Source of the DNA: Octopus vulgaris
Taxonomy: Eukaryota
Assembly (NCBI GenBank): GCA_951406725.2
Contig: OX597834.1
Coordinates: forward strand, 4,650,001-4,714,000
Reading direction: 5' to 3'
Length of the DNA: 64,000 bases
Shown here: positions 1 through 64,000 of the stretch, one piece after another
How positions within the stretch are numbered: the first letter of the stretch is position 1
How the letters are laid out: every line of letters begins with the position of its first letter
Position numbers and translations under genes: made by a program
Notes under the pieces: generated by a model
What the model was told of the DNA's origin: nothing
Databases searched by the model: none
What the model saw: only the letters and a program-made list of their open reading frames with translations

Positions 1-75
<75 letters not shown>

Positions 76-76
76 A
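1..76. repeat. (ATCT)n microsatellite
   Basis: Perfect tetranucleotide run. Confidence 0.97.
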
Positions 77-1182
77 ATCTAGCGATCGATCAAACTATAT
101 ATATCTGTCTACCTGCCTGTCTGCCTGACTGTGTGTGTATGTGTGTGTGTGTGATAAAGTTTCATGAAAGAATGAAATGTAAAGAAAATTTAGTTTCGCG
201 TGCACATCGCACACTTTTGTACTTGTTTTAGTCTTTATACTTCTCTTCAATCGATCATCTCTGGTTCACCGTAAGGCAATAATCTCGGATCCAGGTTACA
301 TTTGTTCAAGCATAATTCTGTGTGTTGCATATAAATCCCATTAGGAAATGTAAATATTCGTCGAAATACAGCACAGCGTTACATGCACATTTACAACCAC
401 CTGTCTACATACGTATATTTACTTACACACAGGCTCACACACAAGCTCACACACACAAGCTCATACACACACACACACACACACAACACACACAATTTCT
501 AAATACTGTGAATCAAACTGAGAGAAAGCAGTGTGTCATTAAAGCCGAGCTCTTTTCACGCAAAGTAAACGAAACTCATTATTTTCTTTAAAAATAAACG
601 TTAATTTTTGTGTAAAGAGACAATTTCATATTTCTCTTCAGCTAAAAAAAAAATGAGATTCATTTTAGAAATATGCATTATGGTGAAATTAATTTTAAAT
701 TAGATAAAAATTTATTTTATACGAAATTAGCCTTGTGTGCTAAATACATGATGTAAATTTATATCAGTGACAATGAATATATTAAAACTATTTCATGAGT
801 TAATTTAATTGTGTATGCATTACAAATAACCTGGCTGCTGGGACATAATTCAACTTAGACTTTTGTTTGTTCATTTGTATCATAATTATATATAGATAAG
901 ATTTAGCCGCGATTTCTGTTAGTTTTATCATTTTGAATTGAAGTAATACGTGTCTTCAGATTAATTTCATAATACATGGCAAAAGACATATTGAGTGAAT
1001 TATTGAATCGATAAAAAGAATTGCGCTTTGGTTGAAATCTTTTATGGTTTCTAGCATCAAGATTGAAAGTGTCCGGTTTAATTAAATAATTTCATATATA
1101 AACAAAAATTGAATCTCTTAATACCAGAGCAAAAAAAAAAAAAAAGTGGTTGAAATAAGTTAATATATTACAAGTGATTAAT

Positions 1183-2149
1183 GCGGCCAGCTGGCAGAAT
1201 CGTTAGCACACTGGGGGGGAAATGCGTAGCCGTATTTCGCCTGCCGTTACGTTCTGAGTTCAAATTCCGCCGAGGTCGACTTTGCCTTTCATCTTTTCGG
1301 GATCGATAAATTAAGTACCAGATACGCACTGGGGTCGATGTAATCGACTTAATCTGTGTGTCTGTCCTTGTTTGTCCCCTCTGTGTTTAGCCCCTTGTGG
1401 GTAGTAAAGAAATAGGTATTTCATCTGCCGTTACGTTCTGAGTTCAAATTCCGCCGAGATCGACTTTGCCTTTCATATTTTCGGGATCGATAAATTAAGT
1501 ACCAGATACGCACTGGGGTCGATGTAATCGACTTAATCTGTTTGTCTGTCCTTGTTTGTTCCCTCTGTGTTTAGCCCCTTGTGGGTAGTAAAGAAATAGG
1601 TATTTCATCTGCCGTTACGTTCTGAGTTCAAATTCCGCCGAGGTCGACCTTGCCTTTCATCTTCTCGGGATCGATTAAATTAAGTACCAGTTACGCACTG
1701 GGGTCGATGTAATCGACTTAAACCTGTTTGTCTGTTTTTGTTTGTCCCCTTCTGTGTTTAGCTCCTTGTGGGTAGTAAAGAAATAGGTATTTCATCTGCC
1801 GTTACGTTCTGAGTTCAAATTCCGCCGAGGTCGACTTTGCCTTTCATCTTTTCGGGATCGATAAATTAAGTACCAGATACGCACTGGGGTCGATGTAATC
1901 CACTTAATCTGTTTGTCTGTCCTTGTTTGTCCCCTCTGTGTTTAGCCCCTTGTGGGTAGTAAAGAAATAGGCATTTCATCTGCCGTTACGTTCTGAGCTC
2001 AAATTCCGCCGAGGTCGACCTTGCCTTTCATCTTCTCGGGGTCGATTAAATAAGTACCAGTTACGCACTGGGGTCGATGTAATCGACTTAAACCGTTTGT
2101 CTGTTCTTGTTTGTGCCTTCTGTGTTTAGCCCCTTGTGGGTAGTAAAGA
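1183..2149 (+). mobile_element. tRNA-derived SINE (family B) with its 3' ~184 bp amplified into 5 tandem units
   Basis: Head with A-box-like TGGCAGAATCG and B-box-like GAGTTCAAATTCC; GTTCTGAG recurs at 1251, 1435, 1619, 1806, 1990; flanked by direct repeat AATATATTACAAGTGATTAAT at 1162-1182 and 2150-2170. Confidence 0.88.
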
Positions 2150-2969
2150 AATATATTACAAGTGATTAATGCCGGCAGGATCGTCAGCACGCCGGCCAAA
2201 TTCGTCTACCTTTTGATTTTTCAAAGACTACCATTAAATACAATGTAAAAGTTCCAGGACTATAAATTTAGACAGTATCTTAGGATTAGTATACTAACAA
2301 TTATAACTATAAAGATTAGGTAATTCTTAGTAGATATCATATTAATATTAAAATATGAAATAAATGGTAAATATGGACATAAGGTTTTATTTACAGGTAA
2401 ATGTATCATATACAGGTTAAAAGGATTTTGATTTAAGCACGTATCTTAGGAATCTGTGATTAAGATATTTAAAAAAATAATTGGCAATCTTAAGTTAAAG
2501 ATACAACGTATTAATTCAATAAGGATTATAATTTTTTATTAATTTCATCAATTTTGGTTTGTTAACGTTAGTGCTTTCTTCAATTAAGCTCGCGTATATC
2601 TATCTGTTCACACTATTATGTAAGCAAATATATTGTGCACAAATATTGAAACACGCACATAGATACGTAATGAAAATATCACATATACGTAACTATGGTT
2701 TTTAAAATATATATTATAATAATAATAACGTATTATTTAACTATAATTTATAGAGTGCAACTGGGTGACTTACAATAAATTTCTTAAGTGATTAAATACT
2801 TTAATGACATTTCAATCTATCATAAGTAATAATGTATATTAGGAATAATGGTTTAAAGTAATCGTATTGAAATATCGTTTAAGCTAACTAATGGGTATTT
2901 TGTTTTTGTTTTCTCAGCACATTATACACGCACGCGCACAAATGCATTAAACAAGTTTACATTTACATA

Positions 2970-3181
2970 TACTCTTTACTCTTTTACTTGTTTCAGTCAT
3001 TTGACTGCGGCCATGCTGGAGCACCGCCTTTAATCGAGCAACTCGACCCCGGGACTTATTCTTTTGTAAGCCCAGTACTTATTCTATCGGTCTCTTTTTG
3101 CCGAACCGCTAAGTGACGGGGACATAAACACACCAGCATCGGTTGTCAAGAAATGCTAGGGGTACAAACACAGACACACAA

Positions 3182-3244
<63 letters not shown>

Positions 3245-3415
3245 CATATATACGACGGGCTTCTTTCAGTTTCCGTCTACCAAATCCACTCACAAGGCTT
3301 TGGTCGGCCCGAGGCTATAGTAGAAGACTCTTGCCCAAGGTGCCACGTAGTGGGACTGAACCCGGAACCATGTGGCTAGTAAACAAGCTACTTACCACAC
3401 AGCCACTCCTGCGCC
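2970..3415 (-). mobile_element. tRNA-derived SINE family A, full length
   Basis: Head GGCGCAGGAGTGGCTGTGTGG...GGGTTCAGTCCC, CORE-like CCTTGGGCAAG segment, internal TA/TG microsatellite, GTAAAAGA-repeat tail; near-identical to many copies in this window. Confidence 0.92.
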
Positions 3416-3815
3416 TATATATGTAAGAAAGGTTTTTAAAATACATTGGTTGCTGAAACGCACTTGTCTGAGCCTATCAAGGGTCACACAACGCATCGGA
3501 ATGTAGCTCCTTTGATGAAATACCCAATTAACGATAGTTGATATGGAAATTTGATTTAACTTAATTTAATTTCTCAAATTGATTTAATTGGGCATGGAAA
3601 CGATTATAGGTAAACTTGAGTTTGATACAGTTCAGAATCGTATTATATTCTAATGAATTGGTGTCTATATTTCAGTTTATCCGTTTTCTTTGTGTAATGC
3701 AGAAAAAATGATAAAAAAGTAGTGTACCCATCATATTCATCAATGCGAAGCTAACATCTTTGCTTTTTCACTGATACACTGGATAAAACCGGGAAGCTTA
3801 GACATACCTTTAAGA

Positions 3816-3874
<59 letters not shown>

Positions 3875-4102
3875 CAAATTAAATTAGAGATAAAACCACT
3901 ATTAGGCAACTCAAACAGTGATAGACATAAACCAAAACATAAAAACAAAAATATCAATATAATATATATATAAAATATAAAATATAAAGTTTAAATTATT
4001 AAAATTTAAAATTTTAAAATATAAAATTTAAAAATTTTTATATATATATATTATTTTAATTTTAAAATTTTAAAATTTATATATATATTTATATATATAT
4101 AT

Positions 4103-4275
4103 TGGGGGAGAGTTCACGAAAAAGAAACAAAAGACGAAGACAGGTGGTGTACAAAACAAACAGATATATTAGTATAACGCTCAGGAATTGAAAAAGTATC
4201 TTACATTTCGAGCCTACGCTCTTCTACAGAAAGGGACCCAGAAAAAACAAGGAGAGAAACAATGTGTGTAATGGC

Positions 4276-4278
<3 letters not shown>
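4103..4278 (-). mobile_element. TA-embedded short element with degenerate hammerhead-like motif (paralog of 33505-33696)
   Basis: High similarity to 33505-33696; minus strand CTTT-CTGTAGA-A-GAGC-GTAG-GCTC-GAAAT-GTA at about 4202-4233. Confidence 0.7.
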
Positions 4279-4356
<78 letters not shown>

Positions 4357-4380
4357 CGAAAGACAGAGCGTGCCAGACTA

Positions 4381-4568
4381 TTTTCCATCTTGCTGGCACG
4401 TTACGTAATAGCACCTATTTCCCGGTGTGGGATAAAGGTTTTAGTAAGTTATGATTCAAGTTGAAGTTTAGATATGAAATTTTAAAATTTAGCATCGAAA
4501 CCTTATTTTGGGTATGTCCCACACTGGGAAATAGATGCTATTACGTAGCGTGCTATGAAGATGGAAAA
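4381..4568. repeat. Imperfect inverted repeat, ~52-bp arms, ~85-bp spacer
   Basis: TTTTCCATCTT..GCACGTTACGTAATAGCACCTATTTCCCGGTGTGGGA versus TCCCACACTGGGAAATAGATGCTATTACGTAGCGTGC..AAGATGGAAAA. Confidence 0.85.
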
Positions 4569-4787
4569 GATTCGAGTACACCTTGTCTTCCATACCAATC
4601 ATTTAGAATATATTCAATGTGGAACGAGGAATTTCTAACGTAGACCGAACGACCAAACATCATTTACTGCGGATATGAAACCTGGTAGTCGTAAGATGAA
4701 ATCGAAGATTCTCTGCCGGCACTCTACTAGGGATCTACTCAAAATAAGGTTTGGATGTTAAATTTTAGAATTCTTATCAGAGCTTTG

Positions 4788-4825
<38 letters not shown>

Positions 4826-4828
<3 letters not shown>

Positions 4829-5050
4829 TCTTTTACTCTTTTACTTATTTCAGTCATTTGACTGCGGCCATGCTGGAGCACCGCCTTTTTAATCGAGCAA
4901 CTCGACCCCGGGACTTATTCTTTTGTAAGCCCAGTACTTATTCTATCGGTCTCTTTTGCCGAACCGCTAAGTAACGGGGACATAAACACACCAGCATCGG
5001 TTGTCAAGCAATGCTAGGGGAACAAACACAGACACACAAACGCACACACA

Positions 5051-5088
<38 letters not shown>

Positions 5089-5250
5089 TACGACGGGCTT
5101 CTTTCAGTTTCCGTCGATCAAATCCACTCACAAGGCTTTGGTCGGCCCGAGGCTATAGTAGAAGACACTTGCCCAAGGTGCCACGCAGTGGTATGAACCC
5201 TGAACTATGTGGTTGGTAAACAAGCTACTTACCACACAGCCACTCCTGTG

Positions 5251-5252
<2 letters not shown>
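4826..5252 (-). mobile_element. SINE family A, full length
   Basis: Same structure as 2970-3415. Confidence 0.92.
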
Positions 5253-5335
<83 letters not shown>

Positions 5336-5919
5336 GAGGCGTTGTATATTCAAGCATACTTGTAGCACCAACTACTTGTAAAGACTGCTGTTCAAATGTA
5401 CGACTCAATCACCTCATATATTTGATAATATGTAAAATAGTATTTCCCCGAAAAGTCAATTTACAATGTTAACTGTAATAGAGAGTTTTAATCTTATCTT
5501 CACTAGGTTTGCCTGTAAACATCCATCATCGTCTGATTATTTTATTTCACACACAATTGCATTTTAAATCATATGCGATCGATTGAATATATTCATTGTC
5601 TTTGATTTAACGTTTAGATTACGTATTTTGCTTATATAGGTAATTTCATATGAATTTAATATTTATTATAATGCATATTTTGTGGCTTTCTTGTTTCAAA
5701 AAAGGTGATTATTTTTCAACCGAATATTATCGTAATTAATTTAACGAACTTGTATAAAAACTAAATGTTGACATGTTATAAAATAGTTTTTATACGCAAA
5801 AATAGTTCGTCATTAATCTTAATGCCACTTTCTTACAGGTTACTCAATTTTCCTTTGTAACGAAAACAGTTTGTTTTCAACATGAGATACATATTCAAAC
5901 GACCATAGATTATTTATAA

Positions 5920-5954
<35 letters not shown>

Positions 5955-6342
5955 CTGAAGTTGTCTGTGTATAGCAGGTTTGGCAGCCTTCAACTAACAG
6001 TATCTCCTCCGAGTCCTTGCAGCACAAGTTGACCAAAATTGACAGTAGGACAGAAGAAGGCTTGCTCTTCCTTCCGTAGAAGAAAACATTTAAATCGGAC
6101 CATGTTAAGACTAAAAATTATTTACATCAAAAAGGTACTTTTTTTTCTATGAAAGTCCATATTTTTTACAATTTTTTGACTGCTGTGTCGTCATTTTTCG
6201 GTGTATTTTTCGGTGTATTTCAACCAGAAAAATGTTCACTTAAAGAGAATAACAAGCTACATAATGCAAAATTTTTACTTTTCAAAAATTCCAATTCTAA
6301 AGAGTCGAAACAAATCCGAGCAACGCCGGCCGATACTTCTAG
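5920..6342 (+). mobile_element. Non-autonomous Helitron
   Basis: 5' TC start after A, subterminal hairpin-like CCGAGCAACGCCGG, 3' CTAG followed by T; termini resemble 49661-50058. Confidence 0.75.
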
Positions 6343-8394
6343 TATTTATTAAGATCAAATTTAAAGTATTAAATGCCCAAATACACTCCGATTGTTTCAC
6401 CTGACAGTTATCATGGTCTCATTGTTTATCCTCTCAGCATCCATACATAGGTACTTCTATTACTCTTTATCAATAACGTTACTATGCACATTCCAAATAT
6501 TTGACTCACCCTGGAGTCTTCCAGCTACTATATTATACATATTATACCTTCATGTAAACGGTTTGAAAAACCTGATGTTGCAGCACTTTGAAAATATACA
6601 AACCTAATGACTAACACCGACCATTATTCATTACATTTTGTTTCTAACTGAAAAGAAAGAATTGTGTGTGTGTGTGTGTGTATGCGCGCGTATGAGTCTT
6701 TAGTGTTCGCGAGTGTGTACGCAAATGTATATAGTTATACATAAGTGTAGGGGATATCAGTATCAGATTTAAGGTAGGACATAATCCATGGTAAATAGAG
6801 GCCAGTGAGCGCTTGACGACATGTTAGATATTTCAGCCTTTACTTGACCAAGGTGGGCAGATCTGTCAAAGAACAATTGGAGAAAAACACATGAAAAACA
6901 GTGACAACACCTGTTCACTGTCAAGGACATCCTGGAAATGTCATAACCTCGGCGCATGTCTGCGCATCGTTTAATGACGGCATATCCTGACTTATTAGAT
7001 ACTCAGAGCAGTCAGACCTTCTGGCCAGTGGAATATGCTTCTTCTACAAATAGTAAAAGAGCCGGCAAACTGTCCAACCCGATCAGCTGTGAACTGGGAT
7101 GAAGCATAACCACCAGGTGATACTAGGTGACAGAGCGTTCGACACACCTGCTTGATCCTCCAGGGACTGCCTCAGCATAGGAAACAAGTTACATGCTGCA
7201 ACGTTTATCTAAGTATATGACTACTGTATCCATATTTAAACTGACAGCAATTCCTTGTCTCAAGCATAATATTTTGTCTTCATTGAATATGAACTCGCAT
7301 CTTTAAGAGCCGGAACATATTCATCAAAGCATTTGTCTAGCACTCTAATCATACTACAAATACACTACCTTCAGTTTATTAATAATAATATATTAGTTTA
7401 TTTTTCATTTTCCAAATAATATACACCATAACACTGTTTACACTAGCATCAAACAAGTACAACTACAATAACAAAATATTCTATTCTAGCATAAAAATAA
7501 GATTCCCCAAAATAATACACATTCTTCTGAATACAATCGACGCATAGTTAATGAGATATCCATAGCTTCATGTCTGCATGTAGGATAACGCTCTTTTAAA
7601 ACTGACGTGACCACCATATTTATAAATGCTTTAGCATTTATCGTTTTATTTACTTTGAGACTAATGTCTCACCCCGTTCCACGATGAAATAGTATGTCTT
7701 TGTTGTCGAAAATGACGTCTCCTTTAATTCAGATGCTTTATATTTAATTTCAGTTTTCTATTGCTTTGATGAGAAGCATTTAAAGTTACAGAATTAGGAT
7801 TGTTTCCAATATTTTTAGTCTATTTAATCAGCTCTTCATTTCCATGAGTAACATACGCAATCCAATTTATGGTTAAACAATGGAAATTATTTGCTTTTAC
7901 ATTAGTACTTACAATCAGATTTCAAACCACACAGGTTTTCTTTATAATTGTTCTCTCCTCTATCAAAAAAGTACACTGGCATATGGGATCATGTACTTTG
8001 ATCTCTTCAGTCTACAACATAATTCCTCCAAATTTGTGATTTTGTCCAAAAGTTAAGTAGTAACTAAATTCACGTAAACATATTTCTCTTACAAACAATG
8101 ATGTCCAAACATCAGTTTAAGCTTACCAGAGGATTGTATTTTAAATTACATTTAAATGACAAACATTTCTATCAATTTTACACAGAAAATCAAGCAATTA
8201 TTTAAACATTATTCTCGGGAAGAAACGCAGTTCATTCTGTTAACAGAAATAACAACCTTTAGCATCCGTTCCTAATTTTTCTCTGAATGCGATTTAATCT
8301 AAACCTTTACGTTATTAACGTGCATATATTCAAAATTTTAGAAAATTGTTTCTGTCTTTGGTCTTCCTCAGATTGGTTATAATACTTTCTACTA

Positions 8395-8596
8395 AAGGGA
8401 CAACGCCTGAAATCTTTGGAGAGGGGCCTAGTCAATTAAATCGACCTCAGTGCTCAACACGTATTTATATTATCATCGCCGAAAGGATGAAAGGCAAAAT
8501 CGACCTGACGGGATGTTGAACTCAGAACGTAAAGACGGACGAAATGCTGCTCTGTATTTTCTCCGGCGTGCAAACAATTCTGTTAGCTCACCGCCA
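8395..8596 (-). mobile_element. Degenerate SINE family B
   Basis: CCGAAAGGATGAAAGGCAAAATCGACC...GAACTCAGAACGTAA is the reverse complement of the family B body. Confidence 0.75.
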
Positions 8597-8713
8597 TTTT
8601 AATACTAATAATGCAGTACGATGAAGCATTGCTCACAAACGCACGTGGCTCTGACTTTTTGCTCATCGTTCTATTTGTCGAAACACTTGTATTCTTATTT
8701 CACTCTGTGTATG

Positions 8714-8766
<53 letters not shown>

Positions 8767-8884
8767 GTATGTGTGTGTGTGTGTATGTGTGTGTGTGTGT
8801 AAGAAATTAAAGATGGAAAATCTACACACTATATAGTTTTAATATAATTTTAAATATAATTTTTAATATATTCTATATTGTGTT

Positions 8885-8917
8885 TGTCGACCAGTTTCGC
8901 TTTCGCTAATCATGACA
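8885..8917 (-). ncRNA. Minimal type I hammerhead-like motif with A3-U8 core variant
   Basis: Minus strand TGTC-ATGATTA-GC-GAAA-GC-GAAAC-TG-GTC-GACA: helix I TGTC/GACA, 2-bp helix II with GAAA loop, GUC triplet. Confidence 0.55.
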
Positions 8918-9652
8918 TTAAAATCTATTTAAACATGGATTTTCTTAAGAAAAATACTTTTGTCCATGTATGTAGAGTTTATGAATGAATGATTCAACAA
9001 GTAGAAAAATCTAAAGGGAGGTAATTTTAGAAGTCATATCAACTTTAATGGTCATCACTAATGACATATGTTGATGTGTTAAGAGTATGGCACGTATAAA
9101 CCAATATTTCTAGGTGAGAAGAATAAATTCACCGATGTGAAAGTTGCACATCATAGAAATGTCACGGCAGTTCACTTTGAAAATATTTTTGTTCAGTGAC
9201 TGGGAGTGTATATGTATCAAATGATTGAGTAAAAATCACCATATCCCAAGAAATGATATTAAAAGTTTATCAAAGCCTGTTACCGAATCATGGATACCAT
9301 AACTGGCTTTGTGAACGCACCATTTAACTCTCTAAAATTATAGGTTCCAAGATATTAAAACCACCTAAATTTATATCAGCCAAATCCTGATTATACAAGT
9401 CAGTTCACACCTTATTTGAGGTTACCGTAGTCAATGTAATCGACTTGACCCTTTCCTGAAAATTGCTGGGCTTGTGCCCAGATTTAAAGCCATTATTCTA
9501 TTAGTGTCTAATTTATTAGCGACAACTTTACTAGCAACTAGAATGCAGTGTTAATGCAGTTTCGAAGTTGGCGAATTCGTGCTCAGTATTGCAATGTATG
9601 AACACGTGATTATACACAAAAAAATATATCTGATCTGCATGTTATCAAGCAT

Positions 9653-10070
9653 TTGTCTTATGAAGAAAGGCTGAAGACGCTCGACCTTTATTCTCTAGAA
9701 AAACGACGACGCCGTGCTGATCTCATTCTCGCTCACAACATCATAAGCGGAAAGTGTAACCTCTCGAAAGAGCTGTTCTTCACTCCTGCTCCAGAGCGTC
9801 GGATGCGGGGTCACTCCGAAAAGCTCTATCTGCGACGATTTCATCTCAATCGAAGGAGAGGGGCTTTCTCCATCCGGGTTGCGGATCCGTAGAATAAGCT
9901 GCCGGACGAGATAGTGAAGATGCCGACGACTACTCGGTTCAAAGTCTCTCTTGATCAGAAATGGCCTGAACTCTTTACATGAACACCCTCCCTGTACATA
10001 ACTCCATGTCCCCCTACATGGCCTTGCTTTATGCTTATTGAGCCAAAAAATTAACTTAACTTAACTTAAT
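9653..10070 (+). mobile_element. 5'-truncated CR1-like LINE 3' end (ORF2 C-terminus, 3'UTR, TTAAC tail)
   Basis: SYEERLKTLDLYSLEKRRRRADLI...RGHSEKL...FSIRVADP matches the CR1/L2-type ORF2 C-terminus; premature stop at the W codon. Confidence 0.85.
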
Positions 10071-10437
10071 TGTTAATTAAATGGTCTTTATTATTAACTA
10101 TTCATAAAGACTATTACTGAAATATGCTGGATAACTTACAATTATAAAAGGTAACTTGGATTACTATTATACAGATTTACCAAAAAAAAGTTTTACCCAC
10201 TTTGAAGAAGGATCAAATATATTCGTAAAAGAGGATTATTAAATATTCCTAAAACGTACAGAAAGGAGCAGCAACCGAATGATTCTAAGCCAATTCCAAT
10301 CGTCCTTTGTCATGCATGTTTAAGTGCTCTGAATTAAGTCTGCTAATATATTAATGTATTCTGTGTCTGTCTGTCTGTCTCTCTCCTGCCTCTTGCTCTC
10401 TCTCCACCATTTTGCCCTCTCACCATCCTCTCTCTCC

Positions 10438-10491
<54 letters not shown>

Positions 10492-10492
<1 letters not shown>

Positions 10493-10705
10493 AGTTAATC
10501 CAAACGTGAAAACACAAAGAGAAAACGCAACAACGCGAGGACGTGGAACAAGTATATTATTATTGGACGCTCAGGAAGGAAGGAAAGAAGGAGGGTTTAA
10601 CGTTTCGAGCGGAGCTCTTCGTCAGAAACGTAGGAAAAAGAAAGATCCAGAGAAGGGAAGACGGAGGAAAAAAATCGCCAACGGTACACACGTGGTCACA
10701 TTTTG
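10492..10705 (-). mobile_element. TA-embedded ~210-bp hammerhead-bearing element (paralog of 17494-17693)
   Basis: Bounded by (TA)n on both sides; high similarity to 17494-17693. Confidence 0.8.
10595..10629 (-). ncRNA. Minimal type I hammerhead ribozyme motif
   Basis: Minus strand GTTT-CTGACGA-A-GAGC-TCC-GCTC-GAAAC-GTT-AAAC: intact core, helix I GTTT/AAAC, helix II GAGC/GCTC, palindromic AACGTT helix III. Confidence 0.8.
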
Positions 10706-10721
10706 AATGTATACATATATT

Positions 10722-10753
<32 letters not shown>

Positions 10754-11119
10754 GGTATGTGTGTGTGTGCGTGTATGTGTGTGCGTGTATGTGTGTGCGT
10801 GCATGTGTTTGTTTGTGTATGTATATACATAGATACAGATATATGTCACGTGAATATATACAAATTTAAATATGAGTCGACATGGCGTGAAACTGAATGT
10901 TACTCATAGGCATTGTAAACAAATTGTATTTATCGAAAGTCATTTGGACACAAACGACCCGTTTCATGTCTTTGCGGCTGTTCACAAGATCGGTTGATTG
11001 AAGTCTTTCGTTAAATAAAAGAATTCGATTTACATAGATAACACATTTTCTGCTATTTTGTTCAAGTAATAAATTAATTACACATCACTAATTTATGTAC
11101 ATATACGGTCATAAGTATA

Positions 11120-11456
11120 CGTGTGTATGTGTGTGTATGTGTGTGTTTGGGTATGTTTCTATCTAATATGTGTTTTTGTATGCATATATATATATATGTG
11201 TGCTTGTGTGTGTGTGTGTGTGTGTGTTTGCGTATGTTCGTACCTAATACATGTTTTTGTATGCATATATATATATGTTTGTGTGTGTGTGTGTGTGTGT
11301 GTGTTCGTATCTAATATATGTTTTTGTGTGCATATATATATATATATATGTTTGTGTGTGTGTGTGTGTGTGTTTGCGTATGTTCGTATCTAATATGTGT
11401 TTTTGTATGCATATATATATATATATATATATATGTTTTTTTTTGTGTGTGTGTGT
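11120..11456. repeat. Minisatellite, about 4 units of 70-85 bp built on TA/TG runs
   Basis: GTTCGTATCTAATATGTGTTTTTGTATGC-like core recurs four times. Confidence 0.85.
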
Positions 11457-11924
11457 AAAGGGACAATACACACTTTAAAACGCAAAATGAAAATTAAACA
11501 AAAGGCAGGAGTATTAAATACTCATAAAGCCATGAAAGGAAATAGCGACGGAAGAGTATAATGACCGCAACAACTAACAGAAAACTTTCCAAACAAAGCA
11601 TAATACGAAAGCCACATGGAGCAATATGGCGTTAGAATGAAATACTCGAAGACTTGGTACGAAGGGCGTTAAAAACACTGCAACAGTCGACTATAAAAGC
11701 ATTAAAAAAATAATTATACGTGAAGCAATATTTATAAACGTTCAATAATATAAGATTTGAGCGTGTTGGTTTAAAAAATTGTTGCTACTCTCTCTTAAAG
11801 TAAATTTAATGGCTTAATCAATGAATTAATCAAAGTGGAAGCAGTGTTTATCGATTTCAGCTATTTCTATTCCGTTGTTTTCCTTTGTGTCTTGCAAAGA
11901 TAAGACACTTTGTCCTGTTGCTCC

Positions 11925-12212
11925 ACTTTTTCCTTCCTCCCCCTGCTCCTCCCCCATCATGTACATCATCGCCATCATCGCCATCATCGCCATTATCATT
12001 TCCATCGTTGTCATCGCTCCCGACACCATCATCGTCGTCATCCACCGTTGTCGTCGTCGTCGTCGTCGTCACCATCCTCCTACTCCTCCTTCACCTCCCC
12101 TCCCTCCTCCTCCTCCTCCTCCTCCACCACCACCTCCTCCACCACCTCCTACACCACCTCCTCCACCTCCTCCTCCTCGTCATAATCACCTTCATCACCA
12201 TCACTATCGCTA
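11925..12212. repeat. Compound trinucleotide low-complexity tract (CAT/CGT/CCT/CCA)
   Basis: Direct reading; explains the poly-P/S/H ORFs. Confidence 0.9.
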
Positions 12213-12424
12213 GCATCCCGTTTATTGTCGTAATCATCATTATAATGTCAACTCCACTGCAACCACTTTCACAAGCTACTATTAATATCAGAATTAGTAG
12301 CAGCAGCAGTAGTCACAACACACCACTAACGCCATCTACATTATATTGCATAACGCAGAGAATTTTTATAGTGCAAGGAATAGGTCTGTTTACAAGAAAT
12401 TTTGAAATATTTAATCATTAAAAT

Positions 12425-12685
12425 AATTTCATTTTTGGATTTAGTTTCCAAGATTCTTTATATGAGTTCGTGTGTTGAAGCATATTCTGTTGTGTCTGGG
12501 GAGAGTCATTTTCTTTTTGTGCCTTATAATGTAACACACTTACCGGTAATTCAAAACTATTGAAAAGGTTGCAAGATACAACGAAAATTTTAGGACAATA
12601 AAAATAAGAAAAAATTGGACATTTTACCGGTGAGTGTGTTAAATAATAGGTCACAAAAAGAAAATAACTCTCCCCAGACACAACA
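12425..12685. mobile_element. Hairpin (MITE-like) element with ~62-bp inverted repeats; paralog at 23700-23895
   Basis: 12488-12549 is the imperfect reverse complement of 12623-12685; homologous sequence at 23700-23895. Confidence 0.75.
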
Positions 12686-12906
12686 TTAAAATAATGATCT
12701 CTCAGAAATTCAAAGCCATAAAATATGCAGCAATTTGATTTCATATTTGTTATAGGGTCACAGATTTGGCATAGGAAACCCATTATTTCTGTAGTTGTCC
12801 TTTTCTGTACTCCTTGCTGTAATTTGGACGTAGATGACCGTCTGTCAACACTACTAGACATTTTGTATCACTTTACTGCCCTAGATTAGCCAACATATAT
12901 CATATT

Positions 12907-13254
12907 CAACATCATAAGCGGAAAGTGTAACCTCTCGAAAGAGCTGTTCTTCACTCCTGTTCCAGAGCGTTTGCTGCGGGGTCATTCCGAAAAGCTCTAT
13001 CTGCGACGATTTCATCTCAATCGAAGGAGAGGGGCTTTCTCCGTCCGGGTTGCGGATCCGTGGAATAAGCTGCCGGACGAGATAGTGATGATGCCGACGA
13101 CCGCTCGGTTCAAAGTCTCCCTTGACCTCAAGTGGCCTGAACTCTTTACATGAACACCACCCTGTACATAACTCCATGTCCCCCTACATGGCCTTGCTTT
13201 TTTGCTTTTTGAGCCAAAAAAATTTACTAACTAACTAACTAACTAACTAACTAA
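12907..13254 (+). mobile_element. 5'-truncated CR1-like LINE 3' end with (CTAA)n tail
   Basis: Near-identical to 9737-10050; LRGHSEKL...RVADPWNKLPDEIV. Confidence 0.85.
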
Positions 13255-13369
13255 CATATTCCATCGTGCAACTGTTAAAGTCAGTAAAATGGACTTAAAA
13301 ATTCTAAGTAGAAAATGTTAAGAACATTATTCATTAATACAGAAGACAGTAAAGTGAAAATAAAAGGTG

Positions 13370-13520
13370 CCGGCGTGGCTGTGTGGTAAGAAGCTTGGTT
13401 CCAACCGTATAGTTCAGTACCAGTGTGGGACATTGGGCATGTGTCTTCTGCTTAAGCCTTTGGCAGACCAGAGCCTTCTGAATGGATTTCGTAGACAAAA
13501 ACTGAAAGAAGCTCGTCGTG
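13370..13520 (+). mobile_element. SINE family A 5' half, degenerate
   Basis: GTGGCTGTGTGGTAAG...AACTGAAAGAAGC. Confidence 0.75.
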
Positions 13521-14049
13521 TGTGTATATATGTATATATATATCAAAATAAGCAACACGATATCAAGAAGTGATGCAGTACGACCGTTTCAAGCGGCTCT
13601 ATTTAATTGAGCAAGGGTATAGAAGGGAATGGACAGACTGCTCCTCACTATAAGGATAAGAAAAATACTGGTAATAGAGACATACCTAATAATCAAGCCA
13701 CGATTTTGAGAGGCGTTGAGAGAACAGGTAGATTCCACCCTTACATGCGCCCTTACATGAAAATAACACATAGAATAGTTGTAGTAGGATTAATATTAAT
13801 AGTAATATTAATAATAATAATGGTATGAATATCAATAATATTAATAGCAGTAATTCTCCTAGTTGCAATTGTAGAGTTGCAATTGTAGATGTCTAATCCA
13901 AAACGTAATCTATAAGTTTACAATCACAGGTGTAGCTGGTAACTTTGTATATATAGGATGTTCAATAAATATGAAAAAAAATTAATAACCATTTTTCATC
14001 TTTTCGGCTCAAACATAATACCAATTGTACGTCCTTATCTAACAAGATT

Positions 14050-16300
14050 TGGGAACTGAAGGAATGCCGAATCGAATTTAGCCTTAAACGGGATATTATA
14101 AGGAAAGCGTATCCTTATAGAGATAGTTGATCTGGGTGCGAGCTGTGCTCTATGGAAACTTATGACACTTACCCCCTAAAAGAAAGCAAAACATAAAACT
14201 GTGCAACATATCTAGGAAACATACCAGGTGGTATAGTTGCGAAATGAAGTTAACACGTCTCGTGTTTCTTAATAACTAATATTCGTCTTCCATTCTGCAA
14301 CCGATATATCCGGGGTAAACTTACAGATAATGTTTTTTTTCTTCTTTATTTTGTTCTAGTCCTGGAACAACTGTGACTGAAACGTCTTGTCTTCCCAGTT
14401 GGTAAATCTTTTTTTATAAATAGTAGTCCCCCACTAAGTGCTGAAGCTAAAGAAACTAGACCGAATAAAGTAAGCGGAGCTTGTCTTTTTTATGGCAAGC
14501 GAAAATATTCTGAGCCAGTGGAAATAGAGTCAATGTCCATCGCCATAGTTTTCTTTTCAGCACTTAATTCCTCCTCTGTAATTTGCTACTAGCTAACTAT
14601 TTACGAAATCTAGGTGACGCTCTTACAATTTTTGCTCTTACTTATGACCAACCACGTTGATAATGGCGCCCGTCAATTTCCGTTTAAAAAGTTCGCTCTT
14701 GAGTCCATCGAAATATCTCTGCATCAAAAGATGGCATTCAACTTCCATTAACCCGTTTACTCACTCTGCATTGATCTCTTCTTAACTGATTGAATAGGTC
14801 ATAACTTTGTTGTCTGTGTAGCTAACTATGACCAACAGCCGACATCATAACCTCATACGATCTGCATGCAAGTTTGTAATTATGTCAAATCAATATTGAA
14901 GCATTCGAGAAATGCAGGTAAAACCTGCCAGGCCATTGGAGGGACAGAAGAAAATTTTCTGGCGTTTATACTTCCTTTCTTTCTCTCTGCTTCTGCAAGA
15001 CAAACTTTAAATTCCTGCAAAATACCATTCTAAAGGTACATTAGTACTAATGAACGCATTTTTACTAGGAGTATCACAGTCTAAAACAAATCTGTCCTAC
15101 CCACACCAGTCGCAACTTAAAATGACAGTAATATGGTGACCTCCATTGATCTGTTCATAGCAGTTCACACAGTTTGATGCACCGAAGTATTATGTGAGTC
15201 GAGGATATTTGTATTTACCTCGAAATGCAGGTGTTTCCGTAAAAGCAACCGTTTTTACATTCACGACGATGTAGCACACCACGTGGTCATTGACAACGAG
15301 TTCTCGTGGTTTCTCTCAGAAATTATAGGCTTGCTAATGTCTGCTACATCCGCTTATAATGAAAACATTTCCGGTAATTAACCCTCTTAGATTGCAAGAC
15401 TTTAACATCCACCAATCCCGTTGCACAACTGTTAGACGACGTTGAGGGTCAATCGATATTTTGATGCACTCTCAGAGCCTGCTTCACTTAGGACTTCAGC
15501 TTCGAAAAGCAGATGAACTGCGGATTAATGTATCTTATGAGAAGCCGTATTTCGTCTGCCGTTATGTTCTGAGTTCAAATTCCGCCGAGGTCGACTTTGC
15601 CTTTCATCCTTTCGGGGTCGATAAATTAAGTACCAGTTACGCACTGGGGTCGATGTAATCGACTTAATCCGTTTGTCTGTCCTTGTTTGCCCTCTCTATG
15701 TTTAGCCCCTTGTGGGTAGTAAAGAAACAATTATACATGTTCAGCGTACGATAAGCTTTCTAACTTTCGAAACTCTAACAGATGTCTTTACATTAGGAGC
15801 TTAGCTTTACCAGATCGTTGCGCAGAGATTGTTAGCAGGAGTTGTACCGCCTGACTAGTAAAAGGTGGACTTTTCACAAAAATTGAATAAAAGACGTCCC
15901 AATCTCACCAGAGGGTAATTGGGACGAGACAATGATCGACTAACTTACCCTGCCATCAAATTGCAGGTATCATTTTGTCTGGTTTGATTTGTTTCTCTGC
16001 AGCAGCCTCCATTTCCTTGAGAATTGTGCCGCCCACCAGCACCATCACCACCACCTTTTAGATGGTATCAGAAAAAATGATGGTGTCATCGTTTCTATAT
16101 ACTGAAACGGGTTTCCACGTCCTAGTTCCAAAATGATGCTCCCGAACGGTGTCTGCACCCGGCTCGAGAGCCATGTGCAATTCAGAAGAAATGGTATGTC
16201 CTGACATACAGAGCATGCTATGCGAAAGGGTTCCAAGAGGTCGTAGTTTTACTTTGATCCTCAAACAGATGCCACCGTGCATTGCATCCACCTGGCCCCT
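14050..16300 (-). pseudogene. Heavily decayed Ty3/Gypsy-like pol remnant (RT, RNase H, possibly integrase), interrupted by a SINE
   Basis: Minus-strand fragments in collinear order: SVY..DDTIIFSDT (YxDD-like), KQIKPDK, VNYRK..ADISKP, DRFVLDCDT (RNase H FxLxTDAS-like), EAERK, GGLLF..VVP; many stops and frameshifts. Confidence 0.5.
15544..15728 (+). mobile_element. SINE family B, single ~184-bp unit lacking the A-box head
   Basis: Matches one unit of the 1183-2149 array. Confidence 0.88.
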
Positions 16301-16613
16301 TATGTACCTTACACATCCACTTTTTTCCCCTTCTCTTCCCTAACTCAATTGCCTGTAACCTCTGGTTAGTTGTCCCCTTCATCATATTCGACGTGTCATT
16401 CCCTTCTAAGTGACCTGTATATGCATTTCCCCCATGAATATGTTAATTATAACTATCATACACACAGACACACACATTATATACACGCATAGACACAAGT
16501 TAATATATATATATATTGGTAAAACGGTAAGATAACAAAAAAAGAAAGAGACCTCAATATTATGTAAATAGAGGACATTTATCTATACAATATGTTACAT
16601 TACTCGATAGTCA

Positions 16614-16676
16614 AGATAAAACTCTGAGTTTCAGATGCCGAAGTGGAAATCCACAACACCATCTCTTCGGTTATCT
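16614..16676 (-). ncRNA. Hammerhead-like motif, left arm
   Basis: Mirror of 17370-17432. Confidence 0.55.
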
Positions 16677-17369
16677 GGCTATTTGAAAACGTTATGAAAA
16701 AATACCGTTAAATAAAGGGAAATTACTCTGTTATAACTCTGCTTGCCTGCGTACTTATACATCGCTCGCATTTTTCGTCATAAAAATTATATAAAAATAC
16801 ATAAAAAATATATAAAAAATATATAAAAATATATAAAAATATATAAATTCTTCTTGGGACATAACATAGAAAGCATGTTCTATCTGTTTTCTTTAGGGGA
16901 CCAAAAACGTAACAGAAATTTAGTCACATGTGGGCATGATCCGAAAAGCTCTGTCTTTGTATTTAGACATGTAGTAGGGTCTAAGCTGCTTTTCCAGATT
17001 AGGCATCTCTCCAAGGTGCGGTCTATGCGACATGGAGAGATGGCTTATCTGGAAAAGCAGCTTAGACTCTACTACATGTCTAAATACAAGGACAGAGCTT
17101 TTCGGATCATGCCCACATGTGACTAAATTTCTGTTACGTTTTTGGTCCCCTAAAGAAAACAGATAGAACATGCTTTCTATGTTATGTCCCAAGAAGAATT
17201 TATATATTTTTATATATTTTTATATATTTTTTATATATTTTTTATGTATTTTTATATAATTTTTATGACGAAAAATGCGAGCGATGTATAAGTACGCAGG
17301 CAAGCAGAGTTATAACAGAGTAATTTCCCTTTATTTAACGGTATTTTTTCATAACGTTTTCAAATAGCC

Positions 17370-17432
17370 AGATAACCGAAGAGATGGTGTTGTGGATTTC
17401 CACTTCAGCATCTGAAACTCAGAGTTTTATCT
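17370..17432 (+). ncRNA. Hammerhead-like motif, right arm (U4C variant, extra U before GAAA)
   Basis: AGATAA-CCGAAGA-GATG..CATC-T-GAAAC-TCAGA-GTT-TTATCT; helix I AGATAA/TTATCT. Confidence 0.55.
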
Positions 17433-17454
17433 TGACTACCGAGTAATGTAACAT

Positions 17455-17493
<39 letters not shown>

Positions 17494-17498
<5 letters not shown>

Positions 17499-17689
17499 TA
17501 ATCCAAACATGAAAGCAGAAAAAAAAACACAACAACGCCAGGACGTGGAACAAATATAGTATTATTGGACGCTCAGGAAAGAAGGAGGGTTAAACGTTTC
17601 GAGCGGAGCTCTTCGTCGGCAACATAGGAGAAGGAAAGATCCAGAGAAGGGAAGACAGAGGAAAAAAAATCGCCAACGGTAAACACGCG

Positions 17690-17693
<4 letters not shown>
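17494..17693 (-). mobile_element. TA-embedded hammerhead-bearing element (paralog of 10492-10705)
   Basis: Minus 17589-17623: GTTG-CCGACGA-A-GAGC-TCC-GCTC-GAAAC-GTT-TAAC. Confidence 0.78.
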
Positions 17694-17772
<79 letters not shown>

Positions 17773-17783
17773 TTGTGTGTTTA

Positions 17784-20170
17784 CTGTATTTGCCGGTGCA
17801 TTGGACGTACCTTCACATGAGATGCATCTCTATTTTGCAGGGATATTTTGCTGGAAAAAACAATTTTAGTATGTTCCATCATACACTTATTGAAAGAAAT
17901 TTTAAACTGGTCTTTGTAGGGGAAATTGTATGATTCTGTGGATGAAATACAATATTGCGACAGTATACTGGAATAAAGTATGAAATCATATGTAGCTTTA
18001 CACTCACCTTTAAAAGAAACTAAATTAAATTTGCCATAGCAAAAAAAAAAAAAAAAATTCTGGTGCATCAAACAAAAAGCAAATATACTGATTAAAAACT
18101 GGTGCAAACCAATCAGCTAAGTACAATAAATGAGATGAATTTTATGGATAGTTGCAGTTATTCGTTCTCGCTGTTGCCATCCATATTATCGATACTCTCT
18201 TCATCAGTGGAATTCTCTGCAATAGAATCTGGGTCATCAATATCTTCTAACAATAAATCGTCCTCAGTACCATCAAGGGCATTATTAATGCCACATTTTT
18301 TAAAACATGATTTCACAACTATTTCTTCTTTTACAGCGTTCCATGAACCTTTTGCCCATCCACACACCTCTATAATAATAGGCCTCTTCTTACTTCCTGA
18401 TAGTGTCACTTAAAAATCTGAAGACTGCATCTACTCCCCCACCCCGCAGGAATCTTTTAAATGGTTTACTGCTTGAAACATCTAAATGCTGTAACTGCCT
18501 TGTTAGGCCTCCTGGAATTACAACTATCTGGGTCTTCACTCCTTTAGGTTTCCTCTTAACAAGCTTAGTTCTATGAGCCCGAAACCGATCCCAAACAAAT
18601 AAGGCAAGTTTCTTTAATAGCCCACCAGGACGCCAGGACCACATTTTATCCAGCCACATTTCCATTCCTCTCTCATCTATCCAACCTTTGGGGAGAGTTT
18701 GAGTATAAATGCCATTGGGTATCCTGTCTTTAAGCAATCTTTCTTTTAAAAATTAACTAAGGTGACAGTTTTGTACCATCAGCGCAGCATGCTGATACAA
18801 CTGTGTAGTGTGTATTTTCATGGCCACATACTTTAACAGCCACAGTTTTATCACCCTTGAGTTCTACCGTCTTCTTTGGTGGCACATCAAATGCCAAAGT
18901 GACGTCGTCAATATTTGCTATCTGTGGAAGTTCGAAATTAGCTTCTTTCCTTGCATTAATGAGCTACCTGTGAAACTTAAGTATTTGTTCTTCATATTCA
19001 GGGGTATTTTTTGTGCTTTTCTTCTCCTAGCCCTCATACAGAGATTATTTCTCTCTTCATAAATCTGGAATACCATGGTGATGACCCTTTAAAATCATCG
19101 ATATCTCTGTCCATTGCTATAAGCTTTGAATGGTACATATTCATTAGAGTGGATACTGAAAAACCCGATCTTCTTTAGTCAAAAATCCATGTTTTTCATT
19201 ATTTTAGTTCATGCCACTTTACAACACACCTGCGGAGGCAGTCTTTGCTACGTTTAGCAGCTTTCAACTGCACTTCTTGTATCCTCCAAGTCCTTAGCAT
19301 TTTCTCGGTTGTTGGTGGACCAAAATACCGAGCAGCTGCCTATTACCAGGGTCTTTTGCGTATTCTACATCTAGTTTAAATTTAAAGTTATAACGGTGCA
19401 TTTTTTTCTGTTTTCCATGGGTTTGGACTTTGTACAAAATTTACCGTAAATAAATTTATGGAAAACCGTACCCCAACTCTGGCCTGCTCTTAGATCAGCC
19501 CCATAGTTTATATTTCGGGTAAGAGAATTGCTATACGGAATGTGAAACTCGTATTCCTGGATGTGATGTTTTGTGTTACCGCGACAGGCTAGAATGTGGA
19601 AAATAAGAGATAAAAAGGCTAAAAGAGTCAAACATAAATGAATGACCAAGAAAGGAACACAACAGAAAGGGGGCGCTGTTGTAAAAGCAAAGCCTCCGAC
19701 GCATCATCTGATCTGATTATTGCAAATGGCTGCCGGCGGATGGAAGTTTACTAATATTCTTTTGAAGTTTCTAGCAGCATTTTTCATTCAGATAATGAAC
19801 AAATCTATCCTAAAGCTAAACCAGTCATTAGATAATGTAATACATATATCAGGAGTGGGTTATATATGCTGGGTTATGTAACTACCGACGTATCATAAGC
19901 AGTATTTCACAAGACTGTGATAACAGTCTGTGATAATTCGGCTCGTGTTCTATATTTTATTATTAGTAGCACAATTTACAGTAATATTTTGGTTTGTTTT
20001 AATTATTAGCAACAATGTTTATACCCAGGGAACTTACCCAGTATGCTCGTCCGACTCTCTAGCCTAGGGCGCTCGGTCTCACATCTGTAATACGGCCGCA
20101 TTAGATGCAGGGCAATTTTTTGATACATTCAAAAATTAGAAAAGCGGGTCCAATCTGCCGGCAAATACGG
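17784..20170 (-). mobile_element. Pogo/Tigger-family DNA transposon with TIRs
   Basis: Left CTGTATTTGCCGGTGCATTGGAC versus reverse complement of right end CCGTATTTGCCGGCAGATTGGAC; internal DDE transposase remnant. Confidence 0.8.
18158..19370 (-). pseudogene. Frameshifted pogo-type (DDE_1) transposase
   Basis: KGWIDE..WLDKMW..RPGGLLKKLALFVWDRFRAH..VIPGGLT.QLQHLDVS..KPFK and KSCFKKCGI.NALDGTEDD in adjacent frames; upstream limit approximate. Confidence 0.82.
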
Positions 20171-20304
20171 AACATATATATGTATGTATATGTATATAGA
20201 GGTATACACATATGTAAATGTATATGAGTACATACATGTAACGTATATATGTAAATATAGTACATATATAGCGATATACACATAAATAAACACACACACA
20301 TATA

Positions 20305-21157
20305 TGAGAGGGTACCCAAAAGTAATGCTCTCTGTTGCATAAGCCCGTTGTAGTTCAGGCTTCCACAGCTAGAAGCCACTTGATGCAACCCTCAGGCATC
20401 AGTACGTGGTGCCTCTATGTGTTGTAGTGCTTCTCCGCTGTTCGTCGATTTTTGCGATGGCTTAAACGAAGGAACAGCCTGCTTCCGTGAAATTCTGTTT
20501 GCAGCTGGGGAAAGCGGTCACCGAAACAGTTGTCATGCTTCAAACAGATTACAAAGAAGCTCCCATGAACAAAATCGGCGCTTCTGAGTGGTTTCCAGGC
20601 TTTGGGAACGATCATTTATCGCTTGAAGACCAACCTCGTTCAGGACGACCGTCGACCCCCCGAACGAGTGAAAACATCATTAAGATTCATGAACTAATCT
20701 TCAAGGATCGTCACCGAAAAATTGATGAACTTGCTGACATGACAGGTGTGTCCTTGAGCTCCTGCCAAGGAATTTCGTGTGAGGAATTGCGAATGAAAAG
20801 AGTTGTAGCAAAATTTGTGCCTCGCTTGCTCACAGAAGATAAAAAGCAGTTACAACTGTATGCATATCGTGAACTGAAAGAACAGTTGGAAGTTGATCCG
20901 GACCTTTCGTCTAAGGTCATCACTGGTGATGGAAATTTGTGCTACGGAATTTGCAGATGTGGAAGAGGTGAAGAAAAACACAACGGAGATGTTAAAAGGC
21001 AAGAGTTCCAGGACTGCTTGGAATTGTGGAAAACGCGCCGGGACAGATGTATTGCTTCAAATTGCGGATATTTTGACGGCGATGACAGTGTAAACATGGA
21101 AATCTAAGGGAATAAAATGATGTTGCAAAATTTCGGTTTCTGTTGGGCCCACCCTCG
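20305..21157 (+). mobile_element. Internally deleted mariner-like element
   Basis: TA-flanked degenerate TIRs (TGAGAGGGTACCCAAAA versus reverse complement CGAGGGTGGGCCCAACA); transposase fragment inside. Confidence 0.8.
20487..21107 (+). pseudogene. Mariner transposase fragment (HTH domains, first catalytic D motif, most of the catalytic domain deleted)
   Basis: KFCLQLGK..TET; LEDQPRSGRPST; AKFVPRLLT (WVPxxL-like); KVITGD; then jumps to W..R..RCI...G.YF.GD. Confidence 0.85.
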
Positions 21158-21199
21158 TATATATGTGAAGGTGTGCATATACTCACACACACATACACA

Positions 21200-21390
21200 T
21201 TCTTATATTTGCTTCAGTCATTCGACTGCGACCATGCTGAAGCACAGCCTTTAGTCGAACAATTCGACTCCAGGACTTATTCTTTGTAAGCTTATTCTAT
21301 CGGTCCTTTTGCCGAACCGCTAGTTTACGGGGACGTAAACACACCAACATCGGTTGTCAAGCGATAGTGGCGAGACAAACACAGACAACA

Positions 21391-21487
<97 letters not shown>

Positions 21488-21536
21488 TACAACGGCGGTG
21501 CATCAGCATGGCCGCAGCTCTGAGCTGAAACTATTA

Positions 21537-21585
<49 letters not shown>

Positions 21586-21725
21586 GACGGGCATCTTACA
21601 GTTTCCGTCTACTAAATCCACTCACAAGGCTTTGGTTGGCTCATGGCTATAGTAGAAGACACTTGCCCAAGGTTTTACGCATGTGGTTGGTAATCATGCT
21701 TCTTACCACACAACCACGCCTGCGC
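21200..21725 (-). mobile_element. SINE family A with an opposite-orientation SINE tail fragment (21487-21540) in its TA tract
   Basis: Family A similarity; insert GGCGGTGCATCAGCATGGCCGCAG...CTGAAAC. Confidence 0.8.
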
Positions 21726-22034
21726 TATATATATATATATATATATATTTCAACAATTGAGGGTAAAATTAATTAATTATTAATCAATTTCACCAAGTGT
21801 TCAGTATGCAAAGGGACCATTTAAGGCGAATTCAAATTATTACATTATATAAAAGGGCTTAGTAAAATAAATTACTTTGCCGCATACTGAACTCATTAGA
21901 AATAGCAGCTAAAAAACTTTTTTAAAGCTATTTCTAATACTTAAAGAAAATCTCTCTCATATATAGTGTTTGCTTAATTCAACTCACAAAAGTTTGGGGG
22001 TAAGGACATCAACAAATCAAATGCTAAGGTTATT

Positions 22035-22086
22035 TGAGAACGTACGTTTCAAGATTAGTCAAAACAACACTTCTATCATCAGCTCA
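22035..22086 (-). ncRNA. Minimal type I hammerhead motif, unit 1
   Basis: Reverse complement of 23396-23447. Confidence 0.7.
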
Positions 22087-22579
22087 GAAACTCCTTGGTT
22101 TGGATTTGGAAACACTGAAAGTAAGAACATACCCTTTCGAAGATCTGCTCGCAACTAACAGTGCCAACGAACCCAAATAAGCAAGCGAAGAATTTCTGTT
22201 CTCCCCTTTCCACCAGCGTGGGTTAAAATCATCAAACACTATGCTTATTTCGGTAAAATCCGAAGCATTAATTAGAGGGAGATTAATTATAATTTCAACA
22301 ATTGAGGGTAAAATTAATTAATTATTAATCAATTTCACCAAGTGTTCAGTATGCAAAGGGACCATTTAAGGCGAATTCAAATTATTACATTATATAAAAG
22401 GGCTTAGTAAAATAAATTACTTTGCCGCATACTGAACTCATTAGAAATAGCAGCTAAAAAACTTTTTTAAAGCTATTTCTAATACTTAAAGAAAATCTCT
22501 CTCATATATAGTGTTTGCTTAATTCAACTCACAAAAGTTTGGGGGTAAGGACATCAACAAATCAAATGCTAAGGTTATT

Positions 22580-22631
22580 TGAGAACGTACGTTTCAAGAT
22601 TAGTCAAAACAACACTTCTATCATCAGCTCA
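22580..22631 (-). ncRNA. Minimal type I hammerhead motif, unit 2
   Basis: Reverse complement of 23396-23447. Confidence 0.7.
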
Positions 22632-23395
22632 GAAACTCCTTGGTTTGGATTTGGAAACACTGAAAGTAAGAACATACCCTTTCGAAGATCTGCTCGCAAC
22701 TAACAGTGCCAACGAACCCAAATAAGCAAGCGAAGAATTTCTGTTCTCCCCTTTCCACCAGCGTGGGTTAAAATCATCAAACACTATGCTTATTTCGGTA
22801 AAATCCGAAGCATTAATTAGAGGGAGATTAATTATAATTTCAACAATTGAGGGTAAAATTAATTAATTATTAATCAATTTCACCAAGTGTTCAGTATGCA
22901 AAGGGACCATTTAAGGCGAATTCAAATTATTACATTATATAAAAGGGCTTAGTAAAATAAATTACTTTGCCGCATACTGAACTCATTAGAAATAGCAGCT
23001 AAAAAACTTTTTTAAAGCTATTTCTAATACTTAAAGAAAATCTCTCTCATATATAGTGTTTGCTTAATTCAACTCACAAATGTAATATATAATGTAATAA
23101 TTTGAATTCGCCTTAAATGGTCCCTTTGCATACTGAACACTTGGTGAAATTGATTAATAATTAATTAATTTTACCCTCAATTGTTGAAATTATAATTAAT
23201 CTCCCTCTAATTAATGCTTCGGATTTTACCGAAATAAGCATAGTGTTTGATGATTTTAACCCACGCTGGTGGAAAGGGGAGAACAGAAATTCTTCGCTTG
23301 CTTATTTGGGTTCGTTGGCACTGTTAGTTGCGAGCAGATCTTCGAAAGGGTATGTTCTTACTTTCAGTGTTTCCAAATCCAAACCAAGGAGTTTC

Positions 23396-23447
23396 TGAGC
23401 TGATGATAGAAGTGTTGTTTTGACTAATCTTGAAACGTACGTTCTCA
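23396..23447 (+). ncRNA. Minimal type I hammerhead motif, inverted unit
   Basis: TGAG-CTGATGA-(TAGA..TCTT)-GAAAC-GTAC-GTT-CTCA; helix I TGAG/CTCA; palindromic AACGTACGTT helix III; helix II weak. Confidence 0.7.
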
Positions 23448-23644
23448 AATAACCTTAGCATTTGATTTGTTGATGTCCTTACCCCCAAACTTTTGTGAGT
23501 TGAATTAAGCAAACACTATATATGAGAGAGATTTTCTTTAAGTATTAGAAATAGCTTTAAAAAAGTTTTTTAGCTGCTATTTCTAATGAGTTCAGTATGC
23601 GGCAAAGTAATTTATTTTACTAAGCCCTTTTATATAATGTAATA

Positions 23645-23680
<36 letters not shown>

Positions 23681-23699
23681 AAAGAGAGAGAGACAGAGT

Positions 23700-23895
23700 G
23701 AAGACTATTGGAAAGGTTGCAAGGCGCAACGAAAATTTTATAAAAATAAAAATAAAAAATAAGTGGAAATTTTACCGGTGAGTGTGTTACATTATAAGGC
23801 ACAAAAAGAAAATAACTCTCCCCAGACACAACAGAATACGCTTCAACACACGAACTCATATAAAGAATCTTGCAAACCAAATCCAAAAACGAAAT
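23700..23895. mobile_element. Partial copy of the 12425-12685 hairpin element
   Basis: TTTACCGGTGAGTGTGTTACATTATAAGGCACAAAAAGAAAATAACTCTCCCCAGACACAACAG shared. Confidence 0.75.
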
Positions 23896-23920
23896 GTGTG
23901 TATATATATATATATATATA

Positions 23921-24329
23921 TACTCTCCCTTTTACTCTTTTACTTGTTTCTGTCATTTGACTGCGGCCATGCTGGAGCACCGCCTTTAGTCGAGAAAATC
24001 GACCCCGGGACTTATTCTTTGTAAGCCTAATACTTATTCTATCGGTCTCTTTTACCGAACCTCTAGGTGACGGGGACGTAAACACACCAGCATCGGTTGT
24101 CAAGCAATGCTAGGGAGACAAACACAGACACACATACATACATATATATATATATATACATATATATATACGACAGGCTTCTTTCAGTTTCCGTCTACCA
24201 AATCCACTCACAAGGCATTCGTCGGCCCGAGGCTATAGTAGAAGACACTTGCCCAAGGTGCCACGCAGTGGGACTGAACCCGGAACCATGTGGTTGGTTA
24301 GCAAGCTACTTACCACACAGCCACTCCTG
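23921..24329 (-). mobile_element. SINE family A
   Basis: Same structure as 2970-3415. Confidence 0.92.
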
Positions 24330-25499
24330 TATATATATATATATATATATATACATATGAATACATATACTCATTATATATACATATAAACGTGAAGACG
24401 TAGCGCTATATGGAGAAAACACCGTTTCCGACATGAATGACTGAGTCAATTGTAAAGTTTCACAAGAGCTGAAAAACTTAGTAAAACTTGTTCCGAGTTC
24501 ATGACATACAAATAAACTTTTGGAGGGATATAATTGCTTTCCGTATGTCAGTGAGAATCAGTTGGCACATAATCAATAAGCATTCAAATCTGATTAGGGA
24601 TTGTCACTTTTGAAAATCGATATAATCCGTTGGATTAATCGATTGACATTTTATGAAAACAATAAAGAAAACAACAAACATTAATAACGACTGAATATCA
24701 CTCAAGGGTGAATCTTGAAAATGTAAATTGTTTTAATTGTTATAATTGCTACTGCCACGAATCCAGGCGAATAACAGGTTTTAATTTTAGTAACATAGAG
24801 AAAATAAGACGAAATTATTAACATAGAACTCTAAGACGATGCAACTAAAGTATAAGCGAATAACTTTTTATGATGTACTGGTGCATAGACCGGGACTAAA
24901 ATGTAGTTAAACGGAATTTTTTAAGAAAAGGAAGAGTTTATATGATATAAAGACGTTTTCTTTAAAGAAGCCATGGAAACAATAAAGTTTTCATAGTGTC
25001 TGCACAAAGCTGATATAAATACCAGACGAAGGAGCAAACTGAAACAATGGTAGGCAAGTGGTGTGAGTTTGTTGTCTGTGAAGCCAACCACCAGAAACAG
25101 AGCAGTTCATCTTGGGAGATGCCGTACAATATCCTTTGAATAATCCCACTTATATCGTTAGACTTGTCGAAAACCTGCTTTCCAGATATTTACATGAATT
25201 CTTATGTAGGCATGCAGTGTCAATGCGAGTCACTAACAATTGTGCGAGCTTTTACAAAATCTGGAGCGTTTTCGAGGAGGTTTGTTGTACACGGAAATCA
25301 TAATGATTCAAAACATAACTACTTGTTTTATTCAATTTATATCACTCAGGACTAACGTTTATCACTCAGGACTAACGTTTAAATTATCTTGATAAACGGC
25401 CAATCAAGCGATTCAGCATATTACATCGATACTGAATAGTGAAAATCCCGTCTGTGATTAGCTTCTTATAAATGTTTCTAGCACAATCGGGTGAAATGT

Positions 25500-25650
25500 A
25501 GTACGCCGGGTGAAATACTTAACAGTAATTCGCCTGTCTTTAAGTTTTGAGTTCAAATTCCGCCGAGGTCGACTTTACCTTTCATCCATTCGCCGTCAAT
25601 AAAATAAGTATCAGTTGAACCCTGGAGTCGATGTAATCTACTTAACCCCT
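25500..25650 (+). mobile_element. SINE family B, degenerate
   Basis: GAGTTCAAATTCCGCCGAGGTCGACTTT... Confidence 0.75.
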
Positions 25651-25669
25651 CCTGGGTATTGAGCATAAA

Positions 25670-26032
25670 AACTGCATCCCTCTGCCAAGCCGTGTCTAGC
25701 CAGTGTGACTCATCAAGCCAGTATGATCTCAAGCCATTCTCTGGTGGAGAGAACATGCTGAAGACTTCGTCCCAAAGTAGACTGAACACGGGCAATCCAA
25801 TCCAATCTCCCAGAATCTTGCGCAAATTGCAAGTGCTCCGAAGTAACATGAATGCTGTTGAATATTCTCTACTTACGTGTATGTCAAAAAATGGTTTATA
25901 TAGTTCCATATCGAAAATAGCGAAAGTACTGTATATTTTTGATGAATACTGACCTAGCCTTCTGTGGTACGTTCTCTTGTTCCTATGCAGATCTATTTCT
26001 TTATAATATTTCCAGCTAAATACGTTGGTCAC
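25670..26032 (-). pseudogene. Possible non-LTR (L1/Tx1-like) reverse transcriptase fragment
   Basis: IFDMELYKPFFDIHVSREY resembles LDxxKAFDxVS; followed by WI..L and a degenerate G.RQG-like segment. Confidence 0.35.
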
Positions 26033-27023
26033 AGTTAAGGGTTTCAGTTGTTAAACAAATGCAATTCTTTTAATACAAAAGAAAATATATGTGTGATTAA
26101 ATATTTATACAGAATATTCTTCGAACCAAAGTGTTTGGAGATGTTTATGGCTTTAGGAACATTCAATTGCTTTAGAAACATACCATTCTGCTCATTTTTA
26201 CTTTTATTTTGTTTCACTTTGAGGGAGAATATATTATTTAACTCTCATTCCGATAATGTGTCATGTCTTGCTCTTTATATGTTTACTGATATATTTAATT
26301 TACTTATTTTATTATATTTTTGCTTAGTTGTTCTTATCTGTTTATTTTTTAATTAAAAAGAAAATTTTCAAATAACTGTATTGGCATTTTAATTTCCTGC
26401 CTTTTATCTTATCTTTTTCCATCATTTGATAACGATGCACATTGTAATACAACGTTGTTTAATATTTGTTTCTTTTTGGTTTGAATGATAAACACAAAAT
26501 GAACTACAATTTTTGAATCGTTTTTTTTTGAGGTTTATTCAATGCAAATTTCTGTAACTGATCAAAATTTAATATATGCGAGAATTGATAATTTGAGAAA
26601 GAGAAAAAATAAAAAAGTATACAAAAATAAAAATGTCCAAATATTGCTACAAACAATACAAACATAAAGAAGAAATTGAGCGTTTGGCTTTAAAGACAAT
26701 ATGTTGCTTGAAAGAAATGCTTGCTTTTTATCTGGCTGATAAACGAAGTGCTAAAGGCAACATCTTGAATCGAATATGAGTGTTGAGGCAAAAATACACT
26801 CAGTTCAAATACTGATATGACATTATGAATAAACCTTGCCTGTTTAATGATAGCAATTGATGTTAAGTAGATTTTGTTCAAGAGAATGCTGTGTTGTGAC
26901 GTTCATGATGTGAACAGGCTACACGTCAACAAGACTTTGTTCTATAACTGAAATTATTAAAAGAATACCAGAAAAAAGTTATTGTGTATTCAAATAAAAT
27001 CAAGTGCCTAAATATATATATAT

Positions 27024-27188
27024 AGGCGCAGGAGTGGCTGTGTGGTAAGTAGCTTGCTAACAACCACATGGTTCTGGGTTCAGTCCCACTGCGTGGCATC
27101 TTGGGCAAGTGTCTTCTGCTATAGCCCCGGGCCGACCAATGCCTTGTGAGTGGATTTGGTAGACGGAAACTGAAAGAAGCCTGTCGTA

Positions 27189-27220
<32 letters not shown>

Positions 27221-27457
27221 AGTGTGTGTGTATATGTTTGTGTGTGTGTGTGTTTGTCCCCCTAGCATTGCTTGACAACCGATGCTGGTGTGTTTATGTC
27301 CCCGTCACTTAGCGGTTCGGCAAAAGAGAACGATAGAATAAGTACTGGGCTTACAAAGAATAAGTCCCGGGGTCGATTTGCCCGACTAAAGGCGGTGCTC
27401 CAGCATGGCCGCAGTCAAATGACTGAAACAAGTAAAAGAGTAAAAAGAGTAAAGAGT
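27024..27457 (+). mobile_element. SINE family A, full length, sense orientation
   Basis: GGCGCAGGAGTGGCTGTGTGGTAAG head through GTAAAAGAGTAAAAGAG tail. Confidence 0.93.
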
Positions 27458-28944
27458 ATATACCCGAAGAATGGAGTTGTGGCTTCAACGATACAACACC
27501 CTTTTAATATGTCTGAGGCTGAATATACATGAAAGTGTGTATTCGTGATTAAATCACTTGAAACAAATGCTTCATCTATGATATCATTCGTACATATATA
27601 CTCTAATAATTTTAGCAACTTGTTCTGTTCCCTAGTTATAAAAGGCGAGTGTTGTGTAACAAATTTCATTTCATTGAAGTTCGCCGACTGAGAATTATAC
27701 CTCAAAAGGCAAAATAAAAGTTTTTGTTTCACAACGATTGGATATAATTTGACAGTGATTTTGGTTTGCTCCATTGACCAATGTGACACTATAGAATTAT
27801 TCTTGTTTGGTCGATCAGGAATTAATTTATGCAAATAGAGACTTCTCCAACTATGAAAACGAGGTCTGTGCTTAGAGCAAAATTAAACATTGGAAATGGA
27901 GCAAATTTGCTTTGTTTTGAATTTTACGCAAATGACATAGCATCATTGATGAACTGAAATTGCTTTGCCTAAACCAGCTGACCAACACCTTAGAAATAGT
28001 TAAATATCAGCCAAATATTACTCAACTTTATTGTTCTTAAACTGACAAGTATATTATCTACTCTCATGTTTTGGAATTCTACTGGCCATATAATAATGAT
28101 CCGCATTTTAATTTCAGAGAGCAAGATATAATCTACACGTTCCATCGATCATTCCACATCAAAATTGCTCTGCTCCATGATTTATTCCATAAACGCCATA
28201 TAAGTTTCACTACTTTCTGCCCGATAAGCATGCTTTTCTATTTCCACATTATCCTTAAAGCGAGCTCGACATAAAAAAAAGATTCGCATAAAGGATTGAC
28301 AACTTTAAGTATAAAGTACATTTTATGCCACCACATTTAAGATACATAACGGGCTGTTAAAGGCGAAGACAAGCGTGGGAGGTGATTGCATTATAGAGTC
28401 TATCCCTCATATCCATAACAATGTTCAGCATATCTCCCAGAAGTAATCTCCTTTTTCAGCTTAACTGATTATAACACATGTAGCGGCTCGGTCAGGAAAT
28501 AACAGGAGAATCTCTCAATAGCAAAAACTTAACAAAAATTTGACATATCTTACATGTAACCTTCACTTGATGCATAAAGTCCCACAATAATCTCGCTCGC
28601 TTCCATCTCCATGTCTCTCCCTTTTTTGCAATCGTTTCTTCTTTTGTTCCCTCAAATTTGAAATATTCCTACTTATGCTAGATTCTCTTACACTCTTAAA
28701 ATATGATGGGGAAATTTAGAAAATATAAATTCAACTTAGATCTCGTGTGGGTTATGCAAAATGCATCATACGTGTGCCAATTACGAACATGACTTCAACT
28801 TTTTTTCTTTTTATCATAAATATTACTGAATATTTATAACTGGAAGTTGATCTCCAATTCCACATGTAGGAGAAGATGACCTTCACTGGTAGGGTTTTCT
28901 ATTTACATGTTTGTCCAACATTTCGTGAATATTATGATAATATA

Positions 28945-29192
28945 AGGCGGCGAGTTGGCAGAATCATCGTTAGTAGGCCGGGCGAAATGTTTAGCAGTAT
29001 TTTGTCCATACTCACGTTCTGAGTCTAAATTCGGCCGAGGTCGACTTTGGCTTTCATCCTTTCGGGGTCGATGAAATAAGCGCCAGTAGTCGACTAGTAG
29101 AAGACACTTGCCCAAGTTACCACGCAGTGGGACTGAACCTGGAACAATGTGGATCGTAAGCAAGCTACTTACCACACAGCCACTCCTACGCC
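28945..29192. mobile_element. Convergent fusion of SINE B 5' part (+) and SINE A 5' part (-)
   Basis: Family B head 28945-29085 followed almost directly by reverse family A head 29095-29192. Confidence 0.8.
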
Positions 29193-29754
29193 TATATATT
29201 TATATATATTTATTCGACACCTGTAAACAATTTCTCAAACACACTTCCGGAAAAAAATCTTTTAACAGACTAAAAACGCTAGACTAATTTTGTTATCCTT
29301 TGTAAGACGATAGCGTTTTGCTACGTTTAAGATCTTTTGTGAAATAAACATGCTTAACGGTCGATGCACCATAGTCGCAATTACTTCGATTTGCGCTTTT
29401 ATATTGGCCATTAACTGCCACGTTTTAGGCAGCGAGCTGGCCATAAATTGGTGGCCTTGTGCAAAAGTTGGAAATCTATATTATAATAATGTTCTTGTTA
29501 AATTTCATTCGGTTGGCAGCAAAAGACATATTGTTTTAACGTTAGTTCTTCTAATTCTATAACTTAATTCTTAGTTCTTAATTCTCTGTGCTAGCCGAGG
29601 AATGAAGAAATTATCCATAATTAGACGTAAAACATATTCCACAATATCCCGCCATAATACATATATTAGAAATATGTTTATTTGAATAACAGTTAAATAT
29701 CATATTGATAAGCAATATTGGAATGCTAGCGTTTAACTTAGCAGTAAATGGTTT

Positions 29755-29942
29755 CAAATTTTGTCACAAGGGCTGAAATTTTGGGGAAGGATACGAGTCA
29801 ATTACATCGACTCTAGTGTTAAACTGGTACTTATTTTATCGAAACCGAAAGGATGAAAGGCAAAGTCGACCTCGGTGGAATTTGAACTCAGAACGTAGCG
29901 ACGGGGGAAAGCATTTCGTCCAGTGCGCTAACGATTCTGCCA
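29755..29942 (-). mobile_element. SINE family B
   Basis: Reverse complement of family B body and head. Confidence 0.8.
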
Positions 29943-30444
29943 CCGAAGATATTCGGTGTATTTCTGTCACCTACGCCTGATCACCCAAAAGGAACAAACC
30001 CATTACAATACAATGCACTGGTATTAAGCGAACTCATGGTGTATACAGTATCACAGTTTTACCATGACATTATTTCACCTCTGTTTGAGCATGCAATCTG
30101 TCCATAACAAATCATGATATATTATAAATAAGACAAAACGTCACGCTTCGAATCACAATGATTGCAAACACTATTAATAAACCTTCTCATCTTGTAAGAA
30201 GGAGAGTTTATTTGTCGGAGGATACTCTTCCCTTTTAAGAGCTTTTGATAAATCATACTCCCGCTTAACACAGTGATACATATTAAAAAAAATATCACTA
30301 CAATTAATAAGACACAATCCTAAAAAACACGATCTGTCGCACTCGAATGTGACGAATAAAAAGAAGGAAAACGTATTGGTACCAGCACGGCTGGTAAACA
30401 AGTTGTGTGTGAGGCAGACCACGTCAATTGCGTGAAGGTCTGTC

Positions 30445-30915
30445 GTATTTATGTATGTATGTATGTATGTATGTATGTATGTATGTATGTATGTATGTAT
30501 GTAGTATGTACTTACGAATAGGAGAACAAAGTGTACGTACGCTGCTATATATATATATACGTATATATATGTATAAATACAAAATGGGACAAAAACGCAA
30601 AACATCCAAATAGACGATACAAAAAACACGGACGGGTCATTCTAAGCCTTTAATCTTCAGTCAAGAACCGGATCATCCTCGCAATTTCGTCTGATTAATC
30701 TTGAGAATACTCCAATCTGGCCAGCCCCAAGGAAAAACTAAGCTACGAGCATTAGATTTCTTGGAAAAAGGATCGAATGTATACGAAACAAGGACTGTAT
30801 GTGTGTATGTATGTATGTATGTATGTATGTATGTATGTATGTATGTATGTATGTATGTATGTATTTATGTATGTATATATGTATGCATGTATGTATTTAT
30901 GTATGTATGTATGTA
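30445..30915. repeat. (TATG)n microsatellites flanking a ~215-bp insert of unknown origin (30580-30796)
   Basis: Direct reading. Confidence 0.8.
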
Positions 30916-30927
30916 TTATATATTATA

Positions 30928-31150
30928 TTTTACTTGTTTCAGTTATTATACTGCAGTCATGCTGGGGTACCGTTTTAAAGAATCTTTAGTCAAACGAATC
31001 GACCCCAGATTTCTTTTAGAGCTGGGTACTTATTCTATCGGTCTATTTTGCCGAACCGCTTCGTTACCGGTATGTAACCAAACCAGCAGCAGTTGTGAAG
31101 TGTTGCTTAAGGCGAAACACAGAAAAAGACACACAGATACACACAGGCAC
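30928..31150 (-). mobile_element. SINE family A 3' half, degenerate
   Basis: TTTTACTTGTTTCAG..ACTTATTCTATCGGTC..GCCGAACCGCT. Confidence 0.7.
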
Positions 31151-31789
31151 ACGCAATCCGTTTATGAACCCCAAACACCATTTCTACTGTTTGTTTTAAT
31201 GACCACTATGGCCTGCCCTATATTATGCATGGTATTCAGCTATGAATTGTCTGCGTCAGAATTTGTGCCAGGGGCCATAGATATACACAACCAGCAACAG
31301 CTGAGATATTGTAGAAAAAAAAAAAATTAAAGCCACATCAAATAATGACAAACACCTAAAATACCCCAAGACCCCAGCATCTGCATAACTGCATAGTACA
31401 TATCTATAATAGACCTTCGTGGTAACTATATAATTGTTTTGTAGTTCTTCAATGAATAATTTATAAATGTAAAGATAATACCGTACTGAATAATCCCAGA
31501 AAAACAAAACAATTGCGTCGATCGAATTTCCAGACGGCATACATCATCTGTAATGAAATAAAAAATAAAACACGATTAAACATGAAAGTGAAACAAAATA
31601 ATTGTTTTAGATACTTGTATGAATCAATTATGTAATTGCTTATTTAAATTCAATATTTTTTGCATGAATTATAGGAATAATTTGAATGCTCTGGACACTA
31701 AATTTATATGAAATACAGACAAAATCACGCATATATTCGCAGGAGACAACACACATATGCGTATATACAAATGCATTCATAAAAAATGG

Positions 31790-32000
31790 TTTCAGCTTTT
31801 GACACAAGGTCAGTAGCTTCGGAGAAGTGGCTAAGTCGGGTACATTGATCCCAGTGTTCGACTGGTACTTATTTTATCGACCCCTGTAAGCATGAAACGC
31901 GCAAATTTGACCAAGGTGGAATTTGAATTCAGAACGTGCAAATTGACGAAATGCTGTTAAGAATTTTGCTCGGCGTGCAAGGAAGTCTGCTAGCTCGCCA
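31790..32000 (-). mobile_element. SINE family B, degenerate
   Basis: ACTGGTACTTATTTTATCGACCCC...GGAATTTGAATTCAGAACG. Confidence 0.7.
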
Positions 32001-32273
32001 CGTTGGCATTCATTATATAATCAAATGAAAGAAATAATGGTAGATTACGATATTCATAGATATTGAAATATGTGCAAAGCACATACATTGTGTTTTGCAT
32101 AAAGATGTATAAGTATTGCATGTCTTCTGCCTATCTTTTTACGCAGGTGGGGACACGTGTGGGTCAGTAAAATCTGTGATGGCATGTGTCAAGCTATCTC
32201 ATTGAAGCGCATGTCATTATAGTTGTGCAAAAGTTTATTTTGCTTTAATTGCTAAGTCAGATGGTCTTTTCTC

Positions 32274-32366
<93 letters not shown>

Positions 32367-32406
32367 TAAATGAAAAGAATAGAGTCGAACGAAGATTTTA
32401 ACAAAA

Positions 32407-32505
32407 TTCCTTTACTTTAGACATATGTTTCGAAGACTGCATACTCTTAATTCCGAAGGAATGAAGGTTGCATTATGCGGTCTTCTCATCAGGAAATACA
32501 AGGAA
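32407..32505 (-). ncRNA. Type I hammerhead motif, left arm
   Basis: Mirror of 32601-32699; TCATCAG at 32486-32492. Confidence 0.78.
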
Positions 32506-32600
32506 TCTCAATCAGCCTCAAGACGAACAAAAGCTTCTTACCGTCTGCCTACATGGTTTCCACAGTAAGAAGCTTTTGTTCGTCTTGAGGCTGATAGAGG

Positions 32601-32699
32601 TTCCTTGAATTTCCTGATGAGAAGACGGCATAATGCAACCTTCATTCCTTCGGAATTAAGAGTATGCAGTCTTCGAAACATATGTCGAAAGTAAAGGAA
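32601..32699 (+). ncRNA. Type I hammerhead ribozyme motif, right arm
   Basis: TTTC-CTGATGA(32614)-GAAGAC..GTCTTC-GAAAC-ATAT-GTC-GAAA; 6-bp helix II extended by GCATA/TATGC; palindromic ACATATGT helix III; helix I extended by TTCCTT/AAGGAA. Confidence 0.85.
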
Positions 32700-32883
32700 T
32701 TTTGTTAAAAACTTCGTTCGACTCCATTCTTTTCAGTTATTCATATAAAAAACACACAAATTTCCACACACGAACACGGGGTTCGGCCCTTGGCATGTAA
32801 CTTCAACCGTGTTTTACTGACGTGAATTTGCTACCTAGGTATTGATTAACCGAATTATCCATACTAGGATAATTTATTCATCT

Positions 32884-32910
<27 letters not shown>

Positions 32911-32914
<4 letters not shown>

Positions 32915-33290
32915 TCATAAATGAGGGCAAACGAAAAAAATTCCAATGCCAAATATGCCGAAAAATTGGACATATTGTCCATTAACCATATAATGTTTTC
33001 ATAATACGCACGCTACTCGAAAAAAGGTCGACAGAAATTTCTAAAAAAATCCATTATTACCATATCGGACCGATTTCAGAGTTAGCTATTAAGAGCCCTC
33101 TCTTCGTCAGTGATACATGTGGTAAGAGAAATATATGAGATACTTACTCATACCCACGGAAGAAGCAAATACTAAGTCGCGGGCACAACTAAGTACCCCA
33201 AATACATCCAAAATAGAAATGCTGGCCATTGATAAAATTTTTTTCGAGAAAATATTTTTTTTCGAAAAGAATTTTATCCTCACATTTGAT
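32911..33290 (-). mobile_element. TA-embedded ~380-bp hammerhead-bearing element
   Basis: Bounded by (TA)n; hammerhead at 33062-33116. Confidence 0.65.
33062..33116 (-). ncRNA. Minimal type I hammerhead motif
   Basis: Minus GTATCA-CTGACGA-AGAG..CTCT-GAAAT-CG-GTC-CGATAT; helix II AGAG/CTCT; one change from the ACCGGT palindrome; one mismatch at the base of helix I. Confidence 0.72.
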
Positions 33291-33402
33291 ATATATATAT
33301 ATGTATGTATGTATGTATATATATGTATGTATGTATAAATATATATATAGATATCTTTATGTATGTATGTATATATATATATGTATGTGTGTATATATAT
33401 AC

Positions 33403-33696
<294 letters not shown>

Positions 33697-33701
33697 ATAT
33701 A

Positions 33702-34098
33702 TCTCTTTACTCTTTACTCTTTTACTTGTTTCAGTCATTTGACTGCGGCCATGCTGGAGCACCGCCTTTAATCGAGCAACTCGACCCCGGGACTTATTCT
33801 TTTGTAAGCCCAGTACTTATTCTATCGGTCTCTTTTGTCGAACCGCTAAGTAACGGGGACATAATCACACCAGCATCGGTTGTCAAGCAATGCTAGGGGG
33901 ACAAACACAGACACACGCATATATATATACATATATATGACGGGCTTCTTTCAGTTTCCATCTACCAATTCTACTCACAAGGCTTTGGTCGGCCCGAGGC
34001 TATAGTAGAAGACACTTGCCCAAGGTGCCACGCAGTGAGACTGAACCCAGAACCATGTGATTGGTAAGCAAGCTACTTACCACACAGCCACTCCTGCG

Positions 34099-34100
<2 letters not shown>
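33702..34100 (-). mobile_element. SINE family A
   Basis: Same structure as 2970-3415. Confidence 0.92.
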
Positions 34101-34168
<68 letters not shown>

Positions 34169-34824
34169 AGTTGTGTAAAATCTTACTGTTGACAAAGGTG
34201 TTGAACGTTATTAAATAACAATGAAAATATACACATTAAGTACAGAACATCACCAAACGAACGAAAAATACGTAAACACACAACGAGAGACAAGTACTGG
34301 AAGAAATACCAACCATAAAAAGTCAAACTTCTCCTCAGTTGTCGGCTGTTTATTACTGCCTGTTTTTCGCGCTTTTAACGACAAAAGCAGAAGACTTCAT
34401 AAAAATAAACAATTTGTGGCGATTTAGGGCGTCCAACGAACGAACAACACCAGAGTGTAGGTACAAATAAATGATCGACGAGGCCAGACGTTTAGGGCTG
34501 TTAGGCAAAGACGAATTCTTATGGGTAACGCCTGTGAGAAATTTTGGAAGAGAAAATCGCACTTCTAACACAAAGTAAGTATTGACTCGTAAACCTGTCA
34601 TATACTTGATAGTATATTGTGGTTGCTAAAGGAATTATACCGTGTCCTTGCCAGCAATCAATTAGCGTTATATGATGCATACATTTCATGCATTGAAAGC
34701 AGATAAGGCTTGAGAGAGCTTAGACTGCAATTATTAACAAGACAACTCGCTACATGGAATCTCAGCAGTTATATCACCACTTGATTATTTAGTACATTTA
34801 TGCATTATTACAAAGCCTGTATTA

Positions 34825-35045
34825 TACTCTTTTACTCTTTTACTTGTTTCAGTCAGTTGACTGCGGCCATGCTGGAGCACCGCCTTTAGTCGAGCAACAC
34901 GACCCCGGGACTTATTCTTTTGTAAGCCCGGTACTTATTCTATCGGTCTCTTGTGCCGAACCGCTAAGTGACGGGGACGTAAACACACCAGCATCGGTTG
35001 TCAAGCAATGCTAGAGGGACAAACACAGACACACAAACACACACA

Positions 35046-35083
<38 letters not shown>

Positions 35084-35248
35084 TACGACGGGCTTCTTTC
35101 AGTTTCTATTTACCAAATACACTCACAAGGCTTTGGTCGTCCCGAGGCTATAGCAGAAGACACATGCCCAAGGTGCCACGCAGTGGGACTGAACCTGGAA
35201 CCATGTGATTGGTAAGCAAGCTACTTACCACACAGCCACTCCTATGCC
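34825..35248 (-). mobile_element. SINE family A
   Basis: Same structure as 2970-3415. Confidence 0.92.
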
Positions 35249-35647
35249 TATTATGTTTACAATTTTCTACAAGAATTTTACGCGATTTCGAAAACACTGA
35301 AGGAATGAAAATGAGCAAATCCTCGAGCAAAAAAGCAACATTCATCAAATATATTTTCTGTGGTATATCATTAATGGAGATAATTAATAAAATTGAATAA
35401 TTCAGAAAATTATATGTAATTAAATATATATAAACATATTCACTAATTCAATTTTTTTTCCCAATTCGTTTAAGAATATTCATCATGTGACTTAAAATTT
35501 TGATTCGAAAAGATGTTTTAAATACAATTACGGAGTAGAACTACCTGCAAATATGTCTGCGTGAATTTGCTTTAATGAGAATGTTTGTGTATTGGAGAAA
35601 AAGGCAGAGGGAAGCGATTAGATTGAACGAGAGATTTAGAAAGAGAG

Positions 35648-35691
<44 letters not shown>

Positions 35692-35897
35692 GTATTTGAG
35701 ATGAATAAAAAATGTTTTGAACGTGTACATGTAATACATTATTATATGAACATGTTTATAAGCATATAAATTGCTAATTTGTTGCCAAAGAAAGCAAAGA
35801 ATTTAAAATCTGTAGGAGAAAATATTCCAAATAAATCGAATTAGATGAAACAAACAAAGCAATTTAAAAATATTGATAAAGATCATATCAATGCTGC

Positions 35898-35898
35898 G

Positions 35899-35965
<67 letters not shown>
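35898..35965. repeat. (CTA)n microsatellite followed by a minus-strand SINE B 3' fragment (to about 36065)
   Basis: Direct reading. Confidence 0.88.
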
Positions 35966-36485
35966 TTTTTTCAAATTTTGGCAAAAGGCCGGCAATTTCA
36001 ATGTGGGGGCATACGCTGATTACATAGACCCCAATATTCAACTGGTACTTATGTTTCATCGACCCTAAATCCATAAATCCTCAGCAGACAAGACAAGAGA
36101 CTGACCAAAGACGAAGTAAACAAAAGAATGAACCTTCAAACTAGTCACGGATGGCAAGTTCCCGTATAACCACGAACAATTAAACATACATGCAAACAAA
36201 TGCAGTCACACGGGTTTTGTTGACACAACCACACACGCACACACACACAAAGACGCATAAACACACAGACAGACAGAAACACAGCCACACACTCAAACCC
36301 TTCATTTAGTCATACTCTTACCTCTTCTCAGCAAACACACTGATACACACACACAAGCATGCATAAACACAGACATAAGACTAATTCTCAGGCAGAAGTA
36401 AAGCAGACCTTGTAAGAAGAAGTGAGGCCGCCAGGACCCACTGGAAATTTCGCGAACAGCGACGAAAGAAACTTGATTAACAAAC

Positions 36486-36557
36486 AACCAATCGATTGTT
36501 TAACCAACACATTAAACAACCAATCATTTAGTTAGTTGATTAGACGTTTAACCAATT
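36486..36557. promoter_or_regulatory. Three CCAAT motifs spaced exactly 32 bp apart
   Basis: CCAAT at 36488, 36520, 36552; function not shown. Confidence 0.25.
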
Positions 36558-39053
36558 GATTAACAATAAAGAAGTGAAATCGACTCGGCACATATGTTAT
36601 TGTTATTGGCGTAAAGACCCTACCAAGAGGCAACGAAATGTTTATTCAATTTATAATTAATGCTTGAAACAGGAGCTTGTCTTGATCAGCATTATTTGAA
36701 TTTTAGAAGTCTTTGACAGGAACAGCGTCATATATGAATCTTATTCCTAATCGGAAAGATAAACTGGTGGTCAATTTGATAAATTTCGTAGGGAAGAGAT
36801 TTTTTAACATTTCTTCAATGACTATTGGTCTTAAAATATACCTAAATAAAGAGGGTGTGAGATAAATAAATACGGAAGCACTATTAAATACTCATGGAGA
36901 AATATTCTTTGCAAAATTTCAAAATTTCATCGGAAACCGACGTAAAATATAAGAATTATTACAAGTGATTCCCTATTTCTTTGTTTCATCTAAAAAAACA
37001 AAAAACACAAAAAAAAAAACAATGCATTTTATCGAATTATTCTGTTGGAAATAAGTTGATGTGACAAACTGTCTAACTCTTAGCAGAATTCAAGTTGGTT
37101 TATGTATGTCTTACATTGTTTAGGATTATCTTCAAATTATTTATAGAGGAAAACTACATTGAAGGAAATAAATATATCATATCTACACTATAGAGAAAGA
37201 AGCCAGAAAAAGGTAAAAAAATATAATTAACATAATCTAATATCCCCCTTTTATGATAATAATCTTTGTTGGCGTTCATTTGTAAGCAGATTTACAGGAA
37301 GACTGTGTATTTATTGATAAAATAGAGAAAACAGAAATGAAAGCGTTGCATACAAATAGGATAACGATTTAGATAAAGAACGCTTTGTTTCTTGTCAAAC
37401 TTCGGAAAATCGCTTCATATTTCTCTACTAATGGAATTAAGTCCAAAGGACCTTGGTTTAAGAATGCAATCATGATAAATTCTTCAAGGCTAAGTTCAAC
37501 ATTTTCTTTCAGATTCTGGCATTTAGAGTGTTTATAATTTAGATTACGTTAAAGAGGCACTCGATATGGAATACATATGTAAAAGATTAATTTTAGCTTA
37601 AATAAACAGAGATAATTTTTTCTTTCAATATGCGATAACATAAGCATTTTCTATCGCCATTTTGTTTTACAAATGTTTTGCTTTGATTTTACTTTCCATT
37701 GTTAAATATTGTTTGGAAAATCTGTGTTAAAAGACTTTAAAATTTATTTCAAGATTACAAAGGAAGCCCGTTATCGTTCTTCATTCCGTGTATAACAGAA
37801 AGTGTATACGCGATGCAAATTTGATTACGATTCGGAGATAACGTATTTTAAAGAGTTTTGTTTTATCTGTTGCCTCGTCTCTCAAGAACTGACTTATAAC
37901 ATATTTCATATAGAAACGTTAATTGTCTCTCACCAAAGAGTTTCTCTTGCTCTGCAGAATTTCACTGATAACTAATGTTTATATTTTATGGTTGTTGTTC
38001 AGCGCCATAGCTCTATCACCAGAACGTTCGGTCAATGACGTTCTCGTTCAGGGCGTTACAACTTTCCACCTTACGTAGGGTGTAGACTATTATAGGATCA
38101 GATACGTGCTTCTTGTATTTTTTGACATCAAGGCGTGATTTGAGAGAAAACCTCAGTTCAATGAATGACAGGCATTTCATAGTAGTGGGGTCGTTTAGTA
38201 GTCTTGCATGCTATCATACTTTATATCTATGGCAGTAAATTAGAAAATGGGAAGACAATTAGAAAATGGGAGGTATATTAGAAAACAGCAAGTACTGGGA
38301 AGAGAAACAGAATTTTCGAGTCGATTGGATGTGAGATTAAATCATGTCAATACTTTCAGAGTCACTAATCCCGAAATAGTGCTCTACTCAACATCACAAT
38401 GGTAGTTTGTTTGAAATGGCAGAAAGTAAGGTTTACTGAAGCATATATAGTAAACAGAAAGATTTTGCTTTTAGAAAATGTATAAAAAAGCCCTTTGGTT
38501 GTATATATATTAAAAATATACTGAAATGCGTTTAAAATTAATGAAATAATTGTATGTGTGTTTAAAAGCTAATAGTTTACATGTATGAATATTTCTATTT
38601 TATTTTGCTATCTATCTATCCTTGCTACTCTAGACTGACGGTGGGCAAGACCCAGAAACATGCGTGTCTCTAGATGCAGGCCAAGCTGTTGGGGGTGTTT
38701 GTCTCCCCTTCGTAAATATATTAGGACACAGTAAATGTGTCAAGGCCGACAGGAAGCGTCGATGCTTCCTAGGGCTAAATAGCGGTGGTGTAATTCCCTT
38801 ACGGGACTGTCACGTTAAGTTGACAGTATACAGCCACTCTATCCATTCATAGTTCTTAAGTAATCCCTCATGTTCCAGCTAGTGGCCGACAATGAAACCA
38901 ATTTAGTAGGAGGAAAAATGACTAATAATAAATAAGTACTGTATTTCTGTATACGTGTTATTGCATATCGTGGAGGAAGACGGATTCAAGAAGGAATAAG
39001 TATATAATGTAAATATCAGACCGAGTTTGAAATTGATCAACTTAAGTACATAA

Positions 39054-39474
39054 TTCTCTTTTACTTGTTTCACATAATTTACTGTGGCCATGCTGGAGCA
39101 CCGCCTTTAGTCGAACAAATCGACCCCAGAACTTATTCTTAGTAAGCCTAGTACTTATTCTATCGTTCTGTTTTGCCGAACCGCTTAGTTACGGGGACGT
39201 AAACACACCAGCATCGGTTGTCAAGCGATGTTGGGGGGAACAAACACAGACAAACAAATATATACACAAACATACATATATATATACATATATATATGTA
39301 CATATATACGACGGGCTTCTTTCAGTTTCCGTCTACCAAATCCACTCACAAGGCTTTGGTCGGCTCGAGGCTATGGTAAAAGACACTTGCCCAAGGTGCC
39401 ACGCAGTGGGACTGAACCCGGAACCATGTGGTTGGTAAGCAAGCTACTTACACACAAACAACCATTCCTACGCC
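39054..39474 (-). mobile_element. SINE family A
   Basis: Same structure as 2970-3415. Confidence 0.92.
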
Positions 39475-39710
39475 TATAATTAATAATATGCAGAATATTA
39501 TATAGCTTAAATATAATACTTGTTACGCAGTTAATTACTAGTGTCACAGCCCCAGAAAATTTTGTGCAGCTCACAAGATGGGATGAACAAATAATTTCTG
39601 CAAATGTTGTCTATTAACCAGAGTACAAGAAAAAGAAATGGGTGAGAATTTTGGAAGTGTGATAGAAGTAATCCAAATTGGTTCCATACAACTACATATG
39701 TATAAAGGTA

Positions 39711-40009
39711 CTAGCAGTATCGCCCGGCGTTGCTCGGGTTTGTAAGGAAAATAACTATATAAGCATTTTTAGAGAGTCACTTCCTTTATATAACAGCAAA
39801 AAAATGCATTAAAAATGGGAAAAATTGATGGTAAATTTTTTTTTAAATCGTAGACTCATCGTAGACGCGTTCTAATACCCAGAAGGGCTCGATATGAATC
39901 ACGAATATAAGTTACTCGGTTTTGGTTAAACTGCACCGCAAAATGTGGGAGTAGTTAGGAATCTAAATCGTAGGAGACAGACACACAACCTTACTTTTAT
40001 ATATAAAGG
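39711..40009 (-). mobile_element. Non-autonomous Helitron (short variant)
   Basis: Reverse complement of 49661-50058 lacking one internal repeat; CTAG end and CCCGAGCAACGCCGGG hairpin. Confidence 0.85.
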
Positions 40010-40788
40010 TATATCACTCTTGAGCATTGATTGTAACGTCTTGCACAATATTACCATTGCGAAGTATCAGAAAACACATTCGTTCTTTACTTTACTTGGA
40101 AAGCGTAATCCACAAATGATGGTTACTGCTCTTCAAGAAGGCATGAGATAAGCTTGTCTTTTGGCTCTGTAAATTCCTGGCTTCTTCAATTCTCTTGCCT
40201 TATGATAATCTCCTTGTCTCTTCATTTTTCCACTTTTGTAGTTTGCCAGATATTCACAAAGTGAAAATCCTATTTTTTCTTGTATAATAACACACTCACA
40301 CTGCATTATATATGTTTTGACATTTGTGCTTTTGCAATATGACTTGTTTACTAAATCTTGCAGGCGTGTGACTCCATAAGGTCTCCCTCACTACCTCAGC
40401 CGGTGTAAAATAAATTTGAGATGTCAAATAATGGTGTCTATCATTAAGTCATATTGGGAAGGCTTGATTTGGGTTCATACGCAAGGGGAGAGTTAGTTTT
40501 TAATGGGATCTGTAAGGAAGCTAAAAGTTAGATCCATTTTCTGTTAGTTTCTGGTCCCGACTCAGTAACTTTCATACTTGTTTTCTAAACTTACATTAAG
40601 CTGTTTTCTTTCATCGTTCGTTATAAAGCAGCGATGTGTAAGTAACTTACTTTGAAATGATATAAGAAATTGTTGTATTAAGGAATGGTCACTTTACCAG
40701 TTTAGCCAATAAAAACACACGCACTATATATTTGGTGTCACTTTGCTTCAGTGTTATCTATTTTTTACATTAATCTTAATCTTACTTC

Positions 40789-40832
40789 GGCCAGAGTTCA
40801 TTCGTCACACTTCTGTGACCTCATCAGTGGTC
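40789..40832 (-). ncRNA. Hammerhead-like motif with one core substitution
   Basis: Minus GACCA-CTGATGA-G-GTCACA-GAAG-TGTGAC-GAAT-G-AA-CTC-TGGCC; perfect 6-bp helix II; A15.1 replaced by T. Confidence 0.62.
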
Positions 40833-41418
40833 CTTTGCTTTCTTCTTTCTTATTTGTGTGTCTCTTCTTACTAATGGTCAGCCATTGTATTTTGTAATCC
40901 TATTGTATGTGTCTTCATTTGCTTCCAGAAATAATATTTTAGGTGGTTTCTGCCCGTTGAAGGTTTTGAACATTTAAATACGATAATATATTTAAAAGTA
41001 TCATAATTGTTGAATTGACTCTAGTAGAATCGAGACAAGAAAGGTTTCAAAGATCTACATGCTGAAATGTATTTGATTTCTGAATCCAACAGACGGTGCA
41101 TAATTTTTACGTGATACAGCATTTGGCTTTACAGTTCCTAAAATACACCTCATATAACATTTATGTTAGATGTAAAATATCTATTGCTGTTTTCTTTTGA
41201 TTTAGAGCCATTGTATAAGTATAAGAAAACAGTAACTTTTGATTAATGATTGTTTGAATTGTATATGGAGGTGGCAAAAGGAGAGAATCAGCAGGAATTG
41301 TATCTTCACAATTATCAACAGACATTTGTGTGAATAATTATATTTCATATTTTATCTTTCATCTTTACTTGTTTCACGGGTTTTGGCGGGGCAACTAAAC
41401 CCCAGTACTTATTTTTAA

Positions 41419-41637
41419 CCCTTTCGCATTCAGATTAATCTACCAAATGAAATGGTTATGCATTCACGTTGCTTTCAATTAATCATGCATTATTTCATAG
41501 CTTTGGGATTTCGACGTGTGATTGTTTACATTTAGAATGACATTGTAGGGTAGGTGTGAGAGGCGAAATCTGGCAAGTTTGAACATAAGATAGGTAGAAT
41601 ATTTAGGCCGGATATGGCCGGTTTAAATGCTAAAGGG
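41419..41637. mobile_element. piggyBac-like MITE nested in a degenerate minus-strand SINE A (about 41365-41760)
   Basis: TTAA-CCCTTTCGCATT...AATGCTAAAGGG-ATAA; SINE A sequence resumes on both sides. Confidence 0.65.
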
Positions 41638-42519
41638 ATAAGCTTGCTACTAATTCCTTCTGTCTCTTATACCAAACTGCCAAGTCATGGGGACATAAAC
41701 AAACCAACACCGGTTCTCAAGCGGTGGTGGGGAACAAACACAAACATATACATACATATATAAATTAAAGAGTGTAGGAAATGGAGAAGGCAAGTCCGTA
41801 CTACCCATGTCGCTAATCCAATCTGAACTTATCTTGTGTAACTCCAATTCCCGTTTCATTGCCTTGTTTTAACAGACCTTGCCCCATTTGTTCCCACCGT
41901 CTCCCTTCTCCCGATGCCTACCCTCCTCCTTTAATAAACTGACCTTCTAAAGAACATTCTATTCTCTCAAATGTTGCTTGCCTGCTGATGAATTTCATTT
42001 GGCATTTGACTTAGCTGTTTCCTCCTACCATTCTGTTGTGGCCAAAATTAGAGAATCTTCGCTTCTCTCTTTGCGACAATGCTTTACACCCGTAGTTAAT
42101 ACGACCTGAAGAAAATCTGAGCTGCCTATATATGTGTTGCATCTTTTGATTACGTATAACCTGTTCAGATTGGTTTGAAAAGATGTGTAATATTGATTGG
42201 CCTTCTCCATTCCCCAGACTCTTTAATTTATAATTGCATAATTAGAAATCTTCGTTGCATAGTCGCAGTCATATTATCGAAGTCGCTATCGAATTCGATA
42301 TGGAATGAAATATATCACATGGATTACATTCGTTGATTAATAAACCTTTTCGATCTAGTATCACCAGCTTTATGTCAATTGTACAAAAACCTGTACATGC
42401 TTACTAAGTACCTGTACCAAGACGTTTTGGGGGATCACACTGCTCCACGACTACACACGTATACACACAACACACACGCAGACCCCGTCCCCCACACACG
42501 TCTATATACAATGTATGCA

Positions 42520-42670
42520 ATGCGTTTCTTTCAGTTACTGTCGATCAAATCTACTTTCAAGGCTCTGTTTGGCTCGGGGCTATAGTAGAAAACCCTTTCT
42601 CGAGATGCAACGCAGTGGGAGTGAACTTGCAGCCAGGATTGGAAACCTAAACTTCTTACCACACAGTCAC
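42520..42670 (-). mobile_element. SINE family A 5' half, degenerate
   Basis: TTCTTTCAGTT..GGCTATAGTAGAA..CTTACCACACAG. Confidence 0.7.
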
Positions 42671-43250
42671 GCAAAATTACGCAATAATACATTATATGTA
42701 ATAAAATATGCAATAGTAGTAATTTATCTTTCAATGGGAGCTTGAGATGTCAGCTTCAGAGATTCTTAAATAAGTTATATGTATTTGGGCCAATATGCTG
42801 AGTCAACCACTTTGAAATATTAACATTTTTTTATTGCGCTGTATTTGTTTCATTTATTATATATTATTGTATAAGTTGCATACTCAGTAGCGTGATCAAT
42901 ATATTTCGCCTTCTTTGTGAATATTCGGCATATACACATCAGATGCTAGCGAGTGGCTTATTATGAGAAGCCCTGATGAGATAACGCTTGGTGCTCTAAG
43001 TATTGACATGTCACATAAACTAAAAATATAGGATCCATTACGTCTTAATTTTTCATTTCATGTATTCAAGTTGATAATAAATCATTTTATTAAATACTTA
43101 ACTTTGATGTTATTTAGTGAATGTATTGTTTCCTGCTACCGACGTTGTTAGTTGTTGCGTTATGACAGTGGAGTTGTAAAATGTAATACAACTGCGACCC
43201 AGTTTCAATATATCTTTCTGCCTCCGTTTGGTCTAAATAGATATTATTAA

Positions 43251-43640
43251 CTAGCAGTATCGCCCGGCATTGCTCGGGTTTGTAAGGGAAATAACTATAT
43301 AAGTATTTTTAGAGAGTTATAGCCAAAATATAGCAAAAAAAATGCATTAAAAATGGAAAAAAAATGATGGTAAATTTTTTTTTAATCGTTGACTCAACGT
43401 AAACATTTTTAGAGAGTTACTTCCCTTATATAATAATGAAAAAATGCATTAAAATGGAAAAAAATGATGGTAAATTATTTTAAAAATCGTAGACTCGTCT
43501 AATACCCAGAAGGGCTCGATATGAATCACGACTATAAGATACCCGGTTTTGTTTAAACTGCACCGCAAAATGTGGGAGTAGTTAGGAATCTAAATCGTAG
43601 GAGACAGACACTCACACAACTTCACTTTTATATATAAAGA
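43251..43640 (-). mobile_element. Non-autonomous Helitron
   Basis: Reverse complement of 49661-50058; TC...CTAG termini. Confidence 0.87.
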
Positions 43641-43887
43641 TTAGTTTTGACCGTACAAATAAAGAATTTATTAGATGTTCGTTGTGCACCGAACTTAAAA
43701 TCGTGCTGTATTTTATATATAAGCCGACCTCAACTTTGTTTTTAGCAATCCCTGGTCAAAATTATAAAATAACTAGCCCAGTTCTGAAAACCTCAAAGTA
43801 TTTTACCTCAAAGTATTTTACCTCAAAGAAATACCTCAAAGTATTTTACCTTTTACTAATGTTCAAAATCAATGTTATTTTCCAATT

Positions 43888-44063
43888 TCTCCTCCTCTTC
43901 CACCTCCTCCTCCCCTTCTTCTTCTTCTTCTTCTTCTTCTTCTTCTTCTTCTACCTCTTCTTCCTCTTGTTCTTGTTCTTGTTCTTTTTCTTCATCTTCT
44001 TCTTCTTCTTCTTCTTCTTCTTCTTCTTCATCTTCTTCTTCTTCTTCTTCATCTTCTTCTTCA

Positions 44064-44110
<47 letters not shown>

Positions 44111-44148
44111 TTCTTCTTCTTCTTCTTCTTCTTCTTCTTCTTCTTCTC
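43888..44148. repeat. (CTT)n polypyrimidine tract
   Basis: Direct reading. Confidence 0.96.
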
Positions 44149-44507
44149 CAAAAAAAATCTTTTTCTTATAACCTGTTGTGATTTTATTCGTCAGTGTGTG
44201 CTTTTGGAACGGCGGTCGTGGTTACTGCAGCGTTCGTTAACCCAGCGTTTGTTTAGTAAAATATTTCTGGGTTTTCTCTTTGTTCGGATGCACATTCCTG
44301 ATATACGCAGACATTAATTTCCATACTTTTGGCTTTTTCAAAAAAAAACAAAACAAAAAACAAACAAACAAACAAACTAAAAACAAGTAAATAAATAAAA
44401 TAAAATAAAAAAAGCAAACCAAGTTGCTAATAGCAGACATATTGCGAAGAAGATTTATACATGCTCAATTTAATATCTAACTCACAGCATTTTTCAATTT
44501 TCCAATG

Positions 44508-45040
<533 letters not shown>

Positions 45041-46139
45041 TTTTTTTTTAATATAATAAATTGAACTGACGTCCGATATTTAGGTTTTAAGCGATTTCAA
45101 TTCATTCTTACGCAGAGAAACACTGCACACGAAAGGAAAGAACTTATAATCAGCCATGAAACGCACGTACACTTGCACACACATACACACATTTCATAAA
45201 CACAGATAAAACAAATACAAATATAGATACACAGAATATTAACATTCGTAATCCACTTGCTCCACATACATATTTAGATTTAGTTATGATTGCATACGAA
45301 AATATATATTTCAGAAACATACGCAATATATTCGTATGATTTTTTTCAGACTATAGATATATGAATTTACATATACGATTGAACATATATATCTTGTTTG
45401 CATTTCAAATTTTTACTGTATACTTTCTTTGTTCGTGTGTGATTTCCAAACGAATCGAAGAAGTTGTACATGTTTTTTGTTTCTACTTTTTCCTTTATGG
45501 ATGGATAAGTTTTTAAATATCTCAAAAAGGAAGTTGTTTGTAACTCAATGAGAAAAAGTCACAGAAACTAATGCGAAATATGAAAACAAAATGCCTTGAA
45601 CAATAACAACGTATCTAAAGAGAAAAAAAAAACACAAAACAGATGCAAAAATTATTATGGTGGATTATGTATTTTTTACATTAAAAAAATTGTTTAACTA
45701 AGTTGTATGTCAATCATTCTAAATCTACCGATCGAGAAGTAATCTGAGAAATAAAGAAATAAGTGGACCAATATCAAAATAAAATTGTAACTGCATACTA
45801 TCATTTTCTTTAGCTTAGAGGCGCATGTATATGCATACACACATACATGGATACGTGCGTATGTGCAGACAGACAGACACACATATATATGTATACACAC
45901 ACACATATATATATGTATACACAAACACATATATATGTATACACACACACGCACACATATATATATGTATATATACACAAAATATGTGTATCTATATACA
46001 CACATATATATACATATATACACCTATATTTATTCAATTTTCTACACACACGGATATATATGCATATACAAACAATTGCACACACATTGCACACACACAT
46101 GCACGCACACACACACGCACACATATTGTTGTACCTGCA

Positions 46140-47440
46140 AGGATCTAGAGTCTAGTTTCATGTAACCTCATCGGACATCTTCCAGAAACTACAATTGCTA
46201 AAAATTCCATTGTCCCTATAGCAGACCATTTATGCAAATGATCTAAAGTTGCACTACCTAAGCTCATCAACAACTGAAGCGATTGTTGGGATCTGCCCAT
46301 AACAGGCATTATTTCTTTTATTATAAATCTCTCCATACATCAACGAAGTGATGAATAACCGCATTACCAAACTACCCCTTGAAATGAATCCTACCGTCAA
46401 GAGTGAAGCAGAATTAGAAATATTTCCAGACACAGCCCAGCTCTGACGTTTTCTAGAGACTGTACAGCGTTTGAGGAAACCTATGTTCCGCATATTCTAG
46501 TTATATCGCCAGTGTACAGTTTCATCAAAAGGAGATTTAGAATCCAAGCTGAAATCTTAGGTCCCATCTTGTCCTTATAATGTTGCTGAGCCTCAAAGAA
46601 AAAGCCGTTGTAAGCTAAAAGGGGGTAAAAGGATATGTATTTCACTACTGCACACAAGGGGCTAAACACAGAGGGGACAAACGGATTATGTCGATTACAT
46701 CGACCCCAGGGCGTAACTGATGCTTAATTTATCGACCCCGAAAGGATGAAAGGCAAAGTCGACCTACGCAGATCCCAGACCAGTGTCAAATGTTCCCCAT
46801 GATCTATAGAATTCAAACACTTCTAAAGTTTTCTGAGATACCATAAACTCAAAGCCCAGCAACTTAACAGACCAAAAAGGAACCTAGACGGATTATGTCA
46901 GTTTAAAATTCTAATCAACCAAGATGTCAGCTCACTCTCAGTCAATTCTCGAAAGACTTCGCAGAAGTGCTGGGTCGGTAATTAATCAAATCAATTTATT
47001 TTAGTTTAGCTTCTGAAAAATCTGCTACTGCCAAATCTTCCGTTATATAATCATAGGGTCAAAGGTGATTCATAACATCATCGGAGAAGCTCCAAAACTC
47101 CTTGAAGCAGAAAATTAACGACAATGTGTCGTCTCCATTTGAATGCGTATGGGGGAATCACGTCAGATTCTGGTCACAACTCGTTTGATAGGATAAACGT
47201 AGACGTTTATATTAAAGTTGGACATTCAATTCTGTATTTAATGTATCTTGTCATTAGGGTCCAGATATATATAGATAATGTTTTTGTATATTGTAAAGAT
47301 ATCAGGGCATTTCGATTTTGTAGCCATTTTCTAGATATGTTTTGTTAAATCCTGACCCGTTGTAGTTTAGACTTCACAATGTTTACAACGGTATCTAAAC
47401 AACTAAAATTGTGTATCTTACTATAGAAAGTTATGCTATC
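46140..47440 (-). pseudogene. Decayed CR1-like LINE reverse transcriptase remnant, interrupted by SINE B (46645-46765, minus)
   Basis: Minus-strand FSDDV (FADD-like) near 47080 and KLYT..LEYA near 46500; many stops. Confidence 0.42.
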
Positions 47441-48049
47441 AGCATGAGAAATAAGATCAAAATATAAAGTGAGTTTTTAATATAAATTATGATAGCTTTG
47501 CCAGACCACTGAATTAAAAACAGAGCTGCCATCGGGTTGCTTTCCGCGTTTGTTATGTGTTTGGGATATAAAATAGCTTAATTTTATCTCGTAGATATTA
47601 TGTGTCTGTCTAGCCGATGCGTCGGGCTATAAGACAAGCTGGTTCACATTTTCCCCGGTTAGAGCCTGGGGTGGGAATATACATTATGGAAGATGCTAGA
47701 TGTGAAAGAATCTGAAGACTAAGAAATCGATTTATTAGCAGCGATTGCATACTGCTTAGTAGGGTGTATAAGTGAAGAACATAAACTTACAGACATGCTT
47801 AGCAAAAAAAAAAAAGTGATTCAGTAAGCATATTTTGATGCAAAGAAATTTACATGGGCAGCAAATGTGTGCTCAAATTAGTGACACTCTAATTGCAGCA
47901 CCAAATATTCTTGGCAGAATATTCAAGAATTGCATAAATAAAAATGCCAATTTGTTTCTAGGATAAAGTATTTATCTTGGACATTTTAGCAAAGTATACA
48001 TCATGAGCATTGAGATGTTTCTTAAGCAATATTCTGCTAAACACGACAT

Positions 48050-48955
<906 letters not shown>

Positions 48956-49589
48956 GTCAATCATAAAATAGGAAGCTGTAAAAAATAATATTCAGAAAAC
49001 AAAAACAAAAACAAAATCAAATTTGTAGCATTTGTTTGTCTGGATGTTTAACGGTAAATCTCTTTGGATTACGCCAATTGATTGTTTGCAGATAAATATG
49101 GATTTGTAGAGCAAAAATGAATAAAAAGTTAAAATAAAGATGGAATATAATCCACTTAACTGAATCGTGTTTGGTCTCTCCTAGAGAAATACTATATATG
49201 AACCGAAAGAAAACAGAAGGGAATGAAGAAATGTAGATAAAGGGGAGGATGCATTTACTCAAAATATATTATTTGATTCTAGAACAAAGCAGCAGCAAAT
49301 TTCCATTTATAAAGCTATGTAAAATATATGAAAACAACCCACGTCGTGGAACATAAGATGGGGCCAAACAGAGGAGATGAACAGGAGAATCATCAGTAAC
49401 ATGTGAATATTCTATGGTGAGTATGCCTTATGCAAAATATTTCTTTAAGCAAGTGCAGAAGGTGCTGTTTTTACCGCCGCTATGCTTGCAAGCGAGTGCG
49501 AACTTGTGACTACGTCATTTGATACTTAAACTACAGTCACTGTTTTATTTTCTCTTCCTTCCTTCCTTCCTTCCTTCCTTTCTTTCTTC

Positions 49590-49645
<56 letters not shown>

Positions 49646-49660
49646 GCTTATATATATATA

Positions 49661-50058
49661 TCTTTATATATAAAAGTCAAGTTGTGTGTCTGTCTCCTAC
49701 GATTTAGATTCCTAACTACTCCCACATTTTGCGGTGCAGTGTAACCAAAAGCGGGTATCTTATAGTCATGATTCATATCGAGCCCGTCTGAGTATTAGCG
49801 CGCGTCTACGATGAGTCTACGATTTAAAAAATAATTTACCATAATTTTTTTCCATTTTAATGCATTTTTTCGGTATTATATAAGGGAAGTAACTCTCTAA
49901 AAATTTTTACGATGAGTCAACGATTAAAAAAAAATTTACTATCATTTTGTTTCCATTTTTAATGCATTTTTTTTGCTATTTTTTGGCTATAACTCTCTAA
50001 AAATGCTTATATAGTTATTTCCCTTACAAACCCGAGAAACGCCGGGCGATACTGCTAG
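49661..50058 (+). mobile_element. Non-autonomous Helitron
   Basis: A|TC 5' end, CCCGAGAAACGCCGGG hairpin a few bases before CTAG|T, no target-site duplication; paralogs at 39711 and 43251. Confidence 0.87.
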
Positions 50059-50330
50059 TATATATATAAACAAAAATATTTTATTTAGTATATTTTCATT
50101 TGTCTTGCTTATTTTTTACGCTTTGTTTTTTTTGCTGAGTTTTTTTCTTGAGAACACATTCTTCGTGGAAAATAGCGATTTTGACGTCTATATCTAGCAT
50201 ATTGACTGTCCACTTTTAGTGGTCAGTCCTTTAAATTTTTGTATGTAAAAAAATATTTTAATCTTCGGATTTTTTAATATATGCTAGGCCACTGGTTTTA
50301 ATTAATTAATATCAATTTCTACCCTTATTC

Positions 50331-50393
<63 letters not shown>

Positions 50394-50398
50394 TATGG

Positions 50399-50541
50399 AA
50401 TAATTATCAATTACACCAAGTAGTCTTCGGCATGTGGTAAGGCAATTCGTTGCTAAACCCTTTATTGCTTAGTATTACTTAAATTTTCCTCGAATGAGGC
50501 TTTTACATGCCGAAGACTACTTGGTGTAATTGATAATTATT
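50399..50541. repeat. Perfect ~38-bp inverted repeat; related to the 545-bp unit family
   Basis: AATAATTATCAATTACACCAAGTAGTCTTCGGCATGT and its reverse complement. Confidence 0.88.
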
Positions 50542-50627
50542 AGGGGCTGGTGACACAATCCTTTCATTCACACTTTGAATTTGGTGATACTAGTTGCGGA
50601 TTCTAGCTCGCTCTGATACTAACTCGC

Positions 50628-50748
50628 ACTGCACCGCAAAATGTGGGAGTAGTTAGGAATCTAAATCGTAGGAGACAGACACACAACTTGACTTTTATAT
50701 ATAAAGATATATATATAAGCGAAGAAAGAAAGAAAGAAAGAAAGAAAG
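50628..50748 (-). repeat. Inverted duplication of 49620-49741 (Helitron 5' end plus its flank)
   Basis: Includes flanking AAGCGAAG(AAAG)n that is not part of other Helitron copies. Confidence 0.85.
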
Positions 50749-52086
50749 TTGAGTTGGTGCCCTCTAGTATATATATATATATATAATTGAAGAAGGGTAG
50801 AAATTGGCCTAGCATATATATAGGAGTGGGGGTGTTTGTATGTGGGCTTTTGTGTGTGAAATGTTAGAAATCAAGATATATACGCATGGTAAAATATATT
50901 GAAAATATAGGAGAAATTCAAAATGTTATGCTCGAAAAGTAATGTTTATGTATTAAATCGGTTTCGCGCTTTAAAATGTTTGCATGGTGTTGGAAGTAAC
51001 GATCTTATAATTTTATATCATAATTCGTTGTTGGTGATCTTGTTTCTTGTGGAATATTCTTCTCATTTTTAAAAAAAAATTGTGACAATTATGAAGTTAA
51101 TTAAAATTAATGAAACGTAAATAAAATTAATTCGCATTAATTAAATATCACTGTAATTATAATTAACTATTTGTGCATATTTAAGCGCGGCCGATATTCT
51201 TTTAGTAAATGCTATCTGCTAAATTTCATGAGACACGATCCAGATATGCTGAATCGACTTCCAAAACCACGATCAATCAAAAGGCACTGCCTTACGACTA
51301 TAGAAAAGAATCGATAAAATTCTGATTGTATAATTATGCGAAATAATTACACGAGGGAATTTAAAAAAAAACATGGATTTAAATGTTGTCTGCAAAATAA
51401 CTATTTCATTTCTAATGTCAACTATTACAGAAAATAATTTGGAACTGAAATTGGTAGGATGTTAGCTCCTTGATATGGAAGTTTTGTAGGATATTTGAAG
51501 ACTGCAATGTATCAAGAATTGAAAGAGAATAAGGAGAACTTTCCATCAATATACAAAAGGGAGCTGATTAAGTTTTCTAAATGGTTGATGTTGAAATGAA
51601 ATCTTAGAGAAATTAAATGAATGCAAAATTCTGCTAAATGTAATAATAACGTAATTTAAATGAGAGTTGAACACAAGATTAAGACAAACATATTTTATCG
51701 CCCTGGAAGAAGTATCTACAATTTACATCGTGTCACTAAAAAACGCAAAAACAAATATTTCTTATAATTTAGCGCAAAGGATATACACGATGGCATATAA
51801 GTACCTGCGAGTTAAGACAGAGAGTATGTATTGATCTTCTCAAGACAATGGAAGTGCTGTTTTTAAAACAACAAAAACAAAATATCTATAAAAATGATGC
51901 CAACGAAAAAGGTACCAAATTCTATGCAACAAGAGCAACAGAAAAGTCAAATTGTGTGAGCGACGCAGTTATGCAATTTTCTTACCGAATTCGAAGGTTT
52001 TCAATTTTAGTTGAAACAAGAACAAAACTTCAAAATTACCAAGATATTACCTTTGCAATATGTAACGTAGTTTACGAAAAGCAGCT

Positions 52087-52294
52087 ACTCTCTTTACTCT
52101 TTTACTCTTTTCAGTCATTTGACTGCGGCCATGCTGGAGCACCACCTTTAGTCGAGCAAATCGACCCCGGGACTTATTCTTTGTAAGCCCAGTACATATT
52201 CTATCGGTCTCTTTTGCCGAACCGCTAAGTGACGGGGACGTAAACACACCAGCATCGGTTGTCAAGCAATGTTGGGGGGACAAACACAGACACA

Positions 52295-52346
<52 letters not shown>

Positions 52347-52513
52347 CATACGACGGGTTTCTTTCAGTTTCCGCTTACCAAGTCCACTCACAAGGCTTTG
52401 GTCAACACGAGGCTATAGTAGAAGACACTTGCCCAAGATGCCACGCAGTGGGATTGAACCCGGAACCATGTGGTTGGTTAGCAAGCTACTTACCACACAG
52501 CCACTCCTACGCC
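52087..52513 (-). mobile_element. SINE family A
   Basis: Same structure as 2970-3415. Confidence 0.92.
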
Positions 52514-53018
52514 TATCCTATGAATCACCAATTAAATTTTAATATATTTACTATATACCAATGTAATGACGGAGCACCTGAACAACAGCGGAGAAACAAT
52601 GAAACTGCACTCGTTGAAAAATTTCGATCGCACTTAAACACATTTAATTAAATTTGATTACCTTTATATCTATTGCTACTATTAATAGTAGAAAATTAAT
52701 AATCTATTTATTAGCTCCGCTGTTGCTGCCAATAACATTCTTTTATTACCTCCTCTGCTAGCATCAGCCTCTATTACGAAATTAAAACATCATCAACAAC
52801 GACAGATTGTTTTGAAATGATGAAATTATAACAACATTAATTACAAAATCATAATTCCAGAAAGAGAAACGGACTGATTATGTAAGCATTATATTTCATA
52901 AACTAATATTTTTATCATGAAGTCGTCAGTGCGTTTTTGTTTCTACTTACATTATACATACACACACGTACATACTCACACACACATATATACACATATA
53001 TATGTGTATGTATGTATA

Positions 53019-54100
53019 TCTACAATATAAATTGTTCTGTGTGTGTGTGTGTGAATGGGTAAAATATTATAACGGCCGTATTTTTCGACTGATTTTCTCC
53101 AAACTGGGAACATATATTACTTATGTTCCAAGGATGGCTTTAGGCTCTTAAAATTTTTCACTTAATAAGTAACGAAACCCTTTGGAGCAGAAAATACCCG
53201 TTCCTGGGTTACGTGCAGAAGGGAGGTAACTCTCTGTGTAGTAACTTTCAGAAATTGATTGTCTCCTATAAATAAATAAAAAATATTAATTTTTATATTA
53301 GATTCACGACTTTGGAAGTCTTTTTATATTTATTTCCGGTTCTCTAGCGTCAGTGAAGTCCACATCTCTCTATCTATATCTCTATATCCATCTCTTTCTA
53401 TCTATCTCTATCTCTATATATCTCTCTATCAATCTCTATCTCTTTATCTATCTATCTCTCTATATCAATTTATCTATATCTTACCTATATCTATCTTATT
53501 TATCTAACTAGCTCTCTCTCTCTCTCTTCATCTCACTCTCTATTGTTTTCACTTTCATATTTCCGGCGCTTTAAGTTCAATCGCTATTGTTTTCGCTGTA
53601 TGTTTTCAATCACTATTTACAAACAACAACAACAACAAATTACTGACAGAAAGAAGTTCACTATTACCGATAAAAGTAATTTCGTACATAATATACTGAC
53701 AGAAGTAACTTCATAAACTTCACTTTAATCCGTACACTTCGTTATTTTCGTTTGTAGCATATAAAACATGTGGTACTTTGGTCAGTATTTAGCAGAGACA
53801 TGATGAGAGATAGACTCAGCTTGACGGAGAATAGCAAAGAAATTAAAACAGATTGAGGAACGTTGAAATTTACAAGCAGTGGTAGAAGCATTCTCCATCG
53901 AACAAACTTGTGCGCGCACAGACACACAGACACAGTCACTTATTTCACAGCCACTCCTTCTATATCTGTCACAGCCGCGTAATGTGCTATTTAAAATTCA
54001 AGGCATATGGGTTATCTTCCAATTCTTTGTCCTTGCAACATTAACGTCAATTGAAAATTATCAGCCCGGGCAACGCCGGGTATTTCGGTATCTCGCTTTG
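53019..54100 (+). mobile_element. Probable longer non-autonomous Helitron
   Basis: A|TCTACAATATAAA start and CCCGGGCAACGCCGGG hairpin at about 54065-54080; CTAG end not found. Confidence 0.5.
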
Positions 54101-54630
54101 CTTTTAATATATACTATTATATGTGTGTATATTAGTGTGTGTGTGTGGTTGTGTTAGGATGTGTTCAGATGTGCGAGCGCATCTGCATATGTTCATAAGG
54201 TAGAAATAATATCTCACCAGCTGTTCTACTAAAACACCGAGAATAATTGCCTCTTTTCTAATATTTGATTTCCCAGGCAGATGGAAATGTCTAGTTTTCC
54301 TGGTTTTTAATAACTTTCTTCATTTCCTTCACATAATCAAGATGCGAACAAGTACATTGGGAAATGACAGTAATTTCGTTCTACGTGGTCCACTTGAGAA
54401 AACAATGCGTACAATGTCGCCGATTTCACTCAGTTGGTGGTCCTACATTTATTTGTCTTTATAATATTTCTGTTTAATACGAACTCAATTAATAGTAACG
54501 TTTGAGCGGATAAATACAGAGAACAGACTGTTGTACCTCGAGGCAGCTTTTGAGAGCAGTAATAATATTAAAAGATAGATAACGAACAATTTTCATTTTG
54601 TTTATATATATATAGATATATATATACTAT

Positions 54631-54964
54631 AGGCGCAGGAGTGGCTGTGTGGTAAGTAGCTTGCTTACCAACCACATAGTTCCGGGTTCAGTCTAACTGC
54701 GTGGCACCTTGGGCAAATGTCTTCTACTATAGTCTCGGGCCGACCAAAGCCTTGTGAGTGGATTTGGTAGACGGAAACTGAAAGAAGTCCATGGTATATA
54801 TGTATATATATATGTATATATATAGTTATCAGTAATAATATAGGGTGAAATTAATTAATTTGGAATAATCATTAATTTCACCAAGTAGATTTCGGCATGT
54901 AAAAGCCTCATTCGAGGAAAGTTTAAGTAATACTAAGTATTAGGTTTAGCTATCTATCTATCTT

Positions 54965-55005
<41 letters not shown>

Positions 55006-55029
55006 TTCGGTGTGTGGTGACAAATCGTC

Positions 55030-55128
<99 letters not shown>

Positions 55129-55277
55129 GTGTGTGTGTGTATGTATGTGTGTGTATATGTTTCTCTGTGTTTGGCCCCCTAACATCGCTTGATAATCGAT
55201 GCTGATATGTTTACGTCCCAGTAACTTAGCGGTTCGGCAAAAGAGACCGATAGAATAAGTGCTAGGCTTACAAAGAG
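54631..55277 (+). mobile_element. SINE family A with a nested insert (54825-54950) in its TA tract
   Basis: Head at 54631, 3' part from about 55150; insert homologous to 50450-50541 and to the start of the 545-bp unit. Confidence 0.85.
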
Positions 55278-56177
55278 TTTAAGCCTATTTATAATATTGT
55301 ATGGAATACGAATTTAAAAATAAAAGTATTGATATATACATAAGACCAATAAAAGAACATTCGCCGGAATAAGAATAGTAATCGAAGTGATAAGCTCCAT
55401 CTTTATATTTGAAATTGCAGAAGTTACAGAAATACTAGATAAGTAATCCGTATGAACAGGATTGCTGTCATATTGATCGGGTGCATATAAGATTTGATAT
55501 TAGTAGCAGAAATGAAAGGGCAGAAACAACGGGGGCATAAATTAAGAAGGCGCATAAATTTCCATAATTTTATATTTATTTAGATGGATTATAAATAGTA
55601 ACATATGTGTCACCCATGGTTGGTTGGGTGATATCTATTTTAATTCAACGCAATAATTACGAAATGACATCTTTATTCTATGTCCACGATTGATATCCAA
55701 TTCAATTCGCTTACTTAGCAGGTATCGATTATCAACCATAAAATCCCAAACTGCTTCAGCTGCATTAATAGAAAGTGGCGAAGAGTGCATAACAGACACC
55801 CGTTTCGCATTCCCTGGTAAGGTTTAGGGTACATCTTTTGGAAACCATGTAATGTCCAAAACCATTATCCCTTTCTACATTGCATTTATTCATTATGTTA
55901 TTACACACCCATTTCCCGTCTCAAGAACAGTCCTTAGAAGTCCTTAGAAATCAGTTACAATTATGGTTATTACTACAGAGAAGATTCTATCTGATATCTA
56001 TACTGGGACTCTGTAAATCATCAAGATTATATATTTTGTACCGGTAGACATTGGGTGTGGACATGTACAGGCATAAGATCCCAGAGCTATTTGTAACACT
56101 CTTCTCCGAGGCCTGAATTTTTTCAAATAGAGTTAAAAGGTTATAAGATGCTCTTTCTCTTAAGCTTCGATCTTGGT

Positions 56178-56591
56178 TACTCTTACTCTTTACACTTTTA
56201 CTTGTTTCAGTCATTTGACTGCGACCATGCTGGAGCACCGCCTTTAGTCGAGCAAATCGACCCCAGGACTTATTCTTTGTAAGCCTAGTACTTATTCTAT
56301 TGGTCTCTTTTGCCGAACCGCTAAGTAACGGGGACGTAAGCACACCAGCATCGGTTGTCAAGCAACGCTAGGGGGACAAACACAGACACACAAACACATA
56401 CATACATATATATATATATACATATATACGACGTGCTTCTTTCAGCTCCTGTCTACCAAATCCACTCACAAAGCTTTAGTCGGCCCGAGGCTATAGTAGA
56501 AGACACTTGCTCAAGTTGCCACGCAGTGGGACTGAACCCGGAACCATGTGGTTGGTAAGCAAGCTACTTACCACACAGCCACTCCTGCGCC
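56178..56591 (-). mobile_element. SINE family A
   Basis: Same structure as 2970-3415. Confidence 0.92.
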
Positions 56592-58030
56592 TATGTGCAC
56601 AATTGTCATTATTTTTAACTAAACCTTAGTGAAGTTTGCTGTAGGTGCCGCTAAATTTGGAGTTGTGGAATAGGGAAGTTTAATCGTTTTCTCTCTTTTT
56701 TTTTTCAAACGTTCGATGTTGCCGCAGAAACTTGTTACACAGTAAACATTGTGATAAGTTTTTAATTGATTATACAGTATTGTATTATGCCAGCTAATAT
56801 TGATCCTCCCATTTCTTTTCTCAATTTTTAATCCATCTTAAGTTTACTACCATAGAATTAGCTACCCTCATATTTTCCAAGTGAGACTGACATTCAAGGA
56901 ACCGCACCTATACAGTGTTTTGTGTTTTCATTACGTCCCCTTATTTAACTAAGGATCGCTTATAACATGCTTTGTTTTTAATTCGGTTATCGTAAGTACT
57001 AGGCTTCCAAAAAGTACTGGGGCCGATTATTGCGGCTAAAAATCCTCAAAGTGGTGCTCCAGAATGGCTGTAGAAGATAAAGGATAGTATTCATTCGAAT
57101 TAACAAATTATCTGCTCCGATTATATTTTTGCATTTGTGAAAGCAATGAATGTTATGTTTTCATGTATTCAGTCTATGTTCAATATATTGCGTTTCTCCG
57201 TTCATATCCTTTCTCAGAAAGATTAACCCTGTATTTTTAGGTTTCATACATATTTTACTTAGTACATGAAGAATGAATGAAGTATTTTATTAACACCGAA
57301 TTAATGCCAACTAGCGAAAAGCTTCCAGCGTAACGTAACTTTGGTTGTTCATGTAAATGTTTAGCCTTCATCTGCGAAATACCACCCACATTTTTAAGGA
57401 ACGGAAAACAAATTGTAGCATTCTGACAGCAAAATGCACAGCTGCTTTGGTGACGCTACAGTATTTGAAAGAAATCAAGTGAATTGTTAAGGAGCATCTT
57501 GCGTCAACATCGTGTAATCATTTAGAAGCAATAAAAAATGCTAGTAATTCATCAATTCCCGAAATTAACTCGAAAAACAGTGGGACAAGATGTTTTAAAA
57601 TATTTAGTGAGCCAGTTATCAATTAAAATTTTTCTGTGACTACAATTCCGAGAAAAATAATGCACTATCAACTATATTTGAATTGCATATTTTCTTTACA
57701 TGCATTTCGTTTCTTGCATATGAATGATATCAATGATCAGTAATATTTAATGAAGTATTCGTACTTAAATTAATGAAATATTTCGCGTACATTTTCTTTG
57801 ATACATGCTACATTTAAAGAATTTCAATCTAAATCAATTTTTTGCAACATAATTAAAACGGAGCAATTTCTTGGTGACGTTGCATTCTTCTTACTATCGA
57901 AAATGTCAGTAGTTCTACAAATGACGTCATTTAGGATTCTGCCTCCATGATATGTTAATGGGAGGAGAATTGTTAATGGCGTTATTTGTAGAAGTAATGA
58001 CAGTTTCGAATAGCTCAAGATACACTGGCC

Positions 58031-58103
<73 letters not shown>

Positions 58104-58124
58104 ATATATATATATATATTTTTG

Positions 58125-58159
<35 letters not shown>

Positions 58160-58167
58160 CACACACA

Positions 58168-58222
<55 letters not shown>

Positions 58223-58279
58223 CTGTCTGTCTGTATGTATGCATGTAATTGTTTATTTATCATCTCCCTACTGATGAAA

Positions 58280-58490
58280 GGGCATGCCTTATTGGTTAGG
58301 GTGTTGGACTCCTGATTATAAGATTGTTTTTTCGATTCCTGGCCTTGTGTTTTTGAGCAACATACTTAATTTCATGTTGTTCCAGTCGACTCAACTAGCA
58401 GAAGCAACTAATCCTGTAACGGACCGCCGAGCCGTCCAGAGGGGAATATATATACCATAGAATCCGGGAAACCGGCCTTATGAGCCTTAG
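58280..58490 (+). mobile_element. Possible old tRNA-derived SINE of a third family
   Basis: TGGTTAGGGTGTTGGACT...TTCGATTCC tRNA-like head followed by TTGAGCAA..ACTT CORE-like segment. Confidence 0.45.
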
Positions 58491-58504
58491 GCGCGAGAAA
58501 GTCC

Positions 58505-58583
<79 letters not shown>

Positions 58584-59288
58584 CATCCATCCATCCATCC
58601 ATCCATCTATCTTTCTTTCTTTCTATGCGTGTTCGCATACATATATACACATAAATATGTATACACATACAAACAGATACACAGACATATTTTCCTCAAA
58701 TGGTAAAAGAATAACATGCCACTAGTTCTTTGTAATTTCTCGAGAGGGTGCGCACAAAACTAGTATACTGCGATCACCGAAACTATGAAACTAAAATAGC
58801 GGAATTAAATTACCAAGATTTCGTGGAATCATTGCTTTTTCATAATGTATTTGTTTATACCAACAATTTCTTTTTCCAGTATATCCCTAATCTATGGATC
58901 AACACACACACCTAGAAAACCCAAGAAATAAACTGCAGCTCCATTCAATAGATAAACAAGTTTGCTTTCCTTCAATCTAGATAAATAAAACACCTGTATA
59001 CAGAAAAATAAAAACCACACCAGTCTCTATGCTAGGTTGAACGGTGTATGATAAATGCCGAGAAATGGAAATTTTTTGTAACAGAGTCCAGTTAAGCGAA
59101 CTCTGCTCTGGCGAGCACCTAAACACAGAGAGAATTCCTCAATGTCATTATCATATGGCCTGCTAAAAATTTCAGCATAGAAATAGAAAACAACACTTTA
59201 TAGAAAAGAACATTTTATATAATATAATCCATGTTTCTAATTATATATATAGTGAATGAAAAAAGTATCGCCAGGCGAGAATGACTTA

Positions 59289-59344
<56 letters not shown>

Positions 59345-59564
59345 CACAGATAGCTCAAGACAAGTAGTCACGATTATGGTTGACTTCAAGATGTCTGTTA
59401 TTATTTTCCCTCGATATGCTTGTTATATTTTCAAATGTTAAAAAACGGGCGACATAATTTCGATAAGTGTTCACTTCTTCATTGATAAAATATGAACAGT
59501 AACAAAAATATAAGCATACTGTTGCAACATTGTTTCATTATTTATTGTTACAAAAATGTGGAGC

Positions 59565-59752
59565 GCTGGGCTAAACGTTAGCACGCCGGGCGAAATTCTT
59601 AGCAGTATTTCGTCTGCCGTTACGTTCTGAGCTCAAATTTTGCCGAGGTCGACTTTGCCTTTCATCCTTTCGGGGTCGATAAATTAAGTACCAGTTACGC
59701 ACTGGGGTCGATATAATCGACTTAATCCCTTTGTCTGTCCTTGTTTGTCCCC
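59565..59752 (+). mobile_element. SINE family B
   Basis: CGTTAGCACGCCGGGCGAAAT...TTTGTCCCC. Confidence 0.87.
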
Positions 59753-59757
59753 CCGCC

Positions 59758-60490
59758 TGGAAAAGATCAGGACATTTTATTACATCTGGTAAAGTATAGA
59801 ATAAGAAAATTTTTACTTAATATACTGCAGCTAAGGATAAAATTTGAATATTAAAAATCATTTGATTTTAATTTACAAAGTAACATTATAATTAAAAAAG
59901 GCACCATCATTTTAGTAAAACATTGACACGCTAAAATACTTTAAAAATGAAGTACCAGAAGTACCAACATGACTAAAGTTTTATGCAAAGTAGAAGAGTA
60001 TATATGGTAGGAAAATTCATTATGTAAAAAATAGGTATTTGGTCAAGACTAAAAATGTGAAGACTTGGCAAGAACTTTCAAAATAACTCAAGCAAACTTT
60101 ACTGTGAATTTGTTGCTATAGGTAGATTGTACTGTAATATATAACTAATTTTGTATTATTCGATTTATTATACTAACTAATTATGTACTACTATCATTTT
60201 AAAACCTATTTTCAAATTTTTTTATTATTAATTAATAATTTTAAAAAATGAATATTTTAAAGTGCAAAAATATTTTAATTGAGTAAGTTTGTTTTATTAT
60301 TAATAGAAGTAAGAAGTAATAACAGATAGAAGTTATAACTTGTAATGAACATTTTTACTTTTAATAAAAACTAATAGTTTCTAAATCTAAATATTTTATT
60401 TGAAATTTTATCCTTAGCTTCAATATTTTAAGTAAAAAATTTCTTGTTCTGTACTTTACCAGATTTAATAATGTGTCCTGTATTTTTCCA
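59758..60490. mobile_element. AT-rich MITE/foldback-like element with ~90-bp degenerate TIRs
   Basis: TGGAAAAGATCAGGACA..ATCTGGTAAAGTA..AGCTAAGGATAAAATTT versus AAATTTTATCCTTAGCT..TACTTTACCAGAT..TGTCCTGTATTTTTCCA. Confidence 0.72.
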
Positions 60491-60787
60491 TCTGTAATAA
60501 CTTGTGCTGTGCTTTTCCAGGTTTATTATCTTAAGAATATTATTTCCCTTGCTCGCATTTTCCAATGTAACAATAAAATGAAACGTAATATTAAAAAAAA
60601 GGCACATATGATAAAGTGGGTCTACGAAACAAAAGAAATATATTTATGATATTTCAGAATATATCATTAACATAATGACATATCTATTAAAACATTTCTA
60701 ACAGGTATTTTTTACAACACGTCCAATCTTCATTATCGACAACAAAATTCATAAAATAACTCCATAACTACGTGTCATCAAATACTG

Positions 60788-60992
60788 TTTTCAAATTTTG
60801 GCACAAGTTCCGCAAGTCTGGGGTAAGGAGTAAGCAGATTACATCGACCCCAGTCCTCAACTGGTACTTGTTTATCGACACCGAGAGGATGAAAGGCAAA
60901 GTTCACCTCGGCGGCATTTGAATTCAGAGCGTATACAACGGATGAAATACAGCTAAGCCTTTTCCCAGCATGGCAACGGTTCTGTCAGCTCA
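60788..60992 (-). mobile_element. SINE family B, degenerate
   Basis: ATTACATCGACCCCAG..GGATGAAAGGCAAAG. Confidence 0.75.
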
Positions 60993-61699
60993 CTGCTTTA
61001 ATATGTCATTTCATATTGGATGTTATACTCTATTACTGTGGTGGGGGAGCAGGTCTGTACAAAAAATATACAAAAGCCTATTTATTTGGAGGCCACCTTA
61101 CATGTTCCATATTAAATTCAAAACAATTTACTTTATTTTTCTATCAGTAGTATCAAATGGAAAAGTTGTGTATGTCAATATTCCATTTTGGAAACCAATA
61201 AATCTTCTGTATTCATTCACATGACTCTCCGTACTTAAATCTCTACATCGCTACATAATACAAGAGAAATAACTCCAAACACACACACACACAAACTCAA
61301 ACACACGCACACATTTATATAAACAATGTAGTATACATACATGTACACAACAAAATCAAATGCATGTATAGTTTTACCGATATATTGAGAGGCCAACTAG
61401 AACTTGTATGATAAAATTTTAAACATAATGTATAAAAGATTGCGATAATGTTCCCATGGCAAACATGAAACTGAAAGAATAGTTAATTTTTTTTTATATA
61501 TAGAAAACTCTTCCATTGTGAAATTTTATTTTTGTTGTTTGTTGATTGAGTAATTTGTCGAAATTATAGAAAATTCTGTCGTTTTCTGTTCAAACTAATA
61601 ATTCTGCATATTTTCAGTATTGTACACATTTACATCTAATTACAATTTTCCTTCATTGAATTTACCTTATGTTAAACTTAATGCTAGAAAATTACTACA

Positions 61700-63335
61700 T
61701 AAACAGATTTTTTTCCAGAACTCACCCTGCTCTTGTATACATAGATGCATTGGAATCAACATTTTCAGCTGATATAGGCATGAAATTTGGCCAAAAGTTA
61801 TAGACATGGAATTTGACTATAGAACGAGGAAAGTCAGTCCCCCAAACCCAAAATCTGTGCATCAGTGGACTCTCTATCGCGCTCATCCCATATAAAGAAT
61901 ACAAGTACCTGGACATAGACGAAAATGTAGCATATGTGAATCGAAATAGAGTGACCCGGGAAGATTACACCCGACTTAGGAAACTCTCCTCTAACAACAA
62001 AACAATATCCCACAATACATTTGCAGTACAAATACCGATCCTAACATTTGAAATACTTGATTGGTCTGTAGAGGAAACCCACTCCGTACATATAAAACCC
62101 CGCAAAATCCTGACAAAAAATGGGAAATTCTACAGAAACAGTGATGTTGATAGTCTCTACCTAAGAAGAAATGAAGGTGGTAGAGGCCTGCGATCAGTGT
62201 AGATGGCCTTCAAATGCCGTATGGTATCACTCAAATGCCGTGTCGTATCACTCAGGCTAAATAACAGGAAAAATAAATATATAGATGCAGTGCTGAAAAG
62301 TGAAGTCAACAACATTGTACGAGTTGGCAGTGAGCTCTTCAAGAAGCACTCTCTTCCAAATGATCTCCTATACAGCCTCAAAAAAGCTGGGCTCTCTTAC
62401 TTACCTTAGAGGAGACCTGGATGGAAAGCACTAAGCATAAAAAAAGACAAAAGACTATGAATGGGTATTTTGCCCAGAAGCCTGAAGAAGACAGTAGAAT
62501 TAACACGAAGCGCTGCCTCTCTTGGACATAAGGCCACTACCTCACATCACACTTTGAGGGCTATGCGTTTGCAATCCAGGAATAGATTGCCACAAAGTAC
62601 CTGGTGAACAAGAGAGACAGTGACGCTCTTGTAATCCCAAGGTGCAACCGCATGTGTAGTCTATGTCATGTTTCTGTGGAAGACATCATGCATACGATTA
62701 GCAGCTGTCCTAAAATATCGTCAGAGTACTACCTGCCTAAGCGGCACGATGCTGTTGCTAAAGCAATTTACAATGCCAACCGCAAAAAAAGTCTGTCCTG
62801 AAAATCCCTCTGTTATGGAATACATTCATAGACAGTAACTCAAGGAATACTGGTGGAATATTCCCATCAAAACGTCTGTCAAATGTAAATATAATAGGAG
62901 GCTTATTGTTGTTTCAGATATATGGGCAAAGGTATATACCATTATAGAGTTCAGCGGCCCTGCAGATATAAATTTTCTCTTGGAAAATCGAAGTAAAATA
63001 GGATATCTAAGGACAACTGCTTCAAAACCTTCAGCTTCTATATCCAGATTATGAATTCCTATTCATACCAATAATAATTGGAGCACTAGGTTTTGTTAGG
63101 AAATGCTTAAAGTAGAATCTGGGTAAACTGGGATTTTCAGAAAGAGAAAACGATCGGCTGATTTGTACATTACAAGAGCTATCTGTGAGTGGAACAGTAA
63201 AAGTATGCGAGACTTTTCTCAAGTTCCAAATGTGAATTAGTCTGTGTTAATTACATCGCAAAGATGGAACCTTGTATCTTTGTTGGAAACTGGTTCCCTG
63301 TTCAGTGGAAGATTTATAATAATTAGAAAATAGAA
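61700..63335 (+). mobile_element. 5'-truncated, decayed R4/Dong-like non-LTR retrotransposon (RT C-terminus, CCHC knuckle, restriction-like endonuclease)
   Basis: YKYL..; NK..SHNTFAV..L..EILDW; SDVDSLYLRRNEGGRGL; CSLC..EDIMHTISSC..RHDAVAK; WWNIPI; IIEFS; IPIIIGALG; ends next to (CA)n. Confidence 0.8.
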
Positions 63336-63371
<36 letters not shown>

Positions 63372-63676
63372 AATATATGAATATACACAGGTCTGGCCAA
63401 TAGTCACCCGACAGTAACTAAAAAAATTGCATAAATAATTAATAATCAATTTTATTTATTCATTCCAATAATGATTGCTTAATAATTGAATGCTGTGAGT
63501 TAAAATCCCAAATTGTTTTCAATATTTGCCTTTTTATTAGCGAAGTCTCATATAAAACATTTAAAAAAAAATCTTGGAATTAAATGGTTTTGAATTACTG
63601 TCAGGTGAGTTTTGGCCATCCTGTGCATTATATATATATATATTTATATATATGTGTGTGTTTGTGTGTGTGTGCA

Positions 63677-63730
<54 letters not shown>

Positions 63731-63734
<4 letters not shown>

Positions 63735-64000
63735 TAAAAACGGTAAGATAACAAAAGATATATATACATATATCTTAGACTACCCGTTACATGTTGGGTC
63801 ACCGGGAGACTCTGAGTTTCCCAGCAACGGAGTTTTGTTTCGTACGTTTTTTTCTTTACCAGGTTATTTCGCATGCTTTCAACGAATGTGACATCGAAAT
63901 CTCGCGTAAACGGCTCCTTTCCCCAGAAAAGGAAAGCTCTAGCTGCTATTTTTTGCACGGGGTCTTTTATTGCAAATTTGGACTCCTTTATCGCAAATAG
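63731..64000 (-). mobile_element. TA-embedded element related to the 16517 fold-back family, truncated by the window end
   Basis: Shared end TTGGTAAAA(A)CGGTAAGATAACAAAA and shared GAAACTCAGAGT helix III segment (minus, about 63808-63820). Confidence 0.6.

Follow-up and report, generated by a model that had tools for sequence, protein, structure and literature searches.

Minimal type I hammerhead ribozymes have been described from metazoan Penelope-like retrotransposons (Cervera and De la Pena 2014; PMC4209133). Among the 56 motifs in Figure S3 of that paper, residue 3 is C in 53 and U in three, with no A3 or G3. Natural U3-A8 hammerheads are in print (Perreault et al. 2011; PMC3088659), and the same pair is reported for the Cercyon elements of Schistosoma, with about 1,300 matches (PMC4209133). 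The 3-8 pair is described as part of the catalytically active conformation (PMC3884650) and the catalytic part of residue 8 as its 2′-OH (PMC6155905), so that the base itself may change if the pair with residue 3 is retained. A Penelope hammerhead loses its cutting with either C3G or G8C alone and partly regains it with the double change; cutting in this system is reported to require the element's protein (PMC11167929). Published Penelope hammerheads are described as forming dimers by loop III pairing (PMC4209133; PMC6765202).

The motif at 8885-8917 and its host element

The window (the whole stretch of 64,000 nt of Octopus vulgaris DNA analyzed here) is repeat dense, with about 35% GC, in a genome of 2.8 Gb. 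Its minus strand carries a 33-nt hammerhead motif at 8917-8885 (reverse-complement reading), made up, 5′ to 3′, of TGTC, ATGATTA, GC-GAAA-GC, GAAA, CTGG, TC, and GACA. These are the helices and the core that a first-pass annotation had read from the letters, leaving the strand unstated, and we confirm them. The features of the motif and its surroundings are as follows:

8885..8917, minus strand: minimal type I hammerhead motif with an A3-U8 core pair (from the sequence and the family state of the copies)
8914..8917, minus strand: helix I, 5′ strand, paired with 8885-8888; subfamilies A1 and A2 differ here by a compensatory G-C to A-U replacement
8907..8913, minus strand: core strand A3 U4 G5 A6 U7 U8 A9 (A3 = 8913, N7 = 8909, U8 = 8908)
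8899..8906, minus strand: helix II of 2 bp (G10.1-C11.1 and C-G) with its closing GAAA loop (from the sequence)
8895..8898, minus strand: G12 A13 A14 A15.1 (from the sequence)
8891..8894, minus strand: loop III, CTGG here and palindromic CCGG in the family (change at 8893)
8888..8890, minus strand: U16.1 (8890) and C17 (8889); hammerhead numbering, applied by analogy, puts the predicted site of cutting between 8889 and 8888
8885..8888, minus strand: helix I, 3′ strand (from the sequence; compensatory change between subfamilies)
about 8802..9026, minus strand: 3′ end of a 5′-truncated Penelope-like element (3′ UTR/pLTR fragment) with no ORF left (from BLAST and longer copies)
8710..8801, no strand: (TA)n/(TG)n microsatellite adjoining the 3′ end of the element (same junction in most family loci)

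In its core and helices, the motif has the features of a minimal Penelope hammerhead except literal C3 and G8 (CUGANGA), whose places are taken by A3 and U8, the class being defined here by the pair rather than by its letters: We find U4 G5 A6 N7 A9, G12 A13 A14, A15.1-U16.1, and H17, helices I and II with G10.1-C11.1, and a Watson-Crick-capable 3-8 pair. A strict descriptor open to every Watson-Crick pair at 3-8 gives one match in the window and none in 300 third-order Markov simulations of it, which rules out a chance motif. A covariance-model search up to E 10 returned no Rfam hammerhead match to the motif, and no hammerhead is among the matches listed for the whole window (150 of 195). A second motif, a C3-G8 candidate at 33,110, likewise has no Rfam match; the A3-U8 pair is therefore not the sole cause of the miss. 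This hammerhead-like motif (33059-33114, minus strand) combines the canonical C3-G8 with a closed helix III of 9 nt and a long helix II, and the hammerhead is not its lowest-energy fold.

BLAST matches to family loci begin at 8800-8805 and end at 9026 (about 225 nt), and the fragment 8802-9026 is 66%-89% identical to other copies at many loci. The motif sits about 85 nt from the 3′ end of the element. Longer copies carry RT and GIY-YIG on the same strand, upstream of the motif and co-oriented with it, at a distance of about 160-330 nt. Pfam gave only one weak RT match on six short broken fragments, and the longer ORFs settled both domains: In copy L091, one ORF has RVT_1 (E 1.1e-6; 28.9 bits, slightly below the cut-off of 29.6), followed at the C terminus by GIY-YIG (E 1.6e-6). 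L091 and L073 have a CX4CXXC linker between RT and endonuclease, of the CX2-5CXXC type common to Neptune and Nematis. An inverted second motif is present in nine of 42 loci (two of the nine being the same pair). The (TA)n/(TG)n tract at 8710-8801 is likely the insertion target, and a microsatellite bias is reported for Neptune elements (PMC8557442). By the features described in that paper, we assign the host as an EN+ Penelope-like element, putatively of the Neptune/Nematis type. A non-LTR retrozyme was rejected, since the window has a single copy and no tandem unit and the family has an ORF. No host gene is evident among the 26 frames of at least 120 aa in the window.

Other repeats lie elsewhere in the window. 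Weak RT and endonuclease-end remnants at 51213-51563 and 52523-52639 belong to another Penelope-like copy. At 21804-23133, one motif occurs three times on the minus strand at 545-bp spacing, plus an inverted fourth copy, and at 1232-2153 there are five tandem copies (94% identity) of a 184-bp unit that we take to resemble an abundant SINE-like repeat. The stretches 9638-10069, 18390-18752, and 20466-21107 hold between them a LINE-like 3′ fragment, also present in L031 and L092, and two frames that resemble pogo and mariner transposases.

The 3-8 pair within and between families

At protein (RT)-anchored loci, the motif is found in 25 of 30 (26 copies), with A3 in all 26 copies and U8 in 25. 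A family pattern in which positions 3, 7, and 8 could take any letter gave 151 matches, and among the 100 of these that were listed, 90 are A-U, six G·U, two C·U, two A·A, and none C-G. These counts rule out private decay from CTGATGA, and the annotation's view of A3-U8 as more than a private mutation of this copy holds at the level of the family. The family also turns up in contigs of DNA-sized runs filed under three organism labels (864, 411, and 673 contigs), where positions 3 and 8 are not among the 40 variant rows listed (68 further rows exist). Contigs from runs only presumed to be RNA cover a stretch of subfamily A2, which speaks neither for nor against expression.

The CTGG reading of loop III is right for this copy and does not extend to the family, whose loop is CCGG. 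Twenty-five of the 26 protein-anchored copies have C at the position changed here, and >90% of the depth in the DNA-run contigs carries CCGG; the CUGG of copy 8885-8917 is thus a minority change, and its letters make the change at 8893 one of CpG-decay type.

Between subfamilies A1 (32 copies) and A2 (19 copies), 87 of the 201 flank columns differ, a contrast inflated by the AT-rich flanks, as do four of the 33 motif columns. The four consist of N7, a loop letter, and the two members of a compensatory pair in helix I; none is catalytic. Within the core strand, N7 varies between subfamilies and positions 3 and 8 are constant, and the letters of the helix II loop differ among subfamilies. Conserved among the subfamilies are G5, A6, A9, G12-A14, and, at position 17, a residue other than G.

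We counted 3-8 states across the genome with a pattern consisting of the core, 5-16 free bases, and CGAAACCGGT, with the reversed pattern as control. The matches partly overlap and so are not copy numbers, the pattern covers one loop III type, and copies found by it are biased toward intact motifs. U3-A8 has 5,849 matches (control 8), A3-U8 has 1,349 (control 10), G3-C8 has 135 (control 10), and C3-G8 has 117 (control 4), the canonical pair thus accounting for 117 of 7,450 Watson-Crick matches to this one pattern. The annotation had predicted that standard-core searches would miss the A3-U8 motif, and these numbers agree. Non-Watson-Crick matches total 688 (control 180): 159 with A3 (control 77), 104 with G3 (control 36), 110 with C3 (control 25), and 315 with U3 (control 42). 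The A3-nonU8 and G3-nonC8 matches listed (100 of each) are scattered singles, with no family having an unpaired A3 or G3 among them. The U-A, A-U, and G-C motifs lie behind related RT/endonuclease ORFs, and most C-G matches among those listed belong to a roughly 360-bp tandem retrozyme-like repeat.

Two families depart from Watson-Crick pairing. A young autonomous family (L341 and L342, with a 775-aa ORF) has a U3·G8 hammerhead with a slipped helix I; it makes up 60 of the U3 non-Watson-Crick matches listed (100 of 315) and likely has well over a hundred matches. A tandem retrozyme-like subfamily has C3·A8, with 23 among the C3 non-Watson-Crick matches listed (100 of 110). The two families look like intermediates, and since both have been amplified, a strict 3-8 pair is unnecessary for spread. 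The ~360-bp tandem repeat (L095-L122, L338-L340, L347, and L348) has C-G, C·A, and U-A forms, possibly a stepwise path within one family. Among the U3-A8 elements, a very young Penelope family (L073-L090) has intact 753-aa ORFs and an extra A before loop III, whereas a clean palindrome of six letters is present in L090, an older relative. Such oddities in the young U3-A8 and U3·G8 families (the extra A, the slipped helix I) count against the reading preferred below.

A tree was built from 55 of 72 rows, 17 long-branched or redundant rows being omitted and 10 near-identical ones having been thinned earlier. The elements of this genome form one clade (100/100), in which the A-U family of 8885-8917 is sister to a young U-A family and a second A-U family is nested in the G-C clade. 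At least seven state changes are needed, including those of the outgroup rows and of one lone C-G copy. A single clade for all A-U rows is rejected by an AU test on 26 rows (p-AU 1.6e-6), in which the A-U group was chosen with the first tree already in view and two rows are only 26%-27% filled. A3-U8 has two or more separate origins.

The second A-U family and its G-C sister (seven copies each) are fixed for different letters at exactly positions 3 (G/A) and 8 (C/U), and their majority letter differs at four of 176 flank columns; a rough calculation puts the contrast with the flanks at about 0.0005-0.001. Among 91 related contigs drawn from other sources, C3-G8 in the same small architecture marks the closest relatives in which a motif was detected (L248, L250, and L254), and candidate motifs carry A-U in one contig, G-C in one, and U-A in four. 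The A3-U8 motif at L291:1963-2010 and the G3-C8 motif at L284:111-160 are minimal motifs beside distantly related Penelope proteins.

The covariation between families speaks for selection acting on the 3-8 pair of the master elements, rather than on copy 8885-8917, and the four Watson-Crick pairs across related families suggest that it is the pairing itself that selection keeps. The annotation's proposal of selection for activity rather than decay is therefore only partly supported: The pair covaries in families, this copy carries a loop III change that is likely inactivating, selection for activity is our reading of the pattern, and two non-Watson-Crick families have been amplified as well. 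More broadly, and tentatively, at a little under even chances, the 3-8 pair may, within a single radiation of Penelope elements, have passed through each of the four Watson-Crick states and arrived at A-U on two occasions, with families surviving that show the wobble and mismatch steps in between. The A-U and G-C forms would then be working natural ribozymes in which the identity of the pair tunes the speed of cutting, and CUGANGA searches would miss nearly all CCGG-loop hammerheads here and likewise in other animals.

Dimer folding and alternative explanations

The reading that we prefer, and consider probable, is that 8885-8917 represents a minimal type I hammerhead in a Penelope-like 3′ end, standing alone and decayed, with A3-U8 being family-wide; in intact elements a dimer likely cuts, though weakly, and copy 8885-8917 itself is likely inactive. 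Two motifs in a tandem or pLTR transcript would pair through their CCGG loops to form helix III, with A3-U8 replacing the tertiary Watson-Crick pair that positions the 2′-OH of residue 8. Cutting of the RNA would follow C17, some 85 nt short of the end of the element, probably with the aid of the element's protein, and selection on master elements would retain a 3-8 pair while its identity drifts.

Cofolding predicts a hammerhead dimer for all six distinct A1 copies with CCGG and for none of six copies with CTGG or CCAG. Beyond A1, the dimer is predicted for two of four intact A2 copies, three of five of the second A-U family, neither of two G-C copies, and neither of two U-A copies. The loop III duplex has -3.2 kcal/mol for the CUGG copy 8885-8917 versus -8.3 kcal/mol for CCGG, the homodimer of this copy is predicted to be misfolded, and the window has no second family copy as a partner. 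Copy 8885-8917 is hence likely a relic, and as a locus it is ordinary transposon debris.

The foremost alternative, itself unlikely, has the hammerhead fold, with its 3-8 pair, maintained as a site where the Penelope protein binds or is positioned or where reverse transcription starts, cutting being slow or incidental. Hammerhead mutants are reported to leave insertion in vitro unimpaired, and the Anolis element to give no reads ending at the cut (PMC11167929); minimal Penelope hammerheads are described as very low in activity (PMC4209133). The amplified U·G and C·A families fit this explanation, as does the lack of a boundary footprint at the predicted cut, copy boundaries in the loci examined showing no clustering there amid AT-rich noise. 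However, the 3-8 pair belongs to the active conformation (PMC3884650), so its covariation points to the active fold, and the residues kept across subfamilies (G5, A6, A9, G12-A14, and non-G 17) also weigh against a mere docking site.

Somewhat less likely again is that A3-U8 is a neutral pair of changes that hitchhiked in a few masters whose hammerhead was already dispensable. Copy number would then reflect only those few masters; a path from U-A or C-G to A-U takes two transversions via an unpaired state, and the C3·A8 subfamily has spread. Against neutrality stand the two separate A-U origins together with a G-C clade, the A-U and G-C motifs beside related proteins in two other contigs, the sister pair whose fixed motif differences fall exactly at 3 and 8, and the lack of an unpaired A3 or G3 family among the matches listed. 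That copy 8885-8917 is itself an active ribozyme used by the host is very improbable: The copy retains its 11 core residues and its two helices intact, but its loop III change weakens the dimer helix, its homodimer misfolds, no second family copy lies in the window, and it is 5′ truncated and 66%-89% identical to other copies.

Comparison with known systems

For the tertiary pair, which was first observed in crystals, the family covariation adds evolutionary support. Sister families differing at 3-8, two of which differ almost nowhere else, form a natural series on whether Penelope hammerheads need to cut, and this four-state series is the part worth following. Because descriptors requiring C3-G8 catch so few of the Watson-Crick matches to the pattern used here, animal hammerheads may be greatly undercounted in some genomes. 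We found no published case of a natural A3-U8 pair in a literature search that covered the field without several key hammerhead-variant studies. Any Watson-Crick 3-8 pair reportedly works in some type III hammerheads, and other hammerheads are said to prefer pyrimidine-purine, both according to Przybilski and Hammann in 2007; the set of about 150,000 variants attributed to Lunse and colleagues in 2017 may already show an A3-U8 pair.

With the EN+ elements of the Neptune/Nematis type as described in PMC8557442, the host shares a single ORF, an RT with DKG, the CX4CXXC linker, a C-terminal GIY-YIG, inverted truncated copies, and microsatellite junctions, a likeness that rests on described features rather than on named reference sequences. 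With the minimal type I Penelope hammerheads described in PMC4209133, the motif shares its site in the pLTR/3′ end, the sense strand, a short helix I, G10.1-C11.1, a palindromic loop III implying a dimer, and its occurrence mostly in solitary truncated copies. It differs from the motifs of that paper in its A3-U8 core, in a helix II of only 2 bp, and in having no extra base after A9. The natural U3-A8 hammerheads (PMC3088659; PMC4209133) are likewise a natural compensatory change at the tertiary 3-8 pair; they keep the pyrimidine-purine order, whereas the A3-U8 and G3-C8 families here reverse it to purine-pyrimidine. The C3G/G8C version of Anolis Poseidon (PMC11167929) is likewise a Penelope hammerhead with a purine at 3 and a pyrimidine at 8, and it partly keeps cutting; that G-C pair is engineered and belongs to another Penelope clade, whereas the A-U pair here is natural.

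What the first reader, a model, noticed from the sequence alone, without database searches (positions are those of the whole stretch)
21748..23648. 545-bp hammerhead unit in tandem plus an inverted, circularly permuted monomer
Seen: 2.45 apparently identical direct copies, a short junction near 23081, then an inverted block that starts mid-unit, crosses the unit boundary and ends just over one period later (AATGTAATAA at 23091 and 23636). Each full unit has one hammerhead with palindromic AACGTACGTT. Inference: a multimeric transcript would self-cleave into 545-nt monomers able to circularise, and the permuted copy fits reverse transcription of a circular or multimeric RNA, as in retrozymes. 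Copy identity implies a very recent event or an assembly artefact.
Basis: partly seen in the sequence, partly recalled or inferred. Interest (0 to 1): 0.88.

Follow-up and report, generated by a model that had tools for sequence, protein, structure and literature searches.

The report
Hammerhead retrozyme with Penelope-type insertion
This is a young copy of a non-coding, ribozyme-carrying jumping element that lands in TA repeats as two back-to-back arms, nearly always one ending at each of two fixed points, which suggests how Penelope-like retrotransposon enzymes copy such RNAs into the genome.

Summary
The structure is as described: 2.45 identical 545-bp units (21748-23080, RNA sense on minus), a 5-bp insert, and a 563-bp identical inverted arm (23086-23648), between (TA)n tracts. 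It is one copy of a non-coding family with at least 832 ends in this 2.8-Gb animal genome. The hammerhead core is conserved but atypical, and cleavage is untested. The 'permuted monomer' is not a random circle start. Its outer end is a second fixed family end (B), about 95 nt upstream of the first (A), and the one-unit length looks like chance. Of 94 head-to-head loci, 87 pair A with B, 1 is A/A, none B/B. This is the known Penelope-like (PLE) inverted copy with a one-sided tail, also seen here in two RT/GIY-YIG-coding PLE families, but with a longer tail. Not found in print: the near-strict one-of-each rule, both arms sharing one haplotype (0.5% versus 5.5%), and 27 of 87 arm pairs not nested. 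These favour twin priming on one, possibly circular, RNA. No sequence-related autonomous partner was found. The scan noted similar PLE-type insertions in other genomes.

The parts
21726..21747 (.). (TA)11 target tract, left
   Evidence: sequence
21748..23080 (-). Arm A: 2.45 identical 545-bp units; RNA-sense 3' end (site A) at 21748 joined to (TA)n, 5' end at unit phase about 303
21748..21845 (-). One-sided tail: the about 95-100 nt between site B and site A, with a terminal hairpin at 21762-21794
22035..22086 (-). Type I hammerhead-type motif, predicted cut between 22039 and 22038 (GUU then C)
   Evidence: motif reading; activity untested
22580..22631 (-). Second hammerhead-type motif, 545 nt from the first; predicted cut between 22584 and 22583
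23081..23085 (.). 5-nt junction insert (TGTAA) that repeats sequence near the start of arm B
   Evidence: templated origin inferred
23086..23648 (+). Arm B: 563-bp inverted arm, identical to arm A; RNA-sense 3' end (site B, phase 459) at 23648 joined to (TA)n
23396..23447 (+). Third hammerhead-type motif, predicted cut between 23443 and 23444
23544..23587 (+). Long hairpin upstream of site B (copies at 21895-21938, 22440-22483, 22985-23028)
23649..23678 (.). (TA)15 target tract, right

Best explanation
A very young insertion of a non-autonomous Penelope-like element, i.e. an animal non-LTR retrozyme: a 545-nt non-coding, structured unit with one type I hammerhead-type motif, moved in trans by an endonuclease-bearing PLE. 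Shown from sequence: family size, (TA)n targeting, two fixed 3' ends about 95 nt apart, one of each per two-armed insertion, both arms of one haplotype, and arms that run through the hammerhead site without a scar and often exceed one unit. Inferred: the PLE protein, probably as a dimer, nicks both strands of a (TA)n tract; one target end primes reverse transcription at site A and the other at site B of the same RNA (twin priming); each cDNA stops at a variable point; the two are joined by microhomology or short templated inserts, giving head-to-head arms with a tail on one side. Further inferred (about 55%): multi-unit arms come from repeated copying of one monomer, most simply a circle made by dimeric hammerhead cleavage and ligation. 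Confidence in the identity is about 0.9; the figure below is for identity plus twin priming on one template.
For: Family: 832 exact A-end and 555 exact B-end junctions with (TA)n, 0 in controls; 2307 cores. Pairing: 87 A/B, 1 A/A, 0 B/B and 6 other among 94 head-to-head loci of 129 examined; A-anchored 42 A/B against 1 A/A, B-anchored 23 A/B against 0 B/B; in 49 loci not chosen by their ends 27 A/B, 0 A/A, 0 B/B. One template: own arm A versus own arm B differ by 0.48% on average against 5.5% for other loci's arms; own partner best or tied in 47 of 57, strictly best in 37. Not simple fold-back: 27 of 87 pairs cannot be nested in either direction. Monomer bottleneck: 720 variant sites fixed in all copies of a locus against 170 variable within a locus, mostly single-copy, in 52 loci; 49 of 82 cut-to-cut units equal their locus mode, with 20 distinct modes in 22 loci; 36 of 87 A arms and 34 B arms exceed 560 bp. 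Hammerhead: the 11 core positions are nearly invariant over about 90 loci while position 7 (T71/A11/C8) and 17 (T90/A2) vary; random site sets are as conserved in 0.02% of draws; 12 stem pairs hold in 23 of 23 variants. Two RT/GIY-YIG-coding PLE families in the same genome show the same head-to-head form with a one-sided tail in (TA)n (L192, L195). In vitro, a PLE protein nicks and extends both strands, starts at two internal RNA sites that bound the tail, and is predicted to be a dimer (PMC11167929).
Against: No autonomous element with related ends: 40 GIY-YIG loci gave no hit in PLE termini, only neighbouring short relatives. 60 of 87 pairs are nestable, and 20 of 87 have inner ends within 10 nt of the same phase (permutation mean 4.5, max 14 of 5000), as fold-back also predicts; central deletions could un-nest the rest. 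Arm lengths correlate (rho 0.53, n=87; 0.16 in the 25 youngest), which suits a finite linear template better than a circle. 35 of 129 loci were scored single-armed or complex. One true A/A locus (L097). The in-vitro study saw no difference in start site between strands, and hammerhead cleavage was not needed. The motif is atypical (U-U or A-A mismatch at the base of stem II, U at position 17); the active monomer fold is +0.2 kcal/mol against -6.6 for the best local fold; no two-sided compensatory change; no Rfam match. Same-haplotype arms could also reflect a low-diversity RNA pool or later conversion.
Confidence: 0.62

Rival explanations
1. Same element, but the second arm is made by fold-back: the first strand self-primes at a palindrome and is copied back, the endonuclease resolves it at the other site, and later deletions at the centre blur the symmetry (the self-priming reading of PMC3846280).
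For: 20 of 87 pairs are symmetric at the inner end, 18 of them with arm A about 90-100 nt longer than arm B; L113 and L121 have palindromic centres; 60 of 87 pairs nestable; it predicts shared haplotype and one tail equally well.
Against: 27 of 87 pairs (7 of the 25 youngest) are not nestable; B is the longer arm in 31 of 87, so either arm would have to be primary; the purified PLE protein extends both target strands directly.
Confidence: 0.27
2. No circle: the template is an uncleaved linear multimer read from long source arrays that are kept uniform by local recombination; the hammerhead does something else or acts only with protein.
For: Uncleaved RNA is the main substrate in vitro; arm lengths correlate; long arrays exist (L068, L133, L202); L068 has a period-4 variant pattern and L038 a repeated 937-bp super-unit, so block duplication happens; only 1 of 9 predicted frog retrozyme dimers cleaved.
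Against: 20 distinct uniform monomers in 22 loci and within-locus differences mostly single-copy need a monomer bottleneck at or near each insertion; the catalytic core is conserved across subfamilies about 18% apart; arrays would shorten each round without regeneration (inference).
Confidence: 0.4
3. One reading: the inverted block is a circularly permuted monomer from a random start on a circle, inserted beside a tandem array.
For: The block is 1.03 units long and crosses the unit boundary.
Against: Its outer end is a fixed family end with 555 exact copies; B arms run from under 50 bp to several kb; no excess of inner ends at that phase; the two arms share window-specific variants, so they are one event.
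Confidence: 0.03
4. The array or its inversion is an assembly artefact.
For: All 3.5 copies are identical; the window's own junction was not seen bridged in four contig sets; one long array (L202) lies between two N gaps and may be collapsed.
Against: The same rule holds at 87 loci with different inner junctions and haplotypes; head-to-head joints of other copies stand in contigs of two public runs (3 in X2, 1 in X1); a sister locus has the same haplotype (L053); the window junction carries a 5-nt insert.
Confidence: 0.03

Closest known systems
Animal non-LTR retrozymes (Cervera and de la Pena 2020, PMC7229834; Li, Clavereau and Pollet 2026, bioRxiv 10.64898/2026.07.22.740005)
   Same: Non-coding tandem units, one type I hammerhead per unit, low GC, dispersed dimers to multimers, proposed PLE dependence; 545 bp lies within the 51-972 bp range of Li et al.
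   Different: The hammerhead is closer to the PLE minimal type than to the canonical retrozyme type; no circRNA or cleavage data here; the parts of those papers that I read do not describe head-to-head arms, fixed ends or (TA)n targeting ('inverted' and 'microsatellite' have 0 hits in PMC7229834).
EN+ Penelope-like element insertions with inverted 5'-truncated copy and one-sided tail (Craig et al. 2021, PMC8557442; Arkhipova et al. 2013, PMC3846280)
   Same: Head-to-head arms, partial tandems, tail at one end, microsatellite (TA)n bias, microhomology joints, hammerhead in the repeat.
   Different: No RT-GIY-YIG ORF; tail about 95-100 nt instead of 30-40 nt; arms are pure multimers of the repeat.
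Poseidon PAc of the green anole, in vitro (Frangieh et al. 2024, PMC11167929)
   Same: Two internal reverse-transcription start sites that bound the tail; both target strands nicked and extended; AT-rich targets.
   Different: There no strand difference in start site was seen; here the genomic record shows a near-strict one-of-each use and one haplotype per insertion.
Neptune-type PLE families of this same genome (L192-L195, L201)
   Same: Head-to-head arms in (TA)n with a tail on one arm (38 nt in L192, about 28 nt in L195); minimal hammerhead with palindromic stem III; a family with 781-codon open frames.
   Different: No sequence similarity to the 545-bp unit; U3-A8 core variant in the 781-codon family; partner status unproven. 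The clade label rests on the CxxxxCxxC linker read against PMC8557442, no tree was built.

Membership tests
Animal non-LTR retrozyme | Tandem units of a few hundred bp, each with a type I hammerhead motif | tested here: met
   (motif and conservation; no Rfam hit)
Animal non-LTR retrozyme | No protein-coding capacity, GC below 50% | tested here: met
   longest stop-free stretch 77 codons, GC 33%; sense-strand frames read
Animal non-LTR retrozyme | Dispersed insertions of dimers to multimers | tested here: met
Animal non-LTR retrozyme | Canonical hammerhead geometry with loop 1-loop 2 contacts | tested here: inconclusive
   4-bp stem I, mismatch at the base of an interrupted stem II, 2-bp stem III with palindromic loop; tertiary contacts not assessed
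Animal non-LTR retrozyme | Self-cleavage of the transcript | not testable with these tools
   needs in vitro transcription
Animal non-LTR retrozyme | Monomer-length circular RNA in vivo | not testable with these tools
   only contigs were available; indirect genomic support
EN+ Penelope-like element | ORF with RT and GIY-YIG endonuclease | tested here: not met
   none in the unit and no arm was seen to continue into one in the alignment tables; so not an autonomous PLE
Non-autonomous PLE derivative | Inverted 5'-truncated copy, head-to-head | tested here: met
   94 of 129 loci
Non-autonomous PLE derivative | Tail on one end only | tested here: met
   87 of 94 head-to-head loci; length about 95-100 nt, not 30-40
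Non-autonomous PLE derivative | Insertion bias for microsatellites | tested here: met
   43 of 44 terminal A motifs and 33 of 34 terminal B motifs join TA runs in 49 loci not chosen by their ends
Non-autonomous PLE derivative | Sequence homology to the pseudo-LTR of an autonomous PLE | tested here: inconclusive
   none among 40 GIY-YIG loci; only 150 of 6136 candidates were scored and other clades may be missed
Non-autonomous PLE derivative | Mobilised by PLE protein in trans | not testable with these tools
   inferred from shared insertion anatomy

The most novel reading that the evidence does not exclude
Each insertion records one hammerhead-made RNA circle being copied at once by the two subunits of a PLE dimer, each primed by one target strand at its own dedicated site (A or B), both rolling past the ribozyme junction. 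This asymmetric twin-primed rolling-circle route would explain the PLE inverted arm, the one-sided tail and retrozyme multimers together, and would tie animal retrozymes to PLE enzymes by mechanism rather than by co-occurrence.
Probability: 0.3. Interest if true: 0.78.

Novelty: new variant of a known kind. Interest (0 to 1): 0.52.

Why it matters
How PLEs build their tandem and inverted insertions and the one-sided tail is named as an open problem (PMC8557442), and what moves animal retrozymes has been argued from co-occurrence and sequence likeness (PMC7229834; bioRxiv 10.64898/2026.07.22.740005). This young family of roughly a thousand insertions (estimate from 832 and 555 exact ends) gives countable rules: one end of each kind, one haplotype per insertion, a third of arm pairs non-nested. 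Any model must meet them, and an existing in vitro PLE assay (PMC11167929) can test them with a 545-nt RNA. The element type itself is not new.

Tried and rejected
Rfam: nothing at gathering score in the window; at E<=10 only TA-repeat and hairpin noise, no hammerhead. Folding 23385-23460 alone does not give the hammerhead fold (z 0.84); the whole unit is well structured (z -6.3). Tandem Repeats Finder misses the array because its period limit is 500. Coding remnant of a PLE ORF in the unit: none recognised. Pile-up of inner ends at the predicted cut, expected if cleaved linear monomers were templates: not seen (6 of 188 within phases 250-260, about 4 expected). Classical L1-type twin priming, where the sense arm begins at the internal priming site: rejected, inner ends are not concentrated at site B. 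Autonomous partner: 30 GIY-YIG loci and 10 further ones show no related termini. Expression: no RNA holder listed on record; two runs guessed to be RNA have contigs over 27 of 30 bins of 23040-23650 at low depth, which shows neither strand, level nor circles and is not used as evidence. The window's own junction was not seen bridged in the four contig sets; this proves nothing. A link between a dead ribozyme core and a higher-order period (L068) gave no clean prediction and was left. One search used a mis-registered structure (redone) and the A-end count was faulty (redone); neither is used. Earlier findings by sequence and by place: none.

Full report
Observation. The array is exact. Positions 21748-23080 hold 2.45 identical 545-bp units, 23081-23085 a 5-nt insert, and 23086-23648 a 563-bp inverted arm identical to the array. 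Both outer ends abut (TA)n tracts. The hammerhead-bearing strand is minus in the array and plus in the inverted arm, so the arms meet head-to-head and both RNA 3' ends point outwards. Phases below count along the sense unit with phase 545 at window 21748.

The ribozyme. Each unit reads as a type I hammerhead: 4-bp stem I, CUGAUGA, an interrupted stem II with a mismatch at its base, GAAA, a 2-bp stem III with a palindromic loop, and GUU before the predicted cut (phase 254/255). Rfam does not call it and the local minimum-energy fold is another structure. The support is conservation. Over about 90 locus consensuses the 11 core positions show one deviation, while position 7 and position 17, which are free in hammerheads (established knowledge), do vary; random sets of 11 sites are as conserved in 0.02% of draws. 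The 12 stem pairs hold in 23 of 23 variants, with one-sided changes at two pairs and no two-sided change (these 23 of 33 variants were picked by a pattern that requires the core, so they say nothing about the core itself). The 8-nt palindrome forms a -9.8 kcal/mol duplex, as dimeric hammerheads need (PMC4209133, main text read). Activity is untested.

The family. The window lies in a 2.8-Gb, 227-contig genome; from recall the flanking repeats look like cephalopod SINEs, which I did not test. A DNA search gave 1306 candidates, of which 40 were scored. Exact patterns count 832 junctions of one end (site A, phase about 545) with TA runs, 555 of a second end (site B, phase 447-459), and 2307 hammerhead cores, against 0, 0 and 3 in reversed controls. 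Twenty public runs in 10 studies under four organism codes hold the unit. I examined 38 top-scoring loci (L056 and L058 dropped as duplicates of L057, the window added), 60 of the first 61 A-ends on contig 1 (one already held), the 32 of 51 B-ends on contig 1 not already covered, and 12 loci picked by their hammerheads. Identities to the window unit run from about 82% to 100%.

The pairing rule. Of 129 loci, 94 are head-to-head: 87 A/B, 1 A/A (L097), 0 B/B, 6 other. Of those six, L066 proved A/B once extended, L111 was cut by the fetch edge, and four have a non-standard second end. If each arm chose its site freely and evenly, half the partners of an anchored end would be of its own class; 1 of 43 and 0 of 23 were. 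In 49 loci not chosen by their ends a motif count gave 27 A/B, 0 A/A, 0 B/B. The other 35 loci were scored single-armed or complex (25 A, 10 B); some have a very short second arm (L035). The window's 'permuted monomer' is therefore a B arm whose inner end happens to fall near its outer phase; inner ends show no excess there.

One template. In the 57 of 87 pairs with at least 150 shared sites, the two arms differ by 0.48% on average, against 5.5% for arms of other loci; the own partner is best or tied in 47 and strictly best in 37. Within loci, 720 variant sites are fixed in all copies and 170 vary, mostly in one copy (52 loci). Cut-to-cut units equal their locus mode in 49 of 82 cases, with 20 distinct modes among 22 loci. 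54 A arms and 52 B arms of 87 are long enough to cross the predicted cut, and 36 and 34 exceed 560 bp. This points to a single monomer sequence copied repeatedly per insertion, which a circle explains most simply. Against it: arm lengths correlate (rho 0.53; 0.16 in the 25 youngest), L068 and L038 show higher-order blocks, and uniform source arrays could mimic the pattern.

Twin priming or fold-back. Fold-back needs one arm to be nested in the other. 51 pairs allow B in A, 9 allow A in B, and 27 of 87 allow neither at 25-nt tolerance. Yet 20 of 87 have inner ends within 10 nt of the same phase (permutation mean 4.5; three of them at phase 154 sit at an alignment break in older subfamilies), and central deletions could un-nest pairs afterwards. 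Junctions show overlap in 47, an unaligned gap in 31 and a blunt join in 4 of 82 simple cases, which fits end-joining under both models. I favour twin priming about two to one because a purified PLE protein nicks and extends both strands and starts at two internal sites that bound the tail (PMC11167929, main text read).

The likely driver. A GIY-YIG search of the genome shows a family with many 781-codon open frames, carrying RT-like and GIY-YIG domains (the RT score is just under the Pfam cut-off) and a CxxxxCxxC linker, the mark of Neptune/Nematis-type PLEs (PMC8557442, passages). L192 of this family and L195 of another are head-to-head in (TA)n with a tail on one arm only, 38 and about 28 nt. 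Their termini do not resemble the 545-bp unit, so the partner is not identified.

Artefact check. The rule holds across many loci with different junctions. Contigs of two public runs carry head-to-head joints of other copies; the window's own joint was not seen bridged. L053 has the window's haplotype, the next loci differ at 3 sites, so the insertion is very young.

What is known. Inverted 5'-truncated copies, a 30-40-bp tail often at one end and (TA)n bias are described for PLEs (PMC8557442 passages; PMC3846280 passages, which proposes self-priming). Circular templates were proposed for PLE tandems (PMC4209133). Animal retrozymes make circles and are suspected PLE parasites (PMC7229834, passages and Discussion; bioRxiv 10.64898/2026.07.22.740005, parts 1-3 of 5; supplements not seen). 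Seven searches showed no paper that reports this family, a tail near 95 nt, or the one-of-each and one-haplotype rules; the library lacks most subscription papers and Repbase entries. Unchecked notes of this scan describe comparable PLE-type insertions in other genomes.

Verdict. It works like a PLE-mobilised retrozyme and meets every tested feature of a non-autonomous PLE derivative except a proven partner. New variant of a known kind; interest 0.52, carried by the mechanistic rules and not by the element type.

Noticed in passing
window 54826-54905: Short fragment of a related family (79% over 53 bp to the site-A hairpin) beside a TA run; similar relatives, about 70% alike over the last 200 nt and often head-to-head, at L169 2505-2780, L188 290-560, L196 3750-4050 and L151. 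Several non-autonomous families seem to share this end structure.
   Followed up: partly
L068 2026-6534 (G000:C3, 21.72 Mb): 8.3-unit arm with a period-4 variant pattern; half of its hammerhead cores carry a change at core position 8. Either a copied tetramer or a local block duplication.
   Followed up: partly
L038 2500-5198: A 937-bp super-unit (junction phase 530 to 139) repeated about 2.9 times; may record an aberrant circle or template jump.
   Followed up: no
L192, L193, L194, L201: Neptune-type PLE family with 781-codon open frames, a U3-A8 hammerhead variant about 75 nt before the end, and a 38-nt tail with a small hairpin; looks recently active.
   Followed up: partly
L202 154-7106: Eleven identical 546-nt units between two N gaps; long arrays of this family may be unresolved or collapsed in the assembly.
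   Followed up: no
L053 2509-3167: Same haplotype as the window, but its inverted arm ends at phase 40 in non-TA sequence; possible sister, source or daughter copy.
   Followed up: partly
window 20500-21100: Reads from recall like a decayed mariner-type transposase fragment; one frame gave no Pfam hit.
   Followed up: partly
window 21200-21725 and 23930-24330: SINE-like repeats flank the insertion; the target (TA)n is the run at the end of one of them (label from recall).
   Followed up: no
window 1232-2153: Five tandem copies of a 184-bp SINE-like unit.
   Followed up: no

Follow-up and report, generated by a model that had tools for sequence, protein, structure and literature searches.

The window, that is, the whole stretch of 64,000 nt of Octopus vulgaris DNA that was analysed, contains a fold-back pair of hammerhead-bearing arms of which only the right-hand one continues into a tail. 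The locus raises the question of whether such a structure is an element able to act from either strand or the by-product of an insertion and, in the latter case, of how an insertion can acquire two inverted arms and a tail on only one of them.

Architecture and hammerheads of the inverted pair

The first-pass annotation had described inverted arms of about 185 bp around a gap of about 17 bp, with the right copy running on for some 140 bp into (TA)n, and the measured structure agrees with it on each of these points. The arms (32359-32544 and 32562-32747) are 186 nt each, are 95% complementary, with 9 differences in the arm-to-arm comparison over 32359-32747, and lie 17 nt apart; the right copy extends about 138 bp beyond its arm, to 32885, into (TA)13.5, and the left arm abuts (TA)44. 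The features are the following, where element coordinates (q) are counted from q1 = window 32562 and S and T denote the tailless and the tailed end:

32276..32363, no strand: (TA)44, left half of the target microsatellite (repeat scan)
32364..32566, minus strand: left arm, tailless (S) partial pLTR, from about q183 back to q-21, including the 17-bp "spacer"
32420..32492, minus strand: left hammerhead core, from CTGATGA (32492-32486) to GTC (32422-32420), with G>T at 32419
32562..32566, no strand: inner junction, a 5-nt overlap, exact in the left arm and 4/5 in the right arm
32562..32747, plus strand: right arm, partial pLTR q1-q186
32599..32701, plus strand: type I hammerhead, predicted cut after 32686 (motif, fold and covariation)
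32748..32885, plus strand: tail (T end), about 138 bp, start of the 5' region of the element, which continues into the ORF in L046
32886..32912, no strand: (TA)13.5, right half of the target microsatellite

A foreign origin of the spacer was considered and rejected: the 17 bp are the element's own upstream sequence, carried on by the left arm to 32566 (q-21), where this arm overlaps the right one by a microhomology of 5 nt. A target-site duplication is unreadable inside (TA)n. Elsewhere in the window, at 1232-2153, a 184-bp unit is repeated in five tandem copies that are 94% alike.

In the right arm, CTGATGA (32614-32620) adjoins a 6-bp helix II (32621-26 with 32669-74) that carries an extended stem-loop of 42 nt; GAAAC-ATAT-GTC leads to the predicted cut site after 32686, helix I is made of 4 bp, an internal loop and a distal stem, and helix III, of 2 bp, is palindromic (ACATATGT). 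Rfam at gathering thresholds gave no match in the window, so that the hammerhead call rests on motif, fold and covariation. Among 18 related motifs of this genome, 79% of the cells are paired, against 65% after shuffling, and two-sided changes occur in 14 of the 18 pairs, it being understood that the rows were picked by a core regular expression, which makes core conservation a matter of construction, and that their kinship inflates covariation. The helix III palindrome remains self-complementary across these motifs.

Each arm had been credited with a full hammerhead, and hence a ribozyme with presence on whichever strand is transcribed. This holds for the right arm, whose motif is complete; in the left arm the base directly following the cut site, 32419, is T and not G, which turns the first helix I pair (1.1-2.1) into C-U, and a scan requiring this pair recovers the right-hand motif only. 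The two-way claim is further weakened by the palindromic 2-bp helix III, which implies dimer dependence, and such metazoan motifs are indeed described as dimer-dependent and weak in vitro (PMC4209133). In the predicted ensemble of the monomer, the active-like fold accounts for 0.9% in the right arm and for 0.07% in the left one. The accompanying suggestion, that pairing of the arms buries the ribozyme, is supported by folding: the 526-nt RNA of the hairpin has a predicted fold of -325 kcal/mol (z-score -34.8; 0 of 100 shuffles as good), and imposing helices II and III inside the full hairpin costs about 103-106 kcal/mol on either strand. Both hammerheads are predicted to lie buried in a duplex of about 185 bp in a read-through transcript, and such an RNA would be double-stranded.

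The metazoan type I hammerheads of PLEs (Penelope-like elements) and non-LTR retrozymes likewise have a short palindromic helix III and a long helix II, and opposite-strand pairs 100-700 bp apart, like the one described here, have already been noted in Schistosoma (PMC4209133). The octopus motif differs from those of the same source in the 42-nt extension of helix II, in having no unpaired base after A9 and in the lack of tandem monomers.

That the locus is functional in its own right, as a retrozyme-like element, an exapted two-way ribozyme or a source of dsRNA, would agree with the intact core of the right hammerhead, with the covarying fold of the family and with the reported relationship of PLE pLTRs to retrozymes (bioRxiv 10.64898/2026.07.22.740005). 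The features of the locus speak against it: the inner junction is private to this locus, about nine scattered private changes have accumulated in the arms, one of them in helix I, and the inner ends of related insertions show no accumulation at the cut site of the hammerhead, where only L197 is fused. No tandem repeat was found at the hairpin locus; a non-LTR retrozyme was rejected on the ground that tandem hammerhead-bearing monomers, the tandem units by which retrozymes are defined (bioRxiv 10.64898/2026.07.22.740005), are missing there. We regard a function of this kind as highly improbable. The locus, a single one without sign of function, is a dead, 5'-truncated, head-to-head PLE insertion of an ordinary kind in a (TA)n tract, and its hairpin is best read as an insertion by-product, not as a designed two-way ribozyme.

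The parent family and its (TA)n targets

Alignment and motifs identify the parent as a high-copy, endonuclease-positive PLE. Related copies are found elsewhere in its own genome (2.8 Gb), where all 40 matches scored, out of 3352 candidates, are full-length with 91-100% identity and 16 of these 40 have an inverted partial arm. Exact matching in the genome gives 681 hits to the hammerhead core, 169 to a pLTR motif specific to the subfamily and 760 to the tail end; the reversed-motif controls give 0. The earlier attribution to Penelope, made from the inverted partial pLTR and the one-sided tail, is borne out by copies that lead into an ORF with reverse transcriptase (RT) and GIY-YIG motifs. This ORF, with YRDD and a GIY-YIG-type C-terminus, lies upstream of the same pLTR and, in L046, downstream of the tail; it is represented by an open stretch of 693 aa in L047 and by pieces in L046. 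The RT and GIY-YIG motifs of the family protein align with those of 253 homologs, and it is on this alignment and on the motifs that the identification of both domains is based, since neither an RT nor a GIY-YIG family was matched in Pfam by P0001, P0002 or the N-terminal piece.

Of 30 loci, 29 have a tail that gives way to (TA)n, the exception being L003 (the same as L046), where the ORF follows the tail; the tail corresponds to the first part of the next unit of the element. The length of the unit is estimated at about 3.3 kb. A sister subfamily, 75-80% identical, shares the ORF and both ends. The family may already have an entry in Repbase or Dfam. L046:3298-3365, which lies upstream of the first ATG, is a candidate 5' intron (CAG/GTATCG ... 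TACAG) with the T end inside it, which, if the intron is real, would mean unspliced templates. None of the data sets that contain the element is recorded as RNA. Contigs from four runs, three of them guessed to be RNA, cover the element, and they show neither a GT..AG joint at the candidate intron nor piled ends at the hammerhead site, two signals for which such contigs are unreliable. Another open stretch of the window, at 20466-21104 on the plus strand, looks like what we take to be a fragment of a mariner-type transposase.

As for the placement of the family, its protein has RWL and DKT (in L046:3390-3878), and its endonuclease lacks CCHH, with CxxC and CxH flanking the catalytic E and N; Craig et al. 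2021 (PMC8557442) characterize the Hydra clade by RW(K>L), DKT, the absence of CCHH, a CxxC that precedes E and a CxH that follows N. The C-terminal endonuclease, the hammerhead and the (TA)n targets are common to both, and the order of the RT motifs, as judged by eye, matches that of the Hydra proteins in the supplement of the same paper. By contrast with the Hydra clade, whose units are under 3 kb, the octopus unit is longer and has no CxCX5C linker: a linker of this type is present in 109 of the 120 homologs listed and absent from all 19 translations (11 distinct copies) of the octopus family, in which its position holds an Asn-rich sequence of 78-137 aa. Asn-rich inserts between RT and endonuclease are reported in rotifer PLEs (Adineta vaga; PMC3846280). 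Hydra-1_Obim, the octopus family listed in the Hydra clade, keeps the linker, has a different, short-loop hammerhead and is another family than the element described here. We describe the latter, from its sequence, as Hydra-like and, the linker being absent, do not file it as a member of the Hydra clade.

The outer ends of the insertions abut (TA)5 or more in 122/133 and 123/144 cases, a condition found at 7.7% of random places in the window. The Cys linker has been proposed to aim PLEs at (TA)n, and a family without it offers a natural test of whether the linker directs the endonuclease to these tracts. At 13975-14163 (plus strand) the window contains what is left of a GIY-YIG endonuclease of Hydra type, a short piece with 33% identity to P0002 (E 7e-7).

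Pairing of the S and T ends

The family has 3' ends at two fixed positions separated by some 140 nt, S (about q186) and T (about q324-333); each lies in (ATTY)n-like sequence and adjoins (TA)n. In a first sample of 87 loci, taken from the first 100 matches of the hammerhead motif and classified by hand, 49 loci are two-ended and all 49 consist of one S and one T. A second sample, in which the first 100 matches of the young subfamily gave 76 loci, contains 51 two-ended loci, which are again all S + T (one row printed SS is a sister-subfamily pair, the right arm of which runs into the tail of that subfamily), the remainder being 13 loci with T only, 8 with S only and 4 with an internal inversion or a tandem piece. 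Eight loci being common to the two samples, all 92 distinct two-ended insertions carry the tail on one arm only, a count conditioned on one exact motif per sample and on some contigs only, with classes drawn from BLAST ends and including about ten arms with shortened ends, the compound locus L130 and L141, whose tail is displaced by an insertion. In a check that does not depend on the S/T classification, the pLTR motif, over its first 100 matches, forms 22 pairs (counted by eye) with members on opposite strands and no more than about 1 kb apart, and the first 100 matches of the tail-end motif are all more than 40 kb from one another. Since S-only and T-only insertions both exist, either end can be used alone. 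In six loci (L002, L048, L194, L066, L107 and L119) the second arm starts at an internal site that is neither S nor T, as in L1 twin priming.

Canonical endonuclease-positive PLE units share with those described here the head-to-head partial pLTRs, the one-sided tail that is the start of the element, the hammerhead in the pLTR, palindromes or microhomology at the junctions and the Asn-rich insert between RT and endonuclease (PMC3846280, PMC8557442). They differ in the length of the tail, which is 30-40 nt there and about 140 nt here, and in that the tail is optional according to these sources, whereas in the octopus family it is on exactly one arm of every two-ended insertion.

The inner junctions were compared in 49 adjacent pairs, with the window locus excluded and L189 amended by hand. 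In 23 of these pairs it is the S arm that extends further 5' and in 17 the T arm, the two being level within 3 nt in 9; five T arms consist of the tail only, with no overlap with the S arm, and S arms of kilobases that contain ORF sequence also exist. Junction overlaps are of 1-13 nt in most pairs, and 11 of the 49 junctions, two of them doubtful for 33-35 unaligned bases, are symmetric within 5 nt, often at natural palindromes (1.4 expected by shuffling). In 23 pairs (three long loci omitted), the number of non-majority alleles common to the two arms of an insertion is 20, where 3.3 would be expected and the maximum in 5000 shuffles is 12.

These data bear directly on the self-priming route proposed in PMC3846280, in which the cDNA primed at the tail folds back at a palindrome and copies itself, with an endonuclease resolving the hairpin at S, a resolution proposed in PMC8557442 to account for the tail. 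Such a route explains why the tail is on one arm, why the arms share alleles and why symmetric junctions are in excess, and it needs a tailed arm that reaches at least as far 5' as the tailless one. The reverse is seen at the window locus, where the tailless arm is the longer one 5', and in 23 of the 49 pairs, to which the T arms made of tail only and the kilobase-long S arms must be added. One-sided tails together with longer tailless arms mean that simple self-priming cannot produce all of the pairs; it is refuted as the only route, is unlikely as the general explanation and may operate in a subset of the insertions.

A further alternative is that the insertion proceeds in two steps, a second reverse transcription event adding the inverted copy at the 5' end of the first, or that S/S and T/T pairs did form and were lost by instability or assembly collapse. 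Compound and tandem loci are indeed present (L092, L130 and L132), but two independent steps give no reason for the strict S + T composition and are at odds with the alleles shared by the arms of one insertion; moreover, S/T palindromes of 200-500 bp have been kept and assembled, which makes loss of the S/S and T/T classes alone implausible. We hold this explanation to be quite improbable.

Proposed route of insertion and other hammerhead-bearing repeats

We consider it probable that the two arms are separate cDNAs, produced by paired priming from both ends of the target at two RT start sites. An RT-endonuclease, likely a dimer, would cut both strands in (TA)n, one target end priming reverse transcription at S and the other at T; the template of both cDNAs would probably be a single RNA, or RNAs from a single source copy, and both cDNAs would run through the uncut hammerhead. 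Their 3' ends would then be joined via a short microhomology and filled in, and the hammerheads would be passengers of the pLTR. At the window locus, the S cDNA would have stopped at q-21 and been joined to the T cDNA near q1-5.

This proposal is consistent with in vitro data which come from another PLE clade: the PLE protein cuts and extends both strands, with starts at two sites that bound the tail, it is predicted to be dimeric, and hammerhead cleavage is not needed (PMC11167929). The element studied there, PAc (Poseidon of Anolis), has, like the octopus family, two 3' ends bounding the tail, AT-rich targets and reverse transcription through an uncut hammerhead; it differs in its clade and in the distance between the start sites, which is 30-40 nt, and the formation of inverted pairs is not addressed in the available part of that paper. 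Paired priming meets a difficulty in the 11 symmetric junctions, which it explains only on the assumption that both cDNAs end at a shared RNA end and are able to anneal there at palindromes only, and the sharing of alleles between arms also fits self-copying or later gene conversion. Neither an empty target site nor an intermediate was seen.

One-sided tails and inverted copies are already in print, and what is added here is the strictness of the S + T pairing and the targeting of (TA)n by a family without the linker. No paper stating a twin-priming model for PLE inversions or a strict S + T rule was found in a search that covered few subscription papers. On balance, we give somewhat better than even chances to the joint reading in which the S + T rule reflects a single twin-primed, two-site product and not self-priming, and in which (TA)n is targeted without a Cys linker. 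The origin of the tandem and inverted repeats of PLEs and their choice of microsatellites are named as open in PMC8557442; the S + T rule relates the inverted architecture to the pair of start sites observed in vitro in PMC11167929, a connection that is testable in a reconstituted reaction. Hundreds of such hairpins could be sources of dsRNA if transcribed.

Several unrelated repeat families (L205:4830-4943, L008:1202-1324, L100:2423-2544, L104:518-637, L110:3356-3472, L113:5791-5906, L011:2103-2220 and L132:2795-2911) also have a hammerhead in which the cores are some 50 nt apart and helix III is the palindrome ACA-NN-TGT; the centre of this palindrome varies among TA, TG, GC and AT and is always self-pairing, as a dimer-dependent ribozyme would need. 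Three further sites of the window resemble hammerheads. The pLTR remnant of another family, at 33505-33700 (minus strand), lies beside (TA)n with a degenerate, short hammerhead-like core, and similar sequence is present in 19 fetched loci; a CTGACGA...GAAA motif with weak helices, at 33110-33070 (minus strand), belongs to a repeat found in 6 fetched loci; and a degenerate motif with a long helix II, at 42106-42190 (plus strand), has the same build as the one described here and no match among the fetched loci.
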